From positions 2,784,001-2,848,000 of the forward strand of contig OZ251992.1 of the NCBI GenBank assembly GCA_965246885.1: a stretch of DNA of 64,000 nucleotides. Reading direction: 5' to 3'. Shown here piece after piece: positions 1 to 64,000 of the stretch (its first letter is position 1; every line of letters begins with the position of its first letter). Both the position numbers and the translations under genes were made by a program. Origin of the DNA: Abditibacterium sp. GTDB taxonomy: Bacteria; Armatimonadota; Abditibacteriia; Abditibacteriales; Abditibacteriaceae. The notes below the pieces were generated by a model, which saw only the letters and a list, made by a program, of their open reading frames with translations, ran no database searches and was not told the DNA's origin.

Positions 1-3000
1 GCGCCCGATAACGTAGTTGACGTTGTACTCGAACAAGGCGTGCGCTTTGGTGGCTTGGTCGAGGACGGGGTTGACTTCCTGCAACTTGGCTTCGGCCAAG
101 CGGCGGCGGCGTTCGGCGGGCAAGCGGAGCACGCGGTCAATGGTAGCCGTCAACGACTCGCCGCCCGCTTCGGCTTGCGCGCGTTGCGCCAAGACCGCTT
201 CCTCTTCCGTCAGAATGTCGGCTTGCAGGAGGGTTTCGAGGAAGTTTTCCGGGTCGGAGAAGGCGGGGTTGGCCGCTTCGCGCTCGGCGACGAGCGTGCC
301 CATGTCCGTCAGGGCAGCCGTGCGGCGCTTCTCGTCCTTTTCGGCGAGCCAGCCCAAGTTCTTGGCGACGCGCACCAGATACTGTTCGGGCGCCATCGTT
401 CCCGGCGGCGTCGCCGATACACTCACCTGCGCCAAACGGCGCAGGGCGCGCGCTAACTGATCCGCCGATTTGCCGACGAACTCGGACGGCGGCAGATTCT
501 TCGCCAAGTCCTTGGGCAGAATCAGGCGGCGCTTGATTTCTTCCGTAAAAGCGCGCGCGTTCTCCTCGGTCAGGAGCGGCTCCAAGTGCCGCGCGACGAC
601 ATCCGCCGCCAACACGCCGAAAATGGCGTGGTCGAGGGCACCCGACAACGGCTGGGCCAGTAGTTCGCCAAGGGCATCGTGCGCGTCGCCGGAGATTTCC
701 AGCGCCTTTTCGATTTGCGCGACCAGCCCCGCGTTCGACTCGCGCTTGAACTCGTTCCACGCCTTCCCGTAGTCGTCAATGGCCTTGGCGAGCGGGGCGA
801 TGGCGGGAGACGTAGTTAACTGCGCGCCGACGAAAGTGTCCAAGCCGCTCGCGCCAAATTCGCCGTCCTCGACCGCGCGCTGAATGGCAGCGCGGGCCTC
901 TTCAGGCAAGGGCACGAGGCCGTTTACTTTGTCGGCGAACGCGACCGATTGCTCCTGACGCCACGTTTGCAAGCGCGCGGCGCCGTCGGTTGCGATAGCG
1001 GACAGTTCGCCGCCATCTCCCGGCAAGTCGCGCACGACGGCGACCAAGCGGTCGGCAACGGCGTTCTGCCGTCCACCCTCGGCGAGTAAGGAAACGAAGA
1101 CTTTGTTCGCTTCGCGCGGCATTTCTTCGACCCACTGCGCCATTTCTTCGACCATGTGCGCGGCGATTTGCTCGTAAGTCTTACCCTGCTCGCGCTGAAG
1201 CGTCGCGGCGGCTTTGACGGCGAGCGCGAATTGGCCGGATTTGCCCAACTCCTTTTGCAAGGCGGCCTGCAACGTGGGCGCGTCCTCGCCTTGGAGGGCT
1301 AACTTGGCGACGACTTTATTGGGGCCGAGCGCACTTTCCAAGGTGCGGCTCTGCTCCGCCAAAAACGCAGTGCGGCTCGCGCTGTACTCTTTGGTCAGGG
1401 CAGAAATTTGCGTCGCCGCCTCGCCGCCTTGGGCCTCAATGGTCTTGACGACTTCGGCGCGCAATTGCTCACGGGAAAGCGGCAGTTTCGCGGTGTTCCA
1501 CAGCGTTTCTAACGACTCGAACGGCAAGAGCGCATTTTGCGTGAGCGTTTCCAACGCGGCGACCAGCTTACGGACGGAGGCGGCGTCTATACTCCCTCTC
1601 CCGCTCGCGGGAGAGGGGGACGGCGCGTTATCGCGCAGCACTTTGTCCGCCGCCGCGAGGTTGCCGCCTTGCTCCAAGCACGCGAGGACGAAGGCATCGT
1701 GTCCGCTTTGCAGGGCGCTCGCAACGGCTTCGACGGACTCGGAATCCACCAGTTCGCGGTTGCTCATCTCGTCGGCGATAAGGAGCGCGACGGTGCGGCC
1801 CTTGTCGTCGGAGTCAGAGATTTGCCCTTCCAAGTCAATAGCGGCGTCTTCGGGAAGCGTCAGGTCGTGCGCGAGGAGCGCGGCGTTGCTCCACTCGGAG
1901 TCTTGCGCGTTGAGCCACGCGGTCTCGAACGGCGCCAAGAGGCGCCCGATTTCTTCGCGCCACGCTTCGTGCAAGCGTCTGGCATCTACGGCTCCGAGGG
2001 CAAGCGCGTCCAAGTGGGCCTTGCCATCGGGGGAAATAAGTTTGTCGTTCGCCAGTTCGTCGCTCGCATCCAACAAGCGCGCGGCGTTGCTCAAACGGGC
2101 GCTTTCTTCCGATTGGAGATAGGCCGAGATGAGGTAGCCCATCGCTTGGGTGAAGGCGCCGCGCGCCAGAATCGCTTCGGTGAGGCCCGCGATGTCCACT
2201 TGCTTTTTGGTGGAGAAGCGCTCGATGAAGGTTTCGACTTCGCGGTCGGTGACGGCGGGCATGAGGACTTTCGCCACGCCGTCGCAGGTCTTGCTCATCC
2301 CTTGGCGGCGCAGGGCGCGGTCGGTTTTGGCGACTTGGGCGGAAATGATAAGCGGCGTGCGCGCTTCGTCAATGAGGATGTTGTCCACCTCGTCAATGAT
2401 GGCGAACGACAAAGGCTTTTGCACCATGTCGTCGGGCGAAGCGGCCATGTTGTCGCGCAAGTAATCGAAGCCAAATTCCGAGTTGGTGCCGTAGAGGATG
2501 TCGCAGGCGTAGCACTCTTGGCGCTCGGCGGCGTCCATATCGTTCTGCAAGAACGCGACACTCAGCCCCAGAAACTCATAAACGGGCCGCATCCAGTTGG
2601 CATCGCGCTCGGCGAGGTAGTCGTTGACCGTGACGACGTGAACGCCGCGCCCGGTCAGCGCGTTGAGATAGGCGGGAAGCGTGGCGACGAGCGTTTTGCC
2701 TTCGCCGGTGCGCATTTCGGCGATTTTGCCGCCGTGCAACACCATGCCGCCGATTAGCTGAACGTCGAAGTGGCGCAAGCCGATGGTGCGGTCGCCCGAT
2801 TCGCGGCACAGCGCGAAGGCTTCGGGAAGCAGCAGGTTCAGCACTTCCTTTTCGGCGGCGAGGCGGGCGCGCACGTACGCATCCGTCCACGAGAACTGGG
2901 TTTCCAGTTCCAGCCATTCCAAGCCCTGCTTTTGCAGGCGCTCGGTGACTTCGACGCCAAAGCGCTCGCGTAGCGCGAGGGAGCGGGCTTTGAGTTCTTC

Positions 3001-3183
3001 GTCGGACAGCGCCTTGATTTCGTCGGCGAGGGCGCCAATTTGCTCGACGATGGGGCGGAGTTTGGCGACCTCTTTCTCGTTTTTGTCGAAGAGTTTGGAA
3101 ACGACGCCTAAGACGCCCTCGGCTTCTTGGGACGAGCCGGAAATATCGGACTTAGAGCCGAACAGTTTTTGTAAGAGTGACAT
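1..3183 (-). CDS. secA: Preprotein translocase subunit SecA, 5' part (runs off window edge), with very large insertion in the PPXD
   Basis: Not in ORF track (no stop in window). Manual translation from ATG at 3183 is open for 1061 codons: [11 protein letters not shown]...[11 protein letters not shown]...[10 protein letters not shown]...[11 protein letters not shown]...[16 protein letters not shown]...[20 protein letters not shown]...[13 protein letters not shown]...[14 protein letters not shown]. Confidence 0.96.
1594..1617. repeat. REP-like palindrome inside secA CDS
   Basis: CCCTCTCCCGC-TC-GCGGGAGAGGG, perfect 11-bp arms; reads PSPASGRG in SecA frame. Confidence 0.7.
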
Positions 3184-3200
3184 GATGTAAGTGCAAACCA

Positions 3201-3288
3201 GAACACAGATAAACGCGGATGGGACACAGAGGAGCCGCAGATGAATAGTTGGATTTCATCTGCGTCAGTGGGCGTTTATCTGCGGTTC
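3201..3288. repeat. Nested inverted repeat in secA leader
   Basis: GAACACAGATAAACGC (3201-3216) pairs with GCGTTTATCTGCGGTTC (3272-3288); inner GCAGATGAA / TTCATCTGC pair. Confidence 0.75.
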
Positions 3289-3679
3289 AATTCAAACGAA
3301 CTTGGGTTTGCACGCCCGACAAGCGCGCGATGACCGTCGCGGACAACTCGTGTGTCCGACGCGCGCGAATGATTTGCGGGGTGGGAGGCGACGGGGAATC
3401 TGAAAACGCGCCCAGATGCGCCGTCGCCGTCGAAACCCAAAGCGGCGATGGGGAAGTGGTGGGGGGCGTTTCCGCGACTGTCGGGGAACCAAGGTGTGCC
3501 GTTTGCGGCGCGCTCGCTTCGGCGGAAAGGAGCAATAGCACCGACTCGACCGAGGGCGTTCCGGGCGCTGTTGCCCACTGCGCCACTGGCATCGCCCACA
3601 ACGCAAGCAACGCCGCGACGAAAAACAGCGAAGCGTCGGGGCGGCGGAGGCGGGCGAACTGGGCCAACAAGCGAAACAT
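3287..3679 (-). CDS. Small secreted/membrane protein upstream of secA (candidate leader / monitoring peptide)
   Basis: 130 aa from ATG 3679; basic N-terminus, hydrophobic LFFVAALLALWAMPVA, P/S/T-rich linker; same strand, 103 nt before secA. Confidence 0.55.
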   Translation of the reverse strand: MFRLLAQFARLRRPDASLFFVAALLALWAMPVAQWATAPGTPSVESVLLLLSAEASAPQTAHLGSPTVAETPPTTSPSPLWVSTATAHLGAFSDSPSPPTPQIIRARRTHELSATVIARLSGVQTQVRLN

Positions 3680-3935
3680 CGGGCGGAGAACTGCCAAAGA
3701 TTTTAACAGCGATGCCCATAGACGACCGAACGGAGCGCGAGGTTTTGTGGAATTCCCCGGCGGGCGGCGGGCGAAGAACGGGTTAATTCTTTCGTTCGCC
3801 CATGCGCGCTAGCCGCTCACCGGCCCCGGCGGACGGTCGGCGCGCATGGGTGGGCGGGCGGCGCACATGCGCCAATCGCCCGCCGAGAGCGCTGACGCGA
3901 AGAACGGCATCCGTCCTTGCTAACCTTTCCGCGCT

Positions 3936-4742
3936 ATGAGCAATCCTTATCAATGGAACGAAAACGAAGTCAAACAATTGGGCACCGGCGTGTGGATGCG
4001 CGTCGCGGTAGACAACATCGCGTGGTATGACTTGGGGCGCGGCGCCGCCGTCATAGACGCGCTCGAAGAGGCCGACCAAGCCGACGTGGTGCGCGGCCTC
4101 ATCAGGCAGACGACCGGGCAAGACCTGAAATATGTCGTCACGACGCACTGGGACACCGACCACATCGCGTGCAATCCGCAGTGGCGGCGCGAGGGCGCCC
4201 CCGTTATTGCCCACCAAAGCTGCGCGGATTCGGCAGGCGATTGGGAAGGCAAACCCGACATCGTCTATCCCGACATCTTGACGCTACGCGGCGAAGAAGA
4301 CCGCGACATTCATATGCGCTGGGTCGGCGGAACGCACACGGAGTGGGACACCATCCTCTACTTCCCCGCCGCGCGCACCCTGCATATCGCCGACTTGTTC
4401 GGGTGGGGCCTGATTCCTTGTAAGCCGACCCCCGAAAAGATCGAGCGGCTGCGCGAAATCCTGCTCATCATCCAATCGTATGAGGCCGATCACGTCATTT
4501 GCGGGCACGGCCCCTCCACCGATTTGGCGTGCATTCTCCGCTTTCAATCGTATCTCGAACAGATGCTCGCGCAAGTCCCGCTTCTGATTAGCGCGGGCAA
4601 GACCGACGAGGAAATCGCCCAACTCGTTCCACCGCCCGCCGATATGAGCGAGTGGTTCCGCTTCGTCGCGTGGAAGCACGCCAAGAACATTGCGCTTATC
4701 CGCGAGCATTATCACGGCGCCGCGCTGCATTTGGGAACGTAA
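3936..4742 (+). CDS. MBL-fold metallo-hydrolase
   Basis: VVTTHWDTDH motif, GGTHT, HIADLF, VICGHG. Confidence 0.85.
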   Translation: MSNPYQWNENEVKQLGTGVWMRVAVDNIAWYDLGRGAAVIDALEEADQADVVRGLIRQTTGQDLKYVVTTHWDTDHIACNPQWRREGAPVIAHQSCADSAGDWEGKPDIVYPDILTLRGEEDRDIHMRWVGGTHTEWDTILYFPAARTLHIADLFGWGLIPCKPTPEKIERLREILLIIQSYEADHVICGHGPSTDLACILRFQSYLEQMLAQVPLLISAGKTDEEIAQLVPPPADMSEWFRFVAWKHAKNIALIREHYHGAALHLGT

Positions 4743-5999
4743 TCAGCCCTTCATCAGCGCGAGCGATGCGAACGAGACGACGATGTTTTGGTCGGGGTGG
4801 TAGGCTTGGTCGTAGTCTAAGAAGACGCCGCGCAGAGCGGGGAACGCGGCCATGAGGGTATACACGGCGGGGTGGGCGTCCACGTGGAAGCGGTTGAAGT
4901 CGCGGGCGAAGTGGGCGTGAAAGGCGGCGCGGTCACCGCGTTCGAGAGCGCCCATCCACTCGCGGTCAGCGTTTTGGATGTCTCCCAGAGTCTTGGCCGT
5001 GAGAGGCGTCGCATCGCCGAACTGCGTGCCGACGTGCGCGCCGTCCACCGACGCGATGAAGCCGACTTTCTTGCCTTGCCCTTCCCACTGCGCGACGGCG
5101 CCGCGCAAGGCGAGGACGAAGCGGGCGACTTCCGGCTCGGCCTCTTCGGGCGCGCGCTTCGTTTTCAGGGCATCCCAAAAGCCACCGACGGCAAAGGGAG
5201 CGATTTTGGCCGACGCCAACGAGGGGTGGAAGCCGAGCAGGACGGCGGCAAATTCAAGCGAGTGTTCGTCGCCATGCACCCAACTCTCCGCGAAGAGGTC
5301 GTCTTCGGGCGGGAGTTGTTCCGCAATGGCATGGAGGAAAGCGCGGTCGGTTTCGACAACGCCAAAGGGCGTCCCGAAGTCCTGCTTAGTGGCCGCGAAG
5401 GGGTAGGACACGCCTTTGTGGGCGATGCCCAAGACGACGAACAAATCGAAGGGTTTTCCGGTCGCTTCGACGTTCTTAACGAGGGGGATGTAGGACGCCG
5501 CTTCGGTGTGTCCGCCCCGGTGAAAGTCAATGTGGGGCGTGACGATGCCGACCACGCGCGACGCGTCGAGGGTGACGGCGGGCAAGCGTTTGGCGCCGTC
5601 GCGCAGTTTGTCGTTGAGGAAGGCGCGTAGTTCCCCGGCTTCGGCGGGATAGGAGCGTCCCGCGAAACGCGCGCGGCGCACGCCGCCTTCATCCTCGCCC
5701 TCCCCTGCCGCTTGGGAGCGAAAGCGCGGCGAGTCGAGAAACAGCAAAGTGTCGAGTTGTTCGACGAACGAATGGGCGAAGTCGCGCCCATCGTCAACGC
5801 CGCGCTCTCGCAGCCATCCGGCTAAGTCGCGGAGCGAGCGGGAGCCGTCGAGAAGCGCGAGAAAGGCGCCGTACTCCGGCTCCATCGCCACTTCCGGCGC
5901 AAAGCCGCGCGGGTCGGAGAGATGGAGCTTGGGGCCACCGTCGCCTGCGATGACCTCGGCGCGAAGCGCGCGCAGTTTGGGGCGGAAGTCGTCGTTCAT
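4743..5999 (-). CDS. MEMO1-family protein (AmmeMemoRadiSam protein B-like) with N-terminal extension
   Basis: RRARFAGRSYP, VTPHIDFHRGG, LGIAH, HGDEHSLE, ASVDGAHVG motifs. Confidence 0.85.
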   Translation of the reverse strand: MNDDFRPKLRALRAEVIAGDGGPKLHLSDPRGFAPEVAMEPEYGAFLALLDGSRSLRDLAGWLRERGVDDGRDFAHSFVEQLDTLLFLDSPRFRSQAAGEGEDEGGVRRARFAGRSYPAEAGELRAFLNDKLRDGAKRLPAVTLDASRVVGIVTPHIDFHRGGHTEAASYIPLVKNVEATGKPFDLFVVLGIAHKGVSYPFAATKQDFGTPFGVVETDRAFLHAIAEQLPPEDDLFAESWVHGDEHSLEFAAVLLGFHPSLASAKIAPFAVGGFWDALKTKRAPEEAEPEVARFVLALRGAVAQWEGQGKKVGFIASVDGAHVGTQFGDATPLTAKTLGDIQNADREWMGALERGDRAAFHAHFARDFNRFHVDAHPAVYTLMAAFPALRGVFLDYDQAYHPDQNIVVSFASLALMKG

Positions 6000-6006
6000 C
6001 TCTTGG

Positions 6007-6062
6007 AGAGCGTGGGCGACGGGCGTTGTATGAGTGATGCCCGTCGCTCACGCTCTGGGTTC
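6007..6062. repeat. REP doublet, family C (degenerate copy)
   Basis: AGAGCGTGGGCGACGGGC ... GCCCGTCGCTCACGCTCTGGGTTC; right arm matches 62283-62311. Confidence 0.85.
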
Positions 6063-6656
6063 TTATTCGCCGCGCTTTTCTTTGTGCAGGATGTGGTCAA
6101 CCATGCCGTAGGCTCTGGCTTGTTCGGCGCCCATCCACTTGTCGCGCTCGGAGTCGGCGAGCACGGTTTCAAGCGGCTGGCCGGTGTGCGAAGCGATGAT
6201 CTTGGCGAGGGTGTCCTTGAGGGTCAGCATCTCGCGCAGGGTGATTTCCGCGTCCGTCGCTTGGCCCTCGAAGCCGCCCGATGGCTGGTGAATCATCACG
6301 CGCGCGTTGGGCGTGATGTAGCGCTTGCCGGGAGCGCCCGCGCACAAAAGCAGCGCGCCATAGGACGCCGCCATGCCGGTGCAGATGGTGGCGATGGGGC
6401 ACCGCACGGTCTGCATCGTGTCGTAGATGGCGTTGCCCGCATACACGGAGCCGCCGGGCGAGTTGATGTAAATGTCTATCTCGCGTTCGGGGTCTTGCTT
6501 TTCAAGCCAGAGCAACTGCGCTTGAACGACGGTGGCGAGGGCGTCGGTCACTGGCTCGTGAATGAAGATGATGCGCTCTTCCAAAAGGCGCGAGAATAGG
6601 TCGTAGCCGCGCTCACCGCGCGCGGTCTGTTCGATGATGGATGGAACGAGTGGCAT
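6063..6656 (-). CDS. clpP: ATP-dependent Clp protease proteolytic subunit
   Basis: [36 protein letters not shown]. Confidence 0.96.
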
Positions 6657-6785
6657 TGTGGTTAAACAAAACGCCGCGCTTGGTCGAACGACGGCGGGCG
6701 CGGCGGTTTATGCACTTCTGGACTATTAGGTTGGGGGCGCGGTTCCGGCTTCGGAGGAAGCGCCCCCGTTCGTCTTACTCGCGAC

Positions 6786-8300
6786 CTACGCCAGCGTCAG
6801 CCCCGGCGCGTGGCCTTCTTCTTCGGCGTCGCCGCCTTCGGCCATGACCAGTTCGCCGTCCTCGTCTAACTCGCCGAGCATGGCTTCTTGAGCGAGGGCT
6901 TCCTCGATGACTTCTTCGTTCTCGTCGTCCAAGGAGTTGGCCGCCATTTGGACGGGCTGACCCGCTTCGTCGGTGATGACGGCGTGTTCGGTCAGGAAAT
7001 CAATGGCTTTGCGCTGGAGAATGCTCGTCACGACGGACTGGTAGGGCACCTGCTTGACAAGTTCTTCGGGCGGCGTTTGGCTCATCTGCGCCATCATCAT
7101 GTAGTGGTTGCCCACTTCGTCCTCGGAAACGGGGAACTTTTGGCCGCGCGCAATTTCGTCCAACACCAGTTCCGTTTTCAGTTCGTTCTCGATTTCCTCG
7201 CGCAGGTCGGCTTCCAACTGCTCTTGCGTGGAGTTGATGGCTTGCAAGTAGGCTTCGATGGTCGCGCCGTTCTGGGAGAGTTCCTGTTGGATGCCCGCCA
7301 CGCGGTCGGTCACGCGAGCGCTCACAAGCGCGCTGGGGACTTCGACGACCGACTTGTCCACGACCTGCTTGACGACTTCTTCGCGGGCTTCTTTGCGCGA
7401 CTCGCGCTCGCCGACTTGGGCGAGGTAGTCGCGCAGCTTGGTGTGAAGGTCAGCGACGTTCTCGGCGCCCGAAATTTGCGCGAACTCGTCGGTCACTTCG
7501 GGGATGACGCGCTCCTTGATGGCGGTGACTTTGACCTCGAACTCGGCGCTTTTGCCCGCCAGTTCGGGGTCGGGAAAGTCTTCCGGGTAGGCCTGCGTGA
7601 AGCGGCGCGTTTCGTCCAACTTTTGGCCGACCAGTTGGTCGTCAATGGCGGGCACGAAGCCGGACTCGCCCAAAACGAAGCCGCGCAGTTTGGCGGGTTC
7701 CTCGGAGCGCGGCTGGCCGTCCACGAAGACCTGCACGTCGGCGAAAATCACGTCGCTCATTTGCGCGCTCACTTCGCCACTGCCGCCTTCGTCCTCTTCT
7801 TTCTTGTTCTTGAGATAGGCGCGCTCCTCTTGCATTTGCGACAGAGCCTGTTGCACGTCTTCGTCGCTGATGTTGACGGTGCGCTTGGTGGCGCTCAGGC
7901 CTTCGGTGGAGCCGACGGTGATGTCGGGGCGCACGACCACGCGCGCGACGAAGGTGAAGGGCTTGTCGCCGTCGAAAGCGTCGAAGGAAAGTTCGTCCAC
8001 TTGAGCTTGGTCGAGGGGCACGACGCCCGCTTGCTGCACGGCGGCTTGGTAGGCGGCGGGCACGAGTTGGTCAGAGACCTCTTGGGAAATCGCCTCGTCG
8101 CCCACGTTGCGGCGCACGATGCCAGCCGGGATGGAGCCGGGGCGGAATCCGGGGATGCGGATGCGCTTGGAGAACTCTTTGATCGCGCGGTTGCGCGCGT
8201 CTTGCACTGCCGCAGGTGCGACTTCGATATGGAGCGACACGAGGCCGCCGTCCTGTTTTTCGACCGAGAGGTTGGAAAGTTGAATGCCGTTAGGTTGCAC
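6786..8300 (-). CDS. tig: Trigger factor
   Basis: IPGFRPGSIP ribosome-binding motif, FKBP-like domain (YPEDF...LAGKSAEFEVKV), directly upstream of clpP; TTG start uncertain. Confidence 0.93.
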   Translation of the reverse strand: MQPNGIQLSNLSVEKQDGGLVSLHIEVAPAAVQDARNRAIKEFSKRIRIPGFRPGSIPAGIVRRNVGDEAISQEVSDQLVPAAYQAAVQQAGVVPLDQAQVDELSFDAFDGDKPFTFVARVVVRPDITVGSTEGLSATKRTVNISDEDVQQALSQMQEERAYLKNKKEEDEGGSGEVSAQMSDVIFADVQVFVDGQPRSEEPAKLRGFVLGESGFVPAIDDQLVGQKLDETRRFTQAYPEDFPDPELAGKSAEFEVKVTAIKERVIPEVTDEFAQISGAENVADLHTKLRDYLAQVGERESRKEAREEVVKQVVDKSVVEVPSALVSARVTDRVAGIQQELSQNGATIEAYLQAINSTQEQLEADLREEIENELKTELVLDEIARGQKFPVSEDEVGNHYMMMAQMSQTPPEELVKQVPYQSVVTSILQRKAIDFLTEHAVITDEAGQPVQMAANSLDDENEEVIEEALAQEAMLGELDEDGELVMAEGGDAEEEGHAPGLTLA

Positions 8301-8436
8301 GCCAAGTCCTTATGGAACAGAGATTTCGCGCGGACACGCGCCAAAGGCGCGCGACGCGAGTGAACTGCCGGAAGCCACAAAAACGCCCCGCTCACGAGGA
8401 GTGCGCGGGGCGGTCAGGGGAATCCAAACAGAAAAA

Positions 8437-8509
8437 AGCGGAAGACGAGACTCGAACTCGCGACCCTCACCTTGGCAAGGTGATGCTCTACCAACTGAGC
8501 TACTTCCGC
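8437..8509 (-). tRNA. tRNA-Gly(GCC)
   Basis: GCGGAAGTAGCTCAGTTGGTAGAGCATCACCTT-GCC-AAGGTGAGGGTCGCGAGTTCGAGTCTCGTCTTCCGCT; no encoded CCA. Confidence 0.96.
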
Positions 8510-8634
8510 ATCTAAAGCCCCCTTTGTCTGGAAGGCAGGAGAGATTTTAAGGGATTCGCGCCCCCCTTGGCAAGGGGGCGCGGTAGAATTTCTTTTCTGG
8601 CGGCGAACTGCCTACACTCCCGGCGCCCTCAACC

Positions 8635-10005
8635 ATGAAAAAGCTCTTCGGTAGCGGCGGGCCGCTTGGCGTGTTTTCCCAATATCCGGCGCTCGCGCAA
8701 CTCGCCCTCGTTTCAACGTGCGCCGAGATGACGTGGGCGACCCTCTTGCTTGTCCTCGAATACTACTTCAAGGACGAACTGCTCGTCGGGCAAAGCTCGC
8801 AGTTCATCGCGTCCAAAGTCGCCCTCGCGTTTCTGGCGTTCACCGGCGCCGAAACGCTCTTCAAGTACCCGATGGGACGGCGCGCCGACCGCTACGGGCC
8901 GCGCCGCTTCGTGTTGATGGCCCTCGCCATCGGCGCGACCACGCCGCTTCTCATGTGGGGGTTCGGCGCCCTGCTGCGCCACTCGCACTACAACTGGGTG
9001 CCCTTCATCCCGCTCCGCATGGCCGACGGCTTTGCCGCCGCCGCCCTATGGCCCGCCATGTCCGCCCTCATGAGCCGCGCCGTTCCGCGCGAAGCCAAGG
9101 CAACGGCGATGAGCTTTTTCAACATGGCTTACATCGGCGGCTTGATTTTGGGGCCGCCTATTGGCTTGGCGTTGGGGCTGTTGTTCCACACCAACTTGTT
9201 TGTCTTCCCGTTTATGGCGGCCATCATGTGGGTCGGCTTTTTCCTCGCGCTTCGCATCATCCCACACACCGCGAAGATGGAGGGAGAGGGCGAATCGCTC
9301 GCCGAAGACATAGCGATGCTACGCAGCAAGCCCGTTCTGCTGCGCATGATGGCCTTGTATGCCCTGTCGCAAGTAGGCGTCGGCTTACTTGCTCCCACGC
9401 TCCCGCTTTACGTGGGAACGCAGTTCGGCATCGGACAAGCGGAAATTCCCAAACTGCTCCCGATTCCGGCGTTTATCCTGTTGGTCATCTCACTTCCCTT
9501 GGGGCGCTTACCGGACACCTTGGGCCGCGCCAAAAGCATCTGGATTTCCTATGCGCTCGCGGTTGCGGGCATGATCGGTATCGCGGGTTCGTCGCTGTTC
9601 CAACCCACAACCGGGCTAAACCACCTCTCGCTTGCCATTTTCGGCGCGGGCATGGGCGCGATGGTCGTCTCTTACATCCTCGGCACCCCCGCTTGGTTGG
9701 GCCTAACGTCGCTGCAAGTGGACGATTCCCAACAAGCGCGAGCGTTCTCGCTTATGCAGACCGCGCAAGGCGTGGGCGTCGTGATGGCGTATATCACTGT
9801 CGCATCGGCGGGGCATTTTCTGACCAAGGTTTCCAAGGGACTCAGCAAGTTGCACCACGCCGCCACTTCCAAGAACTACGACACCATTCCGCTTTCCATC
9901 TGGTTCTGGATTGCCCTCGGCGTTTTCGCGCTCTGCTTGGCGGGCACCCTCTTCTTCGTCAAAGAACCCACAGACGGACAGCAGGCAAAGGTTGCAAGCG
10001 AATAA
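8635..10005 (+). CDS. MFS transporter
   Basis: Motif A GRRADRYGPRR and second-half GRLPDTLGRAK; about 12 hydrophobic segments. Confidence 0.9.
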   Translation: MKKLFGSGGPLGVFSQYPALAQLALVSTCAEMTWATLLLVLEYYFKDELLVGQSSQFIASKVALAFLAFTGAETLFKYPMGRRADRYGPRRFVLMALAIGATTPLLMWGFGALLRHSHYNWVPFIPLRMADGFAAAALWPAMSALMSRAVPREAKATAMSFFNMAYIGGLILGPPIGLALGLLFHTNLFVFPFMAAIMWVGFFLALRIIPHTAKMEGEGESLAEDIAMLRSKPVLLRMMALYALSQVGVGLLAPTLPLYVGTQFGIGQAEIPKLLPIPAFILLVISLPLGRLPDTLGRAKSIWISYALAVAGMIGIAGSSLFQPTTGLNHLSLAIFGAGMGAMVVSYILGTPAWLGLTSLQVDDSQQARAFSLMQTAQGVGVVMAYITVASAGHFLTKVSKGLSKLHHAATSKNYDTIPLSIWFWIALGVFALCLAGTLFFVKEPTDGQQAKVASE

Positions 10006-10113
10006 ATTCGCAGCCAGCGAGGTCGTCGGCCTTCGCCGACAGATGGCTGTTTCTGCATGCATCGCGTCGGCGAAGGCCGACGACCTCGCTGGCTGCGAAT
10101 TTATTCGCTTGCA
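9993..10113. repeat. REPIN-like element, family A
   Basis: Perfect 48-bp inverted arms 9993-10040 / 10066-10113; each arm has palindrome GCGAAT-AA-ATTCGC and inner hairpin GTCGGC-CTTC-GCCGAC. Confidence 0.92.
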
Positions 10114-10130
10114 GCAAAAGGAGTTGCAAC

Positions 10131-12095
10131 CTACCCCACATGCACCCCCGGACGCCGCGCAGGAATCGGCTCCGCTTCGCGCAAGACTTCCCTCGTAACG
10201 GGCGGCACATCTCCCCCGCCGAACAACAAGTAGCGAAACATGGCGGCGACGGGGTTCTCTTCGCTCCACGAGAAGTAAATTTGCGGCAAACGGCCCCCGT
10301 GCGTGTCGCGGATATGCAACAGGAGGGCGGCGAGGGCGTTGGGGATGGTGGTCGCTTCCACGCGGAGAATCTTGTGGCCAAAACGCTCCTCGCCCGTTAC
10401 CTTCACGACGCCGCCGAAGTCGCTCGCGTCGCGCACGGTCACTTCCACGAAGATGATGGCGTCACCGGGTAGGATGCGGTGGTCGTGCTGTTGCTGCGCC
10501 AGTTTCTCCTCGTATTCGGCGGCGTCGCGCGCGTCGGGTTCGTTGGCAATCAGGCGCACGATGCCTTCGGCGTGTTCTTGCGATTCGTCAATAAATTGCT
10601 GCGCGAGTGGGTCAATGTCAAAGCGCTCGACCCGCAGTTCCGTCGTGCGATAGATGCGCGACAGGATGGACACCGCAATGATGGACAGGATGAAGAACGA
10701 CGCGACGACCAGACCTTCGGGCCGCTCATGGATGTTCTGCACCGTCGTGTACAAGAACACGAGCGCTACGACCGCGAAAAACGCGGCCAAGGCGTTTTGC
10801 CCCTTGGAGCGCGCCGACAGCGCCGCCGCAACCGAAGCCGAAGTAATCAGCACCAGCACTCCCGTCGCGTATGCGGCGCCTTGCGCATCCACGCTCGCGT
10901 GGAAGTATAACGTGACCGCAAACGCCACAATCGTGAACACCAGCGCCAAAGGGCGCGACGCCTTGGCCCAATCGGGCGCCATGCCATAACGCGGTAGGTA
11001 GCGCGGCACCAGATTAAGCAGCGCCGCCATCGCCGACGCCCCGGCGAACCACAAAATGGTGATGGTGGAGATGTCATACAGCGTGCCGAAGCCCCGCCCA
11101 ACGTAGTGCTCCGCCAGATAAGCCAGCGCGCGCCCATTCGCTTCGCCCGCCGGAAGGTTCTTGACCGGGTCGGCGGCGGCAAATTCTTCGGGCTTGATAA
11201 GAAAAATGGTGGCGACGCTCGACGTAAGCAAGAAGACGCTCATCGTAAGTGCGGCGGCCATCAATAATTTCTTGGTATTTGCGACACGCAATGCGAGGTC
11301 TTCGCCCTTGGAACGCACGAGCGGCATCACGGCCACACCGGTTTCAAAACCGGACAAGCCCAGCGCCAGCGCGGGAAACACGAGAACCGACTGCTTAAAG
11401 CCGCCCAACCACGAGCCGCGCTCCAGCAGCAAACGCCCTTGCCAGTCCGCCACAAAATGCGGGTGGTGGAACAGATACACCAGCGCCGCCCCAATCGTCA
11501 CCACGTTCAGCGCCAGATAAAGCAGCACCAGCACCACCGCGATGCCGATGGCTTCCTTGAATCCTTTCAAGAACACCCCGCCCAATAAGCCGATCAGCAC
11601 GAGCGTAATCAAAATCTCGTGCCCTGCCACATAGGGCTTGGCGTAGTGGTTCTCGGCCATGTGCGCCGCCGCGTCCGCCGCGCTCAGTGTGATGGTGATG
11701 ATGAAATCGGTCGCCGCAAAGCCCAGTAATACCAGAACGAACAGCTTGCCTTTCCAGCCGGACAGCAAGCGCTCCAACATCGCCACCGACCCTTCGCCGT
11801 GCGGCGATTCGCGCGCCACCCGCGAATACACCGGCACGGCGCCAAACAGGGTAATGAGCACCAGAATGAAGGTCGCAATGGGCGCCACCGCCCCCGCCGC
11901 CAGTGCCGCGATGCCCGCTTGATACGCGAGAGACGAGAAATAGTCCACGCCCGTCAAGCACATCACCTGCGGCCAAGGATGCGTTTTGTGCTCGCCCTTG
12001 GGCGCGACATAGGCGCCCTCAAAATCGCCCGCCGTTTTGGGCGATTTGGCGTGCGCAGAGGAATCGGTTTCCAATAACCAACTTTTTAAAGACAT
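10131..12095 (-). CDS. APC-superfamily transporter (amino acid transporter / KimA-like)
   Basis: [32 protein letters not shown]; many TM helices plus cytosolic C-terminal domain. Confidence 0.8.
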
Positions 12096-12137
12096 GAGGC
12101 GCCGCCCAGTGTGGACAAATATCGCGCCACCGCCGGG

Positions 12138-12249
12138 GCCAGACGTCCCGCACGCGCCGACAGACGTCTGGCAGTCAGTGACAGACGTCCGGGAATCGCC
12201 GACAGACGTTTGGGAATCAATGACAGACGTCCGGGAATGAGTGACAGAA
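12138..12249. repeat. 21-nt period tandem array
   Basis: Five units near GACAGACGTCCGGGAATCAGT starting at 12138, 12159, 12180, 12201, 12222, plus partial. Confidence 0.9.
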
Positions 12250-12289
12250 GGCGGCGGCGGCGCGGGGGAAGGAGTAAACCTTTCGGCAG

Positions 12290-13555
12290 ATGCTTGAATT
12301 CTACCGCGCGCGGGGACGCGAGTGGGGCCGCACGCTCGCCATCGTCCTGCCCATTGCGTTGGTGACGGGCGCGGCGTGCGCGCTGTTTTTGCGCTTGCTC
12401 GATGGCGTGACCCGCGCGCGCTTTGTGCATCCGGCGCTGTTGTGGGCGCTCCCCCTCGCGGGCGTGGGCGTCGCGTATCTGTACGAGCGGCACGGCAAGA
12501 ACGCGGCCGAAGGGAACAACCTGATACTCAGCGCTATCCATAGCGCGCGAAGTGAGGCGCCTGATGACGACTCCTCGCTGGTGCCGCGCCGCATGGCGCC
12601 GCTCATTCTGCTGGCGACGCTGGTCACGCACCTTTTTGGCGGCAGCGCGGGGCGCGAAGGAACGGCGGTGCAAATGGGTGGGGCGCTCGCGGCAAGTTGG
12701 GCCAGAGTGCTCCGTTTGGACGCGCGAAGCAAGCGGCTCGCGCTGCTATGCGGATTGGCGGCGGGGTTCGCGGGGGTGTTCGGGACGCCGCTTGCGGGAG
12801 CCGTCTTCGCGCTGGAAGTGCTGTGGCGCGGGCGCTTGGAAACCGAGGACGCGCCGATGTGTTTGCTCGCGGCGCTGGGAGCGGACTGGTTTTCGCGCGC
12901 GTTGGGGACGCACCACGAGACGTATGTGCTGACGTGGGTGCCATCGGCGGGCGTGGGCGAGATTACGTTGGCCGTGAAAGTGGCGCTCGCGGCCATCGCG
13001 TTCGGCTGGGCGGCGCGCGGCTTTATCGAGCTAACCGAGCGGCTCGCGCACCTGTTCAAAACCCGCCTCAAAAACCCACTCGCGCGCCCATTCGTCGGCG
13101 GCATCGGGATAATTTTGCTGACGGGAGCCATAGGCACGCGCGATTATTTGGGGCTGTCCGTCAGTTCGCCCGACCCGCGCGCGGTGACGCTCGCATCGGC
13201 GTTTGGGGGCGGGGGCGTGCCGCCGTTCGCGTGGCTGGGAAAATTAGTTTTCACGGCGTTAACGCTTGGAAGCGGCTTCAAAGGCGGTGAGGTGACGCCG
13301 CTCTTTTTCGTTGGCGCGACGTTGGGCCATGCGCTCGCAGGGCCGTTAGGTGTCCCGGTTGCGCTTCTCGCGGCCATCGGTTTTGTGGCGGTCTTCGCGG
13401 GCGCCTCGAAAACGCCGCTCGCTTCGACGCTCCTTGGCATCGAGCTATTTGGTGCGCATGGAGCGGCCTTGTTCGCAGTTGCCTGTTTCGTGGCAACGCG
13501 GGCCGGTGGGTCGCGGGGGTTGTATGGGGCGCAGGTAATTGCAGCGAGCGAATGA
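12290..13555 (+). CDS. CLC-F type fluoride/H+ antiporter (EriC family)
   Basis: CLC-F signature motifs GNNLI, GREGT, GEVTP. Confidence 0.88.
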
Positions 13556-13644
13556 ATTCGCAGCCAGCAAGAGCGTCAACCTTCGTTGACGGGATTTGTC
13601 GGCGAAGGTCGACAATCTCGCTGGCTGCGAATTCATTCGCTCGC
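13544..13644. repeat. REPIN-like element, family A (diverged copy)
   Basis: GCGAGCGAATGAATTCGCAGCCAGC ... GCTGGCTGCGAATTCATTCGCTCGC; inner hairpins GTCAAC-CTTC-GTTGAC and GTCGGC-GAAG-GTCGAC. Confidence 0.9.
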
Positions 13645-13695
13645 CCATACCACTCGTAAAGCTGGCCCCGGAGTTGCGCCACTGCCCGACGAAAT

Positions 13696-16292
<2,597 letters not shown>

Positions 16293-16294
<2 letters not shown>

Positions 16295-16374
16295 GTGCGG
16301 AATGTGGAGTGCGGAGTGCGGAATAGCTGAGGTTGTTCCTTCATTTCGCACTCCGCACTCGACGCTCCGCACTC
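16293..16374. repeat. Inverted heptamer array (GAGTGCG)n...(CGCACTC)n
   Basis: Four 7-nt units then four complementary units filling the atpD-atpC spacer. Confidence 0.85.
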
Positions 16375-16378
16375 GAAA

Positions 16379-16789
16379 ATGGCTACCTACTCTTTATCCA
16401 TCGTCACGCCCGAACGGGAGATATTCGCGGCGCCCGTCGAATCGGCGCAGATGCCCGGCATGGAAGGCTCCTTTGGCGTCTTGTCCAACCATGCGCCGCT
16501 CGTCGCCGCGCTTTCGCCCGGTTTAGTGCGCATCGGCGACGCCGATGGCCGCGAACTGCGCCTTTTCATCGGAGGCGGCTTCTTCCAAGTCTCGAATAAC
16601 CAAGCGCAACTTCTCGCGGACAGCGCCGAGTTCGCGTCGGAAATCAACGTCGAGCGCGCCAACGCGTCACTCGACCGCGCCCAGTCGCGCTTGGCGGGCC
16701 GCATGGACGGCGAAATCCTCCAACGCGAACGCGCCGAAGCCGCCCTCAGCCGCGCCCGCGCAAGGGTGCGCGTCGCGTCAGGAAGTTAA
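16379..16789 (+). CDS. atpC: F0F1 ATP synthase epsilon subunit
   Basis: LSIVTPERE, GSFGVLSNHAPLV, GGFFQV, C-terminal helical hairpin; follows atpD. Confidence 0.95.
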   Translation: MATYSLSIVTPEREIFAAPVESAQMPGMEGSFGVLSNHAPLVAALSPGLVRIGDADGRELRLFIGGGFFQVSNNQAQLLADSAEFASEINVERANASLDRAQSRLAGRMDGEILQRERAEAALSRARARVRVASGS

Positions 16790-16826
16790 ACCAAAACTGC
16801 CCCGCCATCAGGGGCAGTTTTGGTTT
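16788..16826 (+). terminator. Hairpin / terminator after atpC
   Basis: AAACCAAAACTGCCCC-N7-GGGGCAGTTTTGGTTT. Confidence 0.7.
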
Positions 16827-16860
16827 GTCGGGCACCCGATTCGCAAACGGGCGGAGTGCC

Positions 16861-17352
16861 ATGAGCCAATCATCCAGCAGTTCCAGTTCCTCATCGAGCG
16901 AGACCGCTCACCGCGACTTCGAGTCGTCGCTCCAAGTCAACGCCAGTCCCGAACAGGTCTTCGATTTCATCGCGGACATTAACAACTTGCCCAAATATCT
17001 GCCCACCACCAAAGCCGCGCAGTCGCAGGGGCCGGAGCGCGTGCGTGTCCAAGGCGAAGCGAACGGCCACCCATACGACGGCGACGGCTACTTGCGCCCC
17101 AACCGCGATGCCCTGCGCCTCGAATGGGGCGCCGATGAGGATTATTATTCCGGTTGGATGCAGGTCGAAAAAGCGGGCGACGGCGCCAAAGTCACCGTCC
17201 ACATCGGCTTCAAAGGCTCGCCTCCAGGACGCAGTGACGAGGACGCCCCGCCGCCTTCGCAAGTGCAAGAAGGCTTGGACAAAGCCCTCCAATCCATTCA
17301 GAACTATGTTGAGGGAAAAGGCGGCAAAGAAGAACCCAGCGCCGCGACTTGA
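16861..17352 (+). CDS. SRPBCC (polyketide cyclase-like) family protein
   Basis: SLQVNASPEQVFDFIADINNLPKYLP. Confidence 0.8.
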   Translation: MSQSSSSSSSSSSETAHRDFESSLQVNASPEQVFDFIADINNLPKYLPTTKAAQSQGPERVRVQGEANGHPYDGDGYLRPNRDALRLEWGADEDYYSGWMQVEKAGDGAKVTVHIGFKGSPPGRSDEDAPPPSQVQEGLDKALQSIQNYVEGKGGKEEPSAAT

Positions 17353-17361
17353 ACGTGGGGC

Positions 17362-17395
17362 GCCCGCCGCAACTCCCGTTGCGGCGGGCTTTTTT
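17362..17395 (+). terminator. Rho-independent terminator
   Basis: GCCCGCCGCAAC-TCCC-GTTGCGGCGGGC-TTTTTT. Confidence 0.85.
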
Positions 17396-17544
17396 ATACG
17401 CGCGACACTACAGATGCCTGATTTGAGGCATACACCGACAGGGACAAGGAGCGTAAAGCGTTATACTGCGGCGGTTTTCGAGGCAACACGCGGGCCGTCA
17501 GGCTCGCTTCCCGCCCCACATCGCAGCTCGCATCGAGGCCCACA

Positions 17545-18861
17545 ATGAACCAAGACTCTATGTCCCTTTCCAAGAGCGAAAAAACGCGCGCCTGCTTTCT
17601 CATCGAAGGCGGCTACCGCTTGCAAGGCGAAATCAACGTGTCCGGCTCGAAGAACTCGTCCCTTCCGATTCTCACCGCCGCCCTGCTCGCTTCCTCTGGC
17701 CAGTGCGTGTTGCACAACGTGCCGCGCATCTCTGACACCGATTTGATGTGCCAGATGCTCGAATCACTTGGCGCCCGCGTTCACCGCGAAGGAAACGCCG
17801 TTGTGGTGGATGCTTCCCATCTTTCGACGCACGTCGCGCCCGATGGCTTGGTGCGCGCCATGCGCGCTTCGTTTTATGTCGCCGCCCCGCTTTTGGCCCG
17901 CTTGCACAAGGCCGAAGTGCCACTTCCCGGCGGGTGCGTGTTGGGGCCGCGCCCGGTCAACTACCACATAGACGCGTTCACCGCGATGGGCGCGGAGATT
18001 CAAATCGAACACGGCGCCATGATCGCCAACGCTCCGGAATGGAACGGCGCCCGCATCTACTTGGAGCCGAAAAACTCCAGCGTGGGCGCCACCGTCAACA
18101 TCATGATGGCCGCGTGCTTGGCGAAGGGCACAACGACCATCGAGAATGCAGCCCGCGAGCCGGAAGTGTTGAACTTGGCCGAGTTCCTCAACAAAATGGG
18201 CGGCAAAGTCTGCGGCGCGGGCACCTCCACGATCCATATCGAGGGCGTCGAAGCCTTGCACGGCGCCGAGCACGCCGTTTATAACGACCGCATCGAAGCC
18301 GGAACTTTCTTGGCGGCGGCGGGCCTGACGGGAGGCGACGTGACCGTGCGCGGACTCAACGCTTCACACCTGCCGATTTTCCTTGACAAGCTCTCCGAGG
18401 CGGGCGTGTTCATCCAATCGGGCGACAACTGGATTCGCGCTTCGCGCAACTCGCACTCCCTGCGCGCCGTTGACGTTTCGACCGCCGCTTTCCCCGGCTT
18501 CGCCACCGACTTGCAGCCGCCTTTCGTCGCCATGATGTTGCGTGCCGATGGCCGCGCCGCCATTCACGAGAACCTGTATGACGGGCGCTTCAACTATATC
18601 CCCGAATTGCAACGCATGGGCGCCGATATAGACCTCGACGGCACGACGGCCCTCATCCAAGGCGTGCCGCGCTTATCCGGCGCCGAAGTGATGTCGACCG
18701 ACCTGCGCGCCGGTGCCGCCCTCGTGCTTGCGGGCCTCGTTGCCGAAGGCGAAACGCGCGTCTCGAAGATTCACTACATAGACCGGGGCTACGAAGACTT
18801 TGCCGGGAAACTCAACGCGCTCGGCGCGCATATTTCACGCGAAGCCGTGAGCGTGAGCTAA
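17545..18861 (+). CDS. murA: UDP-N-acetylglucosamine 1-carboxyvinyltransferase
   Basis: [44 protein letters not shown]. Confidence 0.97.
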
Positions 18862-18873
18862 AGCGCGCGAGCC

Positions 18874-19890
18874 ATGCTTTCCCGCGACCTTGGCGTTGAC
18901 ATCGGCACGTCCAACCTGCGCGTGTTTCAGCGCGGGCGCGGCATCGTCGTGCGCGAGCCGTCCGTCTTGGCTTATGCCAATGGCACCGCCGCGCCACGCG
19001 CTTATGGGGGTGAAGCCGCCAAACTCCTTGGCCGCGCGCCGGACACGCTCGACATCGTGCATCCTATGCGCGGCGGAGCCATTGCCTCATACGTGGGCGC
19101 CCAAGCGTTGCTTTCGCACTTCCTGAGCGAGTTTGGCGGCGGACGTTCTTTTCTCAAACCGCGCGTGGTAGTGGGCGTGCCGTCGGGTATCACGCCCGTC
19201 GAGCGCCAAGCGGTTCTCGATGCTTGCCGTTTGGCGGGCGCGCGCGACGCGGTTTCGGTCGAGTCGCCAATGGCGGCGGCGCTCGGCTTGGGCCTTCCCA
19301 TCGCTGACCCGCAGGGGCACCTCATCGTGGACATTGGCGGCGGCACGACCGATGTCGCCGTCATCTCGCTGGGCGGCATTGTGGTTTCCCAATCGGTGCG
19401 CGTGGGGGGCAACGATTTTGACGAAGCCATCCACCGCTCCATCAAGCGCAATCACGCCATCGTCATCGGCGAGCGCACGGCGGAGGAAGTCAAAATGGCC
19501 ATCGGCGGCGCGTGGGAGTTGCCCGAAGAACTTGAATTTGAAGTGCGCGGGCGCGCCATGAGCGACGGGATGCCCAAGATCGTGCGCGTGTCGAGCATCG
19601 AAACGCGCATCGCCATCTACGACCTCGTCGGGCAAATCGTCACGTGCATCCGCTCGGTCTTGGAAGAAACCCCGCCGGAGTTGGTCAACGACATTGCGAT
19701 GGGCGGCCTCTGGCTGTCGGGCGGGAGCGCTCTGCTGCGCGGCTTGCCCGAACGCCTCCACTTCGAGACCGGCTTGGACGTGCACCATTCCGACGCGCCC
19801 GATACCAACGTCATCAACGGCTTGGGCATGGTGCTCGAACACATCGGCGCCCTGAGCGAAACGCACCTGCCGCTCGTCAAAGCAAGCTAA
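18874..19890 (+). CDS. mreB: Rod shape-determining protein MreB/Mbl family
   Basis: DLGVDIGTSN, EPSV, VDIGGGTTDVAVISLGG, SGGSALLRGL. Confidence 0.9.
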   Translation: MLSRDLGVDIGTSNLRVFQRGRGIVVREPSVLAYANGTAAPRAYGGEAAKLLGRAPDTLDIVHPMRGGAIASYVGAQALLSHFLSEFGGGRSFLKPRVVVGVPSGITPVERQAVLDACRLAGARDAVSVESPMAAALGLGLPIADPQGHLIVDIGGGTTDVAVISLGGIVVSQSVRVGGNDFDEAIHRSIKRNHAIVIGERTAEEVKMAIGGAWELPEELEFEVRGRAMSDGMPKIVRVSSIETRIAIYDLVGQIVTCIRSVLEETPPELVNDIAMGGLWLSGGSALLRGLPERLHFETGLDVHHSDAPDTNVINGLGMVLEHIGALSETHLPLVKAS

Positions 19891-19909
19891 ACGGCGACGC
19901 CTCGCCCCT

Positions 19910-20035
19910 GAGAGACGGAAGCCGAATAGTGAGGGACGACGGCGAAACAGTGGGAAACAACAGTTGTACAAGGGGGGACAGCCGCCGTTCCCTACTCCGC
20001 AACCGCCGTCCCCCACGCCATGACTGCCGTCCCCT
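19910..20035. repeat. Degenerate 21-nt period array with self-complementary halves
   Basis: Units at 19910, 19931, 19952, 19973, 19994, 20015; first half GGGACGACGG-like, second half CCGCCGTCCC-like. Confidence 0.65.
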
Positions 20036-20054
20036 ACCTTGAGAGGTTCGGCCT

Positions 20055-22067
20055 TTAGTAGGCGAGTTCAATCATCTGGTGAATGTAAACGCGCGGGACG
20101 GTGAAGGTAGTGGCGCCGTTGTTGGTTTGGAAATCGAGGTCGCGGCCTTCGGGGACGAGGCGAACGCCCGTGACGGGGCGGTCGAGGCGCACGGATACGG
20201 CGACATCGTGGAGCGGGACGGGGTCTTCGATGACTTCGACCATCAGTTCCGGGCCGCCCCACCCGGTGTGGTCGGCGCCGCGCTTTTGGGGTGTGGCATA
20301 GAGCAGGTGCAAGACGGCGCGGTTTTCGTCGGCTTGTTCGTTGAGATAAACGCGCGCCGTCGAGGGCAATTGCGCTTCGACGCGCGGATGGGGGAGGAGC
20401 GAAGCGAGGGCGTCGCGCACCAAATCGCGCAGAAGCGGCTGGCCAATGTTGCGGTAGGACGTGAAGATGGGATGCGCCAGATACGCGATGCGCCCGTTGG
20501 AAACGGCGCCGGGGAAGTCGCTGTCCCGCGCGTCGGGCGTGTGCTGGTGCGAGCAGAAGTGCGCCCATGTCCGGTTGAAATAGGGGTCGCGGCGCGTGGC
20601 GAGCGTGTGCCAGTCCTCGCCGACGGTTCGCACGTTGTGCGCGCCGCCGTGCGCGACGAGCGGGCCGCGCACTTTGACCGTCGGAGCATGCTCCGACGGA
20701 ACGAGGTAATCGGGGTTCCACTCGCTCGGCGCGACGTATTCCAAGCCGATGAAGGGCGCGAATTTCGCGGCGCCCTCTTCCAAGCCGCTTTGCCCGCTCA
20801 GGAGCAACTTGCCGCCGCCTTGGACGTAGGCTTCCAACTGGCGGGCGAGCGCGTCGTCAAGGGTGAACACGTCCGGCAAGACGAGGACTTTGTAGCGGCT
20901 CAGGTCGGCCCGCGCGTCCACGACCTCGAAGGCGGCGTGCATTTCCAACAACATTCGGGAGGCGCCCTCGTCTGGCTTGGAGTCGCGCGCGGCTTGGCCT
21001 CGTCCCGTAAGAAGCGCTTCTGCCGACAAGAGGGCGATGTCGGCGATGGGAGTGGCGGCAACGCACCACGCTTGTTTGGCCTCGACTTCGGCATAAGCGG
21101 CGCCGATTGAGTCGTAGGTGTCGGGGTTCATGGCGCCGCGCGGGTGGAGTTGGTCGCCGATGGAGCATTTGGCGCCCAAGGCGATCATGGCGGCGCACTC
21201 GTATTGCAACGCTTCGGGCCGTTTGAAGCCGCCGAACTCGCCCCACGTCGTGTGGAATTTGCCGGTCATGCCCAGAAAATCGAAGCCCGTCGTGCCCACA
21301 TACAGGGCCGACAAGGGGAAGTGGTCGTAGCCCCAACCGCCCGTCGGGAGCGATTCTAATTCGAGGTGCGAATTCCAATTCATCGCCTCATAATCGCCCT
21401 TGTAGATGTGCCCGGCGTTATGAAAGACGCGGCGCTCGGCGTTGCCGTCCTTGCAAGCGGCGGTGGTGCGCTCGAAGTAGCGCGTCAAAACCCGCTCGTT
21501 CCACGCCTTGACCTGCGCGTCGTCGAGCGGGTCAACGCCCACGTCGCGCATCCCTTTCATGCCAAGCGGCGAGAAGTTGTCGCGCGGGCCGATGATGTCG
21601 AGAAAGATGCCGTCAGAGGCGTCGAGGGTGCGCACGACTTCGAGGATTTGCTCGCACAGGTAGTCGAGATAATCCGTGTCGAAGCCGATGCCGCGCCAGC
21701 CCGCTTGGAGCGGATCGTGAATCTTCCCTTCGCGGGACATGGCGATCCATTCGGGTCGCGTTTGCGCGATGTATTCGTCCAAGCCCGCCGAAATGTAGAT
21801 GGGACACTTGACGTCAATGGCGCGGCACGCTTCGATTTGGCGCGGGAGCAGTTCAAAATCGAGGTGCGGATGGCGCTTGCCAACCTTTGTGGAGTGGTAA
21901 CTCATCCCGTGATGGCACTTGGAAAAGAGGGTCACGGAGTCCACGTGCCCGCGCTTAAGCGCTTCTTGGAATTGGCGGGCATCGAAGTCGGCGCCGACAC
22001 CTTCAATGTGTTCGGACGTGTGGAAGTCAAGGTGGACTTGGCGAAAGCGGAGAAAGTTGGGACGCAT
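20055..22067 (-). CDS. Glycoside hydrolase, GH151 alpha-L-fucosidase-like, with beta-galactosidase trimerisation-like domain
   Basis: RQVHLDFHTSE, FSKCHHG, ELESLPTGGWGY, GMTGKFHTTWGEFGG, IGDQLHPRG. Confidence 0.78.
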   Translation of the reverse strand: MRPNFLRFRQVHLDFHTSEHIEGVGADFDARQFQEALKRGHVDSVTLFSKCHHGMSYHSTKVGKRHPHLDFELLPRQIEACRAIDVKCPIYISAGLDEYIAQTRPEWIAMSREGKIHDPLQAGWRGIGFDTDYLDYLCEQILEVVRTLDASDGIFLDIIGPRDNFSPLGMKGMRDVGVDPLDDAQVKAWNERVLTRYFERTTAACKDGNAERRVFHNAGHIYKGDYEAMNWNSHLELESLPTGGWGYDHFPLSALYVGTTGFDFLGMTGKFHTTWGEFGGFKRPEALQYECAAMIALGAKCSIGDQLHPRGAMNPDTYDSIGAAYAEVEAKQAWCVAATPIADIALLSAEALLTGRGQAARDSKPDEGASRMLLEMHAAFEVVDARADLSRYKVLVLPDVFTLDDALARQLEAYVQGGGKLLLSGQSGLEEGAAKFAPFIGLEYVAPSEWNPDYLVPSEHAPTVKVRGPLVAHGGAHNVRTVGEDWHTLATRRDPYFNRTWAHFCSHQHTPDARDSDFPGAVSNGRIAYLAHPIFTSYRNIGQPLLRDLVRDALASLLPHPRVEAQLPSTARVYLNEQADENRAVLHLLYATPQKRGADHTGWGGPELMVEVIEDPVPLHDVAVSVRLDRPVTGVRLVPEGRDLDFQTNNGATTFTVPRVYIHQMIELAY

Positions 22068-22097
22068 AGCGGGCCACCCTGTTTAACATGTCTGGGC

Positions 22098-22574
22098 CTA
22101 CTCGCGGCGCGCGGCGAAGAACTCGCGGAGCAGGGCTTGACTCTCCTCTTCCAACACGCCGCCGCGCAGTTGGGGACGATGGTTGAGGCGGGCGTCGCGC
22201 GCGATGTCGAAGACACTCCCGCACGCCCCCGCTTTGGCGTCAAAAGCCCCGAAGACAATGCGCTCGACGCGGCACAGCCACAGCGCGCCCGCGCACATCG
22301 CGCACGGTTCGAGGGTGACGTACAGCGTTGCCAAGGAAAGTTCGGTGGGCGAGCCGGAGGCGTTACGAAGCGCGTCGCGCGCGGCGACCATTTCGGCATG
22401 GAGCGTCGGGTCGCGCCGGAGCACCACTTCGTTGCGCCCGCGCCCGATGAGTTGCCCTTGCGCCACGACAACGGCGCCAACGGGCACATCGTCGCCCGCC
22501 CCGTCCCCGCCGCGCAAACACCTGCGCGCTTCGTTCAGGGCTTCGCGCATCCACTGTTCGTCGTCGCGCTGCAT
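22098..22574 (-). CDS. tadA: tRNA adenosine(34) deaminase
   Basis: DVPVGAVVV, DPTLHAE, TLEPCAMCAGA, DAKAGACGS, FFAARR. Confidence 0.93.
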   Translation of the reverse strand: MQRDDEQWMREALNEARRCLRGGDGAGDDVPVGAVVVAQGQLIGRGRNEVVLRRDPTLHAEMVAARDALRNASGSPTELSLATLYVTLEPCAMCAGALWLCRVERIVFGAFDAKAGACGSVFDIARDARLNHRPQLRGGVLEEESQALLREFFAARRE

Positions 22575-22578
22575 AAAC

Positions 22579-22608
22579 AAAAAGCGAAAACCAGCGCGGT
22601 TTTCGCTT
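22579..22608 (-). terminator. Terminator after tRNA pair
   Basis: Minus strand AAGCGAAAACC-GCGCT-GGTTTTCGCTT-TTT. Confidence 0.65.
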
Positions 22609-22613
22609 GGACG

Positions 22614-22685
22614 TGCCCTCACAGGGAATCGAACCCCGATCTTACCCTTAGGAGAGGTCTGCTCTATCCATTGAGCTACAAGGGC
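22614..22685 (-). tRNA. tRNA-Arg(CCT)
   Basis: GCCCTTGTAGCTCAATGGATAGAGCAGACCTCT-CCT-AAGGGTAAGATCGGGGTTCGATTCCCTGTGAGGGCA. Confidence 0.9.
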
Positions 22686-22690
22686 AGACC

Positions 22691-22767
22691 AGAAAGGGAG
22701 AAGAGGAGCCAAGGAGAAGAGGAAAGGTTGCCCGCTCCTCTTTTCCCCGCTCCTTCGCTCCTCTTCT
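22691..22767. repeat. Purine/pyrimidine inverted ~8-nt array in tRNA spacer
   Basis: GGAGAAGA-type units followed by complementary CTCCTCTT-type units. Confidence 0.6.
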
Positions 22768-22775
22768 GGAGTTGC

Positions 22776-22848
22776 TGCGCTTGGCTGGAATCGAACCAGC
22801 GACCTTTTGCTTCGGAGGCAAACGCTCTATCCCCTGAGCTACAAACGC
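22776..22848 (-). tRNA. tRNA-Arg(CCG)
   Basis: GCGTTTGTAGCTCAGGGGATAGAGCGTTTGCCT-CCG-AAGCAAAAGGTCGCTGGTTCGATTCCAGCCAAGCGCA. Confidence 0.94.
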
Positions 22849-22863
22849 GATACCCTTTCTATT

Positions 22864-23682
22864 TTAGCAAAGTCGCCCGCGCGCCCGAAGCGCACACAGG
22901 CCCGCGATGCTCACGCGCTCGCCGCGCACTTCGAGTTGCAAGGCGCCGCCGCGCGCTGACAGTTGCACCGCGTTCAAGTGCTGCTTTCCCAAACGCGCCG
23001 CCCAAAACGGTGCGAGGGCGCAGTGCGCGCTTCCTGTCACCGGGTCTTCGGGGATGCCTACGCGCGGCGCAAAGAAGCGCGAGATGAAATCAGTTTCTCC
23101 GGCAGGCGCTTCGGGTTGGGAAGTCACAATAATGCCGCGCGCGGGGATGGCACCCAGCTTGGCGAGGTTGGGGCGAAGATTCTTCCACGAAGTCGGCTCG
23201 ATGCGCAGCAACCAATCTTCCCCAGCGCGCCCGCAAAACAGGATCGGCTCGCTCAACAAGCCCAAAGCCGCGCGCAACGAGGAGGGCGTGGCGCACTCCT
23301 CGACTTCCTGCGCCGGAAAATCTAACTCGACGCGCTCGCCGTCCACTCGCGCCGATAGCTCGCCGGAGCGCGTCGCAAAACGCGCGGTCTCGCCATCGCG
23401 CAACAACCCGGCATCCAACAGCGCCCGCGCCGCCGCAAGCGTGGCATGGCCGCACAAGTTCACTTCGGTTAGCGGCGTCATCCAGCGCAAATCGAACGCG
23501 CCCGCGCCGCGCGGCACGACGAACGCGGTCTCGGCGAGGTGGAACTCATTTGCGCGCTCCTGCAACTCCTCATCGCACGCGAACTCGGATAGCAGCACGA
23601 CGGCAGCCGGGTTGCCGCGTAGTGTCCGCCCCTGCCATGTCCCCACAAAAGCGTCCACAATCCAAAACGGCGCCAGTTCCAT
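22864..23682 (-). CDS. PhzF family isomerase/epimerase
   Basis: VDAF, GNPAAV, LAETAF, EVNLCGHATLA, EDPVTGSAHC. Confidence 0.93.
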   Translation of the reverse strand: MELAPFWIVDAFVGTWQGRTLRGNPAAVVLLSEFACDEELQERANEFHLAETAFVVPRGAGAFDLRWMTPLTEVNLCGHATLAAARALLDAGLLRDGETARFATRSGELSARVDGERVELDFPAQEVEECATPSSLRAALGLLSEPILFCGRAGEDWLLRIEPTSWKNLRPNLAKLGAIPARGIIVTSQPEAPAGETDFISRFFAPRVGIPEDPVTGSAHCALAPFWAARLGKQHLNAVQLSARGGALQLEVRGERVSIAGLCALRARGRLC

Positions 23683-23741
23683 CCTCTTTAGCTTGCCATA
23701 AGGCGCGGCATCGAGTAGAATTTCCCATTGCCTTTTTGCAC

Positions 23742-23815
23742 GGCGCGTTCGTCTAGAGGCCCAGGACATCTCCCTCTCACGGAGAAGATCAGGGGTTCGA
23801 ATCCCCTACGCGCTA
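23742..23815 (+). tRNA. tRNA-Glu(CTC)
   Basis: GGCGCGTTCGTCTAGAGGCCCAGGACATCTCCCT-CTC-ACGGAGAAGATCAGGGGTTCGAATCCCCTACGCGCTA. Confidence 0.94.
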
Positions 23816-23821
23816 TTTTCC

Positions 23822-23850
23822 CTATTGCCCGCTTTATAAGCGGGCAATAG
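23822..23850. terminator. Hairpin between convergent tRNA-Glu and uvrB
   Basis: CTATTGCCCGCTT-TAT-AAGCGGGCAATAG. Confidence 0.7.
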
Positions 23851-23865
23851 TCGTTTTAGTGCCCT

Positions 23866-25935
23866 CTACCCCTTGGCCAACTCCCGCAGCGTGAGCAGTT
23901 CGTCGCGCAGTTGGGCGGCGCGCTCGAAGTCGAGGGACTTGGCGGCGGCCTTCATCTCGGATTCCAGTTCTTCGAGCAACTTGGGCAAGTCCTCTTTCTT
24001 GGGCTTGGCCACAATTTTTCCGGGCGCAAGTTCGCTTTGCACGTCGGCCAAAAGCTCCGTCAGCAAGTCCTCCCGAATCGCTTTCTGAATCCCCTGTGGC
24101 GTGATGCCGTTCGCCTCGTTGTAGGCGAGTTGCAGCGTGCGGCGGCGGTTAGTTTCATCTATGGCGCGCTGCATCGAGCCAGTCACACGGTCGGCGTACA
24201 TAATCACCTGACCCTCGACGTGACGCGCCGCGCGGCCAATGGTCTGGATGAGGCTGGTTTCGCTCCGCAGGAAGCCCTCTTTGTCGGCGTCAAGAATGGC
24301 CACCAGCGACACTTCGGGCAAGTCCAAACCTTCGCGGAGCAGGTTGATGCCCACCAGCACGTCGTACTTGCCCTGCCGGAGTTCGCGCAGAATTTGGCTG
24401 CGCTCCATCGTTTCGATGTCGGAGTGGAGGTAGTTCACCTTCACGTCTATCTCCTTGAGGTAGTCCGTCAAGTCCTCCGCCATGCGCTTCGTCAGAGTTG
24501 TGCAAAGGACGCGCTGACCTTTGGAAGTGCGGCTCCTAATTTCGGCGAGCAGGTCATCTATTTGTCCGCGCGTCGGACGAATGGAGATTTCGGGGTCAAT
24601 GAGTCCCGTCGGGCGGATTATCTGCTGGGCGAGGCCGTCATAATCGCCTTCGGGGAGCGTGAACGCGCCGAGCGAGGCGCCTTTGTGCTTGCTTTCCACG
24701 ACGGCGCGCTCCAAGCCGATGTGTTCCAACTCATACGGGCCGGGAGTCGCCGAGATATAGGTCGTTTGCCCCATGCGCGCCTCGAACTCCTCGAACTTGA
24801 GCGGGCGGTTATCGAAGGCCGAGGGCAAGCGAAAGCCGTAGTCCACAAGCGTTTCTTTGCGCGCGCGGTCGCCGTTGTACATGGCGCGAATCTGCGGCAT
24901 GGTGACGTGCGACTCATCCACCATCAGCAGGTAGTCGTCCGGGAAGTAGTCAATCAGCGTGTATGGTGCGTCGCCCGGAATGCGGCCATCGAGATAGCGC
25001 GAGTAGTTCTCGATACCATTGCAATACCCGACTTCGCGCATCATTTCCATGTCGTACCTCACGCGCTGCCGCAGGCGCTGCGCTTCGAGGAGCTTGCCGA
25101 CGGACTCGAAGTAGGTGCACTGCTCCTCTAAGTCGCGCTCGATGTGCTCCAAGGCGGCGCCCATCCTATCTTCCGAGGCGATAAAGTGCGTGGCGGGAAA
25201 GACCGTCGTAAATTTGCGGTTCTCGACCACATTGCCCGTCAGGTTGTTCATCAGTTGGATGGATTCTATCTCATCGCCGAAGGTGTCTATCCTCACTACG
25301 TTGTCCGAATCGCGCGGGTGGATTTCGAGCACGTCGCCCCTCACGCGGAACGTGCCGCGCACGAGGTTAATGTCGTTGCGCGCGAACTGCATCGCAATCA
25401 GCCGCTCCAACGTCGCGCGCCGGTCTATGGTGTCGCCCACGCGGAAGTCGAGCGAGAACTGCTTGTAAAGTTCCGGCGTGCCCAAGCCGTAGATGCACGA
25501 CACCGATGAGACGACGATCACATCGCGCCGCGAGGTGAGCGACTGCGTCGAAGAGTGCCGCAAGCGGTCTATCTCGTCGTTGCGCGATGACTCCTTTTCG
25601 ATATAGGTGTCGGAGTGCACGACGTAGGCTTCGGGCTGGTAGTAGTCGTAATACGAGACGAAGTACTCCACCGCGTTGTCGGGGAAGAACTCCCGTAGCT
25701 CCTGACACAGTTGCGCCGCTAAAGTCTTATTGTGCGCCACCAGAAGCGCCGGACGCTGCAACTCCTGAATCACCTGCGCGGCAGTGAAAGTTTTGCCCGT
25801 TCCCGTCGCGCCCAGCAAAACTTGGTGCGCGAGGCCATCACGGGCGCCTTTGACTAACTTCTCTATGGCTTGAGGCTGGTCGCCTTTAGGGGAAAACGGC
25901 GCGTGCATTTGGAAGGGCTTGTTGTCGCGGGGCAT
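23866..25935 (-). CDS. uvrB: Excinuclease ABC subunit B
   Basis: [57 protein letters not shown]. Confidence 0.98.
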
Positions 25936-25993
25936 AATCTTTGGGGTTTAGTTTAAGACGCGCGAAGTGCCAATTCGCGCACACTTTCCGGCC

Positions 25994-27118
25994 ATGAGCG
26001 AATTGGAAATGAGTGCGGCGCGCTTGCAAGGCGCGGTCGCGGGTGCGTCGAAGAACTTGGTCGAGCGCGCGCCTTTGGTGGAGGCCGTCGTATTGGCGGC
26101 GGTAGCGGGCGAGCACCTACTTGTCATCGGGCCGCCGGGGACAGCGAAATCGCAAGCGGTGCGGCGCATCTCCTCCGCGTTGGGCGGGCGCTACTTCGAG
26201 TATTTGTTGGGCCGTTTCTCGGAACCGTCTGAGATATTCGGGCCGATTGACCTGCGACGCTTGCGCGAAGGCGTTGTCCAAACGCAGACCGATGGCATGC
26301 TCCCGGAAGCGGACATCGCCTTCTTGGACGAGGTGTTTCAAGGCTCGACGGCCATCCTCAATACGCTTCTGGGCCTGCTCAACGAGCGCGTCTTTCGTCG
26401 CGGCCACGACGCCATCGCCGCGCCCTTACGCACGTGTTGCGCCGCTTCCAATGCCCTACCCGACGACCCCAACTTAGCCGCGTTCGCCGACCGCTTCTTG
26501 CTCCGGCTGTGGGTGTCACCCGTCCCCGACGCGCAGTTGGAAGAGCTTTTGGAAGGCGGCTGGCGAAGCGACGAAGCGCCGATGGGGTTAGCCACAATGA
26601 ACGACGTGGACACCCTCGCGCGCGCCGCCAAAAGTGCCGATATGTCGCGCGTTCGCTCGCACGTCGCCGAGTGCTTGCGCTTGCTTCGCGGGGCGGGCGT
26701 CGAACTGTCCGACAGGCGCGCCGTGAAAACGCAAAAGTTAATCGCGGCGGCGGCAGTTTTGGATGGGCGCGTGCTCCCCGATGACGGCGACTTATGGCCC
26801 ATCGTCTGGGCTGTTCCGACACTCGAAGGGCAGACCTTAGCGCGCGAAGTGCTGCGCGACAAGTTGGTGCGCACCCGCAACCGCGCCCTGCCCGCCGCGT
26901 CGGAAGAGGCCTCGAGCGGCCCGCTTGCCCGCGCGCTCCGCTTGGAAAGCGCCGCGCGCGAGTTGCTCGCCGTCGCGGAGCGCGACGCCGCATGGCGGCT
27001 CCGTTTGGAAGGCGTCGCGCGCGAGATGGACGCCGCGTTTGCCCCGCAAAGCCGCCCCGCGTCGCTGGAAACTGTGCGCGGCCAAGTCGTCGCCGCCCTT
27101 GGGGGAGAAGCGCCGTGA
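25994..27118 (+). CDS. MoxR/RavA-like AAA+ ATPase
   Basis: GPPGTAKS, YLLGRFSEPSEIFGP, FLDEVF, AILNTLL, AFADRF. Confidence 0.9.
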   Translation: MSELEMSAARLQGAVAGASKNLVERAPLVEAVVLAAVAGEHLLVIGPPGTAKSQAVRRISSALGGRYFEYLLGRFSEPSEIFGPIDLRRLREGVVQTQTDGMLPEADIAFLDEVFQGSTAILNTLLGLLNERVFRRGHDAIAAPLRTCCAASNALPDDPNLAAFADRFLLRLWVSPVPDAQLEELLEGGWRSDEAPMGLATMNDVDTLARAAKSADMSRVRSHVAECLRLLRGAGVELSDRRAVKTQKLIAAAAVLDGRVLPDDGDLWPIVWAVPTLEGQTLAREVLRDKLVRTRNRALPAASEEASSGPLARALRLESAARELLAVAERDAAWRLRLEGVAREMDAAFAPQSRPASLETVRGQVVAALGGEAP

Positions 27119-27534
27119 TTGGGTGGAAGGCGCGCGCGGCCCCGCTCGAACCCCACGCAGTTGCCGCGACGGGCGAGGCGGCCCGCGCCCTCGCTCGCCG
27201 CCTTCTGGCGATGAATGACGAAGAGTTGGCCCTTTTACGCGGACTCCAGTGGGCGGATGGCCTCGCTCTCGAAGGCGCCGAAGGCACTCTGCCTTGGGCC
27301 GACGGCGCCCTTTACGTGGGCCGCGATGCCCGCGCGCCCAAACTCCTCCTGCCGTGTGCGCTCGAACCGGACGCGCCCCTCGAACTGTGGGCGCGCGCCT
27401 TTGAGCGTGCCCTCCCGCGCGAACTGGCCGCGCCCATTTTAGTGCTTCCCGACAGTCGCTCCGCCGTCTCTTTGGCTGGCGCGCGCAACGTGGAACGCGC
27501 GAAGGTGGAGGAGTGGCTACGCGCGCTCCCCTAA
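27115..27534 (+). CDS. bpX5-like protein of MoxR-vWA-beta-propeller ternary systems
   Basis: GTGA overlap with MoxR stop; WKARAAPLEP...GEAARALARRLL...LPWADGALYVGRD..APKLLLP resembles bpX5 as recalled. Confidence 0.65.
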   Translation: MIGWKARAAPLEPHAVAATGEAARALARRLLAMNDEELALLRGLQWADGLALEGAEGTLPWADGALYVGRDARAPKLLLPCALEPDAPLELWARAFERALPRELAAPILVLPDSRSAVSLAGARNVERAKVEEWLRALP

Positions 27535-29931
27535 CACCTCCTCAAACACCCGCTCCCACTGCCGCACGACGGCGCTTGCTGCATACTCCCGTTCGACTTT
27601 GGCACGAAGAGCGGCGCCCAACCGGGCGCACAAGGCAGGGTTATCCATCAAGCGCAGGAGCGCTTGAGCGACCGATTCGGGGGACTCATGGGGCACGAAC
27701 AGGCCCGATATTTCGTCTTCGATTTGCTCTAACGTGCCGTTGTCGCGCGTCGCAACAACCGGGAGGCGCGCCGCGCCCGCTTCGGCGATAATATGGGGCA
27801 TCCCTTCGCCCCTCGCCACGAAGCAAAGCGCGTCCATGCCTGCCAAGAGGCGCGCAACGTCGGGGCGGTCGCCTGTCCACGTGACGGCGGATTCTATTCC
27901 TAACTCGCGTGCGAGTTTACGCAATTCGTCCTCGTATTCGGGCATAAACGCATCCGGCCCCCCAACCACCACAAAGCGCGCCTCGCCTCGCTCCGCATGC
28001 ACCAAAGCGGCGGCAGCGAGAAAGTCTTCCACCCGCTTTTTCCTGTCCAAGCGCCCGACCCACCCCGCGACGAAGTGGTTCTCCTCCCAGCCGAACTCCG
28101 CGCGCACCCCGCCCCGGTCGAGCGGCGAAAACTCTTCCAAATCCACCATCGAAGGCAACATCAGCGCGTCATGCTCGCGGCCCGCCATGTGCCGCGCGGC
28201 TTCGGCGCGAATCGCGTCGCACACGCCGATATAACGGGAAGTGAAGCCTTTTGGCCCGCGCGCTTCCTCGACCAGACCGCCGTGCTCAATCAGTGGCGGC
28301 ACCCTCCGGCCCAGTGCCGCCATGCGTTCCAGAGCCGGAAGGACGTCCGGCACGTTCTGCGACGCAATCACGATGTCCGCACGGGCCAAGCGGTCGGCCA
28401 GAAACTTCACCGTGTCCTCGAACGGCAGGTCGTAGGCCGTGCGATCCACTAGCACGCCCGCCGCTTCGAGTTGAGCGTGCGTTTGCTCGCTCATGCCCGC
28501 ACGCCGAAAGCAGGCGACGACTTCCAACTCATAGCGGCTCGCATCCAGATGGCGGGCGAGCAAGCGGGCTTCGGTTTCCTCGCCGCCCACGACGAGCCAC
28601 GCGAACACCCAAATTATCTTTTTGCGCGCCCCAACTCGCTTGGAAGAGGACGACAGTCCCGCCGTTACCAAATGGCGGGCGGGACTGCCGTCCTCTTCCA
28701 AGCGGGGAAGTGTTGTGTCACTCCAAGCTCGGCGATAGGCGGCGTCGTGGCGCGCGGCCATCCGTTCACCGGTGAACTCCCGGCAAAAGCTGGCGTATCC
28801 CGCTTCGCCCCAGCGTTTCCCTTCGGCTCCAAGCGCGCGGCTCAGCCCGTGCGCCAGCGCCGCAACGTCGGCAACCGGAGCCAGAAAGCCCGTGACTTCG
28901 TGCGTCACGCAGTCACGGATGCCGTCGGCGTCGCAGCCCACAACCGGCAAGCGCGCCGCCATCGCTTCGAGCGCCGCGAGCGGTAGCCCCTCGAACTTCG
29001 AGGGCAACACAAAAGCATCGGCGGCGGCATAAAAGCGGGACATGTCCGCCCTTTCGCCCGCAAAATGCGCGCGCCCGCCGAGGCCGTTTTCCCTCGCGCG
29101 CTCCTCGCATATCCCGCGCAGATGCCCACCGCCCACAACGAGGAGGTGCGCATCTTTCCGTTCAAGGCGGGCGAACGAATCGAGAAGCGCGAGCGGATCC
29201 TTTTGCTCGGCCAAACGCCCACAAAACAGCGCGAGCGGCGCCGCGTTGGGGATGCCGAACTCCGCGCGAACGCCGTCCTCACTTCCACCCCATCGCGGCG
29301 CGTTCACGCCGTTCTCGACCGTCCAAATGCGCTCTGGCGGCGCCAACTCCGCCCGAACCAACGATTCGCGCACCGACTCCGACACGGCCAATACCGCGTC
29401 CAATTCGGCGCAGACCGCGCGTTTTTCGCGCACTTCCCAAGGGTGCCGCACCAAGTTCGGCGTGTGCTCGGTCGCTACCACGCACGGCACCCCCGCCGCT
29501 CGCGCCGCCCGCGTGCCGAAGTGCCCTTCCCACGTCGCGCCGATGTGGTTGTGGAACACCTCCACTTTCCACGCCCGCAGCAGTTCGGTAAGCCGCGCCC
29601 GCGCCGCATGTTCGTGCGCCTCCCGAAGCGTCAAGCGCGCCCCGTCGCAGACAAGAGGCCGCAACCGCTCCCATACCCCATCCGCGCCGGGGTGGTCGGC
29701 GACAATTAACAACAGTTCATACCCTCGCCCCGGCAAATGGCAGCCGAGCGTTTCCATCACGCGTCCGACGCCCGACGGTTCGAGGGAATCGCAAAAGAAA
29801 GCGACGCGCGTGGGCCATTCGCCGGGTCGCGTGGACAAATCCCGTAGCCCGGCGAACGACTCCCGCGACCCGGCGGACAAATCCCGTAGCCCGGCGGACG
29901 ACTCCCGTAGCCCGGCGAACACTTCCCTCAT
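27517..29931 (-). CDS. Double-domain GT4 glycosyltransferase with N-terminal 7-aa repeats
   Basis: Two GT-B modules (GRLAEQK...FEGLPLAALEAMA; GRLDRKK...GEGMPHIIAEAGA); ATGA overlap with upstream gene, AAGGAG RBS. Confidence 0.9.
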   Translation of the reverse strand: MREVFAGLRESSAGLRDLSAGSRESFAGLRDLSTRPGEWPTRVAFFCDSLEPSGVGRVMETLGCHLPGRGYELLLIVADHPGADGVWERLRPLVCDGARLTLREAHEHAARARLTELLRAWKVEVFHNHIGATWEGHFGTRAARAAGVPCVVATEHTPNLVRHPWEVREKRAVCAELDAVLAVSESVRESLVRAELAPPERIWTVENGVNAPRWGGSEDGVRAEFGIPNAAPLALFCGRLAEQKDPLALLDSFARLERKDAHLLVVGGGHLRGICEERARENGLGGRAHFAGERADMSRFYAAADAFVLPSKFEGLPLAALEAMAARLPVVGCDADGIRDCVTHEVTGFLAPVADVAALAHGLSRALGAEGKRWGEAGYASFCREFTGERMAARHDAAYRRAWSDTTLPRLEEDGSPARHLVTAGLSSSSKRVGARKKIIWVFAWLVVGGEETEARLLARHLDASRYELEVVACFRRAGMSEQTHAQLEAAGVLVDRTAYDLPFEDTVKFLADRLARADIVIASQNVPDVLPALERMAALGRRVPPLIEHGGLVEEARGPKGFTSRYIGVCDAIRAEAARHMAGREHDALMLPSMVDLEEFSPLDRGGVRAEFGWEENHFVAGWVGRLDRKKRVEDFLAAAALVHAERGEARFVVVGGPDAFMPEYEDELRKLARELGIESAVTWTGDRPDVARLLAGMDALCFVARGEGMPHIIAEAGAARLPVVATRDNGTLEQIEDEISGLFVPHESPESVAQALLRLMDNPALCARLGAALRAKVEREYAASAVVRQWERVFEEVLGERA
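29833..29922. repeat. 21-nt period tandem array in GT 5' end
   Basis: Four units near GGACAAATCCCGTAGCCCGGC; encodes AGLRESS/AGLRDLS/AGSRESF/AGLRDLS. Confidence 0.88.
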
Positions 29932-31076
29932 GCCGCTCCTTGCCCGCCACGCTCCCGGAAGGTGAGCGCCACCTGCAATGTCGTGTCGGGGTAGTTGTCG
30001 AGCAGTTGGAACCCCTTGGGCGCTTCCTCGAACGGGAGTTCCTGCGTGATAAGCGGCAGCAGTTCCAAGCGCCCCGCCGCTTGCAATGCCATGACGGTGC
30101 GCTCCAAGCGCGGCACGTCCCAACGCTGCGACAGTTCCGGCGGCACGTTGAATATCTGCGAGCAGATGATGCGCACGCGGTTGTGGTGGAACTCTTCGCC
30201 CAGCGCCAGCCCGCCGGAGTTGCCTTGATAAAAGCCGAGCGAGACGACTTTCCCAGCATACGCGACGGTGCGGATGGCCTCGGCGAGCGCGTGGTAGTTG
30301 CCGGTGGCTTCAATCACCACATCGGCGCCGCGCCCGTTCGTCCACTCTTTGGTTTTGAGGGCGGCGTCGTTGGTGATGAGTTCATCCGCGTAGCGCGCGG
30401 CGGCTTTGAGGCGGGCGGGGTTGGTGTCAACGGCATAGACCCGCGCGCCGGATAAGCGGGCGAGGGCCATGCAGATGAGGCCGACCATGCCCGCACCGAA
30501 GACCACGACTGTTTCGCCGACGTTGATTTGGGCGTCGAGGATGCCGTTGAGGGCAATGGCGCCAATGCGCGCGAAAATGCCACAGCGCGGGTCAATGCCT
30601 TTGGGCAGGATGTTCCCGCGCGCGACGTCGCCGTGTTGCACGAACTCCGTGCGATGCCCCCACGACCCCCACACCATGTCGCCGACTTGCACCCCTTGAA
30701 CGTCGGCGCCAACGTCGGTAACGACGCCCACTTCCTCGTAGCCCACGACGGCGGGGTAGAAGTGCCCTTCACCGGCTTCGGGCAGAAAGAGCTTGAGCGT
30801 GGTGTCAAAGCGTTTGTGGGCGTAGGGGTTGGAGCCGCGATAGATCGTCATTTCCGTGCCCGCCGAGATGCCGGAATACAGCGTCTTGCCGCGCACTTCC
30901 CACGCCGGAATCGGGCCGGGGCGGTAGCGGTCAAAGCCAATGACCCCCGGCTCGCGGATGACCATGACTTCCTCTTCGCCATCGGCCAAGGGCGGGCGGA
31001 AGTGCCGCTCCCCGGCGCGGCGAGCGGGGTGGATGGTGGTGGCTTCGGTGGGCGGGGCAGTGGGTTCGGGTTGCAT
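29928..31076 (-). CDS. MDR-family (zinc-type) dehydrogenase
   Basis: SGISAGTE, GYEEVGVV, VFGAGMVG, GADVVIEATG. Confidence 0.88.
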   Translation of the reverse strand: MQPEPTAPPTEATTIHPARRAGERHFRPPLADGEEEVMVIREPGVIGFDRYRPGPIPAWEVRGKTLYSGISAGTEMTIYRGSNPYAHKRFDTTLKLFLPEAGEGHFYPAVVGYEEVGVVTDVGADVQGVQVGDMVWGSWGHRTEFVQHGDVARGNILPKGIDPRCGIFARIGAIALNGILDAQINVGETVVVFGAGMVGLICMALARLSGARVYAVDTNPARLKAAARYADELITNDAALKTKEWTNGRGADVVIEATGNYHALAEAIRTVAYAGKVVSLGFYQGNSGGLALGEEFHHNRVRIICSQIFNVPPELSQRWDVPRLERTVMALQAAGRLELLPLITQELPFEEAPKGFQLLDNYPDTTLQVALTFRERGGQGAA

Positions 31077-31082
31077 GAGAGT

Positions 31083-32225
31083 TTACTCGTAATTGGGCGC
31101 ACATTCGAGCACCACTTGGAGCGCGTCGCCGCCACTCGCCAACAAGTCGAAGGCGCTCTGGGCGTCGTGGAAAGCGAAGCGGTGCGTGAAGAGGTGCCGC
31201 TCGATAGTTTCGCCGTCCGAGCCGAGAAAGTCGAGGGTTTGCGCGGCCAAGCGGCGCCTGTCCCAATGCGGGGCGAGCTTGCGCGGCACACGGCCAATTT
31301 GTGCGCAGATGTGTTTGAGGCCGTTGTGGTGAAACTCGCGCCCGAACCGGACGTTGGCGGCGCCCTCTTGATAAAAGCCGAGGTCTATCACAGGACTTTG
31401 CGGCGCCAGAACGCGCAAGCAGTGCGTCAGCATTTCGTCGGAGCCGGTGCACTGAAAGGCGACATCAACGCCGCGCCGCCCGGCGCCGTCGTGATAGCGC
31501 ACCTTGGCCCAGTCGCCCGGATCGGTGTGGGTCGTGTCAACGGGCACCATCCCCAACTGCCGCGCGACTTCCAACTTCGCCGCGTTGCGGCCCGCAATCG
31601 CCACTTCCGCCGCGCCCGCGCGCAGACACATCAGGCCCGTCAGCATGCCGATGACGCCCGTTCCGCCGACGAAAACGGTCTTGCCGCGCACGCCACAACC
31701 GAAGGTTTGCGCGGCGTCTCCCCACGCTTCCTCGTCGGCGTGCAAGATGCCATTGGCGCAAATCGGCCCCATTTGCGCGACGTAAATGCCAAGTTCCGGC
31801 GCGATGCCTTCGGGCAAGGGAAACCACAACTCCTCGGCGGCATGGACAGTGTGCCCCGACTTGTGGCCATACGTCATGCCGACGATTTCCCCTTCGCGCG
31901 CGGCGTCGGTGCGAGACGCCACAACGCGCCCGACCTGCATATAGCCGGAAAAGCGCATCGGGTATTCGTCGTGCCCGTCATTGTCCACGAAGAGCTTTTT
32001 CCAGTCGTCCCACCGCGCCGTGTAGTAGGGGTTGGTGCCGCCGAAATGGGTGAGTTCCGTCCCACTCGATAGCCCGCAAAACAGCGTCTCGACGCGAAAC
32101 TGGCCGGGATGGAGTGGCCCCTCGTCATAAGAGAAGATTTCCACTTGGCCGGGCCGCGCGAACCCGATATGCTCGACGCGCCACCCGTCATAAGGTTTGG
32201 CGCTGGGGGGAAGTTCTTGTTGCAT
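31083..32225 (-). CDS. MDR-family (zinc-type) dehydrogenase, paralog
   Basis: CGLSSGTE, SGYMQVG, VGGTGVIG, EFHHN shared with neighbour; start at ATG 32225. Confidence 0.85.
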   Translation of the reverse strand: MQQELPPSAKPYDGWRVEHIGFARPGQVEIFSYDEGPLHPGQFRVETLFCGLSSGTELTHFGGTNPYYTARWDDWKKLFVDNDGHDEYPMRFSGYMQVGRVVASRTDAAREGEIVGMTYGHKSGHTVHAAEELWFPLPEGIAPELGIYVAQMGPICANGILHADEEAWGDAAQTFGCGVRGKTVFVGGTGVIGMLTGLMCLRAGAAEVAIAGRNAAKLEVARQLGMVPVDTTHTDPGDWAKVRYHDGAGRRGVDVAFQCTGSDEMLTHCLRVLAPQSPVIDLGFYQEGAANVRFGREFHHNGLKHICAQIGRVPRKLAPHWDRRRLAAQTLDFLGSDGETIERHLFTHRFAFHDAQSAFDLLASGGDALQVVLECAPNYE

Positions 32226-32277
32226 GAGGGGAAGCCCTATGCAAATGGTTCGCCGCGCGGGGCCTCTTCTCCTTCTC

Positions 32278-32380
32278 CCCAGCGACTGAAGTCGCGGGCA
32301 ACCCACAGCGAAGTCGGCCTACGCCGACTACACGGCAGGAATTGAACTGGCTTGCGCCCGACGCGCCTTCAGTCGCTGGG
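32278..32380. repeat. REPIN-like element, family B (right arm decayed)
   Basis: CCCAGCGACTGAAGTCGC...AGTCGGC-CTAC-GCCGACT...CTTCAGTCGCTGGG. Confidence 0.82.
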
Positions 32381-32412
32381 CACAAGAAGGAGCGCCAATT
32401 AAACTTCCCGCT

Positions 32413-33447
32413 ATGCTGAACCCCTTAATCATCCCTACGCCGTACGGGGAGATAGTCGCTGACCCGCCCATCGTGTTGGCGCCGATGGCGGGCATCACGT
32501 CGGAGCCGTATCGCCGTTTGTGTCGGCGCTATGGGGCGGGGATGAGTTGGTCGGAGTTGGTGTCGTCGGCGGCGCTGGTGTTGGGCGGCGAAAAGTCGCA
32601 GGAGCGGACGCGGCAGTTGGCGTATTTTTCGGAAGAGGAGCGGCCCGTCGCGGTGCAAATATTCGGCGCCGACCCGGACATGATGCGCGAAGCGGCGGCG
32701 CGTATTGCGGCCTCGCGGCCCGACGCCATTGACATCAACATGGGGTGCAGCGTCGCCAAAATCGCCAAGTGCGGCGCGGGCTGTCTGCTGCTCAAGACGC
32801 CGGAGTTGGCGGAGCGCATCATTGCGGCGACCGTCGAAGGAGCCGCGCAACACGGCGTGCCGGTCACGGTGAAGATGCGCGCGGGTTGGGATGAAACCAG
32901 CATCACCGCGCCCGAAGTCGCGCGGCGAGCGCAGGACGTTGGCGCGGTCGCCGTCACGGTTCACCCGCGCACGGCGAAGCAGGCGTTCACCGGGCACTCG
33001 GATTGGTCGGTCATCCGCCGCGTCAAGGAAGCCGTGACCATTCCCGTCATCGGTTGCGGCGACGTGCATGACGGGCCGAGCGCGCTGGCGATGTTCGAGG
33101 AGACGGGCTGCGACGCTGTGATGATTGGCCGCGCGGCGATGGGCAACCCGTTCCTATTCGCCCAGATGGTAGCTTACTTGGAATCGGGAGCCGATGCAGT
33201 CGAGCCGAGCGTCGAGGAGAAAATAGCGACCGCGCGTTGGCACGCGCTGGAACTGACGGGGCTTAAAGGGGAGCACACCGCGATGCAGGAGATGCGCAAG
33301 CACGCCAGTTGGTACTCCAAGGGCATGCACGAATCGGCCCGCCTACGGGACAGGCTGTGCCGCATCAACACGCTGTCGGAGTTGGAAGCGCTGTGGGACG
33401 AAGCGCTCGAAGCGAACGCGCGCTACACGCCCGCTTTGCTATCTTGA
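32413..33447 (+). CDS. dusB: tRNA-dihydrouridine synthase B
   Basis: LAPMAGIT, VQIFG, IDINMGC, TVKMRAGWD, VMIGRAAMGNP. Confidence 0.93.
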   Translation: MLNPLIIPTPYGEIVADPPIVLAPMAGITSEPYRRLCRRYGAGMSWSELVSSAALVLGGEKSQERTRQLAYFSEEERPVAVQIFGADPDMMREAAARIAASRPDAIDINMGCSVAKIAKCGAGCLLLKTPELAERIIAATVEGAAQHGVPVTVKMRAGWDETSITAPEVARRAQDVGAVAVTVHPRTAKQAFTGHSDWSVIRRVKEAVTIPVIGCGDVHDGPSALAMFEETGCDAVMIGRAAMGNPFLFAQMVAYLESGADAVEPSVEEKIATARWHALELTGLKGEHTAMQEMRKHASWYSKGMHESARLRDRLCRINTLSELEALWDEALEANARYTPALLS

Positions 33448-33471
33448 AGAATCGCCGTTTCCGGCCACATT

Positions 33472-34590
33472 ATGAATTCCAAGACCCCACTGCGCGTGTT
33501 TATCCTCGGCGCGGGCCACATTGCGCGCGACCATGCGCGCACGGCGCAGAAGATTGCGTCGCACGAGAACCTCGCGCTTGAACTGCACGTCGCCGACCCC
33601 TTCGAGGCGGCGCGCGCTTCCTTTGCGACGGACTTCCCGGAGGCGACGATGTACGCCAGCGCCGAGGAGATGCTCGCCTTACCCGCGCAAGCGGGCGACA
33701 TCGCGGTCGTGGCGACGCCGCCGTTTTTGCACCGCGCAGGCGCAGTTGCCGCGCTCGAATCGGGGCGCGATACGCTCGTCGAGAAGCCCATCGCGCCCAC
33801 GTTGGAAGATGCCCTCGCCATCCACGAAGCGGCCAAGCGCACTGGCAGGCTGTGGGGCGAATGTTCCATGCGCCTCTACGCCCAGCCCTCCACCCGCGAA
33901 CTGAAAGGCCGCATCGCGGCGGGCGAAATCGGGGTGCCCTACCACGTCCGCCACATCTACAAGGGCGGTTGGGGGCGCCCCGGCATCGAATATCAGCCCG
34001 CCTCGAAGTGGTTTCTCGACAAGGCCAAAGCGGGCGGCGGGATTCTGATGGACTGGGGCGTGTACGACCTTGCCAACCTCGTGTTTCTGCTCGAACCCGT
34101 CAAGATTGAGATCGTGCAAGCGTGGAAGCGCACCCCCGAAACGCCCGCCGACCCGACCGACGTGGTGTTTGATGTCGAAACCCACACGGGCGCCACGATG
34201 CGCTGGACGCTCGCGGACGGGGTTGTCGTCGTGGTGGATTACGAGCGCGCGTCGGGCACGCATGGCAAGGCGGAGCAACTCTCGGAAATCGAGGGCACGC
34301 GCGGCTCCTTCGAGTGGAACTGGGCGTGGAACTACGAGACCACCGGCGTCAAGCGCGCCTACGCCGATGGCAAAACCGCCGAGCAAGATTTGTCCTTCGT
34401 GGACGAAGCCGAGAAAGCGTGGGACATCTCGCAAGGAGAGCGCCCGCTCATCGCCTTCTACCGCGTCACGCGCGGGCACGACGTTCCGGCGCTCGTCGGC
34501 GAAGCGGCGCTGTTCAACTTCAAGGTCTTAATGGCCTTGTTCAAGGCCAGCGAAAGCGGGCGCAGTGTCGTGGTGGAACGCGGGGCGTGA
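33472..34590 (+). CDS. Gfo/Idh/MocA family oxidoreductase
   Basis: ILGAGHIA, ATPPFLH, VEKPIA, GGGILMDWGVY. Confidence 0.92.
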   Translation: MNSKTPLRVFILGAGHIARDHARTAQKIASHENLALELHVADPFEAARASFATDFPEATMYASAEEMLALPAQAGDIAVVATPPFLHRAGAVAALESGRDTLVEKPIAPTLEDALAIHEAAKRTGRLWGECSMRLYAQPSTRELKGRIAAGEIGVPYHVRHIYKGGWGRPGIEYQPASKWFLDKAKAGGGILMDWGVYDLANLVFLLEPVKIEIVQAWKRTPETPADPTDVVFDVETHTGATMRWTLADGVVVVVDYERASGTHGKAEQLSEIEGTRGSFEWNWAWNYETTGVKRAYADGKTAEQDLSFVDEAEKAWDISQGERPLIAFYRVTRGHDVPALVGEAALFNFKVLMALFKASESGRSVVVERGA

Positions 34591-34603
34591 TTGGTCTTTG
34601 ATG

Positions 34604-34743
34604 CCTGTTCCTCCTGTGCCGGGCGACTGAAGTCGCGGCAACACACAGCAAAGTCGGCCTTCGCCGACTGGAAGTGCAGCCTCCGCAGGGAGGCTTTGCC
34701 GTGAGTTGCCGCGACTTCAGTCGCCCGGCACAGGAGGAACAGG
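34604..34743. repeat. REPIN-like element, family B
   Basis: Perfect 39-bp arms 34604-34642 / 34705-34743 containing GCGACT-GA-AGTCGC; inner hairpins AGTCGGC-CTTC-GCCGACT and AGCCTCC-GCAG-GGAGGCT. Confidence 0.92.
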
Positions 34744-35721
34744 AGGCATAGGAGGAACAGGCACAGAAGGAACAGAAGCCTCGGCATCCAACGACCCCAA
34801 TGCTACCCGCGCCGCGTTTTCTTCGGCCAGTTTCTTCGACTTTCCTTCGCCCTCGCCCCTGAACTCCTCGCCCAAAAACACGCGCGACTGGAACCACTGC
34901 ACTTTGGGCGCGGCTTGGGTGGTCTCGTAGCGGGGGATGCCCAGCCCCATCGCTTGCGTGCGTTCTTGCAAGCGGTTCTTGGCGGGGATGAGGGTGGCGG
35001 GGTCTTTGTCGAGTTCTTCGGAGAGGGCGGCGACCACCCAATCGCGTGTGGCCTCCCAACCGTTCGACAGAAAGATGGCGGCGACCAGCGCCTCGAAAGC
35101 ATCGCTCAGGTTGGAATGACGCTCGCGGCCCCCGGCCACATCCTCGCCGCGCCCGAACGTCAGATACTCGCCCAGTTGCAAGCGTTTGGCGGCGTCGGCG
35201 AGGGCGTCCTTGCGCACCGCCGAGATTTTGCGGTTGGTGAGGGCGCCTTCGGGCGAGTTCGGCTCGCGCCGAAAGAAATACTCCGCGCAAATCGCGCCCA
35301 CCAGCGAGTCGCCCAGAAACTCCAAGCGCTGGTTGGACAGAAGCGTCCGCTCAATGCCCTCCCCAACCGCCGAAGGATGCGTCATGGCGAGCGCGAGCAG
35401 TTCGTCGGTGACATGGGCGCCTAAACGAGCACGCAACTCCGCTAATGGACGGGTAAAAGTCGCGGGATGCGGCGGTTCGCCAGCCGTTGAGGACGACTTC
35501 TCAGCGACTGAGAAGTTCTTCTCAACCGTTGAGAAGCCGCCCCCAGTCGTCGGGAGGAAGTTCTCAGCCGTTGAGAAGGATGTCTCAGCCGCTGGCGGGG
35601 AGCCGTCAGTCGCTGAGAAGTCGCCGCCAACGACTGGCGGGTGCCCGCCAACGACTGACTGGCGCCCGTCAGCGACTGACGGGGTAGATTCGGCGGGCGC
35701 CGCGTCGCTTACTCGCTCCAT
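34717..35721 (-). CDS. rnc: Ribonuclease III with repeat-derived N- and C-terminal extensions
   Basis: NQRLEFLGDS, SDAFEALVAAIFL, dsRBD (AKNRLQE...GEGKSKKLAEENAA); start uncertain. Confidence 0.93.
   Translation of the reverse strand: MERVSDAAPAESTPSVADGRQSVVGGHPPVVGGDFSATDGSPPAAETSFSTAENFLPTTGGGFSTVEKNFSVAEKSSSTAGEPPHPATFTRPLAELRARLGAHVTDELLALAMTHPSAVGEGIERTLLSNQRLEFLGDSLVGAICAEYFFRREPNSPEGALTNRKISAVRKDALADAAKRLQLGEYLTFGRGEDVAGGRERHSNLSDAFEALVAAIFLSNGWEATRDWVVAALSEELDKDPATLIPAKNRLQERTQAMGLGIPRYETTQAAPKVQWFQSRVFLGEEFRGEGEGKSKKLAEENAARVALGSLDAEASVPSVPVPPMPPVPPVPGD
35477..35686. repeat. 21-nt period array of palindromic units
   Basis: Ten units, e.g. TTCTCAG-CGA-CTGAGAA, TTCTCAA-CCG-TTGAGAA, CCGTCAG-CGA-CTGACGG. 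Confidence 0.9.
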
Positions 35722-36950
35722 TTCTTGAAAATCAGCGCGGCGTAGTGCCCGCCGAAGCCGGTCGCGTTGTTGAGGGCGACCGTGATATCCGCGCGGCGCG
35801 AAGCGTTGGGGACATAATCGAGGTCACATTCCGGGTCGGCGTTGAATTGGTTGATGGTGGGCGGCACGATGCCCGTTTCGAGGGCTTTGATGCACGCGAT
35901 GGACTCGACCGCGCTACCGCCGCCGAGCAAGTGACCGATTTGCGACTTGGTCGAGCTAACGGGGATTTTGTAAGCGCGTTCGCCGAAAACTTCCTTGAGG
36001 GCGCGCGTTTCAACGGGGTCGTTGGTGGGCGTCGAAGTGCCGTGCGCGTTGACGTAATCCACGTCGAGGTGCGAAATGCCAGATTTTTGAATCGCCAACT
36101 CCATCGCTTTCGCGTAGCCGCTCCCATCCTCGCGCATCCCGGTCATGTGATAAGCGTCGCCCGCCCATCCGTGACCGAGCATTTCGGCGTAAATCTTCGC
36201 GCCGCGCGCTCTGGCAGAACTCAGAGATTCGAGAATCAGCGTCCCGGCGCCCTCGCCCATCACGAAGCCGTCGCGGTCGCGGTCGAAGGGACGCGAGGCG
36301 GTCAGGTAGTCGTCGTTGCGGCGCGACAGGGCGCGCATGTTGCCGAACCCCGCGAGGCCGCAATTAGAAATCGGCGCTTCCGTGCCGCCCGCGATCATGG
36401 CGTCCGCTTCGCCGCGCGCCACGAAATCGAACGCGAGGCCGATGGCGTGCGCCGAACTGGTGCAAGCCGACACGACGGCGGTGTTCGGGCCGCGCGCACC
36501 GGTGCGAATCGAGACGTGCCCCGCCGCCATGTTGACGATCATCATCGGAATCAGAAACGCCGACACGCGGTCGGGGCCGCCCTTGAGGAACTTTTCGTGC
36601 TCGGTTTCCCACGTCCGCAGGCCGCCGACGCCGCAGCCGATGATGACGCCCACGCGGTCGCGGTTGGATTCGTCAATGACGAGGCGCGAGTCCGCCAGCG
36701 CCTCATCGGACGCGACCGACGCGAACTGCACGAAGCGATCCATGCGCTTGGCTTCGCGCTTTTCGATGTGGTTGTGGGGGTCGAACTCGGTAATTTCGCC
36801 CGCGAAGCGCACGACATGGGGCGCCGCGTCCACGAGCGTGACGGGCTTCACGCCGTTGCGCGCCTCGACCACGCCGCTCCAAAACGACGGCACGTCGAGG
36901 CCAATGGGCGTGACGGCCCCCAATCCAGTGACGACTACTCTTTCCATCAT
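35709..36950 (-). CDS. fabF: Beta-ketoacyl-ACP synthase II
   Basis: RVVVTGLGAVTPIG, SACTSSAHAIG, NAHGTST, KSQIGHLLG. Confidence 0.97.
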   Translation of the reverse strand: MMERVVVTGLGAVTPIGLDVPSFWSGVVEARNGVKPVTLVDAAPHVVRFAGEITEFDPHNHIEKREAKRMDRFVQFASVASDEALADSRLVIDESNRDRVGVIIGCGVGGLRTWETEHEKFLKGGPDRVSAFLIPMMIVNMAAGHVSIRTGARGPNTAVVSACTSSAHAIGLAFDFVARGEADAMIAGGTEAPISNCGLAGFGNMRALSRRNDDYLTASRPFDRDRDGFVMGEGAGTLILESLSSARARGAKIYAEMLGHGWAGDAYHMTGMREDGSGYAKAMELAIQKSGISHLDVDYVNAHGTSTPTNDPVETRALKEVFGERAYKIPVSSTKSQIGHLLGGGSAVESIACIKALETGIVPPTINQFNADPECDLDYVPNASRRADITVALNNATGFGGHYAALIFKKWSE

Positions 36951-36954
36951 TTAA

Positions 36955-37046
36955 AATGCGGAAGGCGGAAACCGGAACGCGGAAGAAGAGAGCCGAAGCG
37001 TTGGCCGCTTGCGTTTCTTCCTTTTCCGCGTTCCGGTTTCCGCCTT
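36955..37046. repeat. Inverted heptamer array between acpP and fabF
   Basis: AAGGCGGAAACCGGAACGCGGAA (36962-36984) perfectly complementary to 37024-37046; 7-nt period. Confidence 0.85.
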
Positions 37047-37049
37047 GGG

Positions 37050-37289
37050 TTACGCTCCGGTTTTGCCTTCGATGTAAGTGACGGCATCGCCGACGGTGGC
37101 GATTTTCTCGGCGTCTTCGTCGGGGATTTCGATCTCGAACTCCTCTTCAAAGCGCATCACCAGTTCCACGACATCGAGCGAATCGGCGCCCAAATCTTCA
37201 ACGAAGCGGGCTTGATTGGTCACGATGCTCTCATCCGCCGACAGTTCGTCGGCCACAATTTCTTTGACTTTATCAGCAACAGCAGCCAT
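37050..37289 (-). CDS. acpP: Acyl carrier protein
   Basis: [26 protein letters not shown]. Confidence 0.97.
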
Positions 37290-37385
37290 AATTTTTGGTT
37301 TTCTCCACCCACGCTCGCGGCCAGAGCCGCAATTTGTGTGCGCCTTTACTTTACCGTGCGGGCGCGACAAGTTCAACTCCCCCCG

Positions 37386-38123
37386 TCAATCCATCACCAA
37401 TCCTCCGTCCACATTGAACGTTTGGCCAGTAATGTAACGCGCCTTATCCGATGCCAAAAACAGTGCCAACTCCGCCACGTCCTCGGCCTGGCCCAGCGTT
37501 CCAAGCGGGATTAGTTCCAACAGCGCCGCTTTCGCTTCCTCGCTCATCTCATGCGTCATGTCAGTCACGATAAACCCCGGCGCGATGGCGTTCACCGTGA
37601 TGGCGCGCGAGCCGAACTCTTTCGCCAGCGACTTGGTTAGCCCTAAAAGTCCAGCTTTAGACGCCGCGTAGTTCGCCTGTCCCGCGTTGCCCATCTGCCC
37701 GATGACGCTCGAAATGTTAATAATGCGCCCACCCGCGTCGTTCTTGAGCATGGGCCGCGCCGCCGCTTTGGTGCAATAGAACGCGCCCGACAGGTTGACA
37801 TCCAGCACTTCGCGCCACTGCTCCAACTTCATGCGAATCAGCAAGTTATCGTGGGTGATTCCGGCGTTGTTGACCAGAATATCCAGCCCGCCCATCTCCT
37901 TGACCGCGTTCTTCACGCCAATTTCGACCGCTTCGGCGTCGGACACATCAAGCGCCAGCGCCAACGCCCGCCGCCCCAAGCCGCGTATCTCGTCGGCCAG
38001 TTCGTCCGGCGCCGTACGCGCCACCAAAATACAATCCGCGCCATTCTGGGCAAATTTCAAGGCGATAGCCCGCCCGATGCCGCGCCGTGCGCCAGTGATG
38101 AATGCAATTTTTCCTTCCAACAT
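37386..38123 (-). CDS. fabG: 3-oxoacyl-ACP reductase
   Basis: TGARRGIG, NNAGIT, GQANYAASKAG; fab cluster context. Confidence 0.95.
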   Translation of the reverse strand: MLEGKIAFITGARRGIGRAIALKFAQNGADCILVARTAPDELADEIRGLGRRALALALDVSDAEAVEIGVKNAVKEMGGLDILVNNAGITHDNLLIRMKLEQWREVLDVNLSGAFYCTKAAARPMLKNDAGGRIINISSVIGQMGNAGQANYAASKAGLLGLTKSLAKEFGSRAITVNAIAPGFIVTDMTHEMSEEAKAALLELIPLGTLGQAEDVAELALFLASDKARYITGQTFNVDGGLVMD

Positions 38124-38156
38124 TAGCAGCGCAGTTAATCAAATCCGCGCGGGCGC

Positions 38157-39044
38157 TCAGGCGTTTTCGGTCGCCACGCCCTTGTGGATCCGCTTGACCA
38201 AGCCCGTCAAAACGTTGCCCGGCCCCAATTCGACGAACTGGGCGGCGCCGTCGGCAATCATGGTTTCGATGGTTTGGCTCCATCGGACGGCTCCCGTCAT
38301 TTGGGGGATAAGCGCGGCTTGGAGGTCGGCGGCGGCGGTGGTGGCGCGGGCGGTGGTGTTCGGATAAAGCGGCTGGCGGGCGTTTTGGAAGGGGGCGGCT
38401 TGGATTAAGTCGGCCATCTCTTCGCCTGCCTGCGCCATAAGCGGCGAATGGAAGGCGCCCGATACGGGCAAGCGGACGGCGAGTTTGGCGCCGCTCGCTT
38501 TGGCGACTCGCATGGCGGCTTCGACGGCCTTTATCTCGCCCGACACGACGACTTGGCCGGGGGAATTGTAGTTCGCGGCGACGACGATGCCACTCGCTCC
38601 CGCTTCAGCAAGCACGGCGTCTAACCGTTCGTCGGGCAGGCCAATGAGCGCCGCCATTGCGCCCTGTGGGGCGACGCTCATCAATTCGGCGCGGCGCTTG
38701 ACTAAGCGGAGCGCGTCCTCGAACTCCAAGGCGCCCGCCGCGACCAAGGCCGTATACTCGCCGAGCGAGTGCCCCGCGACCATGTCAGCGGCGCGATTTT
38801 CTTCGCACGCGCGGAGGAAATGCAGGTAGCCGACCGTCAAAAGCGCGGGTTGGGCATAAAGCGTGTTTTTCAACTCCTCTTCGGGGCCGTTGAAACAAAG
38901 CGCGCGCAGGTCGTAGCCCAAAGTGGCATTGGCCAGCGACCAGACGGCATCGGCGACGCCGCCCAAACGGGCGGTAACTTCCTCGCCCATGCCGACCTTT
39001 TGCGAGCCTTGGCCGGGGAAAACGAAAGCGGTGAGTGGGTTCAT
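38157..39044 (-). CDS. fabD: Malonyl-CoA:ACP transacylase
   Basis: FPGQGSQ, GHSLGEY, SGAFHS. Confidence 0.96.
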   Translation of the reverse strand: MNPLTAFVFPGQGSQKVGMGEEVTARLGGVADAVWSLANATLGYDLRALCFNGPEEELKNTLYAQPALLTVGYLHFLRACEENRAADMVAGHSLGEYTALVAAGALEFEDALRLVKRRAELMSVAPQGAMAALIGLPDERLDAVLAEAGASGIVVAANYNSPGQVVVSGEIKAVEAAMRVAKASGAKLAVRLPVSGAFHSPLMAQAGEEMADLIQAAPFQNARQPLYPNTTARATTAAADLQAALIPQMTGAVRWSQTIETMIADGAAQFVELGPGNVLTGLVKRIHKGVATENA

Positions 39045-39602
39045 TTACGGTTTGTGGGCGATGACGACGTAATGATATGGCCCGGCATCGCCGGTAGTTT
39101 GGACAGTGAATCCGGCGGCGCGTAGCCACTCGCGCGCGGTTTGCGGCTCGATGCGGCGGGTGTTGGGCGGGCCGGGCTGCGATTCCTCGTCGGCCCAGTT
39201 CCATTCGACAACGACGATGCGCCCGCCGCCCTTCAGGACGCGAAACGCTTCGCGCAGATGCAGTTCGGGCGATTCGCACTCGTGCAAGACGTTGGCGTGA
39301 AAGACAACGTCCACTTCGCCGTCGTCCAGTTCAAAAGTATTCTCGCCGCAGGGGAGGGTCAGGATGCGCTCGTGGTTGCCGCGCTTGGATTCGAGGATTT
39401 GCAGCATCGCGGGCACCTTGTCGAGCGCATACACCATGCCTCTGGGCCGCGCGGCGCGTTCAAGTTCAAAGGAAAACCAGCCCGTGCCGCAACCGATTTC
39501 GGCGATGCGCGCGCCCGCGCGGATGCCCGCCGCCGCCACGATGTCGGTCGGGTTGTTCCACTTAAGCCGCTCGCTGTTATCTAAAAATTCAACTGAGTTC
39601 AT
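39045..39602 (-). CDS. Class I SAM-dependent methyltransferase
   Basis: AEIGCGTGWF, VYALD, LHE, RVLKGGGRIVVVEW. Confidence 0.88.
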   Translation of the reverse strand: MNSVEFLDNSERLKWNNPTDIVAAAGIRAGARIAEIGCGTGWFSFELERAARPRGMVYALDKVPAMLQILESKRGNHERILTLPCGENTFELDDGEVDVVFHANVLHECESPELHLREAFRVLKGGGRIVVVEWNWADEESQPGPPNTRRIEPQTAREWLRAAGFTVQTTGDAGPYHYVVIAHKP

Positions 39603-39669
39603 AATGTCTGTCCCCACGTTTTGGACAACGGGCACTGGGGCGCGCGAGAAAGTGACGCGTCCGCCGCCC

Positions 39670-39774
39670 TGTGTCACTCATCGGCGCGCCTGTGTCGTCC
39701 GTCGGCGCGCCTGTGTCACTCATCGGCGCGCCTGTGTCACCCGTCGGCGCGGCCCCGTCACTCGTCGGCGCGCT
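39670..39774. repeat. 21-nt period tandem array
   Basis: Five units near TGTGTCACTCATCGGCGCGCC. Confidence 0.92.
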
Positions 39775-39800
39775 TATGTAATCGAGTGGCAGAGAGAAGT

Positions 39801-40814
39801 TTATGCCCACCGCAACACGGCACTCGCCCACGTGAGTCCGGCGCCAAAGCCAACTAAAACCACCGTGTCGCCGCTTGCCATCCGGTTTTGCTCTTTAGCT
39901 TCGGAAAGCGCGATAGGAATAGTGGCGGCACTCGTATTGCCATACTTTTGCAAGTTGACGAAGACTTTGCTCATCGGTAGTTTCAACCGCTTGGCGGCGC
40001 TTTCAATGATGCGGATGTTCGCTTGATGGGGCACCAAGAGGTCTACATCGTCCCCGCTCAGGCCGCAACTTTCCAACGCGCGGATGGCGCTTTCACCCAT
40101 TTGTTCGACGGCGAATTTATACACTTCGCGCCCACTTTGGAATATCTTGGCGTTGTTGTGTTCGTCGGGCATCATGGCGCAGGTGAGCAATTTGCCGCCA
40201 CTGCCATCAGCGCCGAGGTCGAAACCGATCATGCCGAAATCGTCTTGTGTCGCGGACACAACGGCAGCCCCCGCGCCGTCTCCAAACAAGATGCAAGTGT
40301 TTCTATCCGTCCAATCCACGCGGCGCGACATGACTTCTCCGCCAATCACTAAAACATTCTTCATGGCGCCCGAAGCAATGAACTGCGACGCGATAATAAG
40401 TGCATACACGAAGCCGGAGCAGGCCGCTTCGAGGTCGAAGGCGCCGCAGCGCGCGCCCAAAGCGTTCTGCACTTGCGCGGCGGTGGAGGGAAACAGGTTG
40501 TCGGGCGTGCAGGTCGCCACGATAATCAGGTCAACATCCAAGGCGCTCAGTCCCGCGTCAAAAAGCGCGTTGCGCGCGGCATCGGTGCACAGGTCAACGA
40601 GGGTTTCGTCGTCGCGCACCAAGCGGCGCTCGCGGATGCCGGTGCGGTCAAAGATCCATTGGTCGCTGGTATCCACCATTTTTTCGAGGTCGGCGTTGCG
40701 AAGCACGCGGTCGGGGACGCGGTGACCCAGACCGGAAATTCCGGCCCGAACGGACGGTTTGAGCGCGACATGGCCGTTGGAGTGAGCGGCGGCGGCGGGA
40801 CTAAGAAGATTCAT
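39801..40814 (-). CDS. fabH: 3-oxoacyl-ACP synthase III
   Basis: DTSDQWIFDRTGIRERR, AACSGF, PHQANIRI, YGNTSAA, GFGAGLTW. Confidence 0.97.
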   Translation of the reverse strand: MNLLSPAAAAHSNGHVALKPSVRAGISGLGHRVPDRVLRNADLEKMVDTSDQWIFDRTGIRERRLVRDDETLVDLCTDAARNALFDAGLSALDVDLIIVATCTPDNLFPSTAAQVQNALGARCGAFDLEAACSGFVYALIIASQFIASGAMKNVLVIGGEVMSRRVDWTDRNTCILFGDGAGAAVVSATQDDFGMIGFDLGADGSGGKLLTCAMMPDEHNNAKIFQSGREVYKFAVEQMGESAIRALESCGLSGDDVDLLVPHQANIRIIESAAKRLKLPMSKVFVNLQKYGNTSAATIPIALSEAKEQNRMASGDTVVLVGFGAGLTWASAVLRWA

Positions 40815-41003
40815 GCGACGCGCCGAGTATGGACACCCGCGCCCATAGGTGGCAAATGGACGCGCGTACGAAGAACTTTGTGTTAGGAGCGGCGCGCGAT
40901 AAAAGGTTTATCCGCACGACTTACCACCTTCTACTTGCGAACTTGCGGAGATTCTCTTAAAATCAAAGGCGTTCACAAAGAATAGTCCCAACGAACAAAC
41001 ACT

Positions 41004-41660
41004 ATGCGTTTCTACCATCGCCGCCAATTCGAGCGCTATCAACGTTGTCTCGGCTTCATCGCGCAACATCAAAAAGAGTTTGGCCCCAAATCGCAGGTCA
41101 GCAAACTGAAAGACCAACTCCAAGGTGTTGTGGACGAACTTTCCAAATCGTCGGAGGGCGCGCCCAAAGCGCCGCGCTCCACCAATTCGCAAAAGCAAAA
41201 AGCCAATAACGAATTGCGCGGCGCGCTCAACCGCATTGCCCGCACCGCTAACGCCATCGCTAAACACGATTCCGGTTTTAAAAACACCTTTCATCTACCC
41301 GACAAACGCCGCAAGAACGAACTCGCCGACGCCGCGCGCAAGTTTTTGAAGGATGGCGAACGGGCCAAAGCCGCTTTCGAGTCGTTCGACCTACGCGAAG
41401 ATTTCCTCGAAGATTTAAAAGCCAAGCTCGACGCCTACGAAGCCGCGCAAGGTTCCGTTAAAACAGTCGCCAAAGTCAAGGCCAATCCCGAAGGCGATAG
41501 TGCGGTCGTAGCCAAGGGCACCCAGATCATGGAATCGCTCGATACCTTGGTCGAAAACAAATTCCACAACGACGACGCCATGCTCGGCGCATGGCAAGAA
41601 GCCTCGCAAGTCAAAAAAGTCAAGCGCGGCTCCCGTAAGAAGAAAGCTGACGGCGAGTAA
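41004..41660 (+). CDS. Hypothetical basic all-helical protein
   Basis: 218 aa clean ORF, A-rich leader, Lys-rich tail, followed by hairpin. Confidence 0.8.
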   Translation: MRFYHRRQFERYQRCLGFIAQHQKEFGPKSQVSKLKDQLQGVVDELSKSSEGAPKAPRSTNSQKQKANNELRGALNRIARTANAIAKHDSGFKNTFHLPDKRRKNELADAARKFLKDGERAKAAFESFDLREDFLEDLKAKLDAYEAAQGSVKTVAKVKANPEGDSAVVAKGTQIMESLDTLVENKFHNDDAMLGAWQEASQVKKVKRGSRKKKADGE

Positions 41661-41680
41661 ACAGTTGTTTCCCGCCATCC

Positions 41681-41713
41681 CAACAGCCGCCGCGAATTTC
41701 GCGGCGGCTGTTG
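41681..41713. terminator. Hairpin between convergent genes
   Basis: CAACAGCCGCCGCGAA-T-TTCGCGGCGGCTGTTG. Confidence 0.7.
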
Positions 41714-41738
41714 CGTCTTGCCCTACTCGCCTTGCCTC

Positions 41739-44700
41739 TCATGGTAGAGTAACGGTTCGAGTGGTAGCGTTGTCCGCCGCGTCGCGTAGGCGCACCTCGA
41801 TTTTGGTTCCGCTTGCGAGCGGAGAAGGCGACAGCGCCGGGTCGAGGACGCCTATGATTTCCTCGTGATTGGAGTCGAACAACCCATCGCCCGTGCCAAG
41901 CGCGACCCAAACGGGCGCTTCTTTGTCGGGGGCTGCTGCGGTCGTTGGTGTTGGGGTGGGGGTCTTGGCGGGTTTGGCAGGGCTGTTCACCACGCGCCAT
42001 TCGGCGCCCGCCAAGGGCGAGGTGGCGTCACTGCCCTGCGCCCTCAACTCCCATCCGGCGCCGTACTTCTCCCCTGCGCCATATTTTCGCACTTCCAAAC
42101 CGGAAAGCGTCGGCGGAGTGTTATCGAGGGTGAAGGTCGTGGAAACGAGGGTCGTTTCGCGCGGGTCGTCGGGGTTGCGCGTGGCGTCGCTTCCTCGCAA
42201 ACGCAGGCGCGTCGGGCCGTCAGGGTATTTGGCGGTGTCCAGTTCAAAGGAGGCGGTCGTGGGCGCGGACAGTTCAACGGGCACCCAGCCTTTTGCGGTT
42301 TGGATGTCGAGGGAGTAGCGCAGCGCGTCGCCGTCGGGGTCTGCCCCCGTCCACGTGAGGGTCTTCTTGCCGCTAAGGTATTCGCCGCCAACGGGGAGCG
42401 TCCACGTCAGTTTGGGCGGGTGGTTGGGCGCGCGGAAGAAGGTCTCGACACGCTCGACGCGCCCGGTGGCGGCGGCGATTTTGACGCGGTATTGCAAGTA
42501 GCGGGCGGGCGGCGAGACGACTTTATAGGCTGTTGAAAGCGGGGCGAAGGCGCTCCATGTGGCGTCGGGGTCGGCGGTTTCGCCGGAGCGGGTTTCGATG
42601 GCAAAATCGCTTCCCAAGGCGCGCACGGCGCCCCAGCGCACCGTTGCGCCCGCATCGAAGACGTTGGAGGTGTACTGCCCCGCATCCGAAGCGGGCGCCA
42701 GTTGCCACAGCGCGGCGTTGTTGGCGGTCGCGGCCAACACGCGGCCATCGGCTAAGACGTCAAGCGCCGGAATTTGGCCCTGACGGGCGTCCAAGACGCG
42801 CGCGACGTCGAAGGTGCCGTCCCCTTGCGGCGCCAAGCGGAACAGTTCGCCGCCCTCGCCGGTTCCGGCGTAAAGGGCGCCGTTGGCATCTGCGCGCAAG
42901 GAGTAGATGGCGCGGGCCGGAGTTTTGGCGGCTTCCTCAACGCCCCGCGCGCGCGTCCACCGACTGACGGTGCCCGACAAAAGCGACGAGAAGTACACGG
43001 CATCGCCAACGGGAGCGACGCCGGTGATTTCGCCCGACTTCGCGCCCGCGCCCATGTCGGGCACGCCCATCGCGGCCATGATTGCCGCGTTTTGGGCGGC
43101 GTTCTGCGCGGCGAAACTGTCGGGCGAAGGCGTGGTCGTCATGTTGGCGGTGGTGCCTTCGGGCAAGGGCAAGGAAGACACGGCGCCCTCTCGCGCTTCG
43201 TAGAGCGTCTCGACTTTGCCATCGGCGCCGATGCGGAGCAGCATCGCATCGTCGGCAGTTCCGGCGTAAATGGCGCCGTTCGAGAAGGCAAGCGAGCGGA
43301 TGTGCTTGGCGGTTGTGACAAACGACTTCACTGGCCCGCTCCGAAGGGCCGCATATTCGCTGGCGCTTCGCGGGTCTTCAACGCGGTAAATCGCGCCGCG
43401 CGCGCCGCCTGTTCCGACGATGAGGGCGCCTTTGTCATCGAACGCGAGGGCACCGATGAACTGTTCGCCGGTTTGCAGCACGACGGTGTACGTGCCGTTC
43501 GGCGCAAAGCGCAAGACGCGGCCACCGGGCGAAACGCCCGCATAAACGTTGCCTGCGCCGTCACTTGCGAGCGCGGAAACGGCGACTTCGGGGCCTTCGT
43601 AGATGACCTTGGAAACGCCGTTCTTGACGCGGAACAAGCGGGCGTTGTTGCCGGTGCCGATGTAGACGCTTCCGTCGGGCGCGCCCGCGACGCTCCACGC
43701 GACGGCTTCGGGCGTCGAGGCGAGCAGCTTGGCCGTCGGGCCGGGAACGAGGGTGCCATCGGCGCGCGCGACGGAGCCGGAGAACTCGCCGCGCGCGAAG
43801 TCGGAAGCGGAGTCCTGCACCCATTTCCCGGCGGGGCGGGCGATGGTGGCGGCACTCGCGTCAGGCGAGGGGGTGGCCGTCGGCGTAGGAGTGGGAGTGG
43901 GCGTGGCCGACGAAGCGGCGACGCTCGCGCGCTCGATTTTGCGGCCCTTGACGCGGGGGATGGTTTGCAAACGGAGCGCGTCCGCGCCCGCGCTGCCAAA
44001 CAACGGGCGCGGCGCGGAGGAAGCAGCGCCAAACCAGACGGCGACATCGTTCGGGATGGGAGCGGGCGTGATGGCGGGCGTAGTGATGGAGGGGACATCC
44101 GAAGCGGACGCACTCGCGGTGGGGGCGGCGTCGGGCGCTTCGCGGCTGGAGCGGCGGGTGGACTCGACGACCAAGTTGAGCGTTTCGAGGCCGTCCAAGA
44201 CGAACTCGGTGGGCTGGTGCTGTTCGAGGGTCTCGTTGTAAGCGCCGATGGAAGAGGAGGCGGCTCCGCCGACCAAGCGGTTCCACGAGGCGGGCGGGTT
44301 GTCCACGCGCTTGCGGTCAACGAGCAAGAAGCGGCGCGGCGTCGAGACTTGCAAGAGCAGGTCGTCGGAGCGCCCGATGCGCGCGTAGGCGGTGAGTAGT
44401 TCGCGCAAGTTGCCGGGATGCGGCGGGGCGCCACCGACGCGGGTGCGGGCCGACCAGAAGGAGTCGGCGGGCGACACGGCAACGCGCAAGACGCCATCGG
44501 GCGCGTCGGCGGGGACTTGGATGCGGAAGCTCTTGGTAACGAGGGCGTCGGGCGCGTTGAAGGGTGCAAGCGCGACGCTAAGCGTCACGGTGTCGCCCGC
44601 TTTAACGCGGTTATGGTCGGCCAAGAGGCGTCGAATGACGGCGGTTTTGCGACCGGGCACAACGCGCGCATCAATGGAGATGCTTTGCAGGGCGCCTTTG

Positions 44701-46082
44701 CCAAAGGGGTTTTGTTGGCTAAGCCCCAGCGCTTCGGCGAAGGGCGCGAGCGCGGCGCCAAAAACGGGGTCGTCGGAATAGGCGACGTTGGAGCGCACGA
44801 TCTCCGGCAAACCGCGTAGCTTGAGGCGCAAGGAAGAAAGCACGGTCTTTCCCGACGCCAAGCCGAGTTCGCCTTGGACGGCTTCGGCGGCGACGGCGAT
44901 GGCGAGTTGCGGGGTGAAGAGGGGGTCTTGGATGAGGCCGACGTGGAAGGTGCGGTCGATGTGCTTGAGGTCGTCGCGCACATGAACGGTCATCGGGATG
45001 GTCTGCGCTTTCCGTCCAACGGTTCCGGCGACGGCAAAAGCGGTGTCCTGCTCCAACTCGCCAACCGGGGCCATCGGCGAGGCGAGCTTGAAACTGGTCT
45101 CGTAGGACGGGAAGATGTCGTGGACGTAGGCGGTGGTCATGGGCATCGAAACGGCGCCCAAGCCGAACATGGGGTGCCCAAAGGCGAGGACGCGCTGGCC
45201 GATGCGGTAAGTGACCGTCCCCACGCCGGAAATGTCTATGTCACCCGACGCGAGTTGCACGCCGATGCCCGCACCGGGCACAAGCGCGGTTTGAACACCC
45301 GACTTGCGCGAGCTTGGCCCAAAGACTTGGCTGTTCCCCATCGCGCCGCCGCCCAGAACGGGGGTGACGTCATAGGGCGCGAAGAGCTTTTGCCAAACGC
45401 CAAAGCGCGAGGGCGACACGCCCGACAGGAGGATGTAATTGGTGCAGGGGCGCATCCGCAGGGTGGCGCCGTCGAGGGCGGCCAGTCGCGGGTTGCGCGT
45501 GACTTCGACGCGGTTGATGTCGCGGCCCGCGACGCGGATGGGGGCGCGGGCGCGGAACACCGAAGCGGCAATCTTGGAGGGCGGGACAGCGCGTTCGGGG
45601 TTGGGGCGGGGCGGGGCGGCGTCGGGGAGGGCGCCCTCGATCATCTGGGTGATGGGCGTGACGCCGCCGATGGGTTCTTTGGGAAAGCCAAAACCGATGG
45701 CGATGGCGCCGAGCAGCTTGCCGTTGATGTAAACGGGCGAGCCGCTCATGCCTTGGATGATGCCGCTTTGTCGCTGGACGACGGGGCCGTCGAGGACGCG
45801 GATCATCACGAGGTCGCCGCCGGACTGCACCCGTTCGAGCGTGCCCAAGACTTCGATGCCAAAGCGCTCGATCTTGGTGCCTTGGAAGACGCTGAGCGCG
45901 TAGCCGCGCATCCCGCGTTTGGCGTCACGGGCGCGCATGATTTTCCCTTCGCGCAGAAGGCGGGCGACCAGTTGTTTGGACTCGACCTTGGATTCGAGGG
46001 GGGTGGTCTTTTGGGGGGTGGTCGCGGCGAGGGTGGGAACCGCGAGGAGGAGCAAGGAGAGGACGAAAGAAAGCGCGCGCAT
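41739..46082 (-). CDS. Secreted SpoIVB peptidase S55 domain protein fused to beta-propeller / Ig-like region
   Basis: Signal peptide; IIQGMSGSPVYINGKLLGA, LAFGHPM; PT linker; repeated blades (DGSVYIGTG, GNVYAGVS, GALYAGTG). Confidence 0.85.
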   Translation of the reverse strand: MRALSFVLSLLLLAVPTLAATTPQKTTPLESKVESKQLVARLLREGKIMRARDAKRGMRGYALSVFQGTKIERFGIEVLGTLERVQSGGDLVMIRVLDGPVVQRQSGIIQGMSGSPVYINGKLLGAIAIGFGFPKEPIGGVTPITQMIEGALPDAAPPRPNPERAVPPSKIAASVFRARAPIRVAGRDINRVEVTRNPRLAALDGATLRMRPCTNYILLSGVSPSRFGVWQKLFAPYDVTPVLGGGAMGNSQVFGPSSRKSGVQTALVPGAGIGVQLASGDIDISGVGTVTYRIGQRVLAFGHPMFGLGAVSMPMTTAYVHDIFPSYETSFKLASPMAPVGELEQDTAFAVAGTVGRKAQTIPMTVHVRDDLKHIDRTFHVGLIQDPLFTPQLAIAVAAEAVQGELGLASGKTVLSSLRLKLRGLPEIVRSNVAYSDDPVFGAALAPFAEALGLSQQNPFGKGALQSISIDARVVPGRKTAVIRRLLADHNRVKAGDTVTLSVALAPFNAPDALVTKSFRIQVPADAPDGVLRVAVSPADSFWSARTRVGGAPPHPGNLRELLTAYARIGRSDDLLLQVSTPRRFLLVDRKRVDNPPASWNRLVGGAASSSIGAYNETLEQHQPTEFVLDGLETLNLVVESTRRSSREAPDAAPTASASASDVPSITTPAITPAPIPNDVAVWFGAASSAPRPLFGSAGADALRLQTIPRVKGRKIERASVAASSATPTPTPTPTATPSPDASAATIARPAGKWVQDSASDFARGEFSGSVARADGTLVPGPTAKLLASTPEAVAWSVAGAPDGSVYIGTGNNARLFRVKNGVSKVIYEGPEVAVSALASDGAGNVYAGVSPGGRVLRFAPNGTYTVVLQTGEQFIGALAFDDKGALIVGTGGARGAIYRVEDPRSASEYAALRSGPVKSFVTTAKHIRSLAFSNGAIYAGTADDAMLLRIGADGKVETLYEAREGAVSSLPLPEGTTANMTTTPSPDSFAAQNAAQNAAIMAAMGVPDMGAGAKSGEITGVAPVGDAVYFSSLLSGTVSRWTRARGVEEAAKTPARAIYSLRADANGALYAGTGEGGELFRLAPQGDGTFDVARVLDARQGQIPALDVLADGRVLAATANNAALWQLAPASDAGQYTSNVFDAGATVRWGAVRALGSDFAIETRSGETADPDATWSAFAPLSTAYKVVSPPARYLQYRVKIAAATGRVERVETFFRAPNHPPKLTWTLPVGGEYLSGKKTLTWTGADPDGDALRYSLDIQTAKGWVPVELSAPTTASFELDTAKYPDGPTRLRLRGSDATRNPDDPRETTLVSTTFTLDNTPPTLSGLEVRKYGAGEKYGAGWELRAQGSDATSPLAGAEWRVVNSPAKPAKTPTPTPTTAAAPDKEAPVWVALGTGDGLFDSNHEEIIGVLDPALSPSPLASGTKIEVRLRDAADNATTRTVTLP

Positions 46083-46127
46083 GAGCCGGAAAGTATGGCA
46101 GGGACAAGCGCGCGCCTTGCTACTAAT

Positions 46128-47006
46128 TTAGTGAAGGCCGGACGCGGCGTTTTGTTCCTTTAGCCACGCCTCGCGTAGCTTGGTGTAGGTCGCCCAGTCT
46201 TCGGCGCCGCAGGTGTTGAGCAGGCCGTCCACCCATTCGCGCGTTAGGGTCTGGCCATCGAAGGTGGTGAGCGGGTAGTAGCCGCCGCTCATGCCGACCG
46301 TCGAATCGCCGACGTAGTGGCAGATAAAAGCGCGGCGGAAGCGGTCGCGCGAGATATTGGGGGTGGAGCCGTGAATCATCGAGCCGTTGAAGAACAACAC
46401 GTCGCCCGCCTTCATGTCGGCGCGCACGGCCTCATGGCCTTCGGGAATGGCGACTTGCTCCGTCGTAAAGGACTTGTTCATGTCGGCCATGCCGGGGCAC
46501 TGCACGCCGAGTTTGTGGCTACCGGGCACAACGCTCATGCCGCCGTTCTCCTCGTCGGCGTCGTCGACGGCGAGCCACGCGGCGATGCAGGTGCCGGGGC
46601 GGACGTTGAGGTAAAAGTTGTCTTGGTGCAAGGCTTGGCCGCGCGCGCCCATCGGCTTGAAGTAGAACATGGACTGCGCCGCGAGCGGCTCTTCGCCGAA
46701 CAGTTCGCGCAGGATGCCGTGCAAGCGCTCGTCGAGCATCTTGGACTTCGCCAGTTCGTCGCGCTTGTGCGGATGCATCACACGCGGGTATTGCTTGAGC
46801 ACGTCGCCGCCGGACTCTTCCGGAGAAAGCGGCGCGTACCACTCGCGCACCGGCGAGTCGGGGTTTTGCGCGTCGCGCTGGAGTTGCATGAAGTGCTCGC
46901 GCAAAAGTGCGACCTCTTCTGCTGAAAAGATGTTCGAGACCTGAAGGAAGCCGTTCTCTTCCCAGAAACGGAGTTGCTCCGGCGTTAAAGCTGTAGTGGC
47001 TGTCAT
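46128..47006 (-). CDS. Phytanoyl-CoA dioxygenase (PhyH) family 2OG-Fe(II) oxygenase
   Basis: QSMFYFKP, LHQDNFY, ENGGMSVVPGSH, HGSTPN...RR. Confidence 0.92.
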   Translation of the reverse strand: MTATTALTPEQLRFWEENGFLQVSNIFSAEEVALLREHFMQLQRDAQNPDSPVREWYAPLSPEESGGDVLKQYPRVMHPHKRDELAKSKMLDERLHGILRELFGEEPLAAQSMFYFKPMGARGQALHQDNFYLNVRPGTCIAAWLAVDDADEENGGMSVVPGSHKLGVQCPGMADMNKSFTTEQVAIPEGHEAVRADMKAGDVLFFNGSMIHGSTPNISRDRFRRAFICHYVGDSTVGMSGGYYPLTTFDGQTLTREWVDGLLNTCGAEDWATYTKLREAWLKEQNAASGLH

Positions 47007-47092
47007 AACGCAAGGTATGACACACGCGGCGCGCCCGCCGCCCAGCCCGCAAGCGAGGAAGTAGGACTTTTCCGACGCGCTTTTGCGCTTTT

Positions 47093-47998
47093 CTACGGCT
47101 CCACCTGTCCGCGCGCGACGCCCCCCCACGCGCGCGGGGGTAGCCCCGTTTGGCGCTTGAACACGCGCGCAAAATGCGAGGCGTCCTCAAAACCGCAGCG
47201 CCGCGCGACCTCGCCCGCGCTCAGTTCGCCATAACGGAGTAACTCCTGCGCGCGGCGGATGCGGGCGGCGGTCTGGATTTCCAAGGGCGAAGCGTCCAGC
47301 ACGGCGCGGAACATGCGCCGCAGGTGGTCGCTGCTCCAGCCGACGCGGGCGGCGACCTCTTCCATCGAAGGCGGCGCTTCGAGTTCGCGTTCCAACACCT
47401 CGCGCGCCCGTTGCACCCGCCGCACGGCATCGGCGCCCACCCGCGCGTGACGCGCCACCTCGCCCATCAGCCACACCTCGCGCTCGATTTGCCCCATCGC
47501 CGCCAACAAAAGCGCACCCGCCACAAAGCGGGACTGCCCATCGAAGCGGTTGTACTCGGCCACCACATCTTCCAACAGCCGCCGCACGCGCGGGCGCCCG
47601 CCCAAGTCCAGAAAGGGGCGCGCCGCCAACTCCCAGCCGGGGATTTCGCGCGGCGTTCTCATGCGCGCGCGGTCGGGCGGGTCGATTGCTGGCTCGAACT
47701 GGGTGAACGTGTCCTGATCGGCGCGCGGCTCGAAATCAAAGTGCACGCCGAGCAAACGCTGGGCTTCATCGGGCGAGAGAAACGAGTGGAAGGCGCCCGG
47801 TCGCACCAGAAACAGCGAGTCGGGCCGCGCCGGATGCGCCACTCCGTCCAAGACGATGCGCCCGCACCCTTCCAGAACATACACCAGTTCGTGGTCGAGC
47901 AAGCGCCGCTCCCACGTGCCGCGCCCACCCGCCTCGACGCGCACCGTGTTCGCCCAGCGAATGAACGGCACGAAGGGAAGAGAAGCAGCAGGAAGCAC
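47093..47998 (-). CDS. AraC family transcriptional regulator
   Basis: Cupin N-terminus (HELVYVLEG), C-terminal VARRCGFEDASHFARVFKRQTG. Confidence 0.93.
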   Translation of the reverse strand: MLPAASLPFVPFIRWANTVRVEAGGRGTWERRLLDHELVYVLEGCGRIVLDGVAHPARPDSLFLVRPGAFHSFLSPDEAQRLLGVHFDFEPRADQDTFTQFEPAIDPPDRARMRTPREIPGWELAARPFLDLGGRPRVRRLLEDVVAEYNRFDGQSRFVAGALLLAAMGQIEREVWLMGEVARHARVGADAVRRVQRAREVLERELEAPPSMEEVAARVGWSSDHLRRMFRAVLDASPLEIQTAARIRRAQELLRYGELSAGEVARRCGFEDASHFARVFKRQTGLPPRAWGGVARGQVEP

Positions 47999-48013
47999 GG
48001 GAGATGACTGGCG

Positions 48014-50275
48014 TTACAAGACGCTTGGCGCCGTAACCGGCGCGTCCAGATGCACTTCGCCCGTCCCGTTATTTTGCCCATTGGTGGGCGCCCCCGTCTT
48101 CGGGCGCGGCAGGAGGGCGAGCGTGGGAACAAGCGCGAGGAAGCCGATGAACGCGCCCAACAGCACGCCCGTCAGCGAGCGCCACAGGTTGAAAAACACC
48201 GGCGTGTGCAGGTGGCACATCGTGTTGAGCACGTCCGTTTGCCCGATGATGGCCGGAATCAGCGCCACGAACGCCCACGTCTTGCGGCGGCGCAAGAGAA
48301 AGGCGATGCACAAGAAGAACGCCGGATGCCCGACGAATATCTCCTTGGTACGCGGACGGGTGATGAAGATTTGCTCCAGCAGGGCGCGCGACTTGAGTTC
48401 AAACGACGAAATCTCCATGCCCGAATCGTTGCCAAAACGCGCCATCCACACGAAGCCCACAACCGCAATCACCACTGCCCAGATCGCCGTTTGAGCCGTG
48501 AAGGGGCGCGACACGAGCGAGCGGATGCGCGCCATTGCCCGTGCCCTGCCCGGCGCGGCGCCTTCGGCTTCGACGCGGTGCGGGAACAGTTCGCCCGCAA
48601 ATGCGAAGGGAATCAGCAGAAGCGGGAAGAACTGCGTGCCTTTGGGAAAGAGGAACTTGTCCGCTTTGCTCAGGTAATACCAGTGGTTGAGAAGCGCCGT
48701 CGTGTAAATGCCGCCAATCAGCGTCAGAAGCGTGGTGCGCCACAACACGCCCAGCCCGAACAGCGCCACCGCAATGGGCGAGCGCGCCGAGTTGGGGCGC
48801 TTCAAGCCGTCCCATACGAGCGGCAACCCGCCCCACAGAAACGCCACAATGGAGCACGCCGTGCCGCCCTCTAACGCGATGATCTTCGCGCCCATCCCGT
48901 TGGACAGCGACAAAATGGCCACCAACGCCAGTCCCACCAGCGCCCAGTTGCGCGCCACGACGGGGCGCAGGTCAAAGAACAAGTTGAGGAGCAACAGCGT
49001 CAGGCCCACTACCCCAACGCCCGACAGGAAGCGCATCAAATAGCGCGCGAGCCACGCGCCTTTGTGCCCCAGCGTCGGCTCCATCTGCGCGAGCGGATAA
49101 TCGCCAAAGCCGCGCGCCTCGCCCGTCGAAAGGCCCGGACGAAGTAACCCGCCGGGAAGCGGTGGCCGTTGCACTTCCGACGACACTCGTTCGATGAGTT
49201 CCATATTTTGGTCGTAGGCCGATTTATCCAAGCGGAGCGGCGCCGTCGCACCCTCGACCGGCGCCGGTTCGCCCTTCTGGTGGCGCATCAGGCGGATGAA
49301 GAGCACCCGCATGTTGCGCTCCTTGGCCGCGCGCACGTAGCGATCTACCATCAGTTCCGGTTCCGCGCCCAACGCTTCTTCGGGGAGCACCGTATGGACG
49401 CGCACCATCTTCCCTTCGGACGACATCGCCATATCGCCTGCGCCGCGCGTTTTGTTGAACTCGACCAGCGCGAAGAGTAGCCCCCGGCGGCGCAGTTCCC
49501 GTGCAACGGGGGAAATCAGCGATTGAAAGCCCAGTACTTGCTCGTCGCCCATGAACAGCACCCGCGCGCCCGCTTGGTTCTTCACGTCATCGAGCAGGCG
49601 CGACAAGCGGGAGGGCGTCAGACTCGCGGGGTTGGCCAAACGCGCCGCGACAATGAGGCCCACCTTGCGGGCAAGCGCCAGTTGTTGCGGGTCAAAGCCC
49701 AACTGCGCTTCGCCGCGCAGTTGGCGCGAACTGGAAATCAATATCCCCTGCCCGCCGCCCGCCAACTGGACGAGTTGCGGCGCGAGCACCGCTTGCTCTT
49801 GGAGGCGCGGGTAAATCTGCGCGAGGAGCGCCGCATCGTCCGACGTCACCATAAAGCGGTATTCTGGCGCGAACTGCGCCCAGTTCAGCGCGGGATACAG
49901 CCGCTCGGCGGCCTCGCGCGATTGCACGACCAAGCGCCCGTTGTCGCTGAGCGAGGTCAGGTTTTGCTCGGCGAGCAGAATCGAGTTGATGCCGCGCGCT
50001 TTCATGTCGCGCAGTAACTGCTCCTGCGTTTTGCCGAAGCCATCGGCCATCGAGCGGGTGTCATCATAGTCGCACACGAACTGCACCGTGCGGTAGTGGT
50101 TCTCGAAGTTCCAGCGATACGCCGTCCAAAACAGCGCGTTGACCAAACCAATCAGGACTAACAGCCACGCAAAACGGAAGCGGGGCGACGACAAAAAAGC
50201 GGAGAAGGGATTAAACACAGCGAGGCGCGCGAAAAGGCGCCCGAAAAATTTACGTTTTCGCGGGCGCGGCGGCAA
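48014..50275 (-). CDS. DUF5693-like membrane protein
   Basis: DRYVRAAKERNMR, TRPRTKEIFVGHP, NTMCHLHTP; N-terminal TM, large soluble domain, C-terminal TM bundle. Confidence 0.7.
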   Translation of the reverse strand: MPPRPRKRKFFGRLFARLAVFNPFSAFLSSPRFRFAWLLVLIGLVNALFWTAYRWNFENHYRTVQFVCDYDDTRSMADGFGKTQEQLLRDMKARGINSILLAEQNLTSLSDNGRLVVQSREAAERLYPALNWAQFAPEYRFMVTSDDAALLAQIYPRLQEQAVLAPQLVQLAGGGQGILISSSRQLRGEAQLGFDPQQLALARKVGLIVAARLANPASLTPSRLSRLLDDVKNQAGARVLFMGDEQVLGFQSLISPVARELRRRGLLFALVEFNKTRGAGDMAMSSEGKMVRVHTVLPEEALGAEPELMVDRYVRAAKERNMRVLFIRLMRHQKGEPAPVEGATAPLRLDKSAYDQNMELIERVSSEVQRPPLPGGLLRPGLSTGEARGFGDYPLAQMEPTLGHKGAWLARYLMRFLSGVGVVGLTLLLLNLFFDLRPVVARNWALVGLALVAILSLSNGMGAKIIALEGGTACSIVAFLWGGLPLVWDGLKRPNSARSPIAVALFGLGVLWRTTLLTLIGGIYTTALLNHWYYLSKADKFLFPKGTQFFPLLLIPFAFAGELFPHRVEAEGAAPGRARAMARIRSLVSRPFTAQTAIWAVVIAVVGFVWMARFGNDSGMEISSFELKSRALLEQIFITRPRTKEIFVGHPAFFLCIAFLLRRRKTWAFVALIPAIIGQTDVLNTMCHLHTPVFFNLWRSLTGVLLGAFIGFLALVPTLALLPRPKTGAPTNGQNNGTGEVHLDAPVTAPSVL

Positions 50276-50368
50276 GCAGGCAGTGAAGAAGTCGCACCCT
50301 CACCCTCCAAAGTAAGGGATGTGCAAGCGCGAAGAGTAAACTGCGCCGCGACAAGTCGCGGCGCACTC

Positions 50369-51034
50369 CTACGCCCCATCGAATCGGGCTTGGGGGTCGG
50401 GGGCGACGTCGCCCTTGGCGCTGATGTAGGCGCTCAGGTCTTGCATCAGGTTGGCGTTCGTCGAACGCTTTTGGGCGCCGTTCCAAATGTTGAAGAACCC
50501 CGCCGCGCCTTCGGCCAAACTGGAAGGCATGGCGACGGAATACGTCGCGCCGTCATCTAATGCCTTTCCGCGCACGCTAACGGAGCGGATGCGCTTGCCG
50601 GGGGCGGCCCCCGCATCGAAGCGCGCTTTCATGCCCGCCAACTGCAAAAACGCGGGGCTTCCCGTCGGGAACACGCTCGCGGCGCGCTCCAAGGCCGCCC
50701 GTAGCTGGGCGCCCGACAGCGACAGCGTGGCCACGTCATCGTCGGAAAACGACAGCAACGCGTCCAAATCGCCGGTTTCGATGGGGCCAGCGCCCAGCGT
50801 GCCCGACTTGAGCGCGCCCGCGTTGAGCAGGGCGCAGTCGGCGCCGCTTTGCTTGAGCATGGCATCGGCGACCAAGCGGCCAAAAGGGGTCTCGGATTTG
50901 TTGGCGCGCAGGTTGGGGAAGTCGTCACTGGCGCGTCCAATGCCTTGCGCGCGCGCATCTCCCGCCAAAGTCACGACTAAAACGCCCGCCATGAAGAGCA
51001 GCAGGCAACGAGACAAGAAGCGGTGAGCGAGCAT
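50369..51034 (-). CDS. Secreted 5'-nucleotidase C-terminal domain protein
   Basis: ETPFGRLVADAM, LLNAGAL, SGAQLRAALE; no metallophosphatase domain. Confidence 0.82.
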   Translation of the reverse strand: MLAHRFLSRCLLLFMAGVLVVTLAGDARAQGIGRASDDFPNLRANKSETPFGRLVADAMLKQSGADCALLNAGALKSGTLGAGPIETGDLDALLSFSDDDVATLSLSGAQLRAALERAASVFPTGSPAFLQLAGMKARFDAGAAPGKRIRSVSVRGKALDDGATYSVAMPSSLAEGAAGFFNIWNGAQKRSTNANLMQDLSAYISAKGDVAPDPQARFDGA

Positions 51035-51208
51035 TGGAACAAAAGCAAGACGAGCCACTCACGCAAAAGTTCACGCGCCTTTGCTGAAGGAAAGCGGAGC
51101 TTTGCTAACCTCGTTCCCAACTTCGGCGCGCTTCATTTTAACGCGCGCAGTTGAAATCTGTACAAAGACGCGCGCGCTTTGCCCAACTTTAGCATCCTTA
51201 CTCCTTCC

Positions 51209-52105
51209 ATGCAAGACCGGCTTTTGACTTATCTGTGCGACCCCAACGACGGAGGCGCGCTTGAATTGCACGCTTTTTCTTCGCACCTCGGCGCCACGCG
51301 CGACGGGGTGCTCCGCAACCCGCACACCGGGCGCTGGTTCGTGGTACAAGACGGCATCCCCACCCTCTTCGCCGATGCCCTGCGCCCCGACGACTCCGCT
51401 TTCGTGGCGCGCTACGAACCCAAACTGCGCGCCTTGGGGTGCCAGTTCACGCCCACTGTAGCCCAAAAAAGCGGCGACTTCGCGCGCATCGAATCCGAGC
51501 GCCTCGCCCGCGACGAACAAGCCGAAGATTACGATGCGATGTGGACGATGAAAGCGCTGAGCGTCTTTGAAACACCGGTTTACAAGCGCGCCATGAACGT
51601 GGACACCGATACGCCGCTTCTGGAAGCCGGTTGTGGCACGGGCCGCCTTACCGGTCTATTCGCGGAACTGGCGCCCGAAGTGGTGGCCGTTGATATGTCG
51701 CGCGAGTCGGTGGTGCGCAACCGCGCCCGCCATTTCGCGCGCACCCACCACCCCGTTCATTACGTCCACGCCGACCTGACCCACTTGCCGCTTCAATCCG
51801 GAAAGTTCGGCAGATGCGCGCACGCGGGCGTGTATGAACACATCCCGTCGCGCGACTTGCGGCTGCAGTTCCTCGCACATGCCGCGCGCACTCTCTCTCC
51901 CAATGGAACGCTGATGCTGTCCGCGTATCGGCACGGTGGCCTCACCAAGCTGTTCGAGAAAGAAGGCGAGCACGAAGGCGGCATCCCGTTTCTGCGTTTT
52001 TCCGAAGCCGAGTTGCGCGAAGAAGTCGAAACCCATTTCCGCATCTCCCAGTTCCGCGAGAACGTCGGCGTTTATATGTCTATGGTCGTCGCTCACCCAC
52101 GCTAA
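51209..52105 (+). CDS. Trm112-like domain + class I SAM methyltransferase fusion
   Basis: LLTYLCDP...WFVVQDGIPTL; LEAGCGTG, VDMS, ADLTHLP. Confidence 0.8.
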   Translation: MQDRLLTYLCDPNDGGALELHAFSSHLGATRDGVLRNPHTGRWFVVQDGIPTLFADALRPDDSAFVARYEPKLRALGCQFTPTVAQKSGDFARIESERLARDEQAEDYDAMWTMKALSVFETPVYKRAMNVDTDTPLLEAGCGTGRLTGLFAELAPEVVAVDMSRESVVRNRARHFARTHHPVHYVHADLTHLPLQSGKFGRCAHAGVYEHIPSRDLRLQFLAHAARTLSPNGTLMLSAYRHGGLTKLFEKEGEHEGGIPFLRFSEAELREEVETHFRISQFRENVGVYMSMVVAHPR

Positions 52106-52121
52106 GGAAAGACTCAGATGC

Positions 52122-52240
52122 CCCGGCGGATGAAAGAAGAAACCCGGCGGGTGAAAGAATTATGCACGGTTTCTGTCGGCGCGACCCGGTGACTCGTTGG
52201 CGCGACCCGGTGACTCGTTGGCGCGACCCGGTGACTCGTT
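52122..52240. repeat. 21-nt period tandem array (two unit types)
   Basis: CCCGGCGGRTGAAAGAA at 52122 and 52143; GGCGCGACCCGGTGACTCGTT x3 at 52178, 52199, 52220. Confidence 0.92.
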
Positions 52241-52287
52241 GGGCCACCTCTGCCGCTCGCTCCTCAAACTGTGTCCCGACTTTCCCG

Positions 52288-54912
52288 ATGCGCCGCTTGC
52301 TTTCTTTTCTGTTCGTCCTCGCCCTCGCGGGGGTGGTGGCGCTCAAGACGGCGGAGTGGACGGCGGAAAACTGGTGGATGGCGTCGTTGGGCTTTGGCGG
52401 CGCGCAAAATTTATATTGGAAGTGGCGGTTGGGGGCGTTTGTTCCGGTCTTCGCGGTGTGGTGGGTATTCATGGGGGGCAATGCGCGTTTGGCGTGGCAC
52501 AACGCGCGCTGGCGCGATGTGTCACTTCCCTTGTTGGGGCCGCGCGCGCTCGTGGGACGGGGGTTGATGTCGTCGGAAGAGAGCGTCCGTTTGGACTCGC
52601 TCGCGCGGCGCGGCGCGACGGGTGGGGTGTTATTGGGCGCGCTCTTGTGCGGCGTGGCGGCGGCAAACCACTTTGACATGTGGGTGCTGGCGCTCCATCC
52701 ACCCACGTTCGAGGGCGACGCGAGCGCGGCGTTTTTGGTGGGCGTGTGGCCCGCGCTGTTGTGGACGTGGAGCGCGCTGGGGGTGCTGTGGCTGTTCACG
52801 TTGGGGTTAGTGGCGGCAATTGCGGCGTTCGAGGGGGTGCTCGACTTCGACACACGGGGGCTGCGCGTGGGCGATGCGACGGCGCGGCACATGGCGGCGC
52901 TGGGCGCCTTACTGCTCTTGTGGATTGGCGGACGGTGCGCCCTTGCGCTTCCGGGCTGGACGGTGAACTACGGCTGGTCACCCGAAGGCGTCAACGGCGT
53001 TTACGAGCGCGCGTTTACCAATCCGGCGCGCGCGGCGTTGGCGTTGGCGGGTCTGGGCGTAGCGCTGTGGTTCGCCCGGAGCGCGCCCAAGCACCCGTTG
53101 CGCGCGCTGGTGGTGGCCGGGGTTTATGCGTTCTGCGCGCTGTTTGTGCCGCTCATCGCGCCGTCGTTTGGGCGCGCTGTGCGCTCGGATAGCTCGCTGG
53201 ATGCAACGCTTCGCGCCGAGCAAACCCGCCACATCGAAGCGACGCGGCGCGCGTGGGGCTTGGATCGAGTCGCGCAGCGCGCCCTAAACGTCGAGACGGC
53301 GGATTTTCTGCCCGCGACGCTTCCATCTCCCGACGATCATCTGATTCCAAGCGTGCCGACGACGGTCGCGTGGCCGAGCGAGGGATTGCGTCGCGCGCTC
53401 GCCGAAGCCGATACCGGCGGGGGTTTGGGTCGCACGCCGGGGGACGTGTTCTTCGTGCGGCAGGGGAAGGCGCTGCGCGCGCAGATCATCGAAGCCAAGG
53501 CCGCGACGAACGGGGTGCAAGCGCCACTTCTGCTCGAATGTGACCCGGCGCGGGCGGGAGTAGTCACGGCGACGCGGCGCGAACTGGATGCCGTCGTGCT
53601 GCAATCGCCTTTTGCGCCCGAAAACGCTCTACCCGCGCCGTCGCCGCAAGCGGGCGAATCGTTGGGAGGCGAGGTGGCAACGCCGCCCGTCGCGGCGCGG
53701 GTGCGGTTGTTGGAGACCGACGATGGGCACGGCGTGACGCGCGCGAACGCCTTGGAGGGCGCGGCGCTCGCGCTGCATTTTGGCGACTCGTCGCTACTGG
53801 GAGCGGGGCCGCCGCTTACGTGGCACCTCGACCCGTTGGAAAGGGTGGCGACTCTCGCGCCCTTCGTGTGGTGGGCGGGCGCGCGGCCTCATCCGGTTCT
53901 AATGAGTGACGGCGGCGCGGGAGCGCCCAAACATTTGTTCTGGCTGGTGGAAGGCTGCTTTGTGGCGCGCTCGTTGCCCGCGTCGGCGATGCTGCCGTTG
54001 GGCGACGAGTGGAGTGGCATCAACTACGCGCGGCAGGGCGTGCTCGGCGTGTGCGACGCGGGAAGCGGCGAAACGCGCTTTTACTTGTTCGATCCGACGG
54101 AGCCGCTCGCGCGGGCGTGGAACGCCCTGCTGCCGGGGTTTTTCCGCCCGGCAAGTGAACTTTTGCCAGCGCTTCGGGCGGGAACGCGCTTGTCACCAGC
54201 GTTGCTCAGCGCCCAAACTACTGTTTGGGCGCGCTACCATCGGGCACCGCGCGGAGAAAAGGAAGCGCTGTTGTGGAGCCAGCGCAAAGACGAGTGGCGC
54301 GCTTTGCCCGGCGACACGAGCGGGCGGGCAACGGCCCTGCAACCGACGCTCCTTGAAAACGCGGGGCGGACGGAACTGGCGCAAATTGCCGCGTTTGCGC
54401 CCACCATCAGCACGCTTCCCGCCGACCAGAACGATGCCCCCCCAAACGCGACCCCTCTCACCGCGATTTTGAGCGCGCGCGACGAAGGGGCAGCGCTTTG
54501 GGCCGACGGCGGGCACCCTGCGCTCACCCAGTGGCGGCCCAAAGACAAGCTCGCTTTGCCCTTGGGCGATGATGCGGCGCCCATGCCCGTGTCGCCTTTG
54601 GGCACCCTAATCTTCGAGAAACGCGCCCTCGCCCTTGCGCTGGACGGCGACGAGAACTGTGTCGGGCTGAGTGTATCGCGCGGCACGGCGCAATCCCAAA
54701 AGGTCAAGGGCGGCGCGCAGTGGACGCTCACCCGAAGTCTCGCTTCCACCAAGGCGCAACTGCCTCCCGCCACCGCGACTGCCGCGCAGTCGGACGCGCG
54801 CATGGCTTCGATTCGCGCGCTGTGGAAAGCGTGGCAAGCCGCGCGCGCGGCGGGCCGCTGGGCACGCGTGGAGGAATTGGAGCGGCAACTGAACAGCGCC
54901 CTCGCGCCCTAA
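52288..54912 (+). CDS. UPF0182 family membrane protein (divergent)
   Basis: ENWWMASLGF, HIEATRRAWGLD, INYARQGVLGVCDAGSGETRFYLFDPTEPL. Confidence 0.75.
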   Translation: MRRLLSFLFVLALAGVVALKTAEWTAENWWMASLGFGGAQNLYWKWRLGAFVPVFAVWWVFMGGNARLAWHNARWRDVSLPLLGPRALVGRGLMSSEESVRLDSLARRGATGGVLLGALLCGVAAANHFDMWVLALHPPTFEGDASAAFLVGVWPALLWTWSALGVLWLFTLGLVAAIAAFEGVLDFDTRGLRVGDATARHMAALGALLLLWIGGRCALALPGWTVNYGWSPEGVNGVYERAFTNPARAALALAGLGVALWFARSAPKHPLRALVVAGVYAFCALFVPLIAPSFGRAVRSDSSLDATLRAEQTRHIEATRRAWGLDRVAQRALNVETADFLPATLPSPDDHLIPSVPTTVAWPSEGLRRALAEADTGGGLGRTPGDVFFVRQGKALRAQIIEAKAATNGVQAPLLLECDPARAGVVTATRRELDAVVLQSPFAPENALPAPSPQAGESLGGEVATPPVAARVRLLETDDGHGVTRANALEGAALALHFGDSSLLGAGPPLTWHLDPLERVATLAPFVWWAGARPHPVLMSDGGAGAPKHLFWLVEGCFVARSLPASAMLPLGDEWSGINYARQGVLGVCDAGSGETRFYLFDPTEPLARAWNALLPGFFRPASELLPALRAGTRLSPALLSAQTTVWARYHRAPRGEKEALLWSQRKDEWRALPGDTSGRATALQPTLLENAGRTELAQIAAFAPTISTLPADQNDAPPNATPLTAILSARDEGAALWADGGHPALTQWRPKDKLALPLGDDAAPMPVSPLGTLIFEKRALALALDGDENCVGLSVSRGTAQSQKVKGGAQWTLTRSLASTKAQLPPATATAAQSDARMASIRALWKAWQAARAAGRWARVEELERQLNSALAP

Positions 54913-54974
54913 ACCCGCGCGGCACCCTTTCCGAAGAAACGAACCCCGCGCCATCCTCACGCGTTGGAGAGGGC

Positions 54975-55742
54975 ATGAACCTTTTATCCGACGCGCAAAG
55001 ACTTCACCTGCAAGCCGCCTTTCCCGCCCGCGACTGGCTCGAAGCCCAAGCGCCCCAAGCCATCTTGCGCTGGTCGCTCGAAACCTATGGCGCCGAGTTA
55101 ACAATGGCTACTGCCTTTGGCGCCGAAGGGTGCGCGCTCTTAGGCATGCTGGCCCACATCCGCGACGAAACTGGCCTTTTGCCCGACGTCTTCAACCTCG
55201 ACACCGGCTACCAATTCGACGAGACACTGGACTTGAAGCGCCGCATTGAGGACAAGTATGGCTTCGCCATTCGCGCCATTCAACCCGACGATGCCATTCA
55301 GAACGCCGAAGCAGACTCGCAGAGCATCTTCAGCCAACCGCTTTATCAGTCGCAGCCCAATTTGTGCTGCTTTTTCCGCAAAGTCGTGCCCTTAGCAGGC
55401 GCTGTCGCGGGGTTCGACGCGTGGATTACCGCCATTCGCCGCGACCAAACGCCCGAACGCGCCAATGCCCCCATCGTCGGCTTCGATTCACAATTTCCCC
55501 TCGTCAAAATTAACCCGCTCGCCAACTGGAGCAAAGCGCAGGTGTGGGATTACATCCGCGCTCACGACGTTCCCTTCAACCCGCTCCACGAGCAAGGCTT
55601 CCCGTCCATCGGCTGCTGGCCCTGCACCCGCGCTGTCCAAGCTGGCGAGGACGACCGCGCCGGACGCTGGGCCGGAAGTGACAAGCGCGAGTGCGGCATC
55701 CACGTGGATTTGGGCGGCAAAGCGAGCCTTAGTCGCTCGTGA
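54975..55742 (+). CDS. cysH: APS/PAPS reductase (CC and CxxC motifs indicate Fe-S APS type)
   Basis: LDTGYQFDET, CCFFRKV, SIGCWPCT, RAGRW, ECGIH. Confidence 0.93.
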   Translation: MNLLSDAQRLHLQAAFPARDWLEAQAPQAILRWSLETYGAELTMATAFGAEGCALLGMLAHIRDETGLLPDVFNLDTGYQFDETLDLKRRIEDKYGFAIRAIQPDDAIQNAEADSQSIFSQPLYQSQPNLCCFFRKVVPLAGAVAGFDAWITAIRRDQTPERANAPIVGFDSQFPLVKINPLANWSKAQVWDYIRAHDVPFNPLHEQGFPSIGCWPCTRAVQAGEDDRAGRWAGSDKRECGIHVDLGGKASLSRS

Positions 55743-55935
55743 TGATGGGCATTGTTGGGGCGTGCGGGTCGGTGCGGTCGCGCTCCAGCACGCCTTCTTG
55801 CTCGACCTGCGCGGGCGAGTCGGCGACGCCGGAGTGACCGATTTCTTCGATGAGACCTTGCACTTCGCCGGGACGGGTGCCGATTTGCATCGGTTGCGCG
55901 GCGCTTGGCTCTTGCGGGGTATTGGATTGGGACAT
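55729..55935 (-). CDS. Small acidic hypothetical protein
   Basis: 68 aa MSQSNTPQEP..., GGAG upstream of ATG. Confidence 0.6.
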   Translation of the reverse strand: MSQSNTPQEPSAAQPMQIGTRPGEVQGLIEEIGHSGVADSPAQVEQEGVLERDRTDPHAPTMPIITSD

Positions 55936-56313
55936 GGTGCTTCTCCGCTTGCGGCACCGCAAAATCCGCTCCATCCTCGGCGCGAAACAAGCGCGCCCCA
56001 AACGGAAGTAACTTTTACCCACGCGAAATTTATGCGAAACGGAGAGGGCGTATTCTTTAACACGACAAGGGCAGAGGTCGAATGTCGCACCCCAATTGCG
56101 CAAGCCGGTTGGGCGGCGGCGGGAAGCCGAAGCGAGTTCCTCGTGGGGCCGATCCAAGTTCCTGCCGCCTGTCCGCACCTTTTCAACCTGTTTCGCGCCG
56201 CGCCCGTTCCCCGTCACTTCCGTTTGAACTGGAATCAAACGTGCCCCGTTTCCTCTGCTTGCCCGTCCGTCTCCAAGGCGTTTCCAGCGCCCAACGAGCG
56301 TAGCGCGAATCAA

Positions 56314-56346
56314 GAAGCCGCCCCGAAACACTTCGGGGCGGCTTTT
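56314..56346. terminator. Probable bidirectional terminator
   Basis: GAAGCCGCCCCGAA-ACAC-TTCGGGGCGGCTTTT. Confidence 0.8.
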
Positions 56347-56363
56347 GTTGTTCTGTTAGCGGT

Positions 56364-56609
56364 TTACTCCTTGCCGCGCCCGGTTTTTTCTTGCAGTTCG
56401 TCTATGCGAAGCGACGCTTGCGCTTTGGAAAGCGTGTCGTTGAACGGCTCGCCCGCCTGGTCGGAGAGGGTTTTCAGGTAGGACTTTTGGGCGCCGGTCA
56501 TCGGTTCGTCGCCGGTTGCCCAGTCGTGCGGGTCTTTGACGGCGTTGGAGTTGTCGGCGCTGTCGATAGCGTCGTGTTCGGTGGGCTGAGATTCGTTTTG
56601 TTTGCTCAT
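56364..56609 (-). CDS. DUF3072 family protein
   Basis: KDPHDWATGDEPMTGAQKSYLKTL...LSKAQASLRIDEL. Confidence 0.88.
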   Translation of the reverse strand: MSKQNESQPTEHDAIDSADNSNAVKDPHDWATGDEPMTGAQKSYLKTLSDQAGEPFNDTLSKAQASLRIDELQEKTGRGKE

Positions 56610-56667
56610 GGTGAAACCATCCATGAAGCAAAGTGCGGGCCAGCCTTACACTGCGCGGCCATTCATC

Positions 56668-58359
56668 ATGCGTCAATCGAAATTCTTCGCCCCCACCTTG
56701 CGCGCCGCCAAAGCCGATAACGAAGCGCACGCCCTGCTGTTGCGCGGCGCGTATGTCCGGCAACTCGCCGCCGGTATCTATTCGTATCTGCCCCTTGGCT
56801 TGCGGGTGCTTGCCAAAATCGAGAACATCGTGCGCGAGGAAATGAACCGCGCGGGCGCTGTCGAACTGCTGATGCCCGCCCTCTCGCCGCAAGAGCTATG
56901 GCGCGAAACGGGGCGCGACTCGCTCGACATCCTCTTCAACCTGCAAGACGGCAAAGGCTCCGACTACCTGCTGGCGCCCACGCACGAAGAGGTCGTAACC
57001 GACATCGTGCGCGCCTCGATTTCCAGCTACAAACAGTTGCCGGTCACGCTTTATCAGATACAAACCAAGTTCCGCGATGAGCCGCGCCCGCGCGCGGGGT
57101 TGCTCCGGGGCCGCGAGTTCGTGATGAAAGACGCCTACTCCTTCGACGCGGACTTAGCGGGGCTGGACAAGTCGTTCGATGCGATGGTCGCCGCCTACAA
57201 GACGATTTTCGCGCGCTGCGGTTTGACGACGCAGATCGTGGACGCGGCGGGCGGCGGCATCGGCGGCTTCGACACCAAGGAGTTTATGGCGCTGTCGCCG
57301 TCGGGCGAAGACTTGATCTTGTTCTGCGAGGCGGACGGCTACGCCGCGAACTTAGAGTTGGCGACCTCGAAGCTACCGCCCGTTCCCGACAGGACGGACA
57401 TTGGGGGAGAGTTGCAGGAGTTCGCCACGCCGGACATCCGCACCATCGAAGACTTAGCGAACTTCGAGGGCGGCGCGGCGGCGGTGCATCAAATCAAGAC
57501 GCTCGTGTATGTCGCGGACGACGCGCCTGTCCTCGCGCTGTTGCGCGGCGACCACCAGTTGGTGGAAACGAAGTTAGCAGCGGCAACCGGCGCCGGAAAG
57601 CTGCGCCCCGCCACGCCCGATGAGATATTCGCGCTGCTCGGCGCGCATCCCGGCTCCCTCGGCGCGGTGGGCGTCGAAAGGGTGCCGGTGTTGGCCGACT
57701 TAGAGCTGCGCGGGCGCGAAGCAATGACGACGGGCGCCAACCGCGACGGCTTCCACCTACGCGGGGTGAGCATGGCGCGCGACATCCCGAACGCGCGCTT
57801 CGTGGATTTGCGCGAAGCGCGCGAGGGCGAGGGGTCGCCCCTCGGCGGCGGCACGCTGAGCAGCGCAAAGGCCATCGAACTGGGCCACGTTTTTAAGTTG
57901 GGCAACAAGTATTCCAAAGCGATGAACGCCCAAATTCTGGACGCCCAAGGCAAATCGCAAATAATCGAGATGGGCTGTTATGGCATCGGCGTGTCGCGCA
58001 TCATCGCCACCGTCGCCGACGCCCTCCGAGACGAGCGCGGCCCGATTTGGCCCCGCGAAATCGCGCCGTTCGCCGTCCACTTGCTGCTCCTCGAAAAGGA
58101 AGATGCCGTAATGGAAGCCGCCGAGAGCCTCTACACCGAGCTAACCGGCGCGGGCTTCGATGTCCTTTTTGACGACCGCCGCGAAAGCCCCGGGACCAAG
58201 TTCGCCGACGCCGATCTCATCGGCTCCCCCGTGCGAATCATGGCGGGCCGGACAACCAAGGACAACGGCGCCTTGGAAATCCGCACCCGCGCGAGCAAGG
58301 ACACCGAACAAGTCGCGGCGGCGGATGTCGTCGCGCGGGTGCGGGAGATGTTAGGTTAG
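56668..58359 (+). CDS. proS: Prolyl-tRNA synthetase with editing insertion
   Basis: LAPTHEE, QIQTKFRDEPRPR, REFVMKDAYSF, IELGHVFKLG, MGCYGIGVSR. Confidence 0.98.
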   Translation: MRQSKFFAPTLRAAKADNEAHALLLRGAYVRQLAAGIYSYLPLGLRVLAKIENIVREEMNRAGAVELLMPALSPQELWRETGRDSLDILFNLQDGKGSDYLLAPTHEEVVTDIVRASISSYKQLPVTLYQIQTKFRDEPRPRAGLLRGREFVMKDAYSFDADLAGLDKSFDAMVAAYKTIFARCGLTTQIVDAAGGGIGGFDTKEFMALSPSGEDLILFCEADGYAANLELATSKLPPVPDRTDIGGELQEFATPDIRTIEDLANFEGGAAAVHQIKTLVYVADDAPVLALLRGDHQLVETKLAAATGAGKLRPATPDEIFALLGAHPGSLGAVGVERVPVLADLELRGREAMTTGANRDGFHLRGVSMARDIPNARFVDLREAREGEGSPLGGGTLSSAKAIELGHVFKLGNKYSKAMNAQILDAQGKSQIIEMGCYGIGVSRIIATVADALRDERGPIWPREIAPFAVHLLLLEKEDAVMEAAESLYTELTGAGFDVLFDDRRESPGTKFADADLIGSPVRIMAGRTTKDNGALEIRTRASKDTEQVAAADVVARVREMLG

Positions 58360-58367
58360 AACGTCGG

Positions 58368-58763
58368 ATGAGGCAGGACGCTTATATGGCACTCATCAAA
58401 GCCTTTCATGTAGTCAATTTCGCGCTGCTGACCTTTTACGGCACGCGCGTTGTTTATGGCTTGCACGGGAACGCGCTGACTTATTGGTGGCTTTACGCGG
58501 GGTTATTGTGCGGACTGTTATTGAACAACATTTGGTGTGCTCGCCTTCTCATTCTGCCGCCGCTTGTCATCGTTGGGTGGACGGCGCCGATGGTGCTTTA
58601 CAACTTCACCGCTTTTGCGACGCGCGACCCGCTCTATCTGGACTCGCCCGCCACAATTATCGTCGTCGCCATCGTCGCGCTTTTTGTGACTGTGCCTTCG
58701 ACAGTTGTGCTGTGGGCGTATTGGCACGAGCGACGACAAATCTTCGGTTCCAAGAAGGCATAA
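58368..58763 (+). CDS. Small membrane protein
   Basis: 131 aa, about four hydrophobic segments, 8 nt after proS. Confidence 0.65.
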   Translation: MRQDAYMALIKAFHVVNFALLTFYGTRVVYGLHGNALTYWWLYAGLLCGLLLNNIWCARLLILPPLVIVGWTAPMVLYNFTAFATRDPLYLDSPATIIVVAIVALFVTVPSTVVLWAYWHERRQIFGSKKA

Positions 58764-58798
58764 GCACGACCGCGCTTATGCTCTGGGTGAGAGAAATC

Positions 58799-58920
58799 GG
58801 TAAACCAACGAAAGAGTTGCGTATTTCTTCGGAAGAAACAAAGAAATCAAGCGGAGAAAGAGGTAAATCTTCCTTTCGGCGACGTAATTCTTCCGGCGAG
58901 AGACCTCTCTCATCCGCCCA
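58799..58920. repeat. Degenerate 21-nt period array
   Basis: Units at 58799, 58820, 58841, 58862, 58883, 58904 near SGTAAATCTTCCGGNGANAGA. Confidence 0.65.
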
Positions 58921-58925
58921 TCCGC

Positions 58926-59711
58926 TTAATCCACGACCCCGCCGAGTTCCCTGAAACGTTGCCGCGCGGCGGCGACCGTTTTTTCTTTGATGTTTTCCGG
59001 CGAAAAGTCGGAGATGGCGGAGTGCGGGAAGACGAACATCAGGACGCCCTCGTCTATGCCGTTGACGATTTGGCGGCGCCCGTCGCGCTCTTCCCAAGGG
59101 TCGAAGCCAAGCGCTTCGCTCAAGGCGACGGAGCCTTCGCCGATGATGTGCTTGGGGCCTTCATCCGCGAAAACGGCGTAGGCGACTTTGCCTTCCCAGA
59201 CAACCGCCGCGACGTCGCCCAGTTCGATGCCCATATCTTTGTAAAAGCCGAGCGGAAGCACGATGTAGGGCACTTTTTCGGAGTCTATCCACCCGTCGTC
59301 GCCGTCTTTGTTCGGGTAGGCCAAGGACGTTTCGCGCTGGCCGGAGTCGGGGTCAATGAGGTTGTAGCGCGGCGAGCCGTCGGCGTCGGTTTCCATGCGG
59401 CCATCTATAAACAGCGTGCCATCAGGCAAGCGCAGCATTTTCTTGTAGCCCTTCAAGCGGCGATTAAGGGGCGTGGCCTGTGAAAGTAAGTCGTTGATGC
59501 GTCCCAAGCGCGCGACCGACTCAGAAGGCGCTTTGTAGTCGGCGCGCGGGCGAGCGGGGAGTTGTCCGGGAGCGCCGGGCGCGGGCGGCAGGGAAGCGAC
59601 GGGCGAGGGTTGCGCGTGCGCGGGGCGGGAAGAATGGAGCAATGACCCGCCACTAACGACGGTCAAAAGCGCGCCCAAGACGGCGGCGTTCTTTTTGGAG
59701 CAGAGTTTCAT
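58926..59711 (-). CDS. Secreted GH75 (chitosanase-like) glycoside hydrolase
   Basis: METDADG, IDSEKVPYIVLP, AVFADEGP, GEGSVAL; signal peptide. Confidence 0.78.
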   Translation of the reverse strand: MKLCSKKNAAVLGALLTVVSGGSLLHSSRPAHAQPSPVASLPPAPGAPGQLPARPRADYKAPSESVARLGRINDLLSQATPLNRRLKGYKKMLRLPDGTLFIDGRMETDADGSPRYNLIDPDSGQRETSLAYPNKDGDDGWIDSEKVPYIVLPLGFYKDMGIELGDVAAVVWEGKVAYAVFADEGPKHIIGEGSVALSEALGFDPWEERDGRRQIVNGIDEGVLMFVFPHSAISDFSPENIKEKTVAAARQRFRELGGVVD

Positions 59712-59807
59712 GCGCGGGATTAGAGGCTTCAAATTGGCCTTTTACTCGCTCCCCGGCCCAAGGAAAGTCGAGGAAAGACAACGCTCCCCCCTCATCGGCG
59801 TGCGCGG

Positions 59808-60377
59808 TCAAGTTTTCATCTCGTCGTCGCGTTGGAGTTTCGAGCCAATCGGCCCACTTTGTCCAGCGTATTTACCGCGATAGGGGCGGCTCGACGGCGA
59901 CGAGATGCGCTCGAAAGTCATCGAGCAAATCCGCATATTCGGATACAGCGCGACGGGCATTGGCCCGATGTTGCCAAGCTCCATCACGCACTTGCCGACA
60001 AAGCCCGGAAAAAACATTGGCGCCGTGCCATGAACGATGATGCCCAGCCGCCCAAGCGACGAGCGTCCCTCCAAGCGTCCAAGCATATCCGAGGGCAGGG
60101 AAATCTCCTCGATGGTCGCCGCCAACACCAACTCCTGCGGGTGCATAATGAATGGCTTGTCTTCCTCGACGCGAATGACGCGCGTAAATTCATCCCAGTT
60201 GATCTGCCCGCGCGGGTCAATGAGCGGCGTGCGCACCCGCTCGAAAACGCGGAACTCGTGTCCCAGCCGCAAATCGAGCGAGCAAGCCCCCATCTGGGCC
60301 GAGAAATCAGGGAAAGGCTCAATCTTTAAGTCGCCCACCCGGAGCGCCGCCTCGATGTCCACGTCTGAAAGAACCAT
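59808..60377 (-). CDS. dcd: dCTP deaminase
   Basis: MVLSDVDI, SLDLRLG, EGRSSLGRLGIIVH. Confidence 0.94.
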   Translation of the reverse strand: MVLSDVDIEAALRVGDLKIEPFPDFSAQMGACSLDLRLGHEFRVFERVRTPLIDPRGQINWDEFTRVIRVEEDKPFIMHPQELVLAATIEEISLPSDMLGRLEGRSSLGRLGIIVHGTAPMFFPGFVGKCVMELGNIGPMPVALYPNMRICSMTFERISSPSSRPYRGKYAGQSGPIGSKLQRDDEMKT

Positions 60378-60425
60378 TGGCGCCGAGTATAAAAAGTGCC
60401 CCCGAAAAAAACTTGCGAAAAAAGG

Positions 60426-60453
60426 TTTAAAACGTAGGCCAGAGGGGTATAAT
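60426..60453 (+). promoter_or_regulatory. Possible sigma70 promoter
   Basis: TTTAAA-N16-TATAAT in AT-rich divergent spacer. Confidence 0.4.
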
Positions 60454-60497
60454 AATCTCTGTTGGAGTTGCAGAACTCCAAAATACACCGAATCATC

Positions 60498-61286
60498 ATG
60501 AAAAATTCACAGCGTAGGGCTGCGTTTACCCTCATAGAATTGCTCGTCGTCATCGCTATCATCGCCATTCTTGCGGCAATTTTGTTTCCTGCTTTTGCCA
60601 GAGCCCGCGAAAACGCGCGTCGCGCCTCCTGCCAGTCCAACCTCAAGCAAATCGGCTTGGGCCTCTTGCAGTATGTGCAGGATTACGATGAGCGTTTCCC
60701 GTCGACCGACAATGGGAGCGTTACCATCAACGGCGTGACTATAGCTACGGCCGCTTGGCAAATCGTGCTACAGCCTTACGTGAAGAGCACGCAGCTTTTC
60801 GTGTGTCCATCTAACACGGCGGCGGGCGCGAGCAGCAACTCGACGGTTAGAAACACGGGCGGTTTGATCAAACGCTCTTACATGACGATCGGTGCGGGGT
60901 CATTCACCGGTAGCGGCGCGTATGGCGGCCAAACCGTTATCAACGAAGCCGGAAGCGGCGGCGGTTTGGCGCAGTCCGCAATAAATAATCCCGCCACAAC
61001 GCTCATCGTTATTGAGCAGAACTCCACCGCCAGCAATGGCGACTACCCGTTCACCTATCAGCCAAGCGAGTTAAGTAACGGCGACGTTTTGCTTACTAAC
61101 CACTTGTCGTTCTCCAACTACTTGTTCACCGATGGGCACGTTAAGTCGCTCAAGCCCATTTCCACAGGTGTTCCCATCAATATGTGGAATGCGGACAACA
61201 CGTCAACTTCGGGCGCGGGCACTCCCGGCCCCGCGACTGGCGGTCTGCTGACGGCCCTGCAATACCAGCAAACCCAATTGCAGTAG
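60498..61286 (+). CDS. DUF1559 prepilin-type N-terminal methylation / H-X9-DG protein
   Basis: [56 protein letters not shown]. Confidence 0.92.
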
Positions 61287-61305
61287 GAGTTCCAAACTTC
61301 AACCG

Positions 61306-61335
61306 AACGGCCCGCAACACGTGTTGCGGGCCGTT
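61306..61335 (+). terminator. Perfect 30-bp palindrome after DUF1559 gene
   Basis: AACGGCCCGCAACAC-GTGTTGCGGGCCGTT. Confidence 0.65.
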
Positions 61336-61353
61336 TGCGTTTAACTGCTTTCC

Positions 61354-62226
61354 ATGCTGCTTTCTCCCGCGCAATTGCAAACCCTTGACGCCCTCGCGCT
61401 GCAGGCGCGCAAGGCGTTCACCGGCTCGTCCAAGGGGGAGAAGCGTTCGACCAAGCGCGGCTCGTCGGTGGAGTTCGCGGACTTTCGCTCGTATAACGCG
61501 GGCGACGACATCCGGCGCATTGACTGGAACGCGTACGCGCGCTTCGACAAGCTCTTTTTGAAGATGTTCTTGGAAGAGGAAGACCTCGACCTCTCGCTTC
61601 TGGTGGACGCTTCGGCTTCCATGTCGTTCGGCAATCCCACCAAACTACGCGCGGCGTGTCAGGTGGCGGGCGCGTTGGGATACGTGGGACTCGCCAACTT
61701 CGACCGCGTGTCGTGCGCGACGTTCGGGGAATCCACGCGCGCGCAGTTCCCGCCCTCGCGCGGCAAGGGCGCGGCGGGGCAATTGTTCAAGTTCCTCGAA
61801 GCGCCCGAAGCGGTGGGCCGCGCCGATTTCGCCGAAGTCACGCGCCGCGTCACCCTCGCCGCCAAGCGGTCGGGCGTGTGCGTGGTTGTTTCCGACTTCC
61901 TCTTTCCCGAAGGCTTCGAGCGCGGCCTCAAAACCCTCGCCGCGCGCGGCTTTGAAACGACCGTTATCCAACTCCTCGCGCGCGAAGAACTCGAACCCAC
62001 CCTCACCGGCGACCTCAAACTGGTGGACGCCGAAACCGGCACGGTCAAAGAAATCTCCGTCACTGCGTCGCTGCTCCGCGCTTATAAAGCGAACCTCGAC
62101 GCTTACACGGCGAACCTGCGCTCCTTTTGCTTGCGCTACGGCATGAACTACGTGCTGATTGGCAACGACACGCCCATCGAAGACACCGTCGGAAAAATGC
62201 TGCGAGGCGCAGGCGTCGTCAAATAA
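61354..62226 (+). CDS. DUF58 (vWA-like) protein
   Basis: GSSVEFADFRSYNAGDDIRRIDWN, VDASASM, VSDF. Confidence 0.92.
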   Translation: MLLSPAQLQTLDALALQARKAFTGSSKGEKRSTKRGSSVEFADFRSYNAGDDIRRIDWNAYARFDKLFLKMFLEEEDLDLSLLVDASASMSFGNPTKLRAACQVAGALGYVGLANFDRVSCATFGESTRAQFPPSRGKGAAGQLFKFLEAPEAVGRADFAEVTRRVTLAAKRSGVCVVVSDFLFPEGFERGLKTLAARGFETTVIQLLAREELEPTLTGDLKLVDAETGTVKEISVTASLLRAYKANLDAYTANLRSFCLRYGMNYVLIGNDTPIEDTVGKMLRGAGVVK

Positions 62227-62239
62227 GTTTGAGCCACAA

Positions 62240-62311
62240 GAACCCAGAGCGTGAGCGACGGGCACGCGAGAGTGGACTTTCCCGCGTGCCCGTCGCTCAC
62301 GCTCTGGGTTC
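62240..62311. repeat. REP doublet, family C
   Basis: Perfect 29-bp arms GAACCCAGAGCGTGAGCGACGGGCACGCG / CGCGTGCCCGTCGCTCACGCTCTGGGTTC. Confidence 0.9.
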
Positions 62312-62312
62312 C

Positions 62313-62948
62313 CTACCCTTTCAAGTACCCCAACTCTACCGCTTCTTCGAGCATCGCGTCGGCCCACTCTTTCAGCCCCGGAATCGCGTCTAAGTCCGGC
62401 AACACGCGTTCCCGCACTTGGCCGATGGAAACGCCGTTTGCCCTCCACGCGCGGCCTTGGGTGGCGAAGTTGAGCAGCATCGGGCACATCCGGTCGAACG
62501 CCGCGACGAAGCGGGCTTCGGGGGTGGCTTTGGCCTCGTATTCCTCCCACAGCGCGCGAAACTCTCCGCCCTCCGTGTCGCCGAGCATGCCGAACAAGCG
62601 TGTTGCCGCCGCGCGTTCCCGTTCGAGGCGGCCCAACTGCGCGGCTTCGTCGGCATACGCGAAGGTATCCCCCGCGTCTATTTCGACTAAGTCGTGAACG
62701 AGCGCCATTTGCACGGCGCGCTCCCAATTGACTCCCGCCGCGCTCGCGGCATCGGAGAAAAGCAGCAGCGCGAGGGCCAAATGCCACGAATGTTCGGCGG
62801 AGTTCTCGTGCCGCGAGCCGTCACTCAAAAACGTCTGGCGCTCGACGCGGCGCAATTTGTCGGCTTCGAGCAAAAAGCGTAAGCGCCGCGTCAGCTTCGC
62901 ATCGGTGGGCGTCGCGGGAAAGCGCGCAGTGATGTCGTTGGGATTCAC
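62313..62948 (-). CDS. HD-domain hydrolase (HD_3 / YfbR-like)
   Basis: ENSAEHSWH, VHDLVEIDAGDT, EARFVAAFDR. Confidence 0.9.
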   Translation of the reverse strand: MNPNDITARFPATPTDAKLTRRLRFLLEADKLRRVERQTFLSDGSRHENSAEHSWHLALALLLFSDAASAAGVNWERAVQMALVHDLVEIDAGDTFAYADEAAQLGRLERERAAATRLFGMLGDTEGGEFRALWEEYEAKATPEARFVAAFDRMCPMLLNFATQGRAWRANGVSIGQVRERVLPDLDAIPGLKEWADAMLEEAVELGYLKG

Positions 62949-62965
62949 GGCGACAAGTCAAACGC

Positions 62966-62992
62966 AAAACGCCCCCGCGCGTGCGGGGGCGT
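62966..62992 (-). terminator. Rho-independent terminator
   Basis: Minus strand AACGCCCCCGC-ACGC-GCGGGGGCGTTTT. Confidence 0.75.
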
Positions 62993-63005
62993 TGGGGAGT
63001 AAAAA

Positions 63006-63689
63006 TTAAACTCCGGCGGGTTCGGGCAGGTTCTCGCGGTTGTGCATCCCGGCGCCATAAGTGCTGGCGCCGATGTTGGCGATGGTCGCTTCCCAATGCA
63101 GCCACTTGACGTGCCCATCGGCAAACAGGTAGTTGGAGCCGCCCAAGTGCCGGTCTTTGGCGATGTGGTTATCGAACTCGGTCGGGTCTGGCGCCGTTGC
63201 AGCCCCCACGAGCCAAGGGTGGTAATCAATGTCTGTCGCTCCGTTGGCGCGCTCCGACGCGATGATTTGTTCTGCCGTGTTCGACAAGCTGGACTGCGCC
63301 AACCCGTGCGCGATGAAGCCGTTGGCGACATAATCGCTGGGCGTGACGGCGCGGTTGGGCGCGTCGGTCACGGACGGGCAAACGAACAACTGCGTGGACT
63401 TGATGTAGGGCTGCAAGGGCTGGAACCAGTAGTAGCTGGGAATCGGGTCGCCTCCACCAGCGTTCTCGTGTTGCTGCATGTAATGCTCATCATAATCCTG
63501 CAAGTACTGCATGACGCCCAAACCCATTTGTTTAAGGTTGGATTGGCACGACGCGCGCCGCGCATTTTCCCTCGCGCGAGCGAAGGCGGGGAACAGAATC
63601 GCCGCAAGAATGGCGATGATGGCGATGACGACGAGAAGCTCTATGAGCGTAAACGCACGTTTCACCGAAATGGTTTTGTTCTGATTCAT
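63006..63689 (-). CDS. DUF1559 prepilin-type N-terminal methylation / H-X9-DG protein
   Basis: [50 protein letters not shown]. Confidence 0.92.
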
Positions 63690-63946
63690 GGATAATTCTC
63701 CGTCCCTCTGGGGACAAAGAAAGGATGCCACCTCCTTGCGCTTCTGCATAGAGAGCGTACGCAAAGAATTGAGACCGTTTTCTCAGTTAGCTCCCAGAAT
63801 CGTGGCGCCCGCGCGCCTTTTCTCTTTGCTCATCGCTTTTCAAGCAACGCCTTTGCCAATGTTTTTGGTTTGGATTGACCGTTGGTTTCCTCATTCGTAG
63901 GTAGTCGTTGTGTCCGGCAGGACACTTGGGCGCTTGCGCCCGGATG

Positions 63947-64000
63947 CCGGGGATTGGATATCCCCGATTCCGGGGCAGTTCGGGGATATCCAATCCCCGG
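63947..64000. repeat. REP doublet, family D (may extend past edge)
   Basis: CCGGGGATTGGATATCCCCGA / TCGGGGATATCCAATCCCCGG; each arm itself palindromic (GGGGAT...ATCCCC). Confidence 0.8.

Follow-up and report, generated by a model that had tools for sequence, protein, structure and literature searches.

A giant, apparently self-duplicated SecA and an altered SecY in the class Abditibacteria

SecA and SecY are among the most conserved bacterial machines, and how docking of the SecA PPXD on loop 8/9 of SecY activates the motor and the channel is still debated. Housekeeping SecAs, for instance those of B. subtilis (1m6n, 3jv2), E. coli (2fsf) and T. thermophilus (2ipc), are roughly 800–1,000 aa long. 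The accessible text of the papers concerned delimits their domains (PMC8082313, PMC6620043), assigns roles to the clamp arginines and the finger tyrosine (PMC9926265, PMC6599042), and has the PPXD move between the wing domain and NBD2 and dock on loop 8/9 (PMC5963308, PMC9926265; for the docking also PMC6599042). Lineage-specific surface inserts are known as well: the published ones that we found, signature inserts of thermophile SecAs, measure 50 and 76 aa and lie in the ATPase domain (accessible text of PMC7023208).

In SecY, the arginine of the RPG site (E. coli R357) has been called completely conserved in all three domains of life (PMC4826270). It is essential for starting post-translational translocation, is also important in ribosome binding and serves FtsY binding, and one structure has no extensive SecA contact there (PMC3101351); the R357E change was interpreted as disrupting an allosteric path (PMC6021171), all as stated in the accessible parts of these papers. 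Finally, arrest peptides of the SecM, ApdA, ApdP and RQH types, as described in the accessible text of PMC10987492, are encoded by short ORFs directly ahead of secA and have a hydrophobic N-terminus, a spacer of >30 aa and a conserved C-terminus.

The window studied here, a 64,000-nt stretch of an Abditibacterium genome (class Abditibacteria, placed by GTDB in Armatimonadota; accessible supplement of PMC10987492), opens inside a secA gene (Table 1). The earlier note had read this frame as open from nt 3183 to the window edge, with a giant in-frame PPXD insertion of ~640 aa, and both readings hold. The frame has 1,061 codons in the window, with [10 protein letters not shown] at residue 272, KAHALF at 1046 and, where a PPXD-like segment had been seen to resume near nt 340, DEKRRTAAL at 950 (nt ~336); the insertion is ~635 aa long. 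The landmark spacing of 80–90 residues quoted for ordinary SecA is a little too large, as it is ~70 in B. subtilis (3jv2 alignment). The extra sequence was rightly placed in the PPXD loop but is not a single piece: a second, smaller one brings the total to ~690 residues. The whole gene is also larger than the window showed. Followed past the window edge, it encodes 2,250 aa, over double the usual length; two large inserted parts account for this, the one in the PPXD and another of ~535 residues at the VAR site. Compared with the thermophile inserts in the accessible text of PMC7023208, those of the class are about ten times larger, and one lies in the PPXD.

Table 1. Features of the secA locus (positions in the window unless stated otherwise; aa, amino acids)
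Feature	Position	Strand	Remarks
secA, 5' half, residues 1-1061 of 2,250	1..3183	-	gene runs beyond the window to G000:C1:2780431 (3' end)
NBD1, N-terminal part, Walker A GEGKT at 160, DEVD at 264	2311..3096	-	SecA_DEAD E 3.9e-99
First helix of the PPXD bulb, residues 282-309, ahead of the insert	2257..2340	-	side by side with ordinary PPXDs; helix in the model
Giant PPXD insert, ~635 aa, residues ~310-944	352..2256	-	all-helical, acidic (net -31), no transmembrane stretch, no known family
Four degenerate ~70-aa units, residues 553-830	694..1527	-	each two short helices and one ~32-residue helix
Last module of the insert, residues ~860-926, weakly like the helical wing domain of SecA	406..606	-	HHalign
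PPXD beta-hairpin resumption, [19 protein letters not shown], residues 945-977	253..351	-	ordinary-PPXD profile 96%; two strands in the model
Small second PPXD insert, ~55 aa, residues ~978-1033	85..252	-	possible MshEN-like four-helix bundle, strongly conserved, RRRR near-invariant
PPXD C-terminal helix, [21 protein letters not shown]	1..84	-	C-loop and PP-loop arginines R1078, R1083 just outside the window
~90-aa NBD2 insert, phylum-wide, residues ~1207-1296	outside the window	-	comparison of class and outgroup loci
~535-aa NBD2 insert, class-specific, residues 1345-1880	C1:2781544-2783151 (L001:11544-13151), outside the window	-	starts as a degenerate tandem copy of the N-half of NBD2
Upstream ORF, 136 aa	3287..3697	-	hydrophobic signal-like N-terminus, variable spacer, conserved C-terminal motif
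Stable RNA hairpin, end of upstream ORF to start of secA	3191..3313	-	-53.6 kcal/mol, z -5.3 for 3170-3330

Comparison with SecA HMMs upholds the identity of the protein. Pfam SecA_DEAD and P-loop_SecA are above cut-off, and a search of the whole protein finds the wing/scaffold (SecA_SW, E 7.6e-56). It is the only tblastn and SecA_DEAD match in its genome, with no second, ordinary secA. The same holds across the class: each of the 31 genomes has one strong SecA NBD1 match, and with a single secA and a single secY match per genome no paralogue of the SecA2/SecY2 type was found. Of 54 giant SecAs, 52–54 retain the Walker A and B motifs, motifs III–VI, the clamp arginines and the finger tyrosine; for the motifs of the two NBDs the count is 53–54 at each position, and those of the N-terminal NBD1 part (GEGKT and DEVD) do not vary in any of the 54. 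In particular, the clamp arginines R1078 and R1083 are kept (B. subtilis R322 and R327; numbering from the 3jv2 alignment), and the two-helix-finger tyrosine Y2141 (Y743) is found in 53 of the 54, the remaining one being truncated. By these residues, the giant protein is the ordinary housekeeping SecA of the class, with the catalytic, clamp and two-helix-finger residues all kept. Nine core positions fixed in 28 ordinary SecAs are altered in 23 giants; six lie in or at the start of the PPXD (A282, L291, D301, N1054, E1091 and H1097), and a seventh, N268, flanks DEVD. The SecA of our genome differs from some other giant members in having no SEC-C motif.

The stretch from DEARTP to the VDxxTGR loop spans ~800 residues here, 779–843 in the 21 other class loci and 100–119 in the 7 of 12 outgroup loci that allowed the measurement; over all orders of the class the PPXD span is 779–845. 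The structure model of the larger PPXD insert is confident (pLDDT ~90) and all-helical, in line with the helical, non-intein character first ascribed to it. Domain, profile and fold searches yielded no known domain or mobile element. Protein searches gave 35 and 15 matches, all of them giant SecAs or apparent fragments of these, and among 1.84 billion representatives there were no free-standing relatives. The insert does not consist of copies of the PPXD bulb. Within it, the model sets the long helices of the repeat units 62, 74 and 72 residues apart. HHalign pairs the units at 79% (U3/U4), 53% (U1/U3), 52% (U1/U4) and 28% (U2/U4), and in shuffle controls on five pairs four beat the shuffled maximum, while U4/U5 does not. 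The last module has a likeness to the wing domain that is weak and varies with the profile: 65.6% (P 5.8e-5) against a 65-sequence wing/scaffold profile, 26–40% with 9 sequences (score 26.5 vs a shuffled maximum of 17.7) and nothing with two, while Pfam SecA_SW gave no match in 8/8 members. Possibly the module arose as a copy of that domain.

The small second PPXD insert has the 24-residue spacing to a terminal Gln that is seen in the MshEN domain (5htl; accessible text of PMC5013675), the Gln being conserved here as Q1003 in 46 of 54 proteins, and it may form the same kind of four-helix bundle. It differs in lacking RLG and both glycines, and the profile match is weak. A relaxed form of the c-di-GMP motif given in the accessible text of PMC5013675, RLGxxLLxxGLIxxxxLxxxLxxQ, was found in 0/54 giant SecAs. 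The genus also has PilB-type ATPases (L095, L088-L100), and their MshEN domains likewise have no RLG motif.

The second giant insert fills the VAR slot of NBD2, between GRGxD and GGLHIIG, which in E. coli holds the VAR subdomain. Here the slot is occupied by a duplicated half of NBD2 together with ~350 aa of new alpha/beta modules. Going by the title of a 2012 article by Das et al., VAR reportedly regulates ATPase activity and ADP release. The first ~150 residues of the insert copy residues ~1170–1300 (HHalign 95–97%, P 7.7e-10) with matching secondary structure, and its end copies the motif V strand, where Pfam's best P-loop_SecA stretch begins. The profile of the insert also matches the first copy within the same genes and, over positions 1–153 only, frames in 49 of 370 other genomes, mostly of ~930–1,230 aa, which are taken to be ordinary SecAs. 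Motif V of the copy reads ETGVAGQSAD (E, G, V, G, Q and D in 54/54), with GQS in place of GRG; motif VI is missing, and the whole protein has a sole GRAGRQG. With Q for the motif V arginine and without motif VI, the copy cannot be catalytic. By homology, NBD2 has thus gained a second version of its N-half that is catalytically dead. The smaller NBD2 insert of ~90 aa is located where T. thermophilus also has one.

The PPXD insert was found in the 30/30 other genomes of the class, and both inserts are present in all 31. Outside the class, 1 of 370 other phylum genomes gave a match to the PPXD insert, a weak one (E 4.8e-4). Among Armatimonadota SecAs, 26 giant ones group by their cores into a single clade (SH-aLRT 100; a quick tree of 45 rows, P0108 left out), with a long stem of 0.45 changes per column. 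In 12 pairs, dN/dS was 0.11–0.31 for the inserts vs 0.016–0.087 for the core, so that the inserts are under purifying selection and evolve faster than the core. We rejected an assembly artefact given the flat GC3 along the gene (0.72–0.86), the contigs of run X2 that span both junctions of the big insert with no chimeric join, and the recurrence of the insert across the class. Depth over the insert is ~13–44 in X1 and X2, two runs of a single study that possibly includes the source sample; the sides of the five low-depth joints listed are just 20–22 letters long. Several class secA loci end at contig edges. In G023 the gene lies in several frameshifted pieces (G023:C12:520065-525594), probably through sequencing errors, and G250 has a second, partial NBD2-region copy of the giant secA on another contig (G250:C549:155-1663), likely contamination or a strain mix.

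Other large SecAs exist. Among the best 120 of 6,867 SecA-like proteins of at least 1,237 aa, the matches listed include P0111, with a PPXD span of 552 vs 101 residues (an insert of ~450 aa), and P0108, P0123 and P0080, with ~400–450 aa at the VAR site. None of the four scores with either insert profile, and P0111 shows no similarity to the class PPXD insert (HHalign 0.1%). As several unrelated SecAs among those listed have large inserts at the same slots, such inserts appear to be recurring and apparently undescribed; the literature yielded no description of the SecA of this clade or of such large inserts. What is distinctive of the class is that both slots are filled and that SecY is changed. 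P0087 and P0125 are also unrelated SecAs with independent inserts of ~450 aa in the PPXD or ~400–450 aa at the VAR site. P0079, P0083, P0104, P0114, P0118 and P0124 have very long C-terminal parts, and in P0078 (1,562 aa) the long C-terminal part has precomputed PF20154 and PF00795 matches and is possibly a fusion to an Lnt-type enzyme.

The RPG arginine, part of the loop 8/9 on which the PPXD docks, is missing from SecY throughout the class: among 30 genomes (28 and two more; G021 gave no SecY match), 27 have A and three have S at this position, vs R in 30/30 genomes from other classes. The site reads IQGYAPG in the class and IPGIRPG in the others, and the sole SecY of our genome (G000:C1:2089741-2091078, + strand, locus L071) has A356 there. 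Among 45 SecY columns invariant in 30 outgroups, three are changed in most of the class, with the RPG site as the sole radical change. However, the SecA and SecY changes are each one event on one long branch, and therefore their co-occurrence is a single observation: a striking coincidence, not statistical proof, and it may be coincidence indeed. Moreover, as the residue takes part in ribosome and FtsY binding too, and one structure has it without extensive contact to SecA, the ribosome rather than SecA may be behind its loss. The genome also encodes a diverged SecG (G000:C1:3249454-3249798, + strand), which the Pfam search missed and the sequence of a relative found (50% identity).

The upstream ORF stops 103 nt ahead of secA. 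Its relatives occupy the same place in 21 of 23 Abditibacteriaceae genomes with upstream DNA, G014 and G018 being the exceptions, and in 0/4 class genomes outside the family. In 20 of the 21, a hydrophobic stretch (12-residue mean 2.1–3.5) lies 114–178 aa ahead of the stop; the G023 copy is broken. The C-terminal motif is H-x-A-x-x-L-S-G-[VTI]-R-T-N-like (SGxRTN-like), and the pattern, derived from these same sequences, matches 1 of 12,674 ORF ends of our genome. No Pfam family was found for the ORF. Its position directly upstream of secA, hydrophobic N-terminus, spacer of >30 aa and conserved C-terminus are the traits by which arrest peptides were sought in PMC10987492, according to its accessible text. 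In contrast to the types named there, it has no proline-rich motif, and the SGxRTN-like motif falls outside the named set; no RAPP/RAGP-like or other described arrest motif was found in the class ORFs, and candidate file 9 of that paper, as far as accessible, showed no row for Abditibacteria. The ORF looks like a candidate SecM-type arrest peptide with a new C-terminal motif, which, judging from its anatomy, would probably stall ribosomes and tune secA expression to export load. In the outgroup, upstream ORFs ahead of secA at L059 (G039) and L061 (G034) end in RAPP, a known type of arrest motif. Further upstream, 3–5 kb from secA, lie the trigger factor gene and a ClpP-like gene (6063–8300, - strand), with a Memo-like protein (4743–5999) and a metallo-beta-lactamase-fold protein (3936–4742) in between; the trigger factor (nt 6786–8300, - strand) is a normal one of 504 aa with a long acidic tail.

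We propose that SecA grew on the stem branch of the class, through internal duplication and through accretion at surface sites that tolerate additions, and that it would still be an ATP-driven clamp motor on SecYEG. The PPXD would have gained a long arm of helical repeats, and the inserts would provide new contacts through which the clamp is positioned or pre-set and is docked on the channel. With such contacts the SecY arginine would no longer be needed and may have been lost together with several otherwise fixed PPXD residues. The anatomy of this self-duplicated SecA is observed directly; a rebuilt SecY-docking and activation step is the mechanism we would infer from it, and we consider this reading a real possibility, if short of an even chance.

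Alternatively, the arm may be a built-in holdase that captures unfolded preproteins and passes them on to the clamp, replacing a SecB-type chaperone. It sits on the substrate clamp, is modular and is acidic in 54/54 proteins (-4 to -8 per 100 aa); SecB was not found in the genome, many of whose longest ORFs, up to 3,112 aa, start signal-like by eye. However, just 4 of 151 phylum genomes have SecB, and as the 147 without it belong mostly to classes with SecA of ordinary length, its absence explains nothing. In addition, a normal trigger factor gene is nearby, the fold searches brought up no conspicuous chaperone fold, and the SecY change and the NBD2 copy are left without explanation, which makes a holdase rather unlikely. 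Of the undescribed accessory part, possibly a chaperone, that the earlier note had seen in the PPXD of this essential protein, the former thus stands and the latter so far does not.

We also think it unlikely that the inserts are mere entrenched accretion, that is, duplications at tolerant loops that formed stable bodies and were kept mainly as partial deletions misfold an essential protein, with an independent SecY change. The internal repeats and the self-duplication fit this, as does the slower evolution of the core, and one family (G025, P0071, P0073 and P0074) is without ~120–140 aa of the NBD2 insert. Moreover, the unrelated big inserts at the same sites in unrelated SecAs imply that these sites tolerate additions, so that no special role is needed. 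Against it, the length and order of the modules are constant across all class orders, none of the 31 genomes has a clean excision of an insert, and the invariant polar residues of RRRR, ETGVAGQSAD and RHLEPLL suggest a function beyond packing.

That the inserts serve as a platform for another partner or signal, and regulate SecA by binding a nucleotide, the ribosome or a membrane protein specific to the class, is improbable. The conserved Gln and arginine patch of the MshEN-like bundle and the repeated W-x-x-x-x-L helices in the mixed alpha/beta modules of the NBD2 insert would suit such a role, and the arginine lost from SecY contacts the ribosome as well (accessible text of PMC3101351), but the RLG and glycine positions required for c-di-GMP are missing, both giant inserts are net acidic, which is unfavourable for RNA or lipid binding, and no partner gene is evident beside secA. 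An intein, a mobile element or an assembly chimera, for which only the size and the in-frame position speak, can practically be dismissed: the model is all-helical while the Hint fold is beta-rich, no intein family was found for the insert itself, among the 25 families listed for 23 members or in the whole protein, free-standing relatives are lacking, and the insert is vertical, class-wide and under selection, with bridged junctions.

If the proposed rebuilding of the docking and activation step is correct, the class offers a natural experiment on how SecA activates SecY: the motor chemistry is kept, the one SecY has lost a 'universal' arginine, and the two jaws of the clamp are larger by ~1,230 residues, which opens the way to direct swap experiments. 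The inserts are predicted to comprise ~1,000 residues of confidently folded protein for which no match was found, and they would clearly exemplify how new domains arise through self-duplication within an essential enzyme. They can also be used as a class-level marker, and the upstream ORF supplies a new candidate ribosome-stalling motif. In the wider picture, which we hold only tentatively and as less than probable, the class would run its essential Sec pathway on a rebuilt motor–channel pair, with a spare NBD2 half and a wing-like module of SecA setting the clamp, a housekeeping SecY that lacks this arginine, and an arrest peptide whose stalling motif is new. Taken together, the giant SecA and the altered SecY suggest that the export machine is activated differently in this lineage.
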